DNA of 32,000 nucleotides. It comes from Alkalilimnicola ehrlichii MLHE-1. GTDB taxonomy: Bacteria > Pseudomonadota > Gammaproteobacteria > Nitrococcales > Halorhodospiraceae. Under the pieces are notes generated by a model. It worked only from the letters and a program-made list of their open reading frames with translations. It searched no databases and had not been told where the DNA came from. The position numbers and the translations under genes are program-made. This document shows, in pieces, positions 1 to 32,000 of this stretch. The stretch's first letter is position 1. Each line of letters begins with the position of its first letter. The DNA is taken from NCBI RefSeq assembly GCF_000014785.1, contig NC_008340.1, positions 450,001 through 482,000 of the forward strand. Direction: 5' to 3'.

Positions 1-270
1 GCCCGGGACCTGCGGGCGGTGGCCGACCTGCGCTGCAAGCGCCCGCCGCGACCGGAGTGGGAGCGCTTCCTGCGGGCCCACGGTGTCTTCAAACCGCGGG
101 TGCCGCGGGTGGTGGGCGCCGCCCGGCGGGGCCGGCGCGAGGACTGGCTGCACCTGCTGGCCCGCTGTGCCGGCGTGGACCGCACCGTCAAGGGGGTCGG
201 CGAGGGCCGGCCCTGGGATGAACTGGCCCGGCTGGTGGACGCCGCCGCCCGCCTGGCCGCGGCGGGATGA
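1..270 (+). CDS. holA: 3' end of a CDS entering from upstream. Probably the C-terminus of DNA polymerase III delta subunit.
   Basis: The frame is open from base 1 to the TGA at 268-270. The tail (...WLHLLARCAGVDRTVKG...PWDELARLVDAAARL) resembles my recollection of the HolA C-terminal helical domain. Its position before proA/nadD fits the common lptE-holA-nadD neighbourhood. The fragment is weak evidence on its own. Confidence 0.4.
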   Translation, partial: ARDLRAVADLRCKRPPRPEWERFLRAHGVFKPRVPRVVGAARRGRREDWLHLLARCAGVDRTVKGVGEGRPWDELARLVDAAARLAAAG

Positions 271-343
271 GTCTGGCCCGCACAGCATATAAACTACCCG
301 GTAGGTACCGTCACCCCAAGCCAACAGGACGAACCTCAGCCTC

Positions 344-1606
344 ATGACCGAAGACATCCGTGCTTACATGCAGACCCTGGGCCGGCAGGCCCGCGAGGCC
401 GCTCGCGAGATGGCTCGTGCCGACACCGGCCACAAGAACGCCGCGCTCCATGCCATGGCGGACGCCCTGGAGGAGCACGCCGGTGATCTCAAGCGCGCCA
501 ACGCCGACGACCTGGAGAACGGCCGCGCCAACAACCTGGACCCGGCCCTGCTGGACCGCCTGGAGTTGAACGATGAGCGCATCCACGGCATGGCCGAGGG
601 GCTGCGCCAGATCGCCGCGTTGCCTGATCCGGTGGGGGCCATCCGTGATCTGGCCTTCCGCCCCTCCGGCATTCAGGTGGGCCGGATGCGGGTGCCGCTG
701 GGGGTCATCGGCATTATCTACGAATCGCGCCCCAATGTGACCGCCGACGCCGCCGCCCTCTGCCTGAAGAGCGGCAATGCCGCGATCCTGCGCGGCGGTT
801 CCGAGGCCCGCCACTCCAACGCCGCCATCGCCGCCTGCGTGCGCGCCGGGCTGAAGCGCGCCGGGCTGCCCGGAGAGGCCGTGCAGGTGGTGGAGACCAC
901 CGACCGGGCCGCCGTCGGCGAGCTGATCCGCATGGACGAGTACGTGGACGTGCTGGTGCCGCGCGGGGGCAAGGGCCTGATTGAGCGGATCACCGCCGAG
1001 GCCACCGTACCGGTGATCAAGCACCTGGACGGGATCTGCCACGTCTACATCGACGACTCCGCCGACCCGGCGAAGGCCATCAGCGTGGCCTACAACGCCA
1101 AGACCCAGCGGCTGGGGACCTGCAACACCATGGAGACCCTGCTGGTGGCCGAGGCCATCGCCGAGCGGGTGCTGCCCGAATTGGCCCGCCGCTACCGCGA
1201 GTCGGAGGTGGAGCTGCGCGGCTGTGAGGCCACCCGCCGGCTGATCCCGGATGCGGTGCCGGCCACCAAGGAGGACTGGTCCACCGAGTACCTGGACGCC
1301 ATCGTCTCCATCCGCATCGTGCCCGGCCTCGATGAGGCCATCGAGCATATCGCCCGGCACAGCTCCGGCCACACCGAGAGCATCCTCACCGAGGACTGGT
1401 CCCGGGCCCGGCGGTTCCTGCGCGAGGTGGACTCCAGCTCGGTGATGGTCAACGCCTCCACCCGTTTCGCCGATGGCTTCGAGTACGGCCTGGGGGCGGA
1501 GATCGGGATCAGCACCGACAAGCTGCACGCCCGCGGCCCGGTCGGTCTTGAGGGGCTGACCACCGAGAAGTTCATCGTGCTCGGCGACGGCCACATCCGC
1601 GAATAG
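344..1606 (+). CDS. proA: gamma-glutamyl phosphate reductase
   Basis: 420-aa ORF with the ProA pattern of the aldehyde dehydrogenase fold ([48 protein letters not shown]). It has the usual length and sits directly upstream of nadD. Confidence 0.95.
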
Positions 1607-1613
1607 CGCTATC

Positions 1614-2288
1614 GTGACCGAGCCCCGAGCACTGACCGGCCGCACCCCGCTGGGCCTGTTTGGCGGTACCTTCGACCCGGTGCACTACGGCCACCTGCGC
1701 CCGGCGCTGGAGGCCCAGCAGGCGCTGGGCCTGGCCAGCGTCCGCCTGCTGCCCTGCCGGCTTCCGCCCCACCGCGCCCGGCCCGGCCGCGATGCCGGCC
1801 AGCGGCTGGATCTGCTGCGGTTGGGCGCCCGCGAGGTGCCGGGCTTCCGGGTGGACGATCGCGAGCTGCACCGCTCCGGCCCCTCCTACACGGTGGACAC
1901 CCTGCGCCACCTGCGCCAGGAGCAGGGTTCGGCGCGGCCGTTGGTGCTCCTGATGGGGGCGGACAGCCTGGCCGGGCTGGGGCGCTGGCACCGCTGGCGG
2001 GAGCTTTTCGACTATGCCCACGTGGTGGTGCTGGACCGCCCGGGCCACGCCTCCCAACCGGACGGTGAGGTGGCCGCCGAGGTGGCCGGGCGCTGGCTGG
2101 ATGGGCCCGGGGCGCTGCGGGACGCCCCCGCCGGCGGTTTCTACCGGCTGCCGGTCACCCCGCTGGCGATCTCCGCCACCCGCATCCGCCGGCTGTTGGC
2201 CCAGGGCCGGTCGGTGCGGTTTCTGCTCCCCGAGGCGGTGCGCCGCCATATCCATCAGCAAGGCCTGTACGGTTATCCGCAGGTGTGA
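1614..2288 (+). CDS. nadD: nicotinate-nucleotide adenylyltransferase
   Basis: 224-aa ORF with the nucleotidyltransferase HxGH motif (GGTFDPVHYGH) and the C-terminal ISATRIR (ISSTxxR-type) motif. GTG start 8 nt after the proA stop. Confidence 0.9.
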   Translation: MTEPRALTGRTPLGLFGGTFDPVHYGHLRPALEAQQALGLASVRLLPCRLPPHRARPGRDAGQRLDLLRLGAREVPGFRVDDRELHRSGPSYTVDTLRHLRQEQGSARPLVLLMGADSLAGLGRWHRWRELFDYAHVVVLDRPGHASQPDGEVAAEVAGRWLDGPGALRDAPAGGFYRLPVTPLAISATRIRRLLAQGRSVRFLLPEAVRRHIHQQGLYGYPQV

Positions 2289-2300
2289 GGACTGCATTGC

Positions 2301-2672
2301 ATGAGTAAAGCCGAGATCACCCTGGAACAGCTGGAGACCCTGCTGCGCGAGGCCCTGGAGGACATCAAGGCCGAGGACGTGGTGTGCCTGGATGTGCGGG
2401 GACGGACCCCCATGACCGACCTGATTGTGGTGGCCACCGGCCGTTCCACCCGCCACGTGGCCTCGGTGGCCGACAGCGTCGCCGACGATCTGCGTGAGCA
2501 CGGCATCCGCCCGTTGGGCGTCGAGGGTCAGCCGGGTTCAGAGTGGATACTGCTGGACCTGGGCGACGCGGTGCTGCACGTGATGACGCCGGAGGCGCGG
2601 GACTTCTACCGCCTGGAGCGGCTCTGGAGCGTGGAGGAGCACGGCGAGGCGGCCCAGGGCGGCCGCGACTGA
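2301..2672 (+). CDS. rsfS: ribosome silencing factor RsfS (IojAP family)
   Basis: 123 aa. The RsfS pattern is DVVCLDV...TDLIVVATGRSTRHV...WILLDLGDAVLHVM. Canonical nadD-rsfS-rlmH order. Confidence 0.9.
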   Translation: MSKAEITLEQLETLLREALEDIKAEDVVCLDVRGRTPMTDLIVVATGRSTRHVASVADSVADDLREHGIRPLGVEGQPGSEWILLDLGDAVLHVMTPEARDFYRLERLWSVEEHGEAAQGGRD

Positions 2673-2675
2673 GCG

Positions 2676-3143
2676 GTGCGTATCCGCTTGATCAGCGTCG
2701 GCGGGCGCATGCCCGGCTGGGCCGCCGAGGGCTACCGGGAATACGCCCAGCGGTTGGGCGGCGGGATCAGCCTGGAGCTGGTGGAGATCCCCCTGGGGCG
2801 GCGGGGCAAGGGGGCCGACCCCCGCCGGGCCCTGGACGAGGAGGGGCGGCGGATGCTCAAGGCCCTGGGTGACGAACAGGTGGTGGCCCTGGACGTCCGC
2901 GGCAAGGCCTGGGACACCCCGGCGCTGGCCCGTGAACTGGACGGCTGGCTGCACGACGGCCGCGACCTGGCCCTGCTGGTGGGCGGGCCCGACGGCCTGC
3001 ACCCGGACTGCCTGGCCCGCGCCGAGCGCCGCTGGTCGCTCTCGCCGCTGACCTTCCCCCACATGCTGGTCCGGGTGCTGCTGGCCGAGCAGCTCTACCG
3101 GGCCTGGAGCCTGCTCCAGGGGCATCCCTACCACCGGGCCTGA
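2676..3143 (+). CDS. rlmH: 23S rRNA (pseudouridine1915-N3)-methyltransferase RlmH
   Basis: 155-aa SPOUT protein with LLVGGPDG and the C-terminal PHMLVRVLLAEQLYRAWSLLQGHPYHR typical of RlmH. Begins 4 nt after rsfS. Confidence 0.9.
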   Translation: MRIRLISVGGRMPGWAAEGYREYAQRLGGGISLELVEIPLGRRGKGADPRRALDEEGRRMLKALGDEQVVALDVRGKAWDTPALARELDGWLHDGRDLALLVGGPDGLHPDCLARAERRWSLSPLTFPHMLVRVLLAEQLYRAWSLLQGHPYHRA

Positions 3144-3304
3144 GCAGCGCTGCGACACCGGGCCCGGTGGAGCGGGGCGCCACTTCTTGCTAACCTGCCC
3201 TGGCGATCCAAACGGCCGGGTCGACCGCCCGGGCCACCAGCCGCCATTCCGCGTGGCCGCGATGCGCCGGGCGGTATCCTCGTCCCGCAGAAGGAGCTTG
3301 CGCC

Positions 3305-3790
3305 GTGAGTTACCTTTCCTGGTCCAGCGATCTGGACACTGGTATCGACGCCATCGACAAGCAGCACCGGCGTATTGTCGAGTACATCAATCAGCTCGAG
3401 GACGCCCGCAGCCAGGGCGATCGCGCGCTGATCGGCGAGGTGCTCGAGGGGCTGGTGGACTACACCCAGTCCCACTTCGCCTTCGAGGAGCAGATGATGG
3501 AGGACGCGGGCTACCCGCTGCTGCGGGGGCACCGGCGGGTCCATCAGTTGTTCATCAAACAGGTGGGGGAGTACTGCCGCCGCTTCGACGCCGGCGAGGA
3601 CGTGGCCGAAGAGCTGCTCAATCTGCTGCAGCGCTGGCTGTTCAACCACATCAGGCATGACGATGCAGCCTACGTGGACGACGTCAAGGCCAACATGCAG
3701 GCCCTGGAGCGCGACGAGGCGGGCGACGGCGCAAAGAAGGAGGGCTGGCTGGCGCGCAATCTGCGGCGCTTCTTCGGCCGTGGCCACTGA
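3305..3790 (+). CDS. bacteriohemerythrin-like protein
   Basis: 161 aa with hemerythrin iron-ligand spacing (IDKQHRRIV, HFAFEEQMM, HRRVHQLF, WLFNHIRHDD). GTG start preceded by GAAGGAG. Confidence 0.85.
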   Translation: MSYLSWSSDLDTGIDAIDKQHRRIVEYINQLEDARSQGDRALIGEVLEGLVDYTQSHFAFEEQMMEDAGYPLLRGHRRVHQLFIKQVGEYCRRFDAGEDVAEELLNLLQRWLFNHIRHDDAAYVDDVKANMQALERDEAGDGAKKEGWLARNLRRFFGRGH

Positions 3791-3829
3791 TCCCGGCCAG
3801 ATAACAAGAGCTGACACCCGAGGATGGTC

Positions 3830-4438
3830 ATGCAACCGGAATATCGACCGCACATCTATCTTGCATCGAATTCGCCACGACGACGAGAACTGCTCGATCG
3901 CATCGGCGTTCACTACGCCTGGATGGACCCGGGGGTGGATGAGGTGCTCGGCGAGGACGAGAGCCCCGAAGTGTTTGTGCTGCGTATCGCGCTGGAGAAG
4001 GCGCGCGCCGGCTACCGCAGTCTGCAGGAGGACCCCGAGCGTGAGTTGCTGCCGGTGATGGGCGCCGACACCGTCGTGGTGCTGGACAATGAGCTCCTGG
4101 GCAAGCCGCGCGGCCGCGAGCACGGCCTGGAGATGCTCCAGTCCCTGTCCGGAACCACCCATCGGGTGCTTACCGGCGTGGCCCTGGTGGACGACCGGGA
4201 GGCCACCCGGCTGTCGGTCAGCCATGTGACCTTCCGTGAGCTCGAGCGCGCCGAGATCGAGCGCTACTGGGCCACCGGCGAGCCCCAAGACAAGGCGGGC
4301 GGCTACGCGATTCAGGGCCGCGCCGCCGTGTTCGTCGAGCACCTGGAGGGCAGTTACTCCGGCGTGATGGGACTGCCCCTGTTCGAAGCCGCCCAGTTAC
4401 TGGACGAGTTTGAAATCGACTACCAACGGCACTGGTAG
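3830..4438 (+). CDS. maf: Maf-like nucleoside triphosphate pyrophosphatase
   Basis: Maf motifs SNSPRRRELL, GADTVV, GKP and DKAGGYAIQG. I prefer the ATG at 3830 (GAGGA 5 nt upstream) over the ORF-track ATG at 3824. Followed by rng, as in many gammaproteobacteria. Confidence 0.85.
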   Translation: MQPEYRPHIYLASNSPRRRELLDRIGVHYAWMDPGVDEVLGEDESPEVFVLRIALEKARAGYRSLQEDPERELLPVMGADTVVVLDNELLGKPRGREHGLEMLQSLSGTTHRVLTGVALVDDREATRLSVSHVTFRELERAEIERYWATGEPQDKAGGYAIQGRAAVFVEHLEGSYSGVMGLPLFEAAQLLDEFEIDYQRHW

Positions 4439-4440
4439 GC

Positions 4441-5919
4441 GTGGCCCAGGAAATCCTGATCAACGTCACCCCGCGCGAGACGCGGGTCGCCCTGGTTGAA
4501 AACGGGGTGCTCCAGGAGTTGCACCTGGAGCGGGCCCGCCGGCGGGGGCTGGTGGGCAATCTCTACAAAGGCCGGGTGGTGCGTGTGCTGCCGGGGATGC
4601 AGGCGGCCTTCATCGAGGCTGGACTCGAGCGCACCGCCTTCCTGCACGCCTCCGACATCGCCCGCGCCGAGCCCGCCCCGGTGGGGGACGAACCGAATGG
4701 CCGGCCGCCCCCCCTGCCCATCGACGAGCTGCTCACCGAGGGCCAGGAGGTCGTGGTCCAGGTGCTGAAGGACCCGATTGGCAGCAAGGGGGCGCGGCTG
4801 ACCACCCATATCACCATCCCCTCCCGATACCTGGTCCTGGCCCCGGGCAGTCGTGCCCTGGGCGTCTCCGCCCGGGTGGAGGATCCGGCGGAGCGCGAGC
4901 GCCTGCGCGCCATCGGCGAGTCGCTGCTGGCCGACCGCGGCGATATGGGCATCATCGTGCGCACCGCCGCCGAACAGGTGGCCGAGGAGGCCCTGCGGGC
5001 CGATTTCGACTTCCTGCTGCGGCTCTGGCAGTCCATCAGTGAGCGGGCCGCGCATGCCTCTGCCGGTCAGCGGGTGCATGAGGACCTCCCGCTCACCGTG
5101 CGCGCCATGCGCGATCTGGCCGGCAGCGAGGTGGAGCGGGTGCGGGTGGACTCGCGGGAGAACTACCTCAACGTGGTCTCCTTCTGCCGCCGCTTCCTGC
5201 CCGAGATGGCGCCGCGGGTGGAGTATTACCCCGGCGAGCGGCCGCTGTTCGACCTCTACAACATTGAGGACGAGATCCTGCGCGCGCTCAATCGCCGGGT
5301 GCCGCTCAAATCCGGCGGGCATCTGGTGATCGACCAGACCGAGGCCATGACCACCGTGGACGTCAACACCGGCGCCTACGTTGGCCACCGCACCCTGGAA
5401 GAGACCATCTTCAAGACCAACCTGGAGGCTGCCCAGGCCATTGCCCGCCAGCTTCGCCTGCGCAATCTGGGCGGCATCATCATCGTCGATTTCATCGACA
5501 TGGTGGAGGAGGAGCACAAGCGCCAGGTGCTGCGGGCGCTCGAGAAGGCCCTGCAGAAGGACCACGCCAAGACCCAGATCAGCGGCGTCTCGGCCCTCGG
5601 GTTGGTGGAGATGACCCGCAAGCGCACCCGGGAGAGCCTGGAACATCAGCTCTGCGAATCTTGTCCAACCTGCGGTGGCCGCGGTTCGGTGAAAAGCGCC
5701 GAGACGGTCAGCTACGAGATCTTCCGCGAGATCCTCCGCGAGGCCCGTCAGTTCGAGTCCCGCCGCCTGGTGGTGCTGGCGGCCACCGAGGTGGTGGACC
5801 TGCTGCTCGAGGACGAGAGTACCAGCCTCGCACAACTGGAAGAGTTCATCGGTCGCCCCATCGAACTGCAGGCCGAGAGCCTGTACACCCAGGAACAGTT
5901 CGATGTGGTGCTCATGTAA
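4441..5919 (+). CDS. rng: ribonuclease G
   Basis: 492 aa. N-terminal S1 domain (GNLYKGRVVRVLPGMQAAFIEAG), RNase E/G catalytic core (VDVNTG, IIIVDFIDM) and Zn-link CPTCGGRG. Length fits RNase G rather than RNase E. Confidence 0.9.
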   Translation: MAQEILINVTPRETRVALVENGVLQELHLERARRRGLVGNLYKGRVVRVLPGMQAAFIEAGLERTAFLHASDIARAEPAPVGDEPNGRPPPLPIDELLTEGQEVVVQVLKDPIGSKGARLTTHITIPSRYLVLAPGSRALGVSARVEDPAERERLRAIGESLLADRGDMGIIVRTAAEQVAEEALRADFDFLLRLWQSISERAAHASAGQRVHEDLPLTVRAMRDLAGSEVERVRVDSRENYLNVVSFCRRFLPEMAPRVEYYPGERPLFDLYNIEDEILRALNRRVPLKSGGHLVIDQTEAMTTVDVNTGAYVGHRTLEETIFKTNLEAAQAIARQLRLRNLGGIIIVDFIDMVEEEHKRQVLRALEKALQKDHAKTQISGVSALGLVEMTRKRTRESLEHQLCESCPTCGGRGSVKSAETVSYEIFREILREARQFESRRLVVLAATEVVDLLLEDESTSLAQLEEFIGRPIELQAESLYTQEQFDVVLM

Positions 5920-5949
5920 GGTGCGGCCCGCGCGCCCGTCAGGGGCTGG

Positions 5950-8900
5950 GTGGGTCGTACAGGCCTGAACGGGGCCGGAGAGTCGCCCTTGCATCCAGCG
6001 TTCACTGACAAGCTTCCCGGCTATGCCCTGCGCGCCCTCGCCCTGGGCCTGCTGTTGCTGGCCCTGGTGTTGTGGACCCTGCGTCTGGCGTTGCCGGCCC
6101 TGGTGCCCGACTACCGGGCCACCCTGGAACTGCGACTGGCCGAGGAACTGGATCAGCCGGTGGCGGTGGAAGCGCTCCGGCTCGACTGGCAGGGCTGGCG
6201 GCCGGTGCTGTACGCCGACGGCGTCGAGGTGGGCCCCGACGATCAGGCCCTGGGGTTTCAGGCCCTGCGCGTGGAGCTGGCCCCGGTCGCGAGCCTGGTG
6301 CACTGGCAGCCGGTGGTGCGGGACCTGGCGCTGGTGGGGTTGCGCCTGGAGGCCGGGCTGGACGAGCGCGGCCGGCCGGTGGTCCGGGGGCTGGAGGGGC
6401 TGACCCTGGCCGAAGAGCCCTTCGATCTGGAGCGGCTTGCCGACTTCGACTGGTCTTTACTGCCCGCGGGCATGCGCCTGGAGGACGCCGAGGTGCTTTG
6501 GCACGGCGCCGATGGCCGGCTCTGGCGCCTGCCCGGGGTGGCGCGGCTGGAGCGCGATGCCCGCAGGCTGCGCGCGGCGGTGACGCTGGAGCCGCCGGAG
6601 GCCCTGGGCGGGGGGCTTCAGGGTCGGCTGGAGCTGGACCTGAGCGGCCGCGGGACGCTGCCCGGTGGTCGGTTTCACCTGGAGGGCCGGCGCCTGGTCC
6701 TGGACGCCCTTCCGGGGCTGCTGCCGAGCCCGGAGACCGCCTACCGGCTCTATGGCGACGCCGACCTGACCCTGTGGGGGGAGTGGACCGGTGGCGCGGG
6801 CTCGGTTACCGGCGATTTCCAGTTGCTGGATCTGGAATGGCGGCGCGAGGCCGATGCCGAGGTTCAGCTGCTCGCTCACCGGCTGGCCGGACAGGCCCGT
6901 TGGTCGGGGACACCCGCCGGCTGGCGTGTCGATGTCAACGACCTGGTCATGGCGCGCCCGGACCAGGACTGGGCGGCCCAGGATGCGGCCTTCAGCCATC
7001 GGCGGACGGCAGAGGGCGTGCTGGCACTGGGGGCGGTGTTCGACCGGGCGCACCTGGACGATCTGGTCCGACTCGCCGAACTGAGCCCGGGCATGGACCG
7101 GGACTGGATGCAACGGCTGCACAGCGCGGCCCCCTATGGCGAGCTGCGGGATGCCCACCTGCGTCTGCGACTGGGCCCGGAGGGCGACCTCCAGCGCCTG
7201 GACTCGGCCGCCCGTTTCCACGGCGTGGGGATGGCGCCGGTCGGCCCGGTACCGGGCATCGGACCGCTGGATGGCCATTTCCGCACCACCGAGGAGGGCG
7301 GTCAGGGGGCCGTCAGCGCCCATGGCGCGGCGCTGGACTTCCCCCACCTGTTCCCCGAGACCATCCCGGTGACCGAGGCCCGTGCCGACCTGCGCTGGTG
7401 GCTGGAGGGCGAGGGCCACTACCGGCTGGACGTGGACGATATCGCGCTGGAAAACCCGGATGCCCGTGCCGAGGGCGCCCTTAGTCTCGCCGGCCGACCC
7501 GGCGAGCCGCCGTGGATGCGCCTGCGGGCCGAGGCCTGGGACGGTGACGCCAGCCGCACCGCCCGCTACCTGCCGCTCCGCCACCTGCCGCCGGCCGCCC
7601 GGGAGTGGGTGGCGGCGGCGGTGATTGGCGGTGAGGTCACCGAGGCCCGGGTCCATTGGGATGGGCCGCTCTCGGGCGAGCGCTTTCGCCAGGGCGAGGT
7701 GGCGTTCCAGGCCGGCGGCCGGGTCATCGACGGGGAACTGGCCTATCAGCCGGACTGGCCACGCCTGACCGGGGCCGAGGCCGAGCTGGATTTCCGGGGG
7801 CGGTCCATGCACATCCGCGGCCATGGGGGCCGGCTCGCGGGCACGAGCGTGCAGCGGGTGGAGGTGACCCTCGCCGACCTCTTCGAGCCGGTGCTCGCGG
7901 TCCAGGGCGAGGTCCACGGCAGCGGTGAGGCCTACCTGGACTATCTGCGCCAGATGCCCTTGACCGCCCGCCTGCTCAACGACGTGGTGCCCATGGCACT
8001 GGACGGCGACCACGACCTGACCCTGGCACTGGCCATACCGCTGCGCAACTTCGATCCGAACCGGGTGCGTCTGGACGGGCGGTTGCAACTGGGCGAGGGG
8101 GCCAACTACCGCCTGCCGCGCTGGGATCTGGCCTTCAACAACGTGGTCGGTGAGGTGCATTTCGATGAGCGCGGATTGCGCATCAGCGACTTGCAGGCGC
8201 GCTATCTCGGCCACCCGCTGCGGGTGGAGGCCGAGACCGACGAGCAGCGGATCCGGCTGCGCGGGCGTACCCGGGGGGCACCGGGCGCGCTCTTTCCGCA
8301 GGTCGGCCTGCCCGAGGGCTGGCTCCACGGTGAACCCGCCTGGCAGGCCGAACTGCAGTTGCCCAACTTCCGGCCCGACCAGGGGCCGGACGACGTGCGC
8401 CTGCGCCTGAGCAGCGCCCTGGAGGAGCTGGCCGTGGATCTGCCCGAGCCGCTGGGCAAACCCGCCGGCGAGCCCCGCGACCTGACCCTGGAGGCGCGGA
8501 TCGATGAGGACGGGCTGGGCCCGGTGCGCTGGCGTTACCACGACACCCTCAACGGTGTGCTGGCACTGGACCCGGAGCGTGGCGCGGTGCCGCGAATGGC
8601 CGTCCGGCTCGGTACCGAGCCGGCCTCGCTGCCCGCCGAGCGGAGCTGGCTGGTCCGCGGCCGGGTGCCTCCAGTGGCCGTGGACCCCTGGCTGGACTGG
8701 CTCGAGCAGCACACCGCAGCGACCGGGCAGGAGCGGCCCGAATGGCCCGAGGACCTGCCGCCGCTGGGGCTGGATCTGCACTTTGAGCGTCTCGACCTGG
8801 GGGCGCTGGCGCTGAGCGGGCAGCGACTGGTCCTGGCCGCCGACGCGCACCCCGACTGGCGGCTGCAGTTGGATGGGCCGATACGCGGTGGGGTGTTTTG

Positions 8901-9879
8901 GCCGTTGGCCCCGGACGCCGCGACGCCGATGCGTGCGGATCTCGAACGCGTGGACTTGGACCTGGACCTGCTCACCGGGGACCGGGAGGAGCGGGCCGCA
9001 GAGCCTGCGGACGGACCGGAGCCCTTGCGCCCCGGCCGGCTGCCCCACATGGACCTGTCCATCGGGCAACTGGTCATCGATCGCCGCGATCTCGGGCGCC
9101 TGGACCTGCGGGTGACGCCGGAGGGGGACAGCGCCCGGTTTGAGTCGATCCGGCTGGACACGCCCAGTTTCGCCCTGCAGGGCGACATGGCCTGGCATTA
9201 TCGCGACGGGGGCCACCGCACCGAGCTGAAAAGCCGCCTGCAGGGCGAGCGTGCCGGGGACATCCTGGCCACCCTGGGCTACCTGCCCTCCGTCAGCCGC
9301 GGCCGCACCGAGATCGACAACGACGTGGCCTGGGACAACCTGCCCCACCGCTTTACCCTGGCCGAGATGGAGGGGGCGGTCTCGCTGCGCATCGACGACG
9401 GGCAGATCCCCGACCTCAGCCCGGGCGCCGGGCGCCTGTTCGGGCTGCTCAGTGTCACCACCCTGCCGCGTCGCCTGGCGCTGGATTTCTCCGATATCTT
9501 CGGCCGCGGCTTTGCCTTCGACAGCCTGCGCGCCGACCTGGAACTGGTCGACGGTCAGGCGCACATCCAGCGGTTCGACATCGACGGCCCGGCCGCCAAG
9601 CTGGCCATCGAGGGCCGCATTGGCCTGCGCGACCGCGACTACGACCAGACCGTCCAGGTGACGCCCCGCCTGGGGGCCACCATGCCGCTGGTGGGCTTCA
9701 TCGTCGGCGGCCCGGTGGGTGCGGCTGCCGGGTGGCTGGCCGATCGGGTGGCGGGAGATGAGGTGGAGCGTGCAACCCGGTACAGTTATCGGGTGACGGG
9801 GCCATGGGATGACCCCAAAGTGGAGCGCAGGGGCGCGGACCGGCCCGACGCCGGTGTACCGCCGGCCTGGGCAGATTGA
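5950..9879 (+). CDS. yhdP: YhdP / AsmA-family large envelope protein (TIGR02099-like)
   Basis: 1309-aa ORF with an N-terminal hydrophobic helix (LALGLLLLALVLWTLRLALPALV) and a long repetitive beta-rich body. Conserved location immediately after rng. The exact start (GTG 5950) is uncertain. Confidence 0.8.
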   Translation: MGRTGLNGAGESPLHPAFTDKLPGYALRALALGLLLLALVLWTLRLALPALVPDYRATLELRLAEELDQPVAVEALRLDWQGWRPVLYADGVEVGPDDQALGFQALRVELAPVASLVHWQPVVRDLALVGLRLEAGLDERGRPVVRGLEGLTLAEEPFDLERLADFDWSLLPAGMRLEDAEVLWHGADGRLWRLPGVARLERDARRLRAAVTLEPPEALGGGLQGRLELDLSGRGTLPGGRFHLEGRRLVLDALPGLLPSPETAYRLYGDADLTLWGEWTGGAGSVTGDFQLLDLEWRREADAEVQLLAHRLAGQARWSGTPAGWRVDVNDLVMARPDQDWAAQDAAFSHRRTAEGVLALGAVFDRAHLDDLVRLAELSPGMDRDWMQRLHSAAPYGELRDAHLRLRLGPEGDLQRLDSAARFHGVGMAPVGPVPGIGPLDGHFRTTEEGGQGAVSAHGAALDFPHLFPETIPVTEARADLRWWLEGEGHYRLDVDDIALENPDARAEGALSLAGRPGEPPWMRLRAEAWDGDASRTARYLPLRHLPPAAREWVAAAVIGGEVTEARVHWDGPLSGERFRQGEVAFQAGGRVIDGELAYQPDWPRLTGAEAELDFRGRSMHIRGHGGRLAGTSVQRVEVTLADLFEPVLAVQGEVHGSGEAYLDYLRQMPLTARLLNDVVPMALDGDHDLTLALAIPLRNFDPNRVRLDGRLQLGEGANYRLPRWDLAFNNVVGEVHFDERGLRISDLQARYLGHPLRVEAETDEQRIRLRGRTRGAPGALFPQVGLPEGWLHGEPAWQAELQLPNFRPDQGPDDVRLRLSSALEELAVDLPEPLGKPAGEPRDLTLEARIDEDGLGPVRWRYHDTLNGVLALDPERGAVPRMAVRLGTEPASLPAERSWLVRGRVPPVAVDPWLDWLEQHTAATGQERPEWPEDLPPLGLDLHFERLDLGALALSGQRLVLAADAHPDWRLQLDGPIRGGVFWPLAPDAATPMRADLERVDLDLDLLTGDREERAAEPADGPEPLRPGRLPHMDLSIGQLVIDRRDLGRLDLRVTPEGDSARFESIRLDTPSFALQGDMAWHYRDGGHRTELKSRLQGERAGDILATLGYLPSVSRGRTEIDNDVAWDNLPHRFTLAEMEGAVSLRIDDGQIPDLSPGAGRLFGLLSVTTLPRRLALDFSDIFGRGFAFDSLRADLELVDGQAHIQRFDIDGPAAKLAIEGRIGLRDRDYDQTVQVTPRLGATMPLVGFIVGGPVGAAAGWLADRVAGDEVERATRYSYRVTGPWDDPKVERRGADRPDAGVPPAWAD

Positions 9880-9903
9880 ACCGGCAGATTGGAGAGCGGG
9901 AAG

Positions 9904-10731
9904 ATGGCGATTAGGGACGACAAGCGGGTGCGCGCGGCTGCGGTGCAGATGGCCTCGGGCCCGAATCTGGCCGGCAATCTCGCCGAGGTCGAGCGGCTGA
10001 TCGGCCAGGCGGCCGAGCAGGGCGCGGAGCTGGTGGGCCTGCCGGAGAACTTTGCCCTCATGGGGCGCCGGGAGGCCGATAAACTGGACGTGGCCGAGAG
10101 CGACGGTGAGGGGCCCATCCAGGACCTGCTGGCCAAGCTCGCCAGCCGCCACCGCATCCACCTGGTGGCCGGTACCCTCCCCCTGCGCAGCGAGAACCCC
10201 GGCAAGGTGCGGGCCGCCTGCCTGCTCTACGGTCCCGATGGCCGTCGCCTGGGCCGATACGACAAGGTGCACCTTTTCGACGTCGGCGTCAGCCCGACCG
10301 AGGCCTACCGCGAGTCCGACACCCTGGAGCCCGGCTCTCGCGCGGTGGTGGTGGAGACCGAGCTGGGCCGCATCGGCCTGGCGGTCTGTTACGATGTCCG
10401 ATTCCCGGAACAGTTCCGGGAGATGGCGCGGCAGGGGATGGAGATCCTGGTCCTCCCCTCCGCGTTCACCGCCGTCACCGGTGCCGCCCACTGGCGCACG
10501 CTGGTCACCGCCCGGGCCATCGAGAACCTCTGCTTTACGGTGGCCCCCGATCAGGGCGGGCGCCATGCCAGCGGGCGGGAAACCTACGGCGACAGCCTCA
10601 TCGTCGACCCCTGGGGCAGCGTGCTGGCCAGCCGCGCCAAGGGGGCCGGTGTGGTGGTCGCCGATCTCGACCTGCACCGCCAGGCCGAGATCCGCCGCCG
10701 CTTTCCGGCGCTGACACACCGTAAATTCTGA
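9904..10731 (+). CDS. carbon-nitrogen hydrolase (nitrilase superfamily)
   Basis: Glu-Lys-Cys triad contexts LPENF, YDKVHLFD and GLAVCYDVRFPE. I prefer the ATG at 9904 (GGAGAG upstream) over the TTG at 9889. Conserved yhdP-hydrolase-tldD order. Confidence 0.85.
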   Translation: MAIRDDKRVRAAAVQMASGPNLAGNLAEVERLIGQAAEQGAELVGLPENFALMGRREADKLDVAESDGEGPIQDLLAKLASRHRIHLVAGTLPLRSENPGKVRAACLLYGPDGRRLGRYDKVHLFDVGVSPTEAYRESDTLEPGSRAVVVETELGRIGLAVCYDVRFPEQFREMARQGMEILVLPSAFTAVTGAAHWRTLVTARAIENLCFTVAPDQGGRHASGRETYGDSLIVDPWGSVLASRAKGAGVVVADLDLHRQAEIRRRFPALTHRKF

Positions 10732-10774
10732 ATCGCGACACCGACAGCGGGGCCTTGCCCCCCGGAGCTGAGCC

Positions 10775-12226
10775 ATGAGCGCAGTAGTCGACCGACTGGA
10801 CATCGCCCGGCAACGGATACTGGCGCCGGCCGGGTTGGAGGAGCAGCACCTGGAGCAGGCCTTTGCCCGGCTGATGGGCCCGGGCGTCGATGCCGCCGAC
10901 ATCTATTTCCAGAGCGCCCGCAGCGAGGGCTGGGTGATGGAGGACGGCCGGGTCCGTGAAGGCACCCGCGGCATCGACCAGGGCGTGGGCGTGCGGGCGA
11001 TCAGTGGCGAGCAGAGCGGGTTCGCCTACTCGGACGAGATCGTCCTGCCGGCGCTGATGGAGGCCTCGGGCAGCGCCCGTGCCATCGCCCGCAGCGGCCA
11101 GAGCGGCCGGCTGCAGGCCTGGCACCGTGGCGAGGGCCACGCCCTCTATCCCACCGACAACCCCCTGGACGGGCTGAGCGCCGACGACAAGGTGGCCCTG
11201 CTCAAGGCCGTGGACGCCGAGGCCCGGGCCCAGGACCCGCGGGTCGAGCAGGTCATCGCCACCCTCGGTGGCGTCCACGAGACCATGCTCGTCGCCTGCG
11301 CCGACGGCACCCTGGCCGCCGACGTTCGCCCGCTGGTGCGTTTCAACGTCAGCGTCCTGGTCCGCGAGGGCGACCGGCGCGAGAACGGCATGTGCGGGGG
11401 CGGCGGCCGGGTGAGCTACAGCTTCTTCCTCGACCAGGACCGCGCCCTGGGCTATGCCCGCGAGGCCGTCCGCCAGGCCCTGGTCAACCTGGAGGCCGAG
11501 GAGGCCCCGGCCGGCTCCATGCCTGTCGTGCTCGGCCCCGGCTGGCCCGGCGTGCTGCTCCACGAGGCCGTGGGCCACGGCCTGGAGGGCGACTTCAACC
11601 GCAAGGGCACCTCCGCCTTCGCCGGACGCATGGGCGAACGTGTCGCCTCACCGCTGTGCACCGTGGTCGACGACGGCACCCTGGCCAACCGCCGCGGTTC
11701 GCTCAACGTCGACGACGAGGGCACCCCCACCCGCTGCACTACCCTGATCGAAAAGGGCGTACTCAAGGGCTTCATGCAGGACAAGCTCAACGCCCGCCTG
11801 ATGGGCACAGCCTCCACCGGCAACTGCCGGCGAGAATCCTTCGCCCACCTGCCCATGCCGCGGATGACCAACACCTACATGCTCCCCGGCCCCCACGACC
11901 CGGAGGAGATTATCCGCTCGGTGGACCACGGCCTCTACGCCGTCAACTTCGGCGGCGGCCAGGTGGACATCACCTCCGGCAAGTTCGTCTTCTCCGCTAG
12001 CGAGGCCTACCTCATCGAGAAGGGCCGGATCACCACCCCGGTCAAGGGCGCCACCCTAATCGGCAACGGCCCCGACGTCCTCACCCGCGTCAGCATGGTC
12101 GGCAACGACCTGAAACTCGACGGCGGCATCGGCGTCTGCGGCAAGGAGGGCCAGAGCGTCCCGGTCGGCGTGGGCCAGCCGACCCTCAAGGTCGACGCCC
12201 TCACCGTGGGCGGCACCCGCGGCTGA
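10775..12226 (+). CDS. tldD: metalloprotease TldD
   Basis: 483 aa with the [11 protein letters not shown] zinc motif. The TldD-typical C-terminus is [14 protein letters not shown]...[11 protein letters not shown]. Confidence 0.92.
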
Positions 12227-12272
12227 CCCACGCCCACGACCGGCGAGGGCAGCGAACCTGGAAAATGCCGGC

Positions 12273-12475
12273 GGGGGTTGCGGTCGAGGTGGTGCGATGA
12301 TCGGGCCGGGCGACTTTGCGCACCGAGCAACGCAGTAAAAAGGCGGAGAAAAGGCGCGCCTGTCCGAGCGAAGCGAGTTCGCGCCGCCGCCTTTTTACGA
12401 GTAGCGCAGGGGACCCCGAAGGGGTGCGCAAGTGGAGCCCGGCCCGATCATCGCACCACCCCGACCGCAGCCCCC
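12273..12475. repeat. nested-hairpin repeat element, copy A (38-nt arms plus 127-nt core)
   Basis: Arms 12273-12310 and 12438-12475 are inverted repeats, pairing at 36/38 positions plus one G-T. The core 12311-12437 is the reverse complement of 17975-18101 and differs from it at only about 15 of 127 positions, roughly half of them in the few nucleotides at the two core termini. Lies in the tldD-pmbA spacer. Confidence 0.8.
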
Positions 12476-12503
12476 GCAATCAGCGAAGCCAAAGGACAGC
12501 GGA

Positions 12504-13862
12504 ATGACCAATACCGTCACGCACAGCAGTCGTACCTCAGGCCTCCCCGCCAGCGCCGACATGGAGGCCCTCATCCAACAGGCCCTGGACACCGCCCGCA
12601 CCCTGGGCGCCACCGGCGCCGAGGCCGGCCTCGCCTTCGATCTCGGCCTCTCCGTCAACGTCCGCAAGGGCGAAGTCGACACCTTGGAACACCACCGGGA
12701 CCGCGGCCTCAGCGTCACCGTCTACTTCGGCCAGCGCAAGGGCAGCGCCAACACCGCCGACTTCCGCCCCGAATCCATCCGCGAGACCGTCCAGGCCGCC
12801 TGCGACATCGCCCGCTACACCTCCGAGGACCCCGCCCACGGCCTCGCCGACCCCGAACTCATGCCCCGCCAGGTCCCCGAGCTGGACCTGGAACACCCCT
12901 GGGCCCTGAACCCGGAAGAGGCCATCGACCTCGCCCGCCGCTGCGAAGCCGCCGGGCTGGCGGAAAAAGGCATCACCAACTCCGAGGGCGCGGGCGTGGC
13001 CACCCACCACACCCTCCGGGTCTACGGCAACAGCCACGGCTTCCTCGGCCACTACGCCGGCACCCGCCACAGCATGAACTGCGTCATGGTCGCCGGCGAG
13101 GGCGACCACATGCAGCGGGACTACTGGTACACCGTCGACCGCGTCCCCGAGGCCCTGGAACGGGCCGAGGACGTCGGTCGCGAGGCGGCCCGGCGCACCC
13201 TGGCGCGAATGGGCGCCCGCCAACTGGGCACCCGGCGGGTGCCGGTCCTGTTCGCCCCGCCCATGGCCCGGGGACTCATCGGCCACTTTATCGGCGCCAT
13301 TCGCGGCGGCGCCCTCTACCGCAAGGCCTCCTTCCTGCTCGACCAGTTGGGCCAGCCGGTCTTCCCGGACTTCGTGCAGATGCGGGAAGAGCCCCACCGC
13401 CCGCGTGGCCTGGGCAGCGTGCCCTTCGACCATGAGGGCGTGGCCACCCGCGAGCGGACATTGGTGCGCGACGGCGTGCTGCAGGGCTACGTGCTGGACA
13501 GCTACTCCGCCCGCCGCCTGGGCATGCAGACCACCGGCAACGCCGGCGGCGTGCACAACCTGGTGGTGGAACCAGGCCCCGACGACCAGGCCGCCCTGCT
13601 CAAGCGCATGGGGACCGGGCTACTGGTCACGGAGATGATGGGGCAGGGGGTTAACCCGGTCACCGGCGACTACTCGCGGGGGGCTACCGGCTTCTGGGTC
13701 GAGGATGGCGAGATCGCCCACCCGGTGCAGGAGATCACCGTGGCCGGCAATCTGCGGGAGATGTACGCCGGACTCACCGCGGTGGGTTGCGACGTGGACC
13801 GGCGCGGCAACATCCACACCGGCTCGCTGCTGGTGGATGCGATGACCGTCGCCGGCGAATGA
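12504..13862 (+). CDS. pmbA: metalloprotease PmbA (TldE)
   Basis: Collinear with E. coli PmbA as I recall it (RKGSANT, ARYTSEDP, GDYSRGATGFWVEDGEI, ITVAGNL). I prefer the ATG at 12504 (AAGGA upstream). The ORF-track start at 12432 lies inside the repeat arm. Confidence 0.9.
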   Translation: MTNTVTHSSRTSGLPASADMEALIQQALDTARTLGATGAEAGLAFDLGLSVNVRKGEVDTLEHHRDRGLSVTVYFGQRKGSANTADFRPESIRETVQAACDIARYTSEDPAHGLADPELMPRQVPELDLEHPWALNPEEAIDLARRCEAAGLAEKGITNSEGAGVATHHTLRVYGNSHGFLGHYAGTRHSMNCVMVAGEGDHMQRDYWYTVDRVPEALERAEDVGREAARRTLARMGARQLGTRRVPVLFAPPMARGLIGHFIGAIRGGALYRKASFLLDQLGQPVFPDFVQMREEPHRPRGLGSVPFDHEGVATRERTLVRDGVLQGYVLDSYSARRLGMQTTGNAGGVHNLVVEPGPDDQAALLKRMGTGLLVTEMMGQGVNPVTGDYSRGATGFWVEDGEIAHPVQEITVAGNLREMYAGLTAVGCDVDRRGNIHTGSLLVDAMTVAGE

Positions 13863-13929
13863 GCCGGCGCCCGGGCTGCGCACCCGGGCCGCGCGGGCCC
13901 GGGGCAGGCCCCCGGGGGAGGGGTCGCGT

Positions 13930-14244
13930 TCAGCGGCGATCGTCCAGCTTGCCGAAGCGGGTGGCGAGCACCTTCTCCAGCTTGCTGATGGCCGAACGGG
14001 CGGCGTCGTAGACGTCCTCCTCGGTGGCGCTGGCCATCACCGGATCGAGCCCATTGGGGCGGGCCTCGATGCGCACCTCCTTGTTGACGCCGCCCTTGGG
14101 CCCGTTCGTGTCGCTCATGTGGATCTCCAGGCGGGTCAGGCGATCCCCGAAGCGCTTCTCCAGCGTGCCCAGGCTCTCCTTGATGTGCTGCTCCAGGGCG
14201 TCCGAGTGGTGAACACCGTCGCCGGGGTTGATCTGAATCTGCAT
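13930..14244 (-). CDS. HPF/RaiA-family ribosome-associated protein (short form)
   Basis: 104 aa. MQIQI N-terminus and the alternating pattern of the sigma-54 modulation/RaiA fold (LEQHIKESLGTLEKRF...RLEIHM...EVRIEA...DVYDAARSAISKLEKVL). AAGGAG RBS upstream. Confidence 0.7.
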   Translation of the reverse strand: MQIQINPGDGVHHSDALEQHIKESLGTLEKRFGDRLTRLEIHMSDTNGPKGGVNKEVRIEARPNGLDPVMASATEEDVYDAARSAISKLEKVLATRFGKLDDRR

Positions 14245-14323
14245 GTCGTCTCCTTAGTGTCAGGTCGGGGCCCGCCGCCGGTCGTTCAGCGACGGCGGGC
14301 CGGTCGATTCGGTTGATGGTCAA

Positions 14324-15589
14324 TCAGTTAAAGCGGCTGAGGGCCAGCGGGGCCATGTCCAGCGCAGGGGGCTCACCTGATAGCTGCTGCGCCAGCAGGT
14401 GCGACACCCCGCAGGCGAACGTCCAACCCAGGTGGCCGGTGCCGCTGTTGAGGTACAGGTTGGGCACCGGCGTCGCGCCGATGATCGGCGGCCCGTCCAT
14501 GCTCATGGGGCGCAGCCCGCACCAGTCCTCCCGTGTCTCGGGGGCGATATGATCCCGCAAACCGGGGAACGTCGCCAGTACGTTGTTGAGGACATTGTCA
14601 CAGCGCGCCGGGCGCAGTGACAAATCGTAACCGGCGAACTCGGCGGTGCCGGCCATGCGTATCCGGTCGCCGAGCCGGGCCATGACCACCTTGCGTTCGT
14701 CGTCGATCATGGGGATGCGCGGTGCACCCTCCCAGTCCGGGGTATGCAGGGTGACCGAATAGCCCTTGACCGGATAGATTGGCACCCGCAGGCCCAGCGG
14801 TCGGGTCAGCAACGGGGTGTAGCTGCCCGCCGCCAGGACCCAGGCATCCGCCTCGATCTCGCCCCGGTTGGTGCGGGCGGCGACGATGCGGCCGGCCTCC
14901 AGCCGCCAGTCCTCCACCGCGGTGTCGTTGAGCAGGCTGACCCCGTGGCGCTCGGCCGCCAGCGCCGCCAGCCGCCGGGTGAACAGGCAGGCGTCGCCGC
15001 TCTCATCCTCCGGGTAGTAGATGGCGCCCGCCAACTGTGCCCGGGCATCGCCGTAGGCCGGGTCCAGTGCCACCGTTTGGTCCGGGTCCAGCACCTGGTA
15101 GCGCACCCCCGCCTCCGCCATCAGGGTGGAGGCCTGCACCGCGCTCTCAAAGGCGGTGCGGTCGTTGAAGACCTTGAGGATGCCTTCCTGGCGGTCGTCA
15201 TAGCGCAGGCCGGTCTCGGCACGCAGGGCGCGCAGCCGCTCCAGGCTGTGGACCGCCAGCCGGGCGTTCACCGCCAGGCTGTGCTCATGGTGCCGGCGGC
15301 GGCTGTAGCGCAGAAAGCCCAGACCCCAGCGGATCAACCCCGGCACCGCCCGTGGCCGCACCAGCAGTGGGGAGTTCTCGCGGCCGATCCAACGGATCAG
15401 GTCCCAGAACACCCCGGGCCCGTTCCAGGGTTCGGCGTGACTGGCGTGCAGCAGGCCGCCGTTGGCGTGACTGGTCTCGTCGGCCATTGCCGGCGCGCGG
15501 TCGACGACCGTGACCGCGTGGCCGGCCTCCGCCAGGTACCACGCGGTCGTGATGCCGATCACGCCGCCGCCCACCACTGTCACCTTCAT
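14324..15589 (-). CDS. dadA: D-amino-acid dehydrogenase (FAD-dependent oxidoreductase, DAO family)
   Basis: 421 aa. N-terminal Rossmann motif MKVTVVGGGVIGITTAWYLAEAGHAVTVVDR. Overall DadA-like length and C-terminal GHLGWT motif. Confidence 0.85.
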   Translation of the reverse strand: MKVTVVGGGVIGITTAWYLAEAGHAVTVVDRAPAMADETSHANGGLLHASHAEPWNGPGVFWDLIRWIGRENSPLLVRPRAVPGLIRWGLGFLRYSRRRHHEHSLAVNARLAVHSLERLRALRAETGLRYDDRQEGILKVFNDRTAFESAVQASTLMAEAGVRYQVLDPDQTVALDPAYGDARAQLAGAIYYPEDESGDACLFTRRLAALAAERHGVSLLNDTAVEDWRLEAGRIVAARTNRGEIEADAWVLAAGSYTPLLTRPLGLRVPIYPVKGYSVTLHTPDWEGAPRIPMIDDERKVVMARLGDRIRMAGTAEFAGYDLSLRPARCDNVLNNVLATFPGLRDHIAPETREDWCGLRPMSMDGPPIIGATPVPNLYLNSGTGHLGWTFACGVSHLLAQQLSGEPPALDMAPLALSRFN

Positions 15590-15671
15590 CGCGCCTCCTT
15601 TTGGACCGGATAGGCCGGGTATTTCAGTTGATCAGGTTATACACCCATTGGACAAGCCTTGTGATGGGGAT

Positions 15672-15706
15672 GTATCCACAGAACCTGTGGATAACATTGT
15701 GGAGGA
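15672..15706. promoter_or_regulatory. triad of DnaA-box-like 9-mers (one forward, two reverse)
   Basis: GTATCCACA (15672-15680) matches TTATCCACA at 8/9. TGTGGATAA (15686-15694) is a perfect reverse complement of TTATCCACA. TGTGGAGGA (15698-15706) matches at 7/9 in reverse orientation. Further boxes are TTATACACC (15637-15645, 8/9) and TGTGCATAA (15876-15884, which fits TTATNCACA). The function is not established. Confidence 0.4.
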
Positions 15707-15924
15707 ATCGGGGACACCGGCCGCAAAGCCATGAGAGACAAGGCGGGCTTCAAATTGATGCAACATTGATCAAGTCAGATTTGGTCATTGAAAAACAATG
15801 GGTTACCCGTTTGTGTCCGTTTCGGGGGCGAACAATCAAGCACTTGTGGCGCCTTGATCGCCACTGTACCCGCTGTGTGCATAAACATCGCGCGAAAGCT
15901 GTATGGGGATACAGTGTCCGGGGG

Positions 15925-16653
15925 TCACAGGGCGAGCAGCCCATCAATGATCACCGCCACCCCGGATAGGGTGCAGAGGGCGAGCAGGGCCGGGCGCAGG
16001 CGTCCGGCATCCACCCAGCCGATGGCGTGGCGGGAGAGGGCCAGCCCGGCCAGGGCGGCGGGTGTCAGGGCCAGTGAAAGGAGCAGTTCGTGGTGGCCGT
16101 AATGGCCCAGCAGGGTCAGACCGGCCAGCGACATGACGGTGCCGACCAAAAAGAACCCGCCGAGATTGGCGCGCACCTGGTCACCCCGGGCGTTCTGGTA
16201 GACCAGCGCCATCGGCGGGCCGCCGATGGAGGTGCTGGTGCCCATGAAGCCGGACAGCAATCCGGCGGTGATCAGCGTGTTGCGGGTCGGGGTGATGTGC
16301 CAGCGGGCGAGGCTCGCGGCGACGCCCAGCAGCACCGCGCCACCCAGGATCAGCGACAACAGGGTGGAGGTGGCGAAACTTAGCACCCACAGGGCCAGGA
16401 GCATGCCCGGGACGCGCCCCAGCAGGGCGCTGCCCATCTCGCCGATGGCCAGCCCGGCGCGGTTGCGCCAGAGGATGATCACCGAGATGACCATGGCCAG
16501 GAACAGCACCGGGCCCGGCACCAGGTCGGGGTGGATGAGGAACAGCAACGGCGCCACGGCCAGGGCCAGGCCGAAGCCCAGCGCCCCCTGGATAAAGCAG
16601 CCGAAGGCCACCAGGAGGGAGGCGAGCAGGAGCTGAAGCAGGCTGAGTTCCAC
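15925..16653 (-). CDS. TauE/SafE family (DUF81) anion exporter permease
   Basis: 242 aa and entirely hydrophobic, with about 7-8 predicted helices. Characteristic G-rich helices (GALGFGLALAVAPLL, GFMGTSTSIGGPPMAL). Confidence 0.85.
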   Translation of the reverse strand: MELSLLQLLLASLLVAFGCFIQGALGFGLALAVAPLLFLIHPDLVPGPVLFLAMVISVIILWRNRAGLAIGEMGSALLGRVPGMLLALWVLSFATSTLLSLILGGAVLLGVAASLARWHITPTRNTLITAGLLSGFMGTSTSIGGPPMALVYQNARGDQVRANLGGFFLVGTVMSLAGLTLLGHYGHHELLLSLALTPAALAGLALSRHAIGWVDAGRLRPALLALCTLSGVAVIIDGLLAL

Positions 16654-16703
16654 GTGACGCCCTTGCGGTGGTTGCGAAAGGCGTCGGATTATACCAATCG
16701 GCG

Positions 16704-17834
16704 TCAGTCGGCGGGGCGGAGCCGCAAGAGGGGCGTGCTACTGCGGTCCGGGAGGACGTAGAGATGGCCCTTGGGACCGACCCGCACGTCGCGGATGCGC
16801 CAGCCGAGTCCTTGCAGCAGGCGCTCCTGCTCCACCACGTCGGTGCCGTCCAGGCGCAACCGTTCCAGGTGGCGGTGGGCCAGGGCCCCGACGAACAGAT
16901 CACCCTGCCACTCCGGGAAGGCGTCGGCGTAGTAGAAGGCCATGCCGGAGGGGGCGATGGAGGGCGTCCAGTGGTGGATGGGGGGTTCCATGCCTGCCAC
17001 CGGCGGGTCGGGGGCGATCTCCGGGCCGTGGTACTCGGTACCGAAGGTGGCCTCCGGCCAGCCGAAGTTGAGGCCCGGGCGCGGCAGGTTGATCTCGTCA
17101 CCGCCGCGCGGGCCGTGTTCGTGCAGCCAGAGCACCCGGGTCTCCGGGTGCAGGGTCATGCCCTGGGCGTTGCGGTGGCCGTAGCTGTAGATGGCGGGCT
17201 CGGCGCCCTCGTCATCCACGAAGGGGTTGTCCGCGGGGATGCCGCCGTCGTCGTGCAGCCGCAGCAGTTTGCCGTGGTGGTTGTCCAACTGCTGTGCGCG
17301 CTCGCGCCGGCCGCGGTCGCCCATGGTCATAAAGAGATAGCCGTCGTCGTCAAAGACGATCCGCGAGCCGAAGTGGCGGCCGCCGCCGGAGTAGGGGGTG
17401 GCCGCGTACAGCAGCTCGAAGTCACGCAGGGTGTCGCCATCCAGCACACCGCGGCCCAGGTGGGTGGTCATGCCGCCGCGGCCGTAGGCGGAGTAGGTGA
17501 GGTAGACGTAGCGGTTGGTGTCGAAGTCCGGGTGCAGGGCGATGTCGAGCATACCGCCCTGGCCGGTGGCGGCGACGTCCGGGGTGCCCTCGATACGCCG
17601 GCGCTCACCGGTCCCGGCGTCGACGCGCTGCAGCCGTCCCGGGCGCTCGGTGACCAGCAGGTCGCCGTCGGGCAGGAAGGCGAGCCCCCAGGGGTGGCTG
17701 AAGCCCTGGCCCAGGCGTTCGATCTCGAAGCGGTGGTGCTGGCTGTTCTCAACGTCGGTGGCCGGTGCCAGCGTGGGGGCGGTCAGGGCGGTGAACCCGA
17801 GGCCGATCAGGATGAGGGTGCTGCTTCTGCACAT
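16704..17834 (-). CDS. PQQ-dependent sugar (glucose/sorbosone) dehydrogenase, periplasmic
   Basis: Signal peptide MCRSSTLILIGLGFTALTAPTLAPA, then YliI-type beta-propeller motifs (PWGLAFLPDGDLLVTERPGRL, HFGSRIVFDDDGYLF, SYGHRNAQG, GGDEINL). I prefer the ATG at 17834 (GGGAG upstream). The longer ORF-track start runs into repeat copy B. Confidence 0.85.
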   Translation of the reverse strand: MCRSSTLILIGLGFTALTAPTLAPATDVENSQHHRFEIERLGQGFSHPWGLAFLPDGDLLVTERPGRLQRVDAGTGERRRIEGTPDVAATGQGGMLDIALHPDFDTNRYVYLTYSAYGRGGMTTHLGRGVLDGDTLRDFELLYAATPYSGGGRHFGSRIVFDDDGYLFMTMGDRGRRERAQQLDNHHGKLLRLHDDGGIPADNPFVDDEGAEPAIYSYGHRNAQGMTLHPETRVLWLHEHGPRGGDEINLPRPGLNFGWPEATFGTEYHGPEIAPDPPVAGMEPPIHHWTPSIAPSGMAFYYADAFPEWQGDLFVGALAHRHLERLRLDGTDVVEQERLLQGLGWRIRDVRVGPKGHLYVLPDRSSTPLLRLRPAD

Positions 17835-17927
17835 GGGCCGCTCCCGGGTTGGGCGGTGACAAGCGAATGATTGCCAGGGCCTGCCTCTAGGGTAGTCGGG
17901 TTTTGCCGCCGGGTCGCTTGCCGGGCC

Positions 17928-18148
17928 GAGGGGTGGTGTTGCTGCCGGGGCGGGGCGGTTAATGCCGTCAGGCCTCCGGATTGCGCACCCCTTCGGGGTC
18001 CCCTGCGCTACTCGCAAAAGAGCGGCGGCGCGAACTCGCTTCGCTCGGACAGGCGCGCCTTTTTTCCGCTCTTTTGCTGCGTTGCTCGGTGCGCAAAAGT
18101 CGGCCTGACGGCATTAACCGCCCCGCCCCGGCAGCAACACCACCCCTC
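17928..18148. repeat. nested-hairpin repeat element, copy B (47-nt arms plus 127-nt core)
   Basis: Arms 17928-17974 and 18102-18148 are perfect reverse complements (47/47). The core 17975-18101 is homologous to the reverse complement of 12311-12437. Lies between the ilvD stop and the dehydrogenase start. Confidence 0.8.
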
Positions 18149-18154
18149 CCCCGG

Positions 18155-20008
18155 TCAGTCCAGCAGGTCCAGGTTTCGCACCGCGCCCTTGTCCGCGCTG
18201 GTGGTCAGCTTGGCGTAGGCTTTCAGGGCCGTGCTGACCTTGCGCTGGCGGGGGGCGGCGGGCTTCCAGGCATCGCGGCCCTTGGCCGCCATGGCCTCGC
18301 GGCGGCGGGCCAATTCCTCGTCGCTGATATCGATGCGGATGCTGCGCTTGGGGATGTCGATGCAGATCCGGTCGCCCGGCTCGATCAGGGCGATGTTGCC
18401 GCCCTCGGCCGCCTCCGGGGAGACGTGGCCGATGGACAGCCCCGAGGTGCCGCCGGAGAAGCGGCCGTCGGTGATCAGCGCGCAGTCCTTGCCCAGGCCG
18501 CGGGACTTGAGGTAGCTGGTGGGGTAGAGCATCTCCTGCATGCCCGGCCCGCCCCGCGGCCCCTCGTAGCGGATGATGACCACATTGCCCTTCTTCACCT
18601 GGCCGCCGAGAATCCCCTCCACGGCGGCGTCCTGGCTCTCGAAGATCACCGCCGGCCCTTCGAAGGTGAGGATGGACTCATCCACCCCGGCGGTCTTCAC
18701 GATGCAGCCCCGCTCGGCCAGGTTGCCGTAGAGCACCGCCAGCCCGCCGTCCTTGCTGTAGGCGTGCTCCAGGGTACGGATGCAGCCGCACTCCCGGTCC
18801 AGGTCCAGTTCTTCGAAGCGGGTGGACTGGCTGAAGGCGGTCTGGCTGGGGACGCCGGCCGGACCGGCCTTGAAGAAGTCGTGCACCGCCGGGTCGTCGG
18901 TGCGTTTGACGTCCCAGCGTTCCAGGGCCTCGGCCAGGGTGTCGCTGTGGACCGTGGGCACGGTGGTGTCCAGCAGGTTGGCCCGGTCCAGCTCGCCGAG
19001 GATGCCCATGATGCCGCCGGCCCGGTGCACGTCCTCCATGTGAAAGAGCGGGGTGGCGGGGGCGACCTTGCAGAGGTTGGGCACCTTCCGGGAGAGCTTG
19101 TCGATGTCGACCATGTCGAACTTGACCTCGCCCTCCTGGGCGGCGGCCAGCAGGTGCAGCACCGTGTTGGTGGACCCGCCCATGGCGATGTCCAGGCTCA
19201 TGGCGTTGCGGAAGGCGGACCGGCTGGCGATGTTGCGCGGCAGGCAGCGCTCGTCGTCCTGCTCGTAGTAGCGCCGGGCCAGTTCCACCACCGTGCGCCC
19301 GGCATCGCGGAACAGGCGCTCGCGGTCGGTGTGGGTGGCCAGCAGCGAGCCGTTGCCCGGCAGGCTCAGGCCCAGGGCCTCGGTGAGGCAGTTCATGGAG
19401 TTGGCGGTGAACATGCCGGAGCAGGAGCCGCAGGTGGGGCAGGCGGAGCGCTCGTAGATGGCCACGTCCTCGTCGGAGACCTCCGGGTTGGCCGCGGCCA
19501 CCATGGCATCCACCAGGTCGGTGGCGATCTCCTCGCCGCTGGCCAGCTTCGTCTTGCCCGCCTCCATGGGCCCGCCGGAGACGAACACCACGGGGATGTT
19601 CAGCCGCATGGCGGCCATCAGCATGCCGGGGGTGATCTTGTCGCAGTTGGAGATGCACACCAGCGCGTCGGCGCAGTGGGCATTGACCATGTACTCCACC
19701 GAGTCGGCAATGATGTCCCGGCTGGGCAGGCTGTAGAGCATGCCGTCGTGGCCCATGGCGATGCCGTCGTCCACGGCGATGGTGTCGAACTCCTTGCCCA
19801 CGCCGCCGGCCTTTTCGATCTCTTCGATCACCAGCTGCCCCAGGTCCTTCAGGTGGACGTGGCCGGGGACGAACTGGGTGAAGGAGTTGGCGACGGCGAT
19901 GATGGGCTTGTCGAAGTCGCCATCCTTCATGCCGGTGGCCCGCCAGAGGGCGCGGGCGCCCGCCATGTTGCGACCGGCGGTGGACGTCTTGGAGCGATAC
20001 TGCGGCAT
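18155..20008 (-). CDS. ilvD: dihydroxy-acid dehydratase
   Basis: 617 aa with the IlvD signatures [12 protein letters not shown] and [11 protein letters not shown]. Full-length collinearity with enterobacterial IlvD. Confidence 0.97.
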
Positions 20009-20107
20009 GGTTGACCTCTGCGTTCGGGATTTCGCGGTTAGCCGTCCATTATTGGGTTTTGCGGGGCTGAGGGGAACCCCTTACCGCCATCGACCAGTGG
20101 GAAAGCC

Positions 20108-20380
20108 GTCACTGCCAGCAAAGCTGGAGTGGCAGTCCAGGGCCTGTGGATCGCCGCGTCGCTGCGCTCCTCGCGATGACGGGGGTGGCACCCCCACCCG
20201 TCACTGCGAGGAGCGAAGCGACGCGGCAGTCCATGCGGCGCCTGGATCGCCCCGGGCCTGCAGCCCTTGCGATGACGGGGGTGGCACCCCCACCGTCACT
20301 GCGAGGAGCGCAGCGACGCGGCAGTCTACCGCTCTGGATCGCCACGGGCCTTCGGCCCTCGCGATGACGGGGAGGGGGTC
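20108..20380. repeat. REP/BIME-like array 1: alternating palindromic modules, about 3 units
   Basis: Recurring modules are GTCACTGCGAGGAGCG(A/C)AGCGACGCGGCAGTC and GGATCGCC(A/C)CGGGCC(TTC/TGCA)G(G)CCCT(C/T)GCGATGAC, joined by the small hairpin GGGGGTGGCACCCCCACC. It is the same family as 22756-23149 in the opposite orientation. Confidence 0.75.
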
Positions 20381-20431
20381 TTCAGCCCGCACCCGCAGGC
20401 CGCGTGGCGGCATCTCCGGCCGCCAGACGTC

Positions 20432-21001
20432 TTACGGCGCGTCTTCCGGCCGCTGGCGCTCGTGAAGCCAGTAGACCTCCTCGCCGCCGCCCTGGCGGGC
20501 GATGCGGCGGGCGGCGACGAACAGCAGGTCGGAGAGGCGGTTCAGGTAGCTGAGCAGGGGGCCGCTCACCGGGCCGTCGCTGGCGTTCAGGGCCACGACC
20601 AACCGCTCGGCCCGGCGGCAGATGGCGCGGGCCAGGTGGCAGTGGCTGGCGGCCGGGTTGCCGCCGGGGAGGATGAACTCCTTGAGCGGCGGCAGCTCGG
20701 CGTTCAGGTTGTCCAGTAGGGCTTCCAGTGCCTCCACCCGGGCGGTATCCACCGATTGGTAGCCGGGCAGGCTGAGTTCGGCGCCCATGTCGAACAGCCG
20801 GTGCTGGACCGGTGTCAGGGCCTCGCGTACGGGTTCAGGGATGTCCTGTGCCAGGACGATGCCCAGGGCGCTGTTGAGCTCGTCCAGGGTGCCGATGCAC
20901 TCCAGCCGCAGGTCGGCCTTGGAGAGCCGGCGGCCGTCGGCCAGCGACGTCGTGCCCTGGTCGCCGGTGCGGGTGTAGATCTTGCTCAGGCGGTTGCCCA
21001 T
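20432..21001 (-). CDS. ATP:cob(I)alamin adenosyltransferase, PduO type
   Basis: 189 aa. N-terminal YTRTGDQGTTSL motif and the helical-bundle body typical of the PduO/MMAB family (LDELNSALG, FILPGG, CHLARAICRRAER). Confidence 0.9.
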   Translation of the reverse strand: MGNRLSKIYTRTGDQGTTSLADGRRLSKADLRLECIGTLDELNSALGIVLAQDIPEPVREALTPVQHRLFDMGAELSLPGYQSVDTARVEALEALLDNLNAELPPLKEFILPGGNPAASHCHLARAICRRAERLVVALNASDGPVSGPLLSYLNRLSDLLFVAARRIARQGGGEEVYWLHERQRPEDAP

Positions 21002-21077
21002 GTGCGCTCCCGGGTGGGTCGGGGGTGGCCGCGTATTCTACCAAGGGCGACGCCCGGTTGCCCGCTGGAGTAGCCTG

Positions 21078-21770
21078 ATGCGGAACCGGATTTCACCCTG
21101 GACGTTTGCGGATATGGCCCCTTCACCCGTTTGCACACCCCGCTGTCTCCTGTGCCACGCGCCCGGTCCAGCGCATTTCGCCAGCCTGCGCGAGGGCGAA
21201 TACTGGCGCTGTCCGGCCTGCGGGCTGACCTTCCTGCACCCGGACGGGCACCCGGATGCCGCGGCCGAGCGGGCGCAGTACGAGACCCATGAGAACGACC
21301 CGCTCGACCCCGGTTACCGGCGGTTCCTCGGCCGGTTGGCCGAGCCGCTGGTCGCACGGCTCCCGGCGGGGGCCGAGGGGCTGGACTACGGCTGCGGGCC
21401 AGGCCCGGCGTTGGCCATGATGCTGCGTGAGGCGGGTTTTCCCACCGCGGTTTACGATCCCTTCTATGTGCCGGATACGGCGCCGTTGGAACGGCAATGG
21501 GATTTCATCACCTGCACCGAGGTGGTGGAACACTTCCACCACCCGGCGGTGGAGTTCGATCGGCTCCACGGCCTGCTCCGGCCCGGGGGCTGGCTGGGGG
21601 TGATGACGGAACTGCTCACGGACGATGCCCGCTTTGCCGGCTGGCGTTACCGGCGGGATCCGACCCATGTGGCGTTCTATTCGGAGGCGGTGCTTACCTG
21701 GATCGCCCGGCGTTACGGTTACGCACTGCAGCGGCCGGGGCGGAATGTGGCGTTGTTCTGCAAACCGTGA
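21078..21770 (+). CDS. class I SAM-dependent methyltransferase with N-terminal Cys-rich (zinc-ribbon-like) segment
   Basis: Motif I is LDYGCGPG, with post-I acidic D (VYDP) and motif II FITCTEVVEH. N-terminal CLLC...CPAC pairs. I chose the ATG at 21078; an alternative lies at 21114. Substrate unknown. Confidence 0.75.
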   Translation: MRNRISPWTFADMAPSPVCTPRCLLCHAPGPAHFASLREGEYWRCPACGLTFLHPDGHPDAAAERAQYETHENDPLDPGYRRFLGRLAEPLVARLPAGAEGLDYGCGPGPALAMMLREAGFPTAVYDPFYVPDTAPLERQWDFITCTEVVEHFHHPAVEFDRLHGLLRPGGWLGVMTELLTDDARFAGWRYRRDPTHVAFYSEAVLTWIARRYGYALQRPGRNVALFCKP

Positions 21771-21790
21771 TGGCCGGCGGTGCCCGGCGG

Positions 21791-22150
21791 TCAGCGGTTC
21801 TGACGGCGGGTGGCACAGTCCAGGCAGAGCACCACGGCGGGATCGGCCTCCAGGCGGGCGGGGGCGATGGGCTCGCCACACTGGGGGCAGTCCCCGTACT
21901 CGCCGCGCTCGATGCGTTGCAGGGCGGCGTCGATGCGCCTCAGCTCCTGCTCGGCGCGGGCCTGGCTGGCCTTGGCCATGGCCTGGCCCTGGAGGGCGTC
22001 CATGCGGGACAGCCGCCCGGTGCGGGTCTGGTCGAGTTCCACCGTAGCAGCGGATTGCTCGCGCTGGGCCGCGTTGTCCAGCAGTTCGGCCCGGCGCTCC
22101 AGCAGTCGTTGCTTGAGTCGGGGGATGTCTGCTTCTTCAATGTGAGTCAT
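21791..22150 (-). CDS. DksA/TraR-family C4 zinc-finger protein
   Basis: 119 aa. Coiled-coil N-terminal half and C-terminal CPQCGEPI...CLDCA four-cysteine finger. Confidence 0.85.
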   Translation of the reverse strand: MTHIEEADIPRLKQRLLERRAELLDNAAQREQSAATVELDQTRTGRLSRMDALQGQAMAKASQARAEQELRRIDAALQRIERGEYGDCPQCGEPIAPARLEADPAVVLCLDCATRRQNR

Positions 22151-22203
22151 GGGACCAGCATAACCCAGTGTTCGGGCGTCGTGTATTGAGGGAGGTTTCG
22201 GTC

Positions 22204-22737
22204 ATGCGTATCGACCATGTCGAGGTGGAGTGTCAGCAGGGGGATATCGCAACCCAGGTGGGTATGGACGCGGTGGTGAATGCGGCGAACGCGCAGTTGA
22301 TGCCCGGCGGCGGGGTGGCCGGTGCGTTGCACCGGGCCGCCGGTCCGGGGCTGGCGGAGGAGTGTGCGCCGCTGGCGCCGATCAATCCGGGGCAGGCGGT
22401 CATCACCTCCGGGCATGAGCTGCCGAACCCGTTTGTGATCCATACCCTGGGTCCGGTGTATGGGGTGGACGAGCCGGCGGAGGAGCTGCTGGCGGCCTGT
22501 TACCGCAATTCGCTGCAGCGGGCGGAGGAGTCGGAGCTCCGCTCGGTGGCGTTTCCGGCGATCTCCACCGGGGCGTTCGGGTATCCGTTGGAGCCGGCAA
22601 TCCGGGTGGCGGTGGATACGGTGCTGAAGGCGATCCCGTCGCTGGAGCATGTGCGGCATATCCGGTTTGTGCTGCACGATGCGGGGATGCGGGATCAGTT
22701 CGAGCGGATCCTGGAGGAGATGGCGCAGGGGCGTTAG
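22204..22737 (+). CDS. macro-domain protein (O-acetyl-ADP-ribose deacetylase / ADP-ribose-binding, YmdB-like)
   Basis: Macro-domain motifs DAVVNAANAQL, GGGVAGALH and FPAISTGAFGYP. ATG at 22204 with a GGGAGG RBS. The ORF-track start at 22168 is less likely. Confidence 0.85.
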   Translation: MRIDHVEVECQQGDIATQVGMDAVVNAANAQLMPGGGVAGALHRAAGPGLAEECAPLAPINPGQAVITSGHELPNPFVIHTLGPVYGVDEPAEELLAACYRNSLQRAEESELRSVAFPAISTGAFGYPLEPAIRVAVDTVLKAIPSLEHVRHIRFVLHDAGMRDQFERILEEMAQGR

Positions 22738-22755
22738 GCAAGCGCTGGATTGGCC

Positions 22756-23149
22756 GTCATCGCGAGGGCCGAAGGCTTTCCCCGTCATCGCGAGGGCCGA
22801 AGGCTTTCCCCGTCATCGCGAGGGCCGAAGGCCCGTGGCGATCCATGCGGGGTATGGACTGCCACGTCGCTGCGCTCCTCGCAGTGACGGTGGGGGTGCC
22901 ACCCCCCGTCATCGCGAGGGCCGAAGGCCCGTGGCGATCCAGGGCGGTAGACTGCCACGTCGGCTTCGCCTCCTCGCAGTGACGGTGGGGGCGCTACCCC
23001 CGTCATCGCGAGGGCCGCAGGCCCGTGGCGATCCAGGGCGGTAGACTGCCGCGTCGCTTCGCTCCTCGCAGTGACGGGGGGATGGGTTCGCTCCTCGCAT
23101 TGATGGGTGGGGACGGGTTCGCTCACTCGTAGTGAGTGACGGTGGGGGG
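22756..23149. repeat. REP/BIME-like array 2: two 28-bp half-units, three 94-96-bp full units, then degenerate copies
   Basis: GTCATCGCGAGGGCCGAAGGC starts at 22756, 22784, 22812, 22908 and 23002. Full units add CCGTGGCGATCC...GACTGCC(A/G)CGTCG...CTCCTCGCAGTGAC plus a G/C-tract hairpin. Decayed copies run from about 23085 to 23149. Confidence 0.75.
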
Positions 23150-23183
23150 CCTTCCCGCAGTGGTGGTGTGGGGCCGCCCGGGC

Positions 23184-23684
23184 TCAGCGGCGGCGCTCCA
23201 GGGTCTGGTAGGTGAGGGGCCAGTCGTTGGTTTCTTCGCTGGGGGGCTGCTGCTCGGCGACGACCTGCCAGTCCGCGGGGTCGATGTCGGGGAAGAAGGT
23301 GTCGCCGGGCACTTCGGTGTGGACCCGGGTGAGTTCCAGGCGGTCGGCCCGGGGTAGGAAGAGGCGGTAGATCTCCTCGCCGCCAATCACCATCACCTCT
23401 TCCACGTCGCCCGCGGCCGCCAACGCGGCCTCGGGGTCGTGGACCACGGTGCAGCCCTCGGCCTGCCAGTCCCGGCGACGGGTGAGCACGATGTTGTGGC
23501 GGCCCGGCAGGGGGCGGCCGATGGACTCGTAGTTGCGCCGGCCCATGATGAGGGGGCGGCCCTGGGTGCGGGCCTTGAAGCGCTTCAGGTCGGCGGGGAT
23601 GCGCCAGGGCAGGTCGTTGTCGCGGCCGATGACGCCGTTATCGGCCAGGGCGGCGATGAGGGTGATCTCGGGGCGTGGGCTCAT
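23184..23684 (-). CDS. folA: dihydrofolate reductase
   Basis: 166 aa with the FolA motifs IGRDNDLPW, LIMGRRNYESIG and VIGGEEIY. Confidence 0.92.
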   Translation of the reverse strand: MSPRPEITLIAALADNGVIGRDNDLPWRIPADLKRFKARTQGRPLIMGRRNYESIGRPLPGRHNIVLTRRRDWQAEGCTVVHDPEAALAAAGDVEEVMVIGGEEIYRLFLPRADRLELTRVHTEVPGDTFFPDIDPADWQVVAEQQPPSEETNDWPLTYQTLERRR

Positions 23685-23706
23685 ACGCTTGGCGGCTCCA
23701 GTCGGG

Positions 23707-24429
23707 TCAGCCCGGCAGCAGGGCGGGCAGCAGCGGTAGTATCAGAGCGGTCAGTATACCGGCAAGGCCGAGCCCCAGACCGGCGAAGGCGCCGGCCAGG
23801 GCGCTGATGCCGAAGGCCTGGGCGGTGCCGAAGCCGTGGGCGGCCACACCCAGGGCAAAGCCGCGGACGCTCTCGTCGCGCAGGCGCAGCACCCGGAAGA
23901 CCAACGGCGCGGTGATGCAGCCCATGGTGCCGGTGATCAGGACCAGACCGGCGGTGAGCGAGGGCAGGCCGCCGATCCTTTCGGCGATGCCCATGGCTAT
24001 GGGCGAGGTGACCGACTTGGGGGCCAGCGAGAGCAGGGTCTCGCGGCTGGCGCCCAGGGCCAGGGCCACGCCGACGGCGCTGAGCGCAGCGGTGGCGGCG
24101 CCCGCGGTGCCGGCGACCAGCAGCGGTATCAGCAGCTTGCGGATGCGCTCCAGGTGGTCGTAGAGCGGGATGGCCAGCGCCACGGTGGCCGGGCCGAGCA
24201 GGAAGTGGATGTACTGGGCACCGTCGAAGTAGGTCTGGTACTCGATGCCGGTGACCCACAGGAAGCCCATTAGCAGCACAATGGCCGGCAGTACGGGGTG
24301 GGCCAAGGGATGGCGGCCGGCGCGCTCCCAGAGCCAGGTGGCGGCCAGGAAGGCGAGCAGGGTGGCGGTGAGCCCCAGCAGCGGGCTGTCGGACAGAAAG
24401 ACCCAGAAGGCGCCCAGTTCATCCGTCAT
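23707..24429 (-). CDS. lrgB: LrgB/CidB-family membrane protein
   Basis: 240-aa polytopic membrane protein with LrgB-like motifs (LLGPATVALAIPLY, SLAPKSVTSPIAMGIAE). Overlaps the upstream lrgA-like gene by 11 nt. Confidence 0.85.
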   Translation of the reverse strand: MTDELGAFWVFLSDSPLLGLTATLLAFLAATWLWERAGRHPLAHPVLPAIVLLMGFLWVTGIEYQTYFDGAQYIHFLLGPATVALAIPLYDHLERIRKLLIPLLVAGTAGAATAALSAVGVALALGASRETLLSLAPKSVTSPIAMGIAERIGGLPSLTAGLVLITGTMGCITAPLVFRVLRLRDESVRGFALGVAAHGFGTAQAFGISALAGAFAGLGLGLAGILTALILPLLPALLPG

Positions 24430-24769
24430 GGCGACGCCTCCGCTGCAGCACCTGCAGCAGCCAGCCGGTGACCGCGAGGGTGAGCACGGTGCTGACTAGC
24501 AGCGCCACCAGGATGGCCAATCCGTCCTGGCCGATCAGGCGCAGGTGCGCCATCAGCCCCACCCCCGCCGGCACGAAGAGCAGCGCCAGGTAGGCCAGCA
24601 GCCCCTCCCCCGCCAGACGCAGGCCCTTGGGGACCCCGCCGCGGATGACCAGGGCGGCGAACAGCAGCATCATGCCGATCACCGGGCCGGGGATGGGCAG
24701 ATGGAGGACCCGGGAGAGGAACTCCCCGACCAACTGGAAGACCAGCAACAGGGCAAAGCCGTTGAGCAT
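24419..24769 (-). CDS. lrgA: CidA/LrgA-family holin-like protein
   Basis: 116 aa with four hydrophobic helices. The N-terminus LLLVFQLVGEFLSRVLHLPIPGPVIGMMLLF is typical of LrgA. Translationally coupled to lrgB. Confidence 0.8.
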   Translation of the reverse strand: MLNGFALLLVFQLVGEFLSRVLHLPIPGPVIGMMLLFAALVIRGGVPKGLRLAGEGLLAYLALLFVPAGVGLMAHLRLIGQDGLAILVALLVSTVLTLAVTGWLLQVLQRRRRHDG

Positions 24770-24773
24770 GGCC

Positions 24774-25448
24774 TCAGTCCACGGTGGCCGCGTGTTCCCG
24801 CAGCGAGATCACCGGCCAGCCGCGGTCGAGGGCGGTCTCGCGTAGGGCCGGGTCCGGGTCCACGGCGACCGGATGCTCCACTCGCTCCAGCAGGGGCAGG
24901 TCGTTGTGCGAGTCGCTGTAGAACCAGCGGTACTCCGGGGGCGCGGGTTGCCGGGCGAGCCATTCGTCCAGTGCCTTGACCTTGCCGGCCTGGAAGGTGG
25001 GTGTGCCCACGTGGCGGCCGGTGTAGCGCCCGTCCCGCCATTCCGGTTCGGTGGCCAGCAATGCCTCCACGCCCAGCAATTCAGCGATGGGGCCGGTGAC
25101 GAAGCGGTTGGTAGCGGTGATGATCATGAGCTGATGCCCCTGTTTGCGATGCTCGGCGAGCAAGCGCTCACCGGCCGGGAGCACGATGGGCCGGATGTAG
25201 GTCTCCAGGAACTCACGCCGCCAGGCCCAGAGCCTCTCCGGTGGGTTCTGCGCCAGCGGGGCGAGCGTGAACCGCAGGAAGGCGTCGATATCGAGGCGGC
25301 CTTCCTGGTAATCGCGGTAGAATCGCTCGTTGGCCTCGCGGTAGGCTTGCTCATCCACCAGGCCCCTGGCGACCAGAAACTCGCCCCACAGGTAATCACT
25401 GTCCCCGGCGAGCAGGGTGTTGTCCAGATCAAAGATTGCCAGCTTCAT
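24774..25448 (-). CDS. HAD-IB family hydrolase (SerB/YbiV-like phosphatase)
   Basis: HAD motif I is FDLDNTLL, motif II is IITATN, and the motif IV-like segment is [12 protein letters not shown] prefer the ATG at 25448 ([11 protein letters not shown]) over the TTG at 25478. Confidence 0.8.
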
Positions 25449-25601
25449 GTTGTGCTTTCCGAGTCCCATGAAAACCAACTAATGTTAACAGCCAAGGGCG
25501 GTATGCTGGGCGGGAAGCGGGGAGGCGCCCATCGCGTTTGTTTGGAACGGCTCGACTATGAAAGAATAAGTTAGGGCAACGACTGGCTCGAGGTTTTGTA
25601 A

Positions 25602-26147
25602 GTGGTTGATTCGGATGGTTTCAGGCCCAATGTCGGGATAATTCTGGCGAATGCGGCCGGCCAGGTCTTCTGGGCCCGGCGTATCGGTCAGAATGCCTGG
25701 CAGTTTCCCCAGGGGGGGATCAAGGCCCAGGAGACCCCCGAGGAGGCCCTCTTCCGCGAGCTCGAGGAGGAGGTGGGGCTGGCGCCGGCGGATGTGGAGG
25801 TGATGGGCTGCACCCGGGGCTGGCTGCGCTACCGCCTGCCACGCCGCCTGATCCGCAGCCGAAGCCGCCCCGTCTGCATCGGGCAGAAACAGGTCTGGTT
25901 CCTCCTGCGGCTGGTGGGTGAGGAGGAGCAGGTGCAGCTTGACCGCTCCGAACGCCCGGAATTCGACCACTGGCGCTGGGTGGACTTCTGGCATCCGGTG
26001 CAAGAGGTGGTGTTCTTCAAGCGGCGGGTCTATACCCGGGCCCTGCAGGAGCTCGGCCCGCTGCTCTTTCCGGACGGCCTGCCCCGGCAACCCCCGGTCG
26101 GCCGGCCCCGGCGCTCCGCCCCTCCGCGCGGCTGCCGGCGCGCCTGA
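25602..26147 (+). CDS. rppH: RNA pyrophosphohydrolase
   Basis: N-terminal [10 protein letters not shown] and the Nudix box [23 protein letters not shown]. Classic rppH-ptsP pairing. Confidence 0.92.
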
Positions 26148-26164
26148 GATCGGGAGTCATCGGC

Positions 26165-28429
26165 ATGCTCGAGGTTCTGCACCGCATTTCACGCGAGGTC
26201 AACGCCGCACCCGGGCTGCGCCAGGCTCTGAGCATCATCGTCAAGCGGGTCGCTGACGCCATGAAGGTGGACGTCTGCTCGGTCTACCTGATGGACCCGG
26301 AGACCGAGCGCCTGGTGTTGATGGACACCCGTGGCCTCAATCCCGATGCGGTTGGCCGGGTACGGCTGCGCCTCTCCGAAGGGCTGGTGGGCATGGTGGC
26401 CGAGCGCGGCGAGCCGATCAATCTGGACAACGCTTACGACCACCCCCGCTTCCGCTATTTCCCCGAGACCGGGGAGGAGCTGTTTCACTCCTTTCTCGGC
26501 GTGCCCATCGTCCACTACCGCAAGCTGCTGGGCGTACTGGTGGTGCAGCAGATGGCGGAGCGCCGTTTCGACGAGGATGACGTTGCCTTTCTGGTGACGC
26601 TGGGTGCCCAGCTGGCCGGCGCCATCGCCCACGCCGAGGCCAGCGGTGGCCTGGACGGGTTGCGTGACGGGGACGTGGCGCAGGGGCGCATGCTCCAGGG
26701 CCTGCCCGCTGCACCGGGCGTCGCCATGGGGACCGCGGTGGTGCACTCGGCCCAGGTGGACCTGGAGTCGGTGCCGGACCGCGACCCGGAGGACATCGAG
26801 GAGGAAAAGCGCCAGTTCATGGTCGCGGTGCGGGCGGTCCGTGAGGAGCTGGGGCGCCTTTCCAAAGAGTTGGAGGGCACCCTGTCCTCCGACGAGCACA
26901 TGCTGTTCGATGTCTACTTGCGCATGCTCGACGACGACAGTCTGGTCGGGGAAACGCTCCGGGCCATCGAGGCGGGTAACTGGGCGCCCGGTGCCCTGCG
27001 CGAGATTATCGGCGGCCATGTGCAGGTCTTTCAGGACATGGAGGACCCCTACCTGCGGGAACGCGCCAGCGACATCCGCGACCTGGGCAGCCGCATCCTG
27101 GCGCGCCTGCGGGAGGACACCCGCCGGAGCCGGCCCTTGCCCGAGCGGGTGATCCTGGTGGGCAAGGAGGTGAGCGCGACCCAGTTGGCCGAGGTGCCGC
27201 AGGATCACCTCGCGGGGGTGGTCTCCGCCTCCGGCACCCGCAACTCCCATGTGGCGATCCTGGCCCGGGCGCTGAGTGTGCCGGCGATTATGGGGGCCTC
27301 CGACCTGAGTACCGGGCGTTTGGATGGCAAGCCGGTGATCGTCGACGGCTATTCCGGGCGTTTCTACGTCCAGCCCAGCGATGCGGTGCGCGAGGAGTAC
27401 GAGCGTCTGGCCCGGGACGAGGCGGAGTTTGCCGATAGCCTGGAAAGCCTCAAGGATGAGCCGGCGGAGACGCCGGACGGGTATCGCATCAAGCTGCTGG
27501 CCAATACCGGGCTGATCTCGGACATTAACCTGTCGCTGGCCAGCGGTTGTGACGGCATCGGCCTGCACCGCACCGAGTTCCCCTTCATCGTGCGCGACCG
27601 CTTCCCCGGTGAAGAGGAGCAGGCCATGCTCTATCGCCGGGTGTTGGAGTATTTCCGCCCACGCCCGGTGGTGTTGCGGACGCTGGATATCGGCGGTGAC
27701 AAGTCCCTGCCCTATTTCCCGGTCCATGAGGAGAACCCCTTCCTGGGCTGGCGGGGCATCCGGCTCACCCTCGACCACCCGGAGATCTTCCTCACCCAGC
27801 TTCGGGCGATGGTGCGGGCCAACATCGGCAACGGCAATCTGCGGGTCATGTTCCCCATGATCAGCCGTCTGCACGAGGTGGATGAGGCCAAGGCGCTGCT
27901 CGCCCGCGCGGTGGAGGAGCTGCGCGAGGAGGGCATGGAGGTGGAGATGCCCCCGGTGGGCGTCATGGTGGAGGTGCCTGCCGCCGTTGCCATGGCCGAC
28001 AAGCTGGCCCAGCGGGTGGCCTTCCTGTCCGTGGGCACCAATGACCTCACCCAGTACCTGCTGGCGGTGGATCGCAACAATGCCCGGGTGGCGGCGCTTT
28101 ACGACGAGCTGCACCCGGCGGTCCTCAACGCCATTGCCCAGGTGGTGGACTCAGGCCGGCAGTATCGCTGTCCGGTCAGTGTCTGTGGCGGTATGGCGGG
28201 TGATCCGGCCGGTGCCATCCTGCTCCTCGCTCTGGGCGTCAGCAGCCTGAGCATGAGCGTGGCCAGCCTGCTGCGCATCAAGTGGGTGGTGCGCAGTATC
28301 AGCCGGGAGAGGGCCACGGAGCTGCTTACCCTGGCGCTGGATATGGAATCACCCGATGACGTGCGGGCGATGCTGAAACGGGCCCTGGACGAGCAGGGGC
28401 TGGGTGGCCTGATCCGCGCCGGGAAGTGA
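26165..28429 (+). CDS. ptsP: phosphoenolpyruvate-protein phosphotransferase PtsP (EI-Ntr, GAF-containing)
   Basis: 754 aa. N-terminal GAF domain, phospho-histidine region GTRNSHVAILAR, and PEP-utilising C-terminal domain with SVGTNDLTQY. Confidence 0.92.
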   Translation: MLEVLHRISREVNAAPGLRQALSIIVKRVADAMKVDVCSVYLMDPETERLVLMDTRGLNPDAVGRVRLRLSEGLVGMVAERGEPINLDNAYDHPRFRYFPETGEELFHSFLGVPIVHYRKLLGVLVVQQMAERRFDEDDVAFLVTLGAQLAGAIAHAEASGGLDGLRDGDVAQGRMLQGLPAAPGVAMGTAVVHSAQVDLESVPDRDPEDIEEEKRQFMVAVRAVREELGRLSKELEGTLSSDEHMLFDVYLRMLDDDSLVGETLRAIEAGNWAPGALREIIGGHVQVFQDMEDPYLRERASDIRDLGSRILARLREDTRRSRPLPERVILVGKEVSATQLAEVPQDHLAGVVSASGTRNSHVAILARALSVPAIMGASDLSTGRLDGKPVIVDGYSGRFYVQPSDAVREEYERLARDEAEFADSLESLKDEPAETPDGYRIKLLANTGLISDINLSLASGCDGIGLHRTEFPFIVRDRFPGEEEQAMLYRRVLEYFRPRPVVLRTLDIGGDKSLPYFPVHEENPFLGWRGIRLTLDHPEIFLTQLRAMVRANIGNGNLRVMFPMISRLHEVDEAKALLARAVEELREEGMEVEMPPVGVMVEVPAAVAMADKLAQRVAFLSVGTNDLTQYLLAVDRNNARVAALYDELHPAVLNAIAQVVDSGRQYRCPVSVCGGMAGDPAGAILLLALGVSSLSMSVASLLRIKWVVRSISRERATELLTLALDMESPDDVRAMLKRALDEQGLGGLIRAGK

Positions 28430-28456
28430 GGGCGTACGAACGGGATCGTTTTGCAG

Positions 28457-28494
28457 TTGACAATAGCTCTCATTTGGGTCTAATTTTGGATCCA
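28457..28494 (+). promoter_or_regulatory. candidate sigma-70 promoter of bfd with a weak overlapping Fur-box-like sequence
   Basis: TTGACA (28457-28462), a 16-nt spacer, then TCTAAT (28479-28484). GACAATAGCTCTCATTTGG matches the 19-bp Fur consensus at only about 10 positions. The TGGATCCA palindrome lies at 28487-28494. Assignment is by eye only. Confidence 0.3.
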
Positions 28495-28508
28495 GACAGG
28501 AGGTGGCC

Positions 28509-28709
28509 ATGTACGTATGTCTCTGCAAAGCGATTACCGACCGCGACGTGCGCCAGGCACTGGATGAGGGCTGTTACTGTATGCGCGATCTCAAGGAGCG
28601 GCTGGGCGTTTGCAGCGCCTGTTGCAAATGCGCCCCGGCGGCCAAGGCGCTGCTCAATGAGTACATGGCCGATCCCAGCGTGGCGGCACTGGCCCGCAGA
28701 GTCGCCTGA
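28509..28709 (+). CDS. bfd: bacterioferritin-associated ferredoxin
   Basis: MYVCLCKAIT...CSACCKC gives the four-Cys [2Fe-2S] Bfd pattern. AGGAGG RBS before the ATG at 28509. Directly upstream of bfr. Confidence 0.85.
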   Translation: MYVCLCKAITDRDVRQALDEGCYCMRDLKERLGVCSACCKCAPAAKALLNEYMADPSVAALARRVA

Positions 28710-28817
28710 TACGCGCCCGAGCCGTTGCGTCCAGGGCGCACGGTGTTCGCCAGTGCGCCCCAGGCTGCTAGAATTTTGGATAACCCTATCCATTAGCACA
28801 CCGATAAGGAGCGCACC

Positions 28818-29282
28818 ATGCAGGGCGACAAGAAAGTCATCGAATACCTCAACCAGGCCCTCAAGCTCGAACTGACTGCGATCAACCAGTACTTCCTGCA
28901 CTCGCGCATCGCGGGTGACTGGGGCCTGACCAAGCTCGAGGAAAAGGAGTACGAAGAGTCCATCGACGAGATGAAGCACGCGGATGAGTTCATCCAGCGC
29001 ATCCTCTTCCTCGGCGGTATGCCCAACCTGCAGGACTATGGCCGGCTGCGCATCGGTGAGAACGTCCGCGAGATCCTGCAGGCGGACCTGGAGGGTGAGC
29101 ACGAGGGCCGCAAGCTCTACCAAGAGGCCGCGGGCTATTGTGATCAGGTGCAGGACTACGTCACCCGGGATCTGTTCAAGACGATCCTGGCGGACGAGGA
29201 AGGCCACATCGACTGGCTGGAGACCCAGCTCGACCTGATGGATCGGGTGGGCGAGCAGAATTACCAGCAATCGCTGATGTGA
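28818..29282 (+). CDS. bfr: bacterioferritin
   Basis: 154 aa and collinear with E. coli Bfr ([18 protein letters not shown] including the heme Met, [14 protein letters not shown]). Confidence 0.95.
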
Positions 29283-29333
29283 GTCGCCGCCGCGCCGGCA
29301 CCAGACGCCGGTGCCCCGGTCGTTGCAGAGACG

Positions 29334-29366
29334 AAAAAGGCCGGTCCCATGGGGGCCGGCCTTTTT
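29334..29366. terminator. bidirectional rho-independent terminator between bfr and hemJ
   Basis: AAAAA-GGCCGGTCCC-ATG-GGGGCCGGCC-TTTTT. The GC stem pairs at 9/10 positions and is flanked by an A5 and a T5 tract. It lies between convergent genes. Confidence 0.75.
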
Positions 29367-29396
29367 CGTGTGCGCTGGGTGCTGCCCTGAGGGCGG

Positions 29397-29825
29397 TCAG
29401 AAGGGTTTTACCACCGCCAGAACCACCACCGCGATCAGCACTAGGACCGGTAATTCGTTGAAGACGCGGTACCAGCGGTGGCTGCGAGTGTTGCGGTCGT
29501 CGCGAAACTGTTTCAACAGGTGGCCGCAGTAGACGTGGTAGCCGATGAGCAGGGCCACCAATACCAGCTTGGCGTGCATCCAGCCCTGGGACAGCCAGCC
29601 CGGGATCAGGATCAGCAGCCAGATCCCCAGCCCCACCGCCACGATGGCGCTGGGGGTCATGATGCCCCGGTAGAGCTTGCGCTCCATCACCTTGAAGCGC
29701 TCAATCCCGGTGCGGTCCTCGGCCATGGCGTGGTAGACGTAGAGCCGGGGCAGGTAGAACAGGGCGGCGAACCAGGTGACCACGGCGATGATGTGAAAGG
29801 CCTTCACCCACAGGTACATGATCAA
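29397..29825 (-). CDS. hemJ: protoporphyrinogen IX oxidase HemJ (UPF0093 family)
   Basis: 142 aa with four helices. The N-terminus LWVKAFHIIAVVTWFAALFYLPRLYVYH is characteristic of the HemJ family. Confidence 0.8.
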   Translation of the reverse strand: MIMYLWVKAFHIIAVVTWFAALFYLPRLYVYHAMAEDRTGIERFKVMERKLYRGIMTPSAIVAVGLGIWLLILIPGWLSQGWMHAKLVLVALLIGYHVYCGHLLKQFRDDRNTRSHRWYRVFNELPVLVLIAVVVLAVVKPF

Positions 29826-30331
29826 CCCCGCTCCAGCATGCGCTCGATCTGGCCACGAACCCGCTCCATGTCGAGCAGCCCCAGGCGTTGCCAGACCACC
29901 CGGCCGTCAGGGTCGATCAGATAGGAGGTGGGGGTGACGCGGACCTCGCCGAAGCCTTGGGAGACGCTGCGGTCCTGATCATGGGCGATGAGGTAGCTCA
30001 TCTCCCGGGCCTCCACCAGGGCCTTGATCAGCTCCGGGTCGTCGTAATGCATGGCTACGCCGATCACTTTCACCCCCCGCTCCGCCATGTCATCGTGGAG
30101 GGCCTGCAGATGGGGGATCTCGTCGATACAGGTGGGGCAGTCGGTGGCCCAGAAGGTCACCAGCACCGGCTGCCCGCGCAGCGTCTCCAGCGCCACGGTC
30201 TCGCCCTCCAGGGTGTTGAAGGTGACGTCCGGGCGCGATTTGCCCTCCCAGGGGGCGATGACCAGCAACGCCACCGCGACCAGGGCCACTGCGCCGGCCG
30301 CGACAGCCAGCATCTTTCGGGTGTTGCTCAT
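29822..30331 (-). CDS. TlpA-family thiol:disulfide oxidoreductase (redoxin)
   Basis: N-terminal membrane anchor and a thioredoxin fold with the CxxC motif WATDCPTC. The stop overlaps the hemJ start (ATGA). Confidence 0.8.
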   Translation of the reverse strand: MSNTRKMLAVAAGAVALVAVALLVIAPWEGKSRPDVTFNTLEGETVALETLRGQPVLVTFWATDCPTCIDEIPHLQALHDDMAERGVKVIGVAMHYDDPELIKALVEAREMSYLIAHDQDRSVSQGFGEVRVTPTSYLIDPDGRVVWQRLGLLDMERVRGQIERMLERG

Positions 30332-30398
30332 CGGAGACTCCGCCGGTTGGATGAACGGCCCCTAGTTTACCGGTGCCCGGCCCTTCGGGAAATCGGGC

Positions 30399-32000
30399 CT
30401 AGTGCAAATACTGATACTCCAGCTCCTGCCGGGTAACCACGCCGAGGTGGTGTTGGATACCGGGGGCCACGGTCTTGACCACGCACAGGGCCTCCGCCTC
30501 CCGCTCCTGGAACAGGGCCAGGGCCTCCCGCAGGCTGGCCCGGTACTCGATGCTGGCCGGCTCCAGCCGTTTGGCCGGAATGGCCAGCAGGTCCACCTCC
30601 GATTGCGGGTCCGTCTGCAGGTGGTGGAGGACATCAGCCACCGGCACCAGGGCCAGTGGCGCCTTGTCCGGGGTCTCGCCGAGCAGCAGAATCCAGCGGG
30701 GCTGCTGGTCCAGGGCCGCCTCCAGCGCGGTGCGGGAGACCTGGCGGGGAAGGGTGGTCAGGCGCCGGTCCATGATGCGGACGATGCCGAGCCGGCTGAG
30801 CTTCTGAAGCAGTGGATCGCTGCGGAAGTCGAGGCCCCGGCGTCGGAGCTGGTGCAGGTAGACTGAGTCCTTGCCGAACAGCTCGCCGGAACAGAGTACG
30901 GCGGTGGCGATGGTGAGCATGCCGGGCAGGATGATATTGGGGTTGGCGGTGAGCTCCAGCATGGCAGTCAGCGCCGCCAGGGGGGCGCGCAGCGTGGCCC
31001 CCATCATCGCACCCAGCCCGAGCATGACGTAGAGGCTGGGTTCTGACGCCATCTCGGGGAACAGCGCCTGCGCGGCTTGGCCCAGCAGTCCGCCCGCGGC
31101 CGCACCGATGACGACAGTGGGACCGATTAGGCCGCCGGGGATACCCAGGCCCACGGCCAGGGTGCTGGCCAAGAGCTTGGCCGCCACCAGCGCCACCAGG
31201 GTGATCGTGGCCACCTCGCCGAGCAGGATGAGGTTCACGGTCTCGTAGCCGACACCCATGACCTCGGGCAGGGCCAACCCGATCAGGCCCACGGCCAGGC
31301 CGGCCAGGGTGGTGCGCGCGGCCAGCGGCCAGCGGGTCAGGCTGTTGCTGAAGAACATCAGGCTTTGGATGAAGGCGGCCGCCAGGGTGCCGATGAGCAG
31401 GCCACAGACCAGTAGCCAGCCGAGCTCGCCGAGGCTTTCCAGGTGCACCGCCGGGACGGAGAAGGCCGGGGTGTTGCCATAAACCAGTTGGGTGACCACG
31501 GTGGCGGTCACCGCCGAGAGCATGACCGGAAGAAAGCCGCTGAGGGTGTATTCGAGCATCACCACCTCCATGGCGAAGATCACCCCCGCCAGCGGCGTGT
31601 TGAAGGTGGCGCCGATGGCGCCGGCCACCCCGCAGGCGACCAGCGTGCGCAGGCTGTTGTTGGGCAGGCCCAGCCGCTGCCCGAGCAGACTGCCGCTGGC
31701 GGCGCCGAGGTGGATGGCCGGCCCCTCGCGGCCCACGGAGTGGCCGCTGATCAACGCGGTGCTGGCCCCTACGAACTGGGCCGCGGCGTTGCGCCAGCTC
31801 ATGTAGCCCTGGTGATAACCGAGGCGCTCCATCACGTGGACCACCCCGGTGCCCCGGTGCTCGGGGCGCAGCCACTGCAGCATCAGCCCGATCAGGGCCC
31901 CACCGATCACCGGCAGCAGCACTCGCCAGTGCGCCGGCAACGCCCAGAATTGCTCGGGGCCCCCCAGCAGGCCGGTCTGGCTGCTCTCCACCACCCAGCG
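30399..32000 (-). CDS. ClC-family voltage-gated chloride channel with C-terminal CBS pair (N-terminus outside the window)
   Basis: ClC selectivity motifs GREGP and GIPGG(L)IGP, many TM helices, and a C-terminal CBS-like region. The frame stays open to the window edge, so the GTG at 31994 is probably not the true start. Confidence 0.85.
   Translation of the reverse strand, partial: RWVVESSQTGLLGGPEQFWALPAHWRVLLPVIGGALIGLMLQWLRPEHRGTGVVHVMERLGYHQGYMSWRNAAAQFVGASTALISGHSVGREGPAIHLGAASGSLLGQRLGLPNNSLRTLVACGVAGAIGATFNTPLAGVIFAMEVVMLEYTLSGFLPVMLSAVTATVVTQLVYGNTPAFSVPAVHLESLGELGWLLVCGLLIGTLAAAFIQSLMFFSNSLTRWPLAARTTLAGLAVGLIGLALPEVMGVGYETVNLILLGEVATITLVALVAAKLLASTLAVGLGIPGGLIGPTVVIGAAAGGLLGQAAQALFPEMASEPSLYVMLGLGAMMGATLRAPLAALTAMLELTANPNIILPGMLTIATAVLCSGELFGKDSVYLHQLRRRGLDFRSDPLLQKLSRLGIVRIMDRRLTTLPRQVSRTALEAALDQQPRWILLLGETPDKAPLALVPVADVLHHLQTDPQSEVDLLAIPAKRLEPASIEYRASLREALALFQEREAEALCVVKTVAPGIQHHLGVVTRQELEYQYLH

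Follow-up and report, generated by a model that had tools for sequence, protein, structure and literature searches.

A conserved-centre, covarying-stem family of hairpin repeats inserted between genes in Alkalilimnicola and Alkalispirillum

Introduction

Is the long nested hairpin that lies between tldD and pmbA in Alkalilimnicola ehrlichii MLHE-1 a structure belonging to that operon, or one copy of an element that occurs elsewhere, and if so, of what kind? The question was addressed in the whole 32,000-nt stretch analysed here (contig NC_008340.1, positions 450,001 to 482,000; hereafter, the window) and in related DNA from two genera. Our best reading is that the hairpin, copy A, belongs to a previously undescribed family, known repeats having been compared by inspection and from their descriptions. 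With moderate confidence, we regard this family as hairpin-forming non-coding interspersed repeats of ~205-240 bp that are inserted in operons and are probably co-transcribed as a stable hairpin.

A nested hairpin in the tldD-pmbA spacer

The tldD-pmbA spacer (277 nt) holds copy A, a 207-nt hairpin that is sense to tldD->pmbA transcription and consists of two 41-nt inverted arms enclosing a 125-nt asymmetric nested-hairpin core. Its parts are as follows:

12271-12477, plus strand: whole element, 207 nt
12271-12311, plus strand: left arm, 41 nt, G-rich
12312-12315, plus strand: left linker GACT, of which GAC is the same in 8/8 copies
12316-12324, plus strand: P2 5' strand TTGCGCACC, invariant, pairing exactly with GGTGCGCAA; inside the search pattern that fetched copies C and D
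12325-12334, plus strand: joining block GAGCAACGCA, invariant, also inside that pattern
12335-12346, plus strand: P3 5' strand GTAAAAAGGCGG, a covarying stem with an invariant AAA, pairing exactly with CCGCCTTTTTAC
12347-12352, plus strand: A-rich asymmetric bulge AGAAAA, a U-rich tract on the antisense strand
12353-12358, plus strand: P4 5' strand GGCGCG
12359-12379, plus strand: apical loop CCTGTCCGAGCGAAGCGAGTT, within which TGTCCGAGCGAAGCGAGTT is identical in 8/8 copies
12380-12385, plus strand: P4 3' strand CGCGCC
12387-12398, plus strand: P3 3' strand CCGCCTTTTTAC, whose T-run gives a terminator-like hairpin-plus-U tract
12399-12409, plus strand: block GAGTAGCGCAG, including GTAG, invariant
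12410-12424, plus strand: small hairpin GGGACCCCGAAGGGG, with an invariant CCCC/GGGG stem
12423-12431, plus strand: P2 3' strand GGTGCGCAA
12432-12436, plus strand: right linker GTGGA, of which GGA is the same in all copies
12437-12477, plus strand: right arm, 41 nt, C-rich, ending 26 nt upstream of the pmbA start (12504)

A sequence-only reading of the window had described inverted arms with one G-T and one A-C exception, and these are present, at 41 nt rather than 38. The arms are 95% complementary over 41 nt (39/41 Watson-Crick, one U.G, or T.G in DNA, and one A.C), and the A.C exception is private to MLHE-1, as A12287 is a G in the sister strain (L001). The inner pairings given in that reading were likewise recovered, those of P2 and P3 being exact and that of P4 lying at 12353-12358/12380-12385. 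The joining block GAGCAACGCA recurs almost unchanged, in direct orientation, as GAGTAGCGCA at 12399-12408, and the variable positions of the small-hairpin block are one upstream base (G/A/C) and the loop. Copy A folds at -153 kcal/mol (z = -12 relative to dinucleotide shuffles, for both strands), and the stability values obtained span z = -12 to -13. The internal hairpin reaches -18 kcal/mol and is followed by TTTTTACG. Folded alone as RNA, the core shows no unusual stability (z = -1.2 to -1.7).

Elements of this kind generate false open reading frames and false N-terminal extensions. Here, spurious frames run at 12278..13435 and 12432..13862, while window position 12504 matches the start assigned to pmbA in the sister strain (L001), in agreement with the false pmbA extension that had been suspected. 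Four open frames of the core were translated and searched against 5.8 billion proteins with no match, from which it follows that gene callers leave the family without ORF calls. Separately, the short-read contigs L002 and L003 terminate within copy A or at its edge, and the elements may thus break short-read assemblies.

Eight copies at seven loci in two genera

A second copy, B, occupies the ilvD-GSDH spacer 5.5 kb away, in the opposite orientation to copy A and sense to ilvD->GSDH:

17928-18148, minus strand: whole element, 221 nt, or 239 nt counting imperfect outer pairs (17919-18157)
17928-17974, minus strand: 3' arm in the sense orientation, 47 nt
17975-18101, minus strand: core, 127 nt, with P3 formed by GCAAAAGAGCGG/CCGCTCTTTTGC
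18102-18148, minus strand: 5' arm in the sense orientation, 47 nt, beginning 6 nt past the ilvD stop codon

All 47 arm pairs of copy B are Watson-Crick (47/47), and the complementarity extends to 56 nt at 93% once the outer part is added. The inverted recurrence of the core that had been reported at 17975-18101 was found, with 94% identity between the A and B cores over 117 nt and 91% across the whole core. Two blocks of the core, 28 and 33 nt long, are each found exactly two times across the window (0.00 expected from shuffles), and the 12-bp inner stem P3 differs between the two copies at three pairs, all fully compensated. What did not survive is the earlier view that the 38-nt arms are specific to copy A and that a 127-nt core is the repeated unit, as copy B has its own, differing arms and the arms are homologous among copies. 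In strain L001 an insertion sequence, unrelated to copy B, is inserted beside it.

Six further copies were located, giving eight copies at seven loci in two genera, A. ehrlichii and Alkalispirillum. Copies E, F and G lie in a second A. ehrlichii region (L041), at ridA-recG, recG-ubiC and comF-bioB, respectively, with E and F as neighbours. Copy C' lies in comF-bioB of an Alkalispirillum mobile isolate (L040), and copies C and D were found on two Alkalispirillum contigs of JGI metagenome 3300000447, copy C also in a comF-bioB spacer. A covariance model scored all eight copies at 145-184 bits and, in a scan of 317 kb plus 63 kb of related DNA, found no scoring site beyond these eight. The metagenome scan with TTGCGCACCGAGCAACGCAG gave 14 loci, of which 12 were chance matches in coding sequence and two were the true copies C and D; the same scan with the central 23-mer gave 0 matches, copy C differing from it at one base and copy D at two. 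A genome-collection scan with GACCCCGAAGGGGTGCGCAA returned eight chance matches in unrelated phyla and is uninformative on copy number because the first base of the pattern is variable (G/A/C).

Insertion into short spacers

In A. mobile and related MAGs, the spacers corresponding to four of the occupied sites are empty and short: 22 nt at tldD-pmbA, 16 nt at ilvD-GSDH, 53 nt at ridA-recG and 54 nt at recG-ubiC, compared with 265-320 nt in A. ehrlichii. As the spacers are short and empty in A. mobile at all four sites, the elements are insertions that close relatives lack, and the whole hairpin, arms included, is the unit. The element was also absent at every site examined in more distant Alkalilimnicola genomes.

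No consistent direct repeat indicative of target-site duplication was seen in the flanks, read by eye for seven of eight copies (for G the downstream flank only) and by comparing filled with empty sites at four loci. Within the ~69 kb of A. ehrlichii sequence examined, neither a transposase nor any other partner gene was encountered. In the absence of such a gene, of target-site duplication and of conserved terminal repeats, it is solely the pattern of presence versus absence that points to mobility.

The two A. ehrlichii strains differ by clustered, mostly synonymous SNP tracts that end at copies A and B. Among coding SNPs in the two clusters, 22/24 are synonymous (tldD 5/5, ilvD 17/19), as expected of imported recombination tracts, and tract ends at both window copies fit recombination tracts stopping at the element. 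Other Alkalispirillum spacers have diverged by 0.45% where genes have diverged by 1.6%.

Stems that change while pairing is kept

Across copies the arms are 36-47 bp long and 96% Watson-Crick paired, yet only 50-84% identical from one copy to another. The 337 arm pairs comprise 325 Watson-Crick pairs, 7 G.U pairs and 5 mismatches, and pairing is perfect in copies B and F (44/44 in the latter). The cores, in contrast to the arms, are 83-99% alike across the eight copies and are built from an invariant 9-bp P2, a 12-bp P3 (A-run/U-run), a GC-rich P4, 19 nt of unchanging sequence in the apical loop and the GTAG-plus-small-hairpin block.

Covariation was measured in an alignment of the core plus 12 proximal arm pairs from all eight copies. 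In this alignment 98.8% of cells are paired, compared with 33-51% in slid controls, and 17 pairs carry 41 compensated both-side changes versus one G-U, a result reached by 0/500 shuffles. The compensated changes include transversions and mirrored length differences between the arms. Variable columns are concentrated in the arms (19/24) and in P3 (16/24), where both-side changes affect 7/12 pairs and columns 40-42/95-97 stay invariant A:U. Of 42 columns in the invariant helices (P2 plus three short helices), 1 is variable, and of 50 unpaired columns 14 are, these lying in the linkers, the bulge, the base of the apical loop, the lone base that separates P4 from P3, and two sites of the small-hairpin block. 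Copies C and D were fetched with a 20-mer covering the P2 5' strand and the joining block, which makes the invariance of those 20 columns partly a matter of construction.

Judged on copies A and B by themselves, the arms could be taken as non-homologous, their similarity not exceeding that of shuffles (p = 0.12), an assignment that was overturned by in-register motifs once eight copies were compared. In A, D and E, GATGATCG is located 8 nt from GAC, and copies B, C, E and G have GGGGCGGG(G)CG in register. Because such motifs are common in register among the eight copies, the arms were treated as homologous parts of the element. Conservation falls from core to proximal arm to distal arm. Copies C and C' have one difference over the core and proximal arm pairs (~160 aligned nt), while 7/~22 positions of the distal arm differ, all compensated. 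The B, E and F cores, all from one genome, are 96-98% alike, compared with 90% for the positionally orthologous G and C', and the constancy of the loops could in part reflect gene conversion among copies instead of selection.

One way to read this gradient is that the family is a domesticated RNA module, in which the core and ~12-14 proximal stem pairs would be a functional RNA excised by RNase III through the distal duplex, with loops that bind protein or RNA. A distal duplex serving as the RNase III processing stem would need only to pair, as the fully compensated C versus C' differences in that part illustrate, and invariant loop blocks beside covarying stems also favour such a module. Of nine transition-type mismatches in the arms, seven read as G.U on the sense strand and two as A.C, again as RNA-level selection would have it. 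Against it, the core folded alone is not an unusually stable RNA, only one G.U occurs among the 42 variant cells of the core alignment, host gene functions are unrelated (protease, ilvD, recG, ubiC, bioB and a molybdoenzyme chaperone), and the copies are recent insertions missing from sister taxa. We regard an RNA module of this kind as unlikely. If the pattern of a constant centre and a changing, paired stem does come from RNA-level selection, the element would be a mobile cassette putting a -150 kcal/mol processing or termination structure into housekeeping operons.

The near-absence of G.U among compensated pairs (1 versus 41) is unusual for RNA-only selection and points to a DNA-level process. 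In a DNA-level hairpin element, copying or repair would proceed with one arm templating the other by fold-back, in a rolling-hairpin or cruciform-like manner, and the loops would be recognition sites for DNA-binding or single-strand-specific enzymes. Fold-back templating would account for strictly Watson-Crick stems, including transversions, mirrored arm-length differences and the perfect arms of B and F, and for the lack of target-site duplication. Both small hairpin loops are, moreover, C-GAA-G, a very stable DNA triloop type, and the GTAG-plus-imperfect-palindrome block is REP-like. The uncompensated A.C retained in MLHE-1 is at odds with such templating, as is the failure to find a gene for a candidate enzyme in 69 kb of A. 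ehrlichii sequence. We consider this DNA-level explanation distinctly unlikely as it stands.

Orientation, core inversion and terminator-like tracts

Every copy lying between co-directional genes (A, B, D, E and F) is sense to transcription (5/5; two-sided p = 0.06, with the neighbours E and F possibly non-independent). As copies A and B are only 5.5 kb apart and in opposite orientation, it is transcription that orientation tracks, not replication, which favours the RNA module and weighs against the DNA-level element. At comF-bioB, copies G (A. ehrlichii) and C' (A. mobile) occupy the same place, 23 nt past the -10 box, with cores that run in opposite directions: one genus has the core antisense to bioB, the other has it sense. 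An RNA module sits poorly with this inversion. Core flipping between arms would be expected of fold-back templating, but ordinary recombination between 36-47-bp inverted repeats could likewise invert the core.

The element could also be a complex intrinsic terminator or attenuator that arose separately within each spacer, as the A-run, GC hairpin and U-run of its centre are readable in both directions, AAA/UUU is invariant inside the otherwise covarying P3, and the elements lie a few to tens of nucleotides past stop codons. Read by hand, the sense strand has a P3/P4 hairpin of -11.5 to -19.5 kcal/mol followed by U3-U5, and the antisense strand a P4 hairpin of ~-12.8 kcal/mol followed by a U-rich octamer. 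A simple terminator scan gave nothing at copy A or B, the apical loop being above that scan's 3-8-nt limit, and the same scans found no promoter-like site at these copies, a point against the RNA module. Copies C, C' and G, further, are situated past a promoter-like site and ahead of the start codon of bioB, which is not a 3' end, and the arms, P2 and GTAG block, that is, most of the length, would be superfluous for termination. Local evolution is very improbable in light of the same 125-nt core and invariant loops at seven unrelated loci in two genera, their absence from the orthologous spacers of close relatives, and a core identity of 83-99%, which excludes convergence. The initial proposal of a dispersed family in place of a local terminator is thereby upheld. 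That polar antisense insertions are counter-selected is not clearly supported, weak terminator-like tracts being found in both orientations. Inspection of the linkers and core for a kink-turn, for a Shine-Dalgarno sequence with a small ORF and for a small peptide gave nothing common to all copies.

A possible course of events

Under the favoured reading, that of inserted interspersed repeats, copies would arise as mobile or otherwise copied DNA that enters short intergenic spacers. After insertion, the stems would vary freely while remaining Watson-Crick paired, and most loop blocks would be held constant. Because the elements lie inside operons in the sense orientation, they are presumably transcribed within the polycistronic mRNA, where, immediately ahead of the ribosome-binding site of the next gene, the transcript would form a hairpin of -150 to -190 kcal/mol. 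For the host, the likeliest effects would be that some transcripts terminate at the internal hairpin-plus-U tract and that the long duplex is cleaved or protects 3' ends; at copy A, either of these might uncouple tldD and pmbA mRNA levels. The sense orientation, covarying stems and sense-strand excess of G.U are consistent with a role as a stabiliser, processing site or attenuator.

A more speculative proposal, which we consider quite improbable, is that these repeats represent a bacterial hairpin element of a new type, one that spreads or persists through fold-back, with the DNA of one arm templating the other. Such templating would explain Watson-Crick stems with mirrored indels, the lack of target-site duplication and the flip/flop at comF-bioB in one stroke, and only the transcription-sense orientation would survive inside operons. 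In a variant of this proposal, the flip may make an orientation-dependent, invertible RNA element. If true, arm-to-arm templating would be an undescribed route for maintaining or moving hairpin DNA in bacteria.

Comparison with known hairpin repeats

The initial failure to recognise a named family was borne out by searches of Rfam, plasmid and phage BLAST and the literature. Across the whole window, no Rfam 15 family reached its gathering score. In E-value mode, copy A matched sucC alone (16 bits versus a threshold of 50), and copy B matched plant miRNA-precursor models only (56 bits versus 168, with no difference between strands), a match of the generic long-hairpin sort; copies E, F and G had no Rfam match. 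Plasmid and phage BLAST returned no match, viral-contig scans gave none or chance matches only, and literature searches found no description matching the hairpin family.

REP and REPIN sequences, which are mobilised by RAYT tyrosine transposases, are also non-coding intergenic hairpin repeats lacking target-site duplication, a REPIN being one long hairpin, and are transcribed within operons, as is presumed here. REP sequences have GTAG followed by an imperfect palindrome, and here GAGTAGCGCAGGG.ACCCCGAAGGGGTGCG is invariant save the dotted base and one loop base. By inspection, the REP-like block at 12401-12428 has GTAG and then CGCA...TGCG around the small hairpin. However, REPINs have conserved inverted REP arms around a variable spacer, whereas in this family conservation lies in the centre and variation in the arms (50-84% identity versus 83-99% for cores), with a single GTAG hairpin per element, and a unit of ~210 bp compares with 20-40 bp for REP and ~100 bp for REPIN. 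Among the genes called in the ~69 kb of A. ehrlichii DNA read, no Y1 transposase domain, as in a RAYT, was found.

ERIC/IRU, YPAL and other long imperfect palindromes of enterobacteria resemble the family in being imperfect palindromes of ~127 bp or more, confined to transcribed intergenic regions and polymorphic for insertion between relatives, and ERIC/IRU-type elements have a reported orientation-dependent effect on mRNA stability. Unlike the present family, ERIC is conserved over its full length with no hypervariable paired outer stem, and no resemblance of its consensus to the hairpin sequences is apparent. Correia elements (CREE/NEMIS) and other MITEs are small, non-autonomous intergenic insertions that are co-transcribed and form long RNA hairpins; those of Correia elements are cut by RNase III and can contain terminators or promoters. 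The present elements share with MITEs that they are small non-coding insertions polymorphic between relatives (empty A. mobile sites at four loci). MITEs differ, however, in having conserved terminal inverted repeats that match a parent IS, and target-site duplications (TA for Correia), whereas in the present elements conservation is lowest in the terminal arms and no duplication was seen.

Integron attC sites, like these elements, keep structure over sequence, as imperfect hairpins between co-oriented genes that are recognised as folded single strands. In attC, though, the hairpin base (R and L boxes) is conserved and the apex variable, the reverse of the arrangement here; the boxes RYYYAAC ... 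GTTRRRY are absent from the hairpin bases, which differ between copies, and no integrase or cassettes lie nearby, the neighbours being syntenic housekeeping genes in both genera. The ITRs of parvoviruses such as AAV also have a long perfect stem around an asymmetric palindromic region in two orientations (flip/flop). These are viral genome ends that arise via terminal resolution, whereas the present elements are chromosomal repeats with the flip seen once, between genera, and the resemblance to AAV ITRs is one of form only. REP, ERIC and Correia elements are usually recognised by their conserved ends; the family described here reverses that arrangement, with a conserved centre held in a fast-evolving, paired stem.

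Structure of the two window copies

The hairpin element described in the sequence-only reading is real. The arms of copy A, which had been read as inverted repeats, are 41 nt long and 95% complementary (12271-12311/12437-12477) around 125 nt. Within this core, the proposed inner stems TTGCGCACC/GGTGCGCAA and GTAAAAAGGCGG/CCGCCTTTTTAC are complementary without exception, and GGCGCG/CGCGCC pair innermost, on either side of a 21-nt loop. The core also recurs on the opposite strand at 17975-18101, as claimed (94% over 117 nt; 91% over the entire core), with two core blocks each occurring exactly twice in the window compared to no occurrence in shuffles. Overlooked earlier was that this second copy, B, has its own long arm pair, unlike that of copy A in sequence, with 47 consecutive perfect pairs (17928-17974/18102-18148) or, including the outer part, 56 nt at 93%. 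Three pairs of the 12-bp inner stem differ between A and B, all fully compensated. The copy A element folds at -153 kcal/mol on both strands (z ~ -12), while the RNA stability of the core without arms is unremarkable (z -1.2 to -1.7). A scan of the window copies yielded no promoter-like or simple terminator-like sites.

Two short-read A. ehrlichii contigs from Logan break off at copy A, L002 inside the core (contig position 9172) and L003 at the left arm's outer edge (contig position 1521); as these contigs terminate in or at the element, it may break short-read assemblies.

Further copies

A genome-collection scan returned chance matches only, which is not evidence of absence, as the first base of its 20-mer query lies at a position variable among copies. 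The 5' block, used to scan metagenomes, yielded two true copies (C and D), and retrieval of the bioB loci of Alkalispirillum mobile (L040) and A. ehrlichii (L041) yielded four more.

Copies of the element
Copy A: 12271-12477, + strand, tldD-pmbA spacer, window
Copy B: 17928-18148, - strand, ilvD-GSDH spacer, window
Copy C: upstream of bioB, contig of JGI metagenome 3300000447
Copy D: between a membrane-subunit gene and a TorD-type chaperone gene, contig of JGI metagenome 3300000447
Copy C': counterpart of C, A. mobile isolate (L040)
Copy E: recG-ubiC spacer, A. ehrlichii (L041)
Copy F: ridA-recG spacer, A. ehrlichii (L041)
Copy G: comF-bioB spacer, A. ehrlichii (L041)

A covariance model built from all eight copies scores each at 145-184 bits and found no match beyond them in 317 kb plus 63 kb of related DNA. 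The A. ehrlichii DNA sampled (~69 kb) thus holds five known copies, and ~42 kb from the A. mobile isolate holds one. The A. ehrlichii bioB region also has ~1 kb without a called gene (L041 772-1798), in which the model found no element copy; A. mobile carries a VTT-domain gene at this place.

Conservation of pairing and loops

All eight copies share one architecture, with arms of 36-47 bp. Watson-Crick pairing holds for 325 of the 337 arm pairs; the others comprise 7 G.U (as read on the sense strand), 2 A.C and 3 mismatches of different kinds. Identity between copies is 83-99% for cores versus just 50-84% for arms, and an early two-copy test placed the similarity of the A and B arms not above shuffles (p = 0.12). 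Across the eight copies, motifs recurring in register mark the arms as homologous but fast-evolving.

In an alignment of the core and 12 arm pairs, 98.8% of cells are paired. Changes on both sides affect 17 pairs in 41 cells, and the only one-sided change gives a G.U; none of 500 shuffles matched the observed values, and slid controls paired at 33-51%. Variable columns number 19 of 24 in the arms and 16 of 24 in P3, where three A:U pairs are unchanged in all copies and adjoining pairs covary. P2 and three other short helices are nearly fixed (1/42 columns variable), the invariance of the P2 5' strand and the joining block being partly by construction because C and D were fetched with a 20-mer spanning both. 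In the unpaired blocks, 14 of 50 columns vary, and these are confined to the linkers, the A-rich bulge, the apical-loop base, the one base that separates P4 from P3, and two columns of the small-hairpin block. Copies C and C' sit between genes ~3% diverged (8% at four-fold sites); they differ at one position in the core and proximal arm pairs (~160 aligned nt) and at 7 of ~22 distal arm positions, every one compensated or wobble. Both the pairing of the element and its loop sequence are under strong constraint.

Empty sites and neighboring sequence

The window TldD has identical coding on CP184336.1, one of the genome records that PMC12509624 gives for Alkalilimnicola ehrlichii SGAR-12 and MLHE-1. 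Copies A and B are both present in the strain of this record (L001, the sister strain), which shows 24 differences from the window in the first 17,000 aligned bases. In A. mobile and related assemblies, whose TldD is 95% identical to that of the window with four-fold degenerate sites 34% diverged, the tldD-pmbA and ilvD-GSDH spacers are only 22 and 16 nt, so the A. ehrlichii lineage gained copies A and B, arms included, by insertions of ~255 and ~300 nt. A. mobile likewise has empty spacers of 53 and 54 nt at the sites of E and F, and the element is absent at all sites examined in two more distant Alkalilimnicola genomes.

The window and L001 differ by ~0.14% overall, with SNPs bunched directly beside copies A and B on the sense-upstream side only: 6 in 290 nt (11998-12287, before and within copy A) and 20 in 435 nt (18152-18586, copy B). 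Coding SNPs of both clusters are synonymous in 22 of 24 cases, and the clusters look like imported recombination tracts stopping at the element. L001 also carries an IS of ~1.58 kb (17116-18690, near window 17886) with a DDE_Tnp_1_4 transposase, inserted at a duplicated CTAG ~40 nt from the 47-bp arm of copy B and ~30 nt from its outer imperfect pairs; the window strain is without it. The copy B flank at 17893-17935 (GGGTTTTGCCG...CTTGCCGGGCCGAGGGG) resembles the ilvD-upstream spacer (window 20055-20085; L012 18660-18676), which in A. mobile reads CTTGCCGGGCCGAGGGG-AAG-CCCCGG right after a stop codon. From this resemblance, copy B looks as if a small hairpin module (GAGGGG/CCCCTC) held it in its loop, an arrangement not recovered for the other copies.

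A second repeat, of period ~94 nt, forms two mutually inverted clusters (20147-20386 and 22754-23110) with a 2.4-kb gene block between them. Its units are long hairpins, e.g. TGGATCGCC..CTCGCGATGACGGGGG / CCCCGTCACTGCGAGGAGCGAAGCGACG, and have only the 11-mer GAGCGAAGCGA in common with the element core. The orthologous ilvD-upstream spacer of A. mobile is 77 nt, which makes the first cluster another insertion; the second has an indel near 22833 between the two A. ehrlichii strains.

Orientation and proposed mechanism

Five copies (A, B, D, E and F) have co-directional genes on both sides, and all five are sense to them (two-sided p = 0.06). As A and B have opposite orientations only 5.5 kb apart, orientation tracks transcription and not replication direction. 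With five copies at this p value, and E and F adjacent, the transcription-linked bias is no more than suggestive.

In the comF-bioB spacer of both genera, the hairpin base lies 23 nt past a hexamer that by eye resembles a promoter -10 box. Relative to bioB, the core runs sense in Alkalispirillum and antisense in A. ehrlichii. The simplest reading is a single ancestral insertion whose core was afterwards inverted between the arms. Between two Alkalispirillum genomes (L033 3064-3445 and L040 9623-10000) this spacer has ~40-50% mismatches outside three conserved parts, namely promoter-like boxes, the comF RBS and the element core; flanking genes are ~3% diverged and other Alkalispirillum spacers only 0.45%, and the divergent spacer may be an imported allele.

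The element would be mobile or otherwise copied DNA, transcribed along with its operon into a predicted mRNA hairpin of -150 to -190 kcal/mol. From the end of the hairpin to the start of the next gene there are 26 nt at pmbA and 20-30 nt in C, C', D and F. The long duplex is of the type that RNase III cuts and that bars 3' exonucleases. Some transcripts could terminate at the centre, at its A-run, GC hairpin (-11.5 to -19.5 kcal/mol) and following U-run (U3-U5); as both orientations carry weak terminator-like signals, polarity alone does not clearly account for the orientation bias. The regulatory role put forward initially is a plausible hypothesis. Copy F (L041 4905-5007) alone has an ATG, 8 nt past the conserved right-linker GGAGG, opening a 26-codon frame into the recG start (by eye); this frame is probably fortuitous, as the remaining copies have GATCATC and no start codon there.

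Wobble intermediates are almost wholly missing and length differences between arms are mirrored; both features point to a contribution of some DNA-level process to keeping the stems paired, for which arm-to-arm templating or whole-hairpin replacement by gene conversion would be candidates. That fold-back, arm-to-arm templating itself propagates or maintains the element, a reading drawn from these same two features, we consider improbable.

Comparison with known families

The initial view of a dispersed family matching no known element is supported by eight copies in two genera and by the searches made. Rfam gave no match at gathering score, with sub-threshold hits only chance or generic long-hairpin matches; plasmid, phage and viral-contig searches gave no match; open frames of the core returned no similar protein; and the family was not found in the literature searched. 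No target-site duplication was seen at the flanks, which were read by eye for seven of the eight copies. This is a new family of dispersed, inserted, non-coding hairpins, sense inside operons and with one core inversion.

A MITE is rejected, as the element is least conserved in its terminal repeats. REPINs conserve their arms around a variable centre, the reverse of the pattern here, and that assignment is rejected on this basis. An attC site, which keeps the hairpin base, varies the apex and sits among cassettes, is rejected on both conservation and context. The likeness to REP is one GTAG-plus-palindrome block within the element. The family is best placed with the interspersed palindromic repeats of bacteria, as a new variant whose pattern of conservation is inverted.

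Follow-up and report, generated by a model that had tools for sequence, protein, structure and literature searches.

A hairpin-forming intergenic repeat of Alkalilimnicola ehrlichii with a conserved core and copy-specific, self-complementary arms

Bacterial repeats are usually recognised by their conserved termini, whereas in the element considered here it is the interior that is conserved and the termini that vary. The case in point is copy B, a hairpin-forming repeat of ~240 bases in the intergenic region between ilvD and a GSDH-type dehydrogenase gene of Alkalilimnicola ehrlichii, and the question that it raises is how arms whose sequence differs from one copy to another come to be, within each copy, such exact complements of each other. 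The window, i.e. the whole stretch of 32,000 nucleotides from strain MLHE-1 that was analysed, contains copy B together with a second copy, copy A, between tldD and pmbA. These two (n = 2, both within the 32-kb window) are the host-genome copies examined; they lie within 6 kb of each other and both are solo units.

Architecture of copies A and B

The initial annotation had described copy B as a 127-nt core clamped by perfect 47-nt arms, and this is confirmed. The perfect parts of the arms (Table 1) agree at 47/47 positions by BLAST when one is compared with the reverse complement of the other, and the arm quoted in that annotation matches the sequence. A repeat finder extends the pair outward to 56 nt, with 93% complementarity, four mismatches and the same 127 nt between the arms. 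When the whole unit is folded as RNA, the predicted energy is -180 kcal/mol for copy B (z = -14.7 against dinucleotide shuffles) and -153 kcal/mol for copy A (z = -11.6); the core alone folds into a rod on either strand. Both copies contain spurious ORFs only.

The core is a 127-nt rod, built from P1, a side hairpin (CCCCTTCGGGGTCCCC), a GYTRC/GYTRC helix, P2 and an apical part of the form AACTCG-hairpin-CTCRGACA; that of copy B scores 111.7 bits with the covariance model described below. Over 117 nt, core B (17981-18097) is 94% identical to the reverse complement of 12315-12431 in copy A, and in P2, where the two copies differ at three positions, all of the differences are compensated (GTAAAAAGGCGG/CCGCCTTTTTAC in A, GCAAAAGAGCGG/CCGCTCTTTTGC in B). 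The earlier observation that, in both copies, it is the same strand of the core that faces the transcripts of the flanking genes also holds, with the bottom strand on + in copy A, as are tldD and pmbA, and the top strand on + in copy B, where ilvD and the dehydrogenase gene are on -. A full-sensitivity covariance-model scan found no third copy in the window.

Table 1. Positions of the parts of copies A and B, and of the DNA beside them, counted from the first nucleotide of the window
Feature	Position	Strand	Remarks
Copy A, non-palindromic DNA, 44 nt	12227..12270		From the tldD stop codon to copy A; missing from A. mobile
Copy A, arm on the tldD side	12271..12311		41 nt; 2 mismatches to its partner here, 1 in the second strain
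Copy A, core	12312..12436	-	Top strand on minus; 94% identical to core B
Copy A, arm on the pmbA side	12437..12477		41 nt; 95% complementary to the tldD-side arm
Copy A, outer end on the pmbA side	12471-12483, to 6 nt past the arm end at 12477		CCCCCGCAATCAG aligns with the A. mobile tldD end ACCCGCAACTAG
Copy B, non-palindromic DNA, ~84 nt	17835..17918		From copy B to the ATG (17834) of the GSDH-type dehydrogenase gene; missing from A. mobile
Copy B, left arm	17919..17974		Perfect 47 nt, 17928-17974; imperfect outer extension, 17919-17927
Copy B, core, 127 nt	17975..18101	+	CCCCTTCGGGG ('top') strand on +
Copy B, junction loop	TCCGGA 17975-17980 opposite AAAGTC 18096-18101	+	From folds and family consensus
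Copy B, P1	17981-17989 pairs with 18088-18096	+	From folds and family covariation
Copy B, side hairpin	within 17988-18003	+	From folds and family consensus
Copy B, short helix	GCTAC 18007-18011 pairs with GTTGC 18081-18085	+	From folds and covariation
Copy B, P2	18014-18025 pairs with 18066-18077	+	From folds and covariation
Copy B, apical part	18026-18065	+	GGCGCG stem, loop AACTCGCTTCGCTCGGACAG, then T6
Copy B, right arm	18102..18157		Perfect part, 18102-18148; outer 18139-18157 host-like
ilvD stop codon inside the right arm of copy B	18155-18157	-	Outer arm aligns with the A. mobile spacer GGAGGGGCGG

The core family outside the window

Metagenome contigs were scanned with a 20-mer from the core, by which 54 loci were found, ~40 of them with the full architecture. 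This comprises a closing stem, CCCCTTCGGGGTCCCCTGCG-YTRCTCG, a variable stem, the conserved apical AACTCG-(variable hairpin)-CTCRGACA and then the 3' partners, i.e. the complement of the variable stem, CTGYG-YTRC-TCGG and the complement of the closing stem, all within a multi-stem unit of 110-140 nt. An alignment of 23 sequences has compensatory change at 17/27 pairs, and in it the GYTRC motifs, which have the appearance of a direct repeat, form an unexpected short helix, with CG in 14 sequences, UA in 9 and a broken pair in 0. The covariance model built from this alignment recovers 48 distinct members at E<=1e-6 among the loci collected. Of the cells in the 48-sequence alignment, 92.7% are paired; shuffling of the columns lowers this to 67.5% and sliding of the partners to 40-44%, and 21 of the 27 pairs have changed on both sides. 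The pattern of a conserved interior within a variable, self-complementary closing helix, proposed at first from two copies, is thus now seen in 48 members, with heavy compensated change. If it holds, finders based on terminal repeats, and MITE annotators, would miss such a family.

All members examined are intergenic, no more than tens of nt from gene ends, in a co-directional or convergent context; both orientations are represented among them, as are inverted pairs, with no fixed orientation to transcription, and scans for a promoter or terminator consensus returned no sites. Neither the window nor any of 13 related loci had an Rfam 15 match at gathering thresholds, and at E<=10 only generic long-hairpin microRNA models appeared, far below threshold. 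The core had no BLAST match in 72,556 PLSDB plasmids and is absent from viral contigs; among GTDB representative genomes the apical 20-mer gave 10 unrelated chance matches, the host genome not being among them; and exact-sequence literature searches for the element gave no match. The core family is widespread, and we could not find it described.

At ~15 of the metagenome loci the core is present as a convergent inverted pair, made of two distinct variants 60-300 nt apart. Each core in these pairs is preceded by a linker (AAAGAAAAGGCGACCCC), a hairpin termed H0 (GGTTACTTTCTTTTG...CAAAAGAAAGTAACC), which has covariation of its own, and a CGTC-like hairpin, the whole forming a foldback unit of 550-650 bp. 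Two core pairs enclose a small cargo ORF, and one such ORF has plasmid homologues. No recognisable transposase was found inside or beside any unit, including the paired copies of L066 and the cargo ORFs of L052 and L038. H0 is also found repeated alone, in Ralstonia, Burkholderia/Caballeronia, Variovorax, Pasteurella and Ilyobacter replicons, and a foldback of Burkholderia sp. THE68, whose interior is different and which lacks the core, has H0 at its ends.

Insertion history and the sequence of the arms

A second strain, for which there is an independent complete genome (CP184336.1, locus L012; 99.3-99.9% identical to the region in the window), carries both copies at the same sites. Copy B is identical there except for one base, in the outer imperfect extension, and copy A has one arm substitution. 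Because this independent genome has both copies, and because short-read contigs (L001, L013) end inside the arm, the copies are not an artefact of assembly. No movement of the element between the two A. ehrlichii strains was seen; CP184336.1 has an IS (L012:12123-13696), inserted at CTAG, 30 nt from copy B.

In Alkalispirillum mobile, where gene order is conserved, the ILVD protein is 97% identical and the DNA about 80% identical, both sites are empty. The copy B site reads ilvD-TGA-aacggaggggcggccc-ATG, with a spacer of 16 nt, and the copy A site is a 22-nt spacer between tldD and pmbA; neither arm of A or B was found at these sites, nor any palindrome of at least 20 nt. Judged from this alignment, both sites are insertions relative to A. 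mobile. Since the A. mobile sites are without arms, the arm-core-arm unit would have arrived after the split, with no pre-existing palindrome, and the simplest history would be one of two insertions in the A. ehrlichii lineage, after the split from A. mobile and before the divergence of the two strains. The polarity of insertion is read from a single outgroup, A. mobile, together with the multi-locus distribution of the family, and these, with the two filled-versus-empty sites, suggest that the element is mobile. The identity of ilvD to its A. mobile orthologue (94%, against ~80% for its neighbours) was considered as a possible recombination tract ending at the element and this was dropped, the high conservation of the protein being judged sufficient.

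In three more distant relatives, reached via their ilvD orthologues, synteny is broken, and no copy of the core is present in the 115 kb covered; the ilvD-dehydrogenase junction is itself a derived state. Y1_Tnp genes adjoin ilvD in relatives, without this element, and the DNA downstream of ilvD is there full of REP hairpins.

The sequences of the arms were compared among A, B and the closest metagenome relative, a copy from Kulunda soda-lake sediment (L022/L030). L022 lies at a different locus, upstream of what we take, from its translation, to be a radC-like gene. All three share the junction loop TCCRR / AAGTC and the P1 stem TKGCGCA, and also, 18-21 nt outward of the junction loop/P1, an in-register arm block, G[CT]CGGGG[CT]GG[GT]G, of which 9/12 columns are identical (shuffle p = 0.006). 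Pairwise, the arms of B and L022 have 19/23 nt in common (p = 0.0015) and those of A and L022 are similar at p = 0.055, statistics that are moderate given that 21 pairwise tests were made; the similarity of the A and B arms alone is not significant. Between copies, the identity of the arms is 42-63% and that of junction and core 82-91%. The arms have so apparently been inherited with the element, diverging several times faster than the core.

The initial annotation had held the arms of the two copies to be unrelated, with only a short GGTGGTG stretch in common. This is overstated, as the in-register block goes beyond that stretch. The outcome is that of diverged termini, which the annotation had named as counting against its own view, with the addition that each copy is still self-complementary.

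The reading to which we lean, if only tentatively, is that copies A and B are insertions of a REP/MITE-like mobile hairpin, the closing helix of which is free in sequence and would be kept Watson-Crick perfect by strand-switch copying at the level of DNA. The structured core would be the conserved module that defines the identity of the element, and the arms an outward continuation of the closing helix, which may travel with the element while being almost unconstrained in sequence. Their complementarity may be both made and restored across the hairpin, through intrastrand template switching (snap-back copying), so that a change in one arm would become a double change with exact Watson-Crick partners, and the palindrome could creep outward into adjacent host DNA. 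Quasi-palindromes are known to be corrected, and tandem inversion duplications to arise, by such template switching. Mobility would be via a single-stranded hairpin intermediate; no mobilising transposase or HUH partner was identified, and there is no RAYT gene in the window.

It is rather unlikely that the element is instead an ordinary transposase-mobilised MITE, in which case the arms would be TIRs that have diverged between old subfamilies, each copy would have been inserted in one piece with a duplication of 10-13 bp that has since decayed, and the perfection of the arms would reflect recent insertion. Like a MITE, the element is small, non-coding and multi-copy (48 family members); its termini start with TG (TGCCGGG / TGACCGG at B), the A. 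mobile sites are empty and the arm block is conserved in register. Weak, diverged direct repeats of the target, 10-13 nt in length, moreover flank both insertions (CACCCGCGGCTGA / CCCCCGCAATCAG for A, GGAGGGGTGG / GGGAGCGG for B), so that the earlier statement that no direct target-site duplication is seen at either copy calls for a qualification, although the repeats are not convincing. They are ~70% identical, whereas the arms are 95-100% complementary, and an age that decayed the one should have decayed the other; further, one repeat of each pair is inside the palindrome and the other is 44-84 nt away from the element, across unmatched DNA. The termini are also the least conserved part of the element, the opposite of what transposase binding requires, and no IS with matching ends is present in the window or in L012, the ends of the nearby IS in L012 being unrelated.

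A comparison with known hairpin MITEs leads to the same reversal of conserved and variable parts. The Correia elements (CREE/NEMIS) of Neisseria and the ERIC/IRU elements of enterobacteria are hairpin MITEs that are co-transcribed with genes, and they have conserved TIRs and an interior that varies; the Correia target duplication is TA, and the duplex in Correia/ERIC transcripts can be cut by RNase III or alter mRNA stability. They resemble the present element in being non-coding inverted-repeat elements of 100-250 bp between genes of one transcription unit, but differ in their conserved TIRs and defined duplication, a relation that is reversed here; no sequence similarity was seen, and the host lineage is another. 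Copies A and B are likely to be co-transcribed with the operon-like gene pairs in which they lie, and by analogy with Correia and ERIC their perfect RNA duplex of 41-47 bp could be cleaved by RNase III or could stabilise a 3' end. The predicted duplexes are likely to uncouple the expression of the tldD-pmbA and ilvD-dehydrogenase genes, which were ancestrally 16-22 nt apart.

Pairing in stems and arms, and the adjacent host DNA

Whether the pairing is constrained at the level of DNA or of RNA can be approached through the mismatches that are tolerated. The core stems of the 48 members comprise 1085 cells. Watson-Crick pairs account for 983 of these; the remainder consists of 14 G-U cells on the top strand (1.3%), 32 A-C cells, equivalent to G-U on the bottom strand (2.9%; a single pair contributes nine of them), and 56 further mismatches (5.2%). 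On both strands wobble pairs are thus rarer than plain mismatches, which sets these stems apart from curated RNA families. The long arms are Watson-Crick at 47/47 positions in B, 39/41 in A, 37/37 in L022, 36/36 in L029, 34/34 in L061 and 25/25 in L032, i.e. 218/220 in total, compared with 90.6% in the internal stems of 9-12 bp. Selection on stability cannot keep the arms cleaner than the internal stems, because a helix of 47 bp loses almost no stability through one mismatch. A process that writes an exact complement is the more economical explanation of the perfection of the arms; a recent origin of each copy would equally give perfect arms. New arm mismatches are seen as polymorphisms, one between strains in an arm of copy A and one between samples in an arm of L029, and thus correction, if any, is not instantaneous.

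These counts bear on the first of three explanations offered in the initial annotation, that of strong selection for a long closing helix irrespective of its sequence. In its strict form, in which the element is a cis-acting structured RNA (with a role in processing, stability or termination) and the helix is kept by selection on the transcript, this explanation is distinctly unlikely. It is consistent with the strong covariation and the very stable fold, and in A, B and L032 alike it is the bottom strand that faces flanking genes, which are co-directional; the excess of A-C cells (32, with 14 of G-U) is to some extent compatible with a role of the co-transcribed strand as RNA. However, wobble pairs make up only ~1-3% of cells, below the other mismatches, and G-U is near-absent on either strand, while the arms are cleaner than the internal stems and, with a single mismatch nearly neutral, 47/47 is not explained by selection. 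Among the relatives there are convergent inverted pairs, copies located between convergent genes and copies that surround cargo genes, and neither an Rfam family, even at E<=10, nor a promoter or terminator consensus was matched. Of the features expected of a structured RNA, tolerance of G-U on one strand and a fixed orientation, neither was found. The 48 members, with their strong Watson-Crick covariation, provide a data set with which DNA-hairpin and RNA-structure constraints might be separated.

The outer ends of the arms contain host DNA. In the orientation of ilvD, copy B starts TGA-ccggg-GGAGGGGTGG, where A. mobile has TGA-aac-GGAGGGGCGG, and by this alignment the outer 10 nt of the perfect arm, and the extension with the ilvD stop codon, are orthologous host sequence. 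At the ribosome-binding site downstream of copy B the outer tip of the arm likewise merges into host sequence, and the complement of the host-derived tip sits on the far side of the element. At copy A, the outer end that aligns with the A. mobile tldD end is on the pmbA side (Table 1); the functional tldD end is on the other side of the copy and is separated from the opposite arm by 44 nt. The additional DNA next to the copies (44 nt and ~84-95 nt) was compared between the two sites, with the flanks of L022 and with the ilvD leader, and no significant similarity was found beyond one 17-mer; window 17917-17933 is identical to a 17-mer upstream of ilvD in A. mobile.

A longer case is provided by L029, from a soda-lake genome bin, in which, beyond the perfect 36-nt arms, the two flanks repeat each other in inverted orientation for ~70 nt (z = 12). 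The duplicated stretch comprises the last four codons and the stop of a gene that we take to be cysK, and a convergent gene, which we take to be putA, thereby ends in the same ...DDEA* tail. Extended inverted flank duplication was found in 1/7 long-armed copies, i.e. L029, and in 0 of 13 composite elements; a flank-duplication signal at L052 proved to be another repeat module. Observations of this type show that the palindrome can extend into host DNA.

The suggestion that insertion creates an inverted duplication of flanking target DNA, the third of those in the initial annotation, is in accord with part of these observations. It may be put strictly as a proposal that only the core is mobile and that each insertion builds its arms from the adjacent target, in which form it is quite improbable. 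The outermost 10-20 nt of arm B, consisting of the ancestral spacer and the ilvD stop with their complement on the far side, the tip of arm A, which matches the ancestral tldD end, and the ~70-nt flanks of L029, with their gene end, are all as this proposal would have them, and templated synthesis fits the perfection of the arms. The bulk of arm B is not: its inner 37 nt are without counterpart in the A. mobile target or in adjacent coding sequence, and the 23-nt segment is common with the L022 arm, which is located elsewhere. Further, B, A and L022, although from different loci and organisms, share the in-register block and the junction loop, and 6/7 long-armed copies are without an extended flank duplication. 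The second suggestion, that the core inserts into the loop of an existing palindrome, has a precedent in the REP dimers embedded in longer palindromes that Di Nocera et al. 2013 described in Anabaena variabilis and Halothiobacillus neapolitanus (PMC3733652), and would fit both the symmetry axis of the L029 host palindrome, which coincides with the element, and the abundance of REP hairpins downstream of ilvD in relatives, but it is not supported and is very improbable, with no palindrome and neither arm in the 16-nt and 22-nt spacers of A. mobile, no arms-only palindrome across the 32 kb of the window or 22 kb from A. mobile, and a conserved junction loop and arm block that argue that the arms move with the core.

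Returning to the mobile hairpin with strand-switch copying that we prefer, it is conceivable, though rather unlikely, that the core is more specifically the seed of a self-extending palindrome, a conserved single-strand structure that moves from locus to locus and then triggers, again and again, fold-back copying of the adjacent DNA, and that it represents a new non-autonomous class with its identity in the loop. Were this so, each copy would build its own perfect arms and might duplicate the ends of host genes in inverted form, the C terminus of a neighbouring gene could be rewritten, as in L029, and the family would be widespread in uncultivated Proteobacteria-like genomes, forming larger foldbacks that carry cargo. 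If the interior-conserved pattern holds, the arms would offer a natural read-out of the rate of palindrome correction and extension in vivo.

Quasi-palindrome correction by template switching, and snap-back formation of tandem inversion duplications, have reportedly been worked out by Ripley, Lovett and Roth. Such correction would explain the Watson-Crick-only covariation, the perfect arms, the host-derived tips and the L029 flanks, but it is a mutational mechanism and not a family of elements; we know of no description of template switching as the routine means by which the arms of an interspersed repeat are maintained or enlarged. Integron attC sites resemble the present element in being defined by a folded single-strand hairpin that is variable yet self-complementary. 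By contrast, it is the short end core sites of attC (R''/R', RYYYAAC...GTTRRRY) that are conserved and the middle that varies, and attC sites follow cassette ORFs near an integrase, whereas A and B lie between housekeeping genes, with neighbours that are conserved in A. mobile and are not cassette-like.

For REP elements (repetitive extragenic palindromes), and for the inverted doublets and mosaic clusters that they form (REPIN, BIME), mobilisation is attributed to RAYT tyrosine HUH transposases. The likeness to them lies in the occurrence of intergenic, non-coding hairpin repeats near the ends of co-directional or convergent genes, and extends to the relatives, among which there are inverted dimers capable of folding into larger hairpins (at the ~15 metagenome loci, the window copies being solo), mosaics with other hairpin modules, and compensated changes in the stems. 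REP units are palindromes of 20-40 nt with a conserved GTAG or CGTC tag (PMC3733652). The arms are the conserved part of a REP, whereas here there is a multi-stem core of 110-140 nt with copy-specific arms of up to 56 nt, and the several-stem, 127-nt core of the window copies is without a GTAG/CGTC tag at its ends. The window also contains true CGTC-type REPs, at 20106-20386 and 22754-23112, which are unrelated to the arms.

DNA around copy B

About 8 kb separates ilvD from the gene for the GSDH-type dehydrogenase in more distant relatives (L077:11855-19994 and L078:11855-19723, as compared with positions 17835-18154 in the window), with patatin/Omp85, peptidase S9, HDOD and Mpo1-like genes lying between them. 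This separation implies that the junction now hosting hairpin repeat copy B was made by a deletion in the ancestor that A. ehrlichii and A. mobile share. The DNA identity between these two species is 94% in ilvD as against 79-87% in the neighbouring genes (window 18155-20080 compared with L014:9929-11854, A. mobile). The high value probably reflects strong conservation of the protein, which is 97% identical at the amino-acid level, in combination with extreme GC3; a recombination tract may be an alternative source of it.

The left arm of copy B ends, in its outer and imperfect part, in the 17-mer CCCCTCGGCCCGGCAAG (window 17917-17933, minus strand). A. mobile has an identical 17-mer upstream of ilvD, at a distance of 50-66 nt (L014:9935-9951), and the orthologous site in front of ilvD in A. 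ehrlichii matches at 14/17 nt (window 20058-20074), such that one motif flanks ilvD on both sides. No homology outside the 17-mer was found between its sites, and the motif may be a relic of a donor site or a mark of microhomology.

The second A. ehrlichii strain carries an IS (L012:12123-13696) inserted at CTAG, equivalent to window ~17887-17890, with copy B about 30 nt away. The IS encodes a transposase of 439 aa, of the DDE_Tnp_1_4 / DDE_Tnp_1 type, and its ends are unrelated to the hairpin element.

Repeat arrays upstream of ilvD

Four small genes upstream of ilvD in the window are bracketed by two arrays of CGTC-type REP-like hairpins, CCCCGTCATCGCGAGG...CCTCGCGATGACGGGG, with a spacing of about 92-96 nt. 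Neither array is related to the arms of copy A or copy B. In relatives, a Y1_Tnp (RAYT-like) gene is located directly upstream of ilvD (L015:73-603, L078:9081-9623).

Coordinates of the hairpin arrays and of loci with the H0 module
Feature	Position	Remarks
REP-like hairpin array, CGTC type	window 20106-20386	
REP-like hairpin array, CGTC type	window 22754-23112	inverted relative to array at 20106-20386
H0 hairpin + linker	L073:3001-3048	Ilyobacter polytropus plasmid
H0 hairpin + linker	L075:1990-2520	Burkholderia sp. THE68, at the ends of a foldback
H0 hairpin + linker	L074:10230-10310	

Composite units and their modules in other genomes

Composite foldback units of 550-650 bp in total are present in metagenome loci (L052:1810-3100, L038:1040-2340; also L066, L049, L050, L043, L046 and others), their order being a CGTC-like hairpin, the H0 hairpin, an A-rich linker and core variant 1, followed by an inverted core variant 2 with the same modules. 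Two of the units enclose a cargo ORF; neither cargo ORF has a Pfam match, and homologues of that at L052, annotated as hypothetical proteins, occur on plasmids of Aquicella, Methylobacterium, Photobacterium and Pseudomonas.

The H0 hairpin and linker, GTTACTTTCTTTGC..GCAAAGAAAGTAACCAAAGAAAAGGC, recur as a repeat in unannotated intergenic DNA, in 124 records for Ralstonia, at up to 19 places per replicon in Caballeronia/Burkholderia, and also in Variovorax, Pasteurella and the fusobacterium Ilyobacter. A 530-bp foldback in Burkholderia has them as its ends, around a different interior. H0 plus linker looks like a cross-phylum repeat module, not placed in any known family.

The apical 20-mer of the core, CTCGCTTCGCTCGGACAGGC, has 10 exact matches in unrelated GTDB genomes (L002, L006, L007, L009 and L010 among them), only a handful being expected by chance on a rough length-based estimate; no further similarity to the core was found at these sites. 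Several have 21-23 nt in common, ACTCGCTTCGCTCGGACAGGC; among these are a tandem repeat of 128 nt in a genome bin of the Clostridia and sites in genomes of the candidate phyla radiation (CPR), of which two looked, by eye, to be candidate tRNA-adjacent sites.

A long-armed family member in a soda-lake genome bin has, on its two sides, inverted copies of about 70 nt of host DNA (L029:1887-1992 and 2231-2340). With gene names read from translation, the duplicated stretch takes in the stop and last four codons of a cysK-like gene, an end which the convergent putA-like gene has gained as a new tail, ..DDEA*.

Follow-up and report, generated by a model that had tools for sequence, protein, structure and literature searches.

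The window analyzed here is a stretch of 32,000 nucleotides from Alkalilimnicola ehrlichii MLHE-1 (NC_008340.1, positions 450,001 to 482,000), and all coordinates below are counted from its first letter. Two copies of a structured repeat, A and B, lie 5.5 kb apart in opposite orientation, each between two co-directional genes: tldD and pmbA for copy A, and a PQQ-type sugar dehydrogenase gene and ilvD for copy B. The conserved cores of the two copies are 94% identical over 117 nt, and each core sits inside its own long inverted repeat, so that the whole hairpins extend over 207-239 nt. Their RNA fold energies are -153 kcal/mol for A and -186 kcal/mol for B (z-scores -11 and -13). We define the sense strand as the strand bearing GAGCGAAGCGAG, which makes A a plus-strand and B a minus-strand element. 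With this definition, the sense strand of each copy has the orientation of the genes around it, and the two copies run in the same direction as transcription but opposite ways relative to replication. The features are as follows.

10775-12226, plus strand: tldD
12227-12270, plus strand: copy A, non-palindromic spacer, absent at the empty site (from spacer comparison with Alkalispirillum mobile)
12271-12311, plus strand: copy A, outer 5' arm, specific to this copy and rich in G (I10, a 41-nt inverted repeat with 95% complementarity to 12437-12477)
12312-12436, plus strand (sense): copy A, conserved core from P1 to P4 (94% identity to B; covariance-model match at 12317-12418, 65.8 bits)
12335-12346, plus strand: copy A, P2 5' strand, GTAAAAAGGCGG (from the A/B alignment and the covariance alignment)
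12361-12381, plus strand: copy A, near-invariant apical 21-mer, TGTCCGAGCGAAGCGAGTTCG, with a central C(GAA)G mini-hairpin (from motif scans)
12387-12398, plus strand: copy A, P2 3' strand, CCGCCTTTTTAC (from the A/B alignment and the covariance alignment)
12437-12477, plus strand: copy A, outer 3' arm (from the inverted repeat and the fold)
about 12504-13862, plus strand: pmbA
16704 to about 17834, minus strand: PQQ-type sugar dehydrogenase
17846-17918, minus strand: copy B, inserted flank, non-palindromic, on the 3' side of the element in the sense orientation (from spacer comparison with A. mobile)
17919-17974, minus strand: copy B, outer arm, 3' on the sense strand (I6, a 56-nt inverted repeat with 93% complementarity to 18102-18157)
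17975-18101, minus strand (sense): copy B, conserved core (covariance-model match at 17994-18095, minus strand, 67.4 bits)
18014-18025, minus strand: copy B, P2 strand, GCAAAAGAGCGG on the plus reading (from the A/B alignment)
18031-18051, minus strand: copy B, apical 21-mer (from the motif position)
18066-18077, minus strand: copy B, other P2 strand, CCGCTCTTTTGC on the plus reading (from the A/B alignment)
18102-18157, minus strand: copy B, outer arm, 5' and G-rich on the sense strand (from the inverted repeat and the fold)
18155-20008, minus strand: ilvD
12278-13435 (plus), 17871-18218 (plus) and 16704-18017 (minus): open reading frames running through the copies

The core of about 125 nt follows a fixed plan: P1, a junction, P2, an A-rich 5' bulge, P3, the 21-nt apical loop, the P4 hairpin and P1'. 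Both junction strands carry the same motif, CGAGnAnCGCAG, and this is also the case for the junction forms of the wider family, CCGAGnAnCGCAG on the 5' side and CGAGnAnCGCAGG on the 3' side (after P3' and P2', before P4 and P1'). The 5' bulge has 4-6 nt (GGATCAGG or AGAAAA). The 5' arm of copy A is paired over its full length in the fold and is missing at the empty site described below, and the 5' arm of copy B adjoins the ilvD stop codon (18155-18157). No terminator-like site was detected between 12100 and 18400, and no promoter-like site at A or B. The T-run expected of an intrinsic terminator is absent after the 3' arms of both copies. The open reading frames over the element matched no Pfam family.

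Compensated substitutions and the fold of the core

The alignment of core B (17975-18101, plus strand) with core A (12311-12437, reverse-complemented) needs no gaps. The initial annotation reported that the two interiors differ at seven positions and that six of them make up three compensated pairs within a single 12-bp stem, and realignment bore this out. Ragged ends aside, the differences lie at 18015, 18020, 18021, 18064, 18070, 18071 and 18076, and the compensated pairs are 18015/18076, 18020/18071 and 18021/18070. The stem that holds them corresponds to P2 plus its conserved closing pairs; its two strands are perfectly complementary in copy A as well as in copy B, with 3 of the 12 pairs differing between the copies. 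The seventh difference, 18064 (equivalent to 12348), is in the A-rich bulge adjoining P2. When seven random substitutions were placed on the 117-nt interior, three compensated pairs in the predicted fold arose in 6 of 2,000,000 simulations, a probability of about 3e-6. The compensated substitutions at P2 are genuine and go beyond chance.

Covariation extends across the family to which A and B belong. In a plain MAFFT alignment of 26 proteobacterial copies, RNAalifold already recovers P2; an example P2 pair is GC in 7 copies, AU in 6, CG in 6, UA in 6 and UG in 1, with no broken pair, and the junction pair 34/115 is CG in 12 copies and GC in another 12. A covariance model was then built from 13 gaplessly aligned copies, with the window left out, and was used to search 95 sources. 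It returned 78 matches, including A, B and many copies that lack the exact 21-mer. Across these 78 copies, 95.2% of the cells at modelled pairs can pair, compared with 59.4% when partners are shuffled and 37-44% when they are slid; the 78-copy alignment was fitted to the model structure, which inflates pairing somewhat, and its rows are related by descent. Double changes occur at all 24 modelled pairs, and the covariation score is 0.705 against 0.147 for the control.

These comparisons support the view that the fold is selected at the level of the family. The initial annotation had ascribed the paired changes to selection on the fold and not to drift or coding, a reading that gains support from the 78-copy alignment, from the chance probability given above and from the lack of Pfam matches for the open reading frames. 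The wider alignment that it had proposed shows double changes at all 11 of the modelled P2 pairs, and the case that it had named against itself, in which only two haplotypes exist, does not hold: 50 distinct P2 sequences are found among the 58 members with complete columns. In P2 it is the pairing that is constrained while the sequence is free, so that the helix drifts through compensated changes, and the apical loop and the junctions are kept in sequence.

The two strands of the element are not equivalent. A and B by themselves give no means of distinguishing them, and within copy A they fold almost alike (RNA -153.2 versus -152.7 kcal/mol, DNA -90.2 versus -87.9 kcal/mol). Across the family, the sense strand bearing GCGAAGC is the more stable one in 75 of 88 non-redundant members, by a mean of -8 kcal/mol (Wilcoxon p = 2e-11), and G-U pairs outnumber A-C oppositions by 46 to 14 in the modelled helices (p = 4e-5). 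The family-wide difference in stability and the G-U excess show a constraint on one strand, in single-stranded form, and such a constraint speaks against its having arisen from a symmetric DNA process. The constraint acts on the GCGAAGC strand, and it is compatible with either RNA or single-stranded DNA.

Several traits suit RNA at least as well as DNA, namely the tail with its U-run and triplex potential, the G-A mismatches and the co-orientation with transcription. G-A mismatches are frequent in the stems of the family, and in many subfamilies the 3' side of the core leads into a U-rich run and then a hairpin. A mirror arrangement between an upstream pyrimidine tract and the pyrimidine arm of the tail hairpin was found in 22 cases versus 3, and the position of C in this mirror covaries, as a U.A-U / C+.G-C triple helix would need. 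On the side of DNA, GCGAAGC and C(GNA)G loops recur in the family, and as DNA both d(GCGAAGC) and C(GNA)G form mini-hairpins of exceptional stability.

Distribution of the family and empty sites

Exact-motif scans and the covariance model together located the core at more than 130 loci in many phyla. The exact 21-mer occurs at 18 loci in a scan of one genome per species, with hosts that include Coralloluteibacterium, an Ectothiorhodospiraceae metagenome-assembled genome (MAG), Hydrogenovibrio halophilus, Acidobacteria, Longimicrobiaceae, Clostridiales, Oribacterium and Thermoclostridium. A metagenome scan with TGTYYGAGCGAAGCGAGTTCG found at least 120 loci and, with the other searches, a wider host range of gut Bacteroides-like contigs, Pasteurellaceae, Comamonadaceae, Ectothiorhodospiraceae, Clostridia and Acidobacteria. 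With few exceptions the 21-mer tops a long irregular hairpin, whose stems are complementary within a copy and unrelated between lineages; the exceptions, for example loci L003 and L024, have the 21-mer in coding sequence and no stems. The same architecture is present in AT-rich Clostridia and GC-rich Proteobacteria. Variants of the apex retain the C(GNA)G mini-hairpin (CGAAGC 61, CGCAGC 2, CGTAGC 1, CCGAAGGC 2 and CCCGCAGGGC 1), some of them lengthening it through complementary insertions, and the near-invariance of the apical loop is partly a matter of ascertainment, as both collection scans demanded the 21-mer or motif. A relative in Pasteurella multocida has kept the conserved 3' tail and has a different apex. 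This family of bacterial intergenic repeats is very large and apparently undescribed.

In many taxa, two different core types stand head-to-head around a short GC hairpin, forming a composite of about 525 nt that is seen in different contexts (loci L098 and L111). These composites behave like MITEs with structured terminal inverted repeats of about 250 nt. In gut Bacteroides-like contigs, iteron-like repeats occupy the center of the composite. The Comamonadaceae-type composite matches a Variovorax paradoxus record in a plasmid collection, and in Burkholderia, Ralstonia, Aeromonas and Pasteurella multocida there are matches to its tail only (94% over 50 nt). The subfamily in the window is without the tail and the partner copy and has outer arms instead.

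No protein gene travels with the element at the approximately 140 loci considered. Clustering of the open reading frames within 3 kb of these loci returned only spurious frames derived from the element itself and common families such as ABC transporters, and no transposase or recombinase was identified among the genes adjoining the examined loci, with 32 kb of the 3.19-Mb source genome covered. The neighbors are housekeeping genes with no relation to one another, among them those for FGGY kinase, ribonucleotide reductase, UvrB and ABC transporters. Operons for ABC transporters often serve as hosts, and the genes between copies in Hydrogenovibrio are ordinary. By a rough and noisy gene call, no consistent orientation relative to neighboring genes was seen across the family.

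Searches of existing collections were likewise negative. Apart from an unrelated TPP riboswitch, Rfam 15 gave no match that reached a gathering threshold in the window and nine related loci; searches of Rfam by E-value returned noise and a generic long-hairpin match to plant MIR820, at 34 bits against a cutoff of 196. The core had no BLAST match among plasmids, and a family member had none in 5,426 E. coli genomes at E <= 10. Strings of the element sequence had no exact match among 8 million papers of the open literature, where keyword searches led only to general REP/MITE papers or to irrelevant ones.

Evidence that A and B are insertions comes from Alkalispirillum mobile, whose TldD is 95% identical to that of the window. 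The tldD|pmbA spacer measures 22 nt in A. mobile and 277 nt in the window, and the spacer between the sugar dehydrogenase gene and ilvD measures 16 nt and 320 nt, respectively. The genuine A. mobile genes start and end outside the element, and four syntenic loci of the A. mobile type (L142-L145) have neither site filled, so that each site shows a presence/absence polymorphism. The short A. mobile spacers show that A and B, together with their arms and a further 45-85 nt of non-palindromic DNA, are insertions relative to the sister species; two precise losses would be the less parsimonious alternative. A third case is locus L014, where about 290 nt including both arms breaks into the last codons of leuD; in the relatives L147-L149 (LeuD 92-99% identical) the leuD|leuB site is empty and the genes abut or overlap. 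Candidate target-site direct repeats are GGGAG for B, CAGCGAA for A and GGAG for L014, which are of unequal lengths and were read against diverged empty sites. Closer to home, a Logan assembly matches the window at 100% identity, and strain CP184336.1 does so at 99.88%.

Copy-specific outer arms

The outer arms are nearly free of mismatches over 32-56 bp (41 nt in A and 56 nt in B). Within one genome or MAG, cores are 90-97% identical and arms are unrelated. Among five copies from Ectothiorhodospiraceae and related bacteria, four from one MAG and L014 from another, the arms differ, and the local alignment score between the left flanks of A and B was reached by 45 of 500 shuffles and is not significant. 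Only 3 of the 12 P2 pairs differ between A and B; the arms are therefore not simply evolving in the way that P2 does. The arms are G-rich 5' of the core in five of the six copies tallied, whatever their chromosomal orientation, which argues against a simple flipping of the core between arms. One SNP between the window and strain CP184336.1 is a toggle between A.C and G-C in the arm of copy A.

Several sources for the arms were considered and rejected. That they are an inverted duplication of the native flank was suggested by the L014 arm lying over the leuD stop and the B arm at the ilvD stop; this was rejected because no arm sequence is present on either side of the empty sites, be it in A. 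mobile or in L147-L149. That they are slowly diverged homologues rested on a visual resemblance, CGAGGTGGTG, which failed a shuffle test. For captured phage DNA, six arms gave no match in 50,697 phage records, a database that is weak for this habitat. Finally, insertion of the core into existing REP hairpins is not indicated, as the available loci contain no solo hairpins of the Thioalkalivibrio REP type, GTAGGTCGGCC...GGCCGAC (PMC2817692). The nearest precedent for the arms is provided by REPs that lie inside longer palindromes (PMC3733652); the flanks there fit a consensus, whereas the arms here are copy-specific.

Fill-in of a variable 5' overhang, capture of a short duplex, and very fast turnover with arm-to-arm copying are all possible origins of the arms. 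We know of no transposition mechanism that accounts for copy-specific perfect arms. One speculative idea, which we regard as rather doubtful, is that the 32-56-bp arms are made or captured anew at each insertion, either by fill-in of a 5' overhang with priming from the folded core or by the core capping a short duplex, and that the element represents a new kind of hairpin transposon. The idea is compatible with the data because the arms come with the insertion, are non-native and near mismatch-free, bear no relation to one another in copies with 90-97% identical cores, and are rich in G 5' of the core.

Relation to known elements and possible origins

The element behaves as a non-autonomous repeat of the REP/REPIN or MITE type, yet it fails the defining test of each. 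REP, BIME and REPIN sequences are mobilized by RAYT (Y1 HUH) transposases, and their genomes have a cognate RAYT gene that is typically flanked by REPs. Like these sequences, it is a multi-copy, intergenic, non-coding hairpin that tolerates G-T pairs, lies often within operons where it is transcribed, and would be propagated in trans with no adjacent gene; the head-to-head pairs of two core types in other taxa resemble the Y and Z units of BIMEs. However, REPs are 20-40 nt long and have a GTAG or CGTC tag, a conserved stem and a short variable loop, whereas the element has a core of about 125 nt with three helices, a near-invariant 21-nt apex, freely varying stems, a range that spans phyla, and outer arms that are copy-specific and follow no consensus. 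The GTAG at 12401-12404 is GCAG or GCAC in relatives, so the tag is not conserved, and neither size nor tag is that of a REP. A REPIN consists of two conserved inverted REPs around a variable spacer; here the center is conserved and the arms are unrelated.

MITEs with effects at the RNA level (ERIC/IRU, Correia/NEMIS, BOX, RUP and bcr1) are similar in being 100-300 nt long, non-autonomous and insertion-polymorphic, in forming robust hairpins when transcribed, and in being inserted beside or between genes. MITEs are defined by terminal inverted repeats common to all copies and by target-site duplications of fixed length. The arms of A and B share no significant similarity and thus provide no shared terminal repeat, although in other subfamilies the conserved tails do take the part of long terminal inverted repeats; the candidate duplications are ambiguous. 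The E. coli BLAST search gave no indication of similarity to the 127-bp enterobacterial consensus of ERIC/IRU.

An analogy of function only can be drawn to HUH origins and nick-site hairpins (the nonanucleotide loops of circoviruses and geminiviruses and the double-strand origins of rolling-circle plasmids) and to the ends of IS200/IS605 elements. These share with the element an invariant single-stranded sequence, a variable complementary stem and the reading of one strand as single-stranded DNA, but the element has no Rep, relaxase or TnpA gene nearby, is chromosomal and dispersed, and has an apex that matches no such nick motif. For a derivation from IS200/IS605 (PATE), which would entail tnpA or tnpB in the genome and insertion 3' of a fixed tetra- or pentanucleotide with no duplication, there is no recurrent neighbor protein in about 140 loci, and the insertion junctions are too few and diverged for a target motif to be defined. 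Integron attC sites likewise recombine as a folded single strand, keep structure above sequence and depend on extrahelical bases. Their conservation lies at the base of the stem (R''/R' boxes, RYYYAAC...GTTRRRY) and their variation at the tip, which is the opposite of the element; the bases of the hairpins here are copy-specific, GC-rich and without GTTRRRY, there is no cassette array or integrase, and the flanks are syntenic housekeeping genes. Resemblances that we presume to 5S loop E, the RfaH ops element, IS91 target tetranucleotides and XerC arms are backed by no result that would indicate membership.

Taken together, A and B are probably recent insertions of one long irregular hairpin, a non-coding, non-autonomous mobile element of REP/MITE-like character that is selected for its single-strand fold; this is the reading that we favor, with some reserve. 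The near-invariant apex would then be the putative site at which a trans-acting factor recognizes the element, which it would propagate as a folded single strand, and we lean toward a single-stranded DNA intermediate, as in REP/RAYT systems, IS200/IS605 ends and rolling-circle origins. Insertion between co-transcribed genes with no terminator would lead to read-through, and the mRNA would then hold a hairpin of -150 to -190 kcal/mol that may change its processing or stability, as REP and ERIC do.

The alternative that keeps the most force, though we consider it on balance unlikely, is that the element serves above all as a structured RNA. It would then act in cis between cistrons or in a UTR (as an mRNA stabilizer or processing site, roles that REP and ERIC can have), or form a family of small RNA genes, with the covariation reflecting selection on an RNA fold and DNA mobility being secondary. 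The G-U excess and the greater stability of the sense strand would be expected of such an RNA, and A and B are co-oriented with their operon genes despite their opposite chromosomal directions. The U-run and hairpin tails, with their 22 to 3 mirror arrangement, have a triplex potential like that of triple helices that protect 3' ends; the frequent G.A mismatches and pseudo-symmetric internal loops, and the frequency of ABC-transporter operons as hosts, point the same way. An RNA role nevertheless leaves the spread of the element unaccounted for, and the rough gene call gave no consistent orientation across the family. Furthermore, C(GNA)G triloops recur in several of the loops and are, to our knowledge, a stability motif of DNA and not of RNA, A and B have no promoter-like or terminator-like site, and no Rfam family matches.

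It is also conceivable, but quite improbable, that the compensation was made mechanically, through template switching or arm-to-arm gene conversion in a DNA quasi-palindrome or through fold-back synthesis at insertion, all of which automatically carry a change over from one arm to the other. Quasi-palindrome correction is an established mutational route, and arms that are near mismatch-free over 41-56 bp and yet unrelated between copies resemble copying more than slow compensatory evolution. The A.C/G-C toggle in arm A relative to CP184336.1 is a further point in its favor. Against this, P2 encloses a conserved asymmetry (the 4-6-nt 5' bulge, G.A mismatches and the asymmetric 21-nt loop) and is flanked by junction strands that are identical and non-complementary; fold-back copying would erase the bulge, the mismatches, the loop asymmetry and the junctions. 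A symmetric DNA process also predicts G.T equal to A.C, where 46 versus 14 were observed, and the architecture is constant from AT-rich Clostridia to GC-rich Proteobacteria. The last alternative, that the paired changes arose by chance or as a by-product of coding in the frames that cross both copies, has almost nothing left to recommend it, given the chance probability of about 3e-6, translations without a Pfam match, A. mobile genes that end and start outside the element at sites that are empty there, and the commonness of spurious open reading frames in high-GC genomes.

If A and B are indeed copies of a mobile hairpin selected for its single-strand fold, then many bacterial phyla harbor a structured non-coding mobile element whose 21-nt apex is near-invariant and which is absent from Rfam 15. 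The family would provide a ready covariation data set for a fold of about 100 nt, and it predicts a conserved trans-acting factor that reads the apex. It would also offer natural pairs of filled and empty sites, the filled ones having gained a hairpin of -150 to -190 kcal/mol between genes that are transcribed together. Of all its features, the copy-specific perfect arms most deserve further attention. Should they prove to be made anew, a long perfect inverted repeat of arbitrary sequence, biased toward G-richness, would be built around a conserved apex that is recognized by a protein, and the element might thereby supply the cell with long hairpins of double-stranded RNA or DNA.

Outer arms and junction of the window-type copies

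Each of the two copies of the hairpin element in the window, A and B, carries a core flanked by outer arms, and the 5' and 3' junction strands of the core can be placed on copy A.

Outer arms and junction strands in the window
12271-12311 and 12437-12477, outer arms of copy A (core on the + strand), near-perfect inverted repeat
17919-17974 and 18102-18157, outer arms of copy B (core on the - strand), near-perfect inverted repeat
12323-12335 and 12398-12410, junction strands of copy A (alignment A3, columns 29-41 and 109-121)

Near-perfect inverted-repeat arms of 32-56 bp are found in A and B and at four other loci (L004, L014, L017 and L018), and they are unrelated in sequence from copy to copy, even though the cores are 90-97% identical. 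Of six copies tallied, five have a G-rich arm on the 5' side of the core. Empty sites lack outer-arm sequence, and the arms come in with the insertion. The strain record CP184336.1 differs from the window by nine single bases over 7.4 kb, and one of these falls inside the left arm of A, at position 12287, where the A in the window leaves an A.C mismatch and the G in CP184336.1 gives a G-C pair.

Both strands of the junction have a common motif, CGAGnAnCGCAG, instead of motifs complementary to each other. Their pairing forms a set of small, pseudo-two-fold symmetric internal loops (GA/GCA, A.A and GCA/GA) with covarying flanking pairs, a pseudo-symmetric geometry that would suit a dimeric binding protein.

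Composites, clusters and a conserved 3' tail

Related copies also occur in head-to-head pairs, in clusters and with a conserved tail.

Paired copies at other loci
L098, 120-590, head-to-head composite
L111, 6537-7062, head-to-head composite
L116, L114, L136, L019, L045 and L031, further head-to-head composites
L150 (Pasteurella multocida NZ_CP020346.1), 835-1255, inverted pair with the conserved tail

The head-to-head copies belong to two separate core types whose P2 sequences differ, and they stand on either side of a GC hairpin, GGCGGGGACGCGCTTTGCGCGACCCCGCC. The composite is about 525 nt long, occurs in different genomic contexts, and resembles a MITE with structured terminal inverted repeats of about 250 nt. 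In a human-gut contig (L076, 3400-4090), a divergent pair placed between two convergent genes encloses about 300 nt with five iteron-like repeats, each consisting of TTTACC or TTTACT, a spacer of 6-7 nt, and TGTAAC or TGTAAA. At least six copies from two subfamilies lie within 4 kb in Hydrogenovibrio halophilus (L013, 480-1270 and 3650-4610), intermixed with other repeat modules in a BIME-like, mosaic arrangement; the genes among them are ordinary ones, encoding a CopD-like protein and an NMN transporter.

Most non-window subfamilies share a conserved tail, which lies 3' of the apical loop at a distance of 80-150 nt (L036, L045, L085, L076, L133, L005 and others). In it a U/T-rich run is followed by a hairpin whose 5' arm is pyrimidine and whose 3' arm is purine, with GCGAAGC or CAAG as the loop. 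The pyrimidine arm is mirrored by the upstream run in 22 cases versus 3, and there is covariation in where the C falls. These features are consistent with either H-DNA or a U.A-U / C+.G-C triple helix. Sterically, the linker may be too short. The L150 tail is 94% identical over 50 nt to that of a Comamonadaceae-like copy and is joined to a different apical sequence, so the tail is conserved more widely than the 21-mer apex. NZ_CP020346.1 is labeled a plasmid, yet contains xerC, dapF and clpB.

Insertion into leuD and a second repeat family

Comparison of the filled leuD/leuB site (L014) with empty ones (L147, L148 and L149) places the element (L014, 4050-4330) inside leuD, among its final codons. 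The C-terminus of LeuD is altered and reads ...LFSEPSA in L014, versus ...LFSEQERVQ in a 92%-identical relative (L148/L149), and leuD and leuB, which usually share an ATGA overlap, are held about 290 nt apart.

The window also contains two arrays of a second family.

Second-family repeat arrays in the window
20147-20386, repeat array
22754-23172, repeat array

The units are palindromes of about 35 nt, such as CGTCACTGCGAGGAGCGAAGCGACGCGGCAGTCCA, that also contain GCGAAGC and are of the CGTC-tagged REP type. Because the syntenic spacers in Alkalispirillum mobile, the sister species, are short, at about 76 and 15 nt, both arrays, too, look like insertions.
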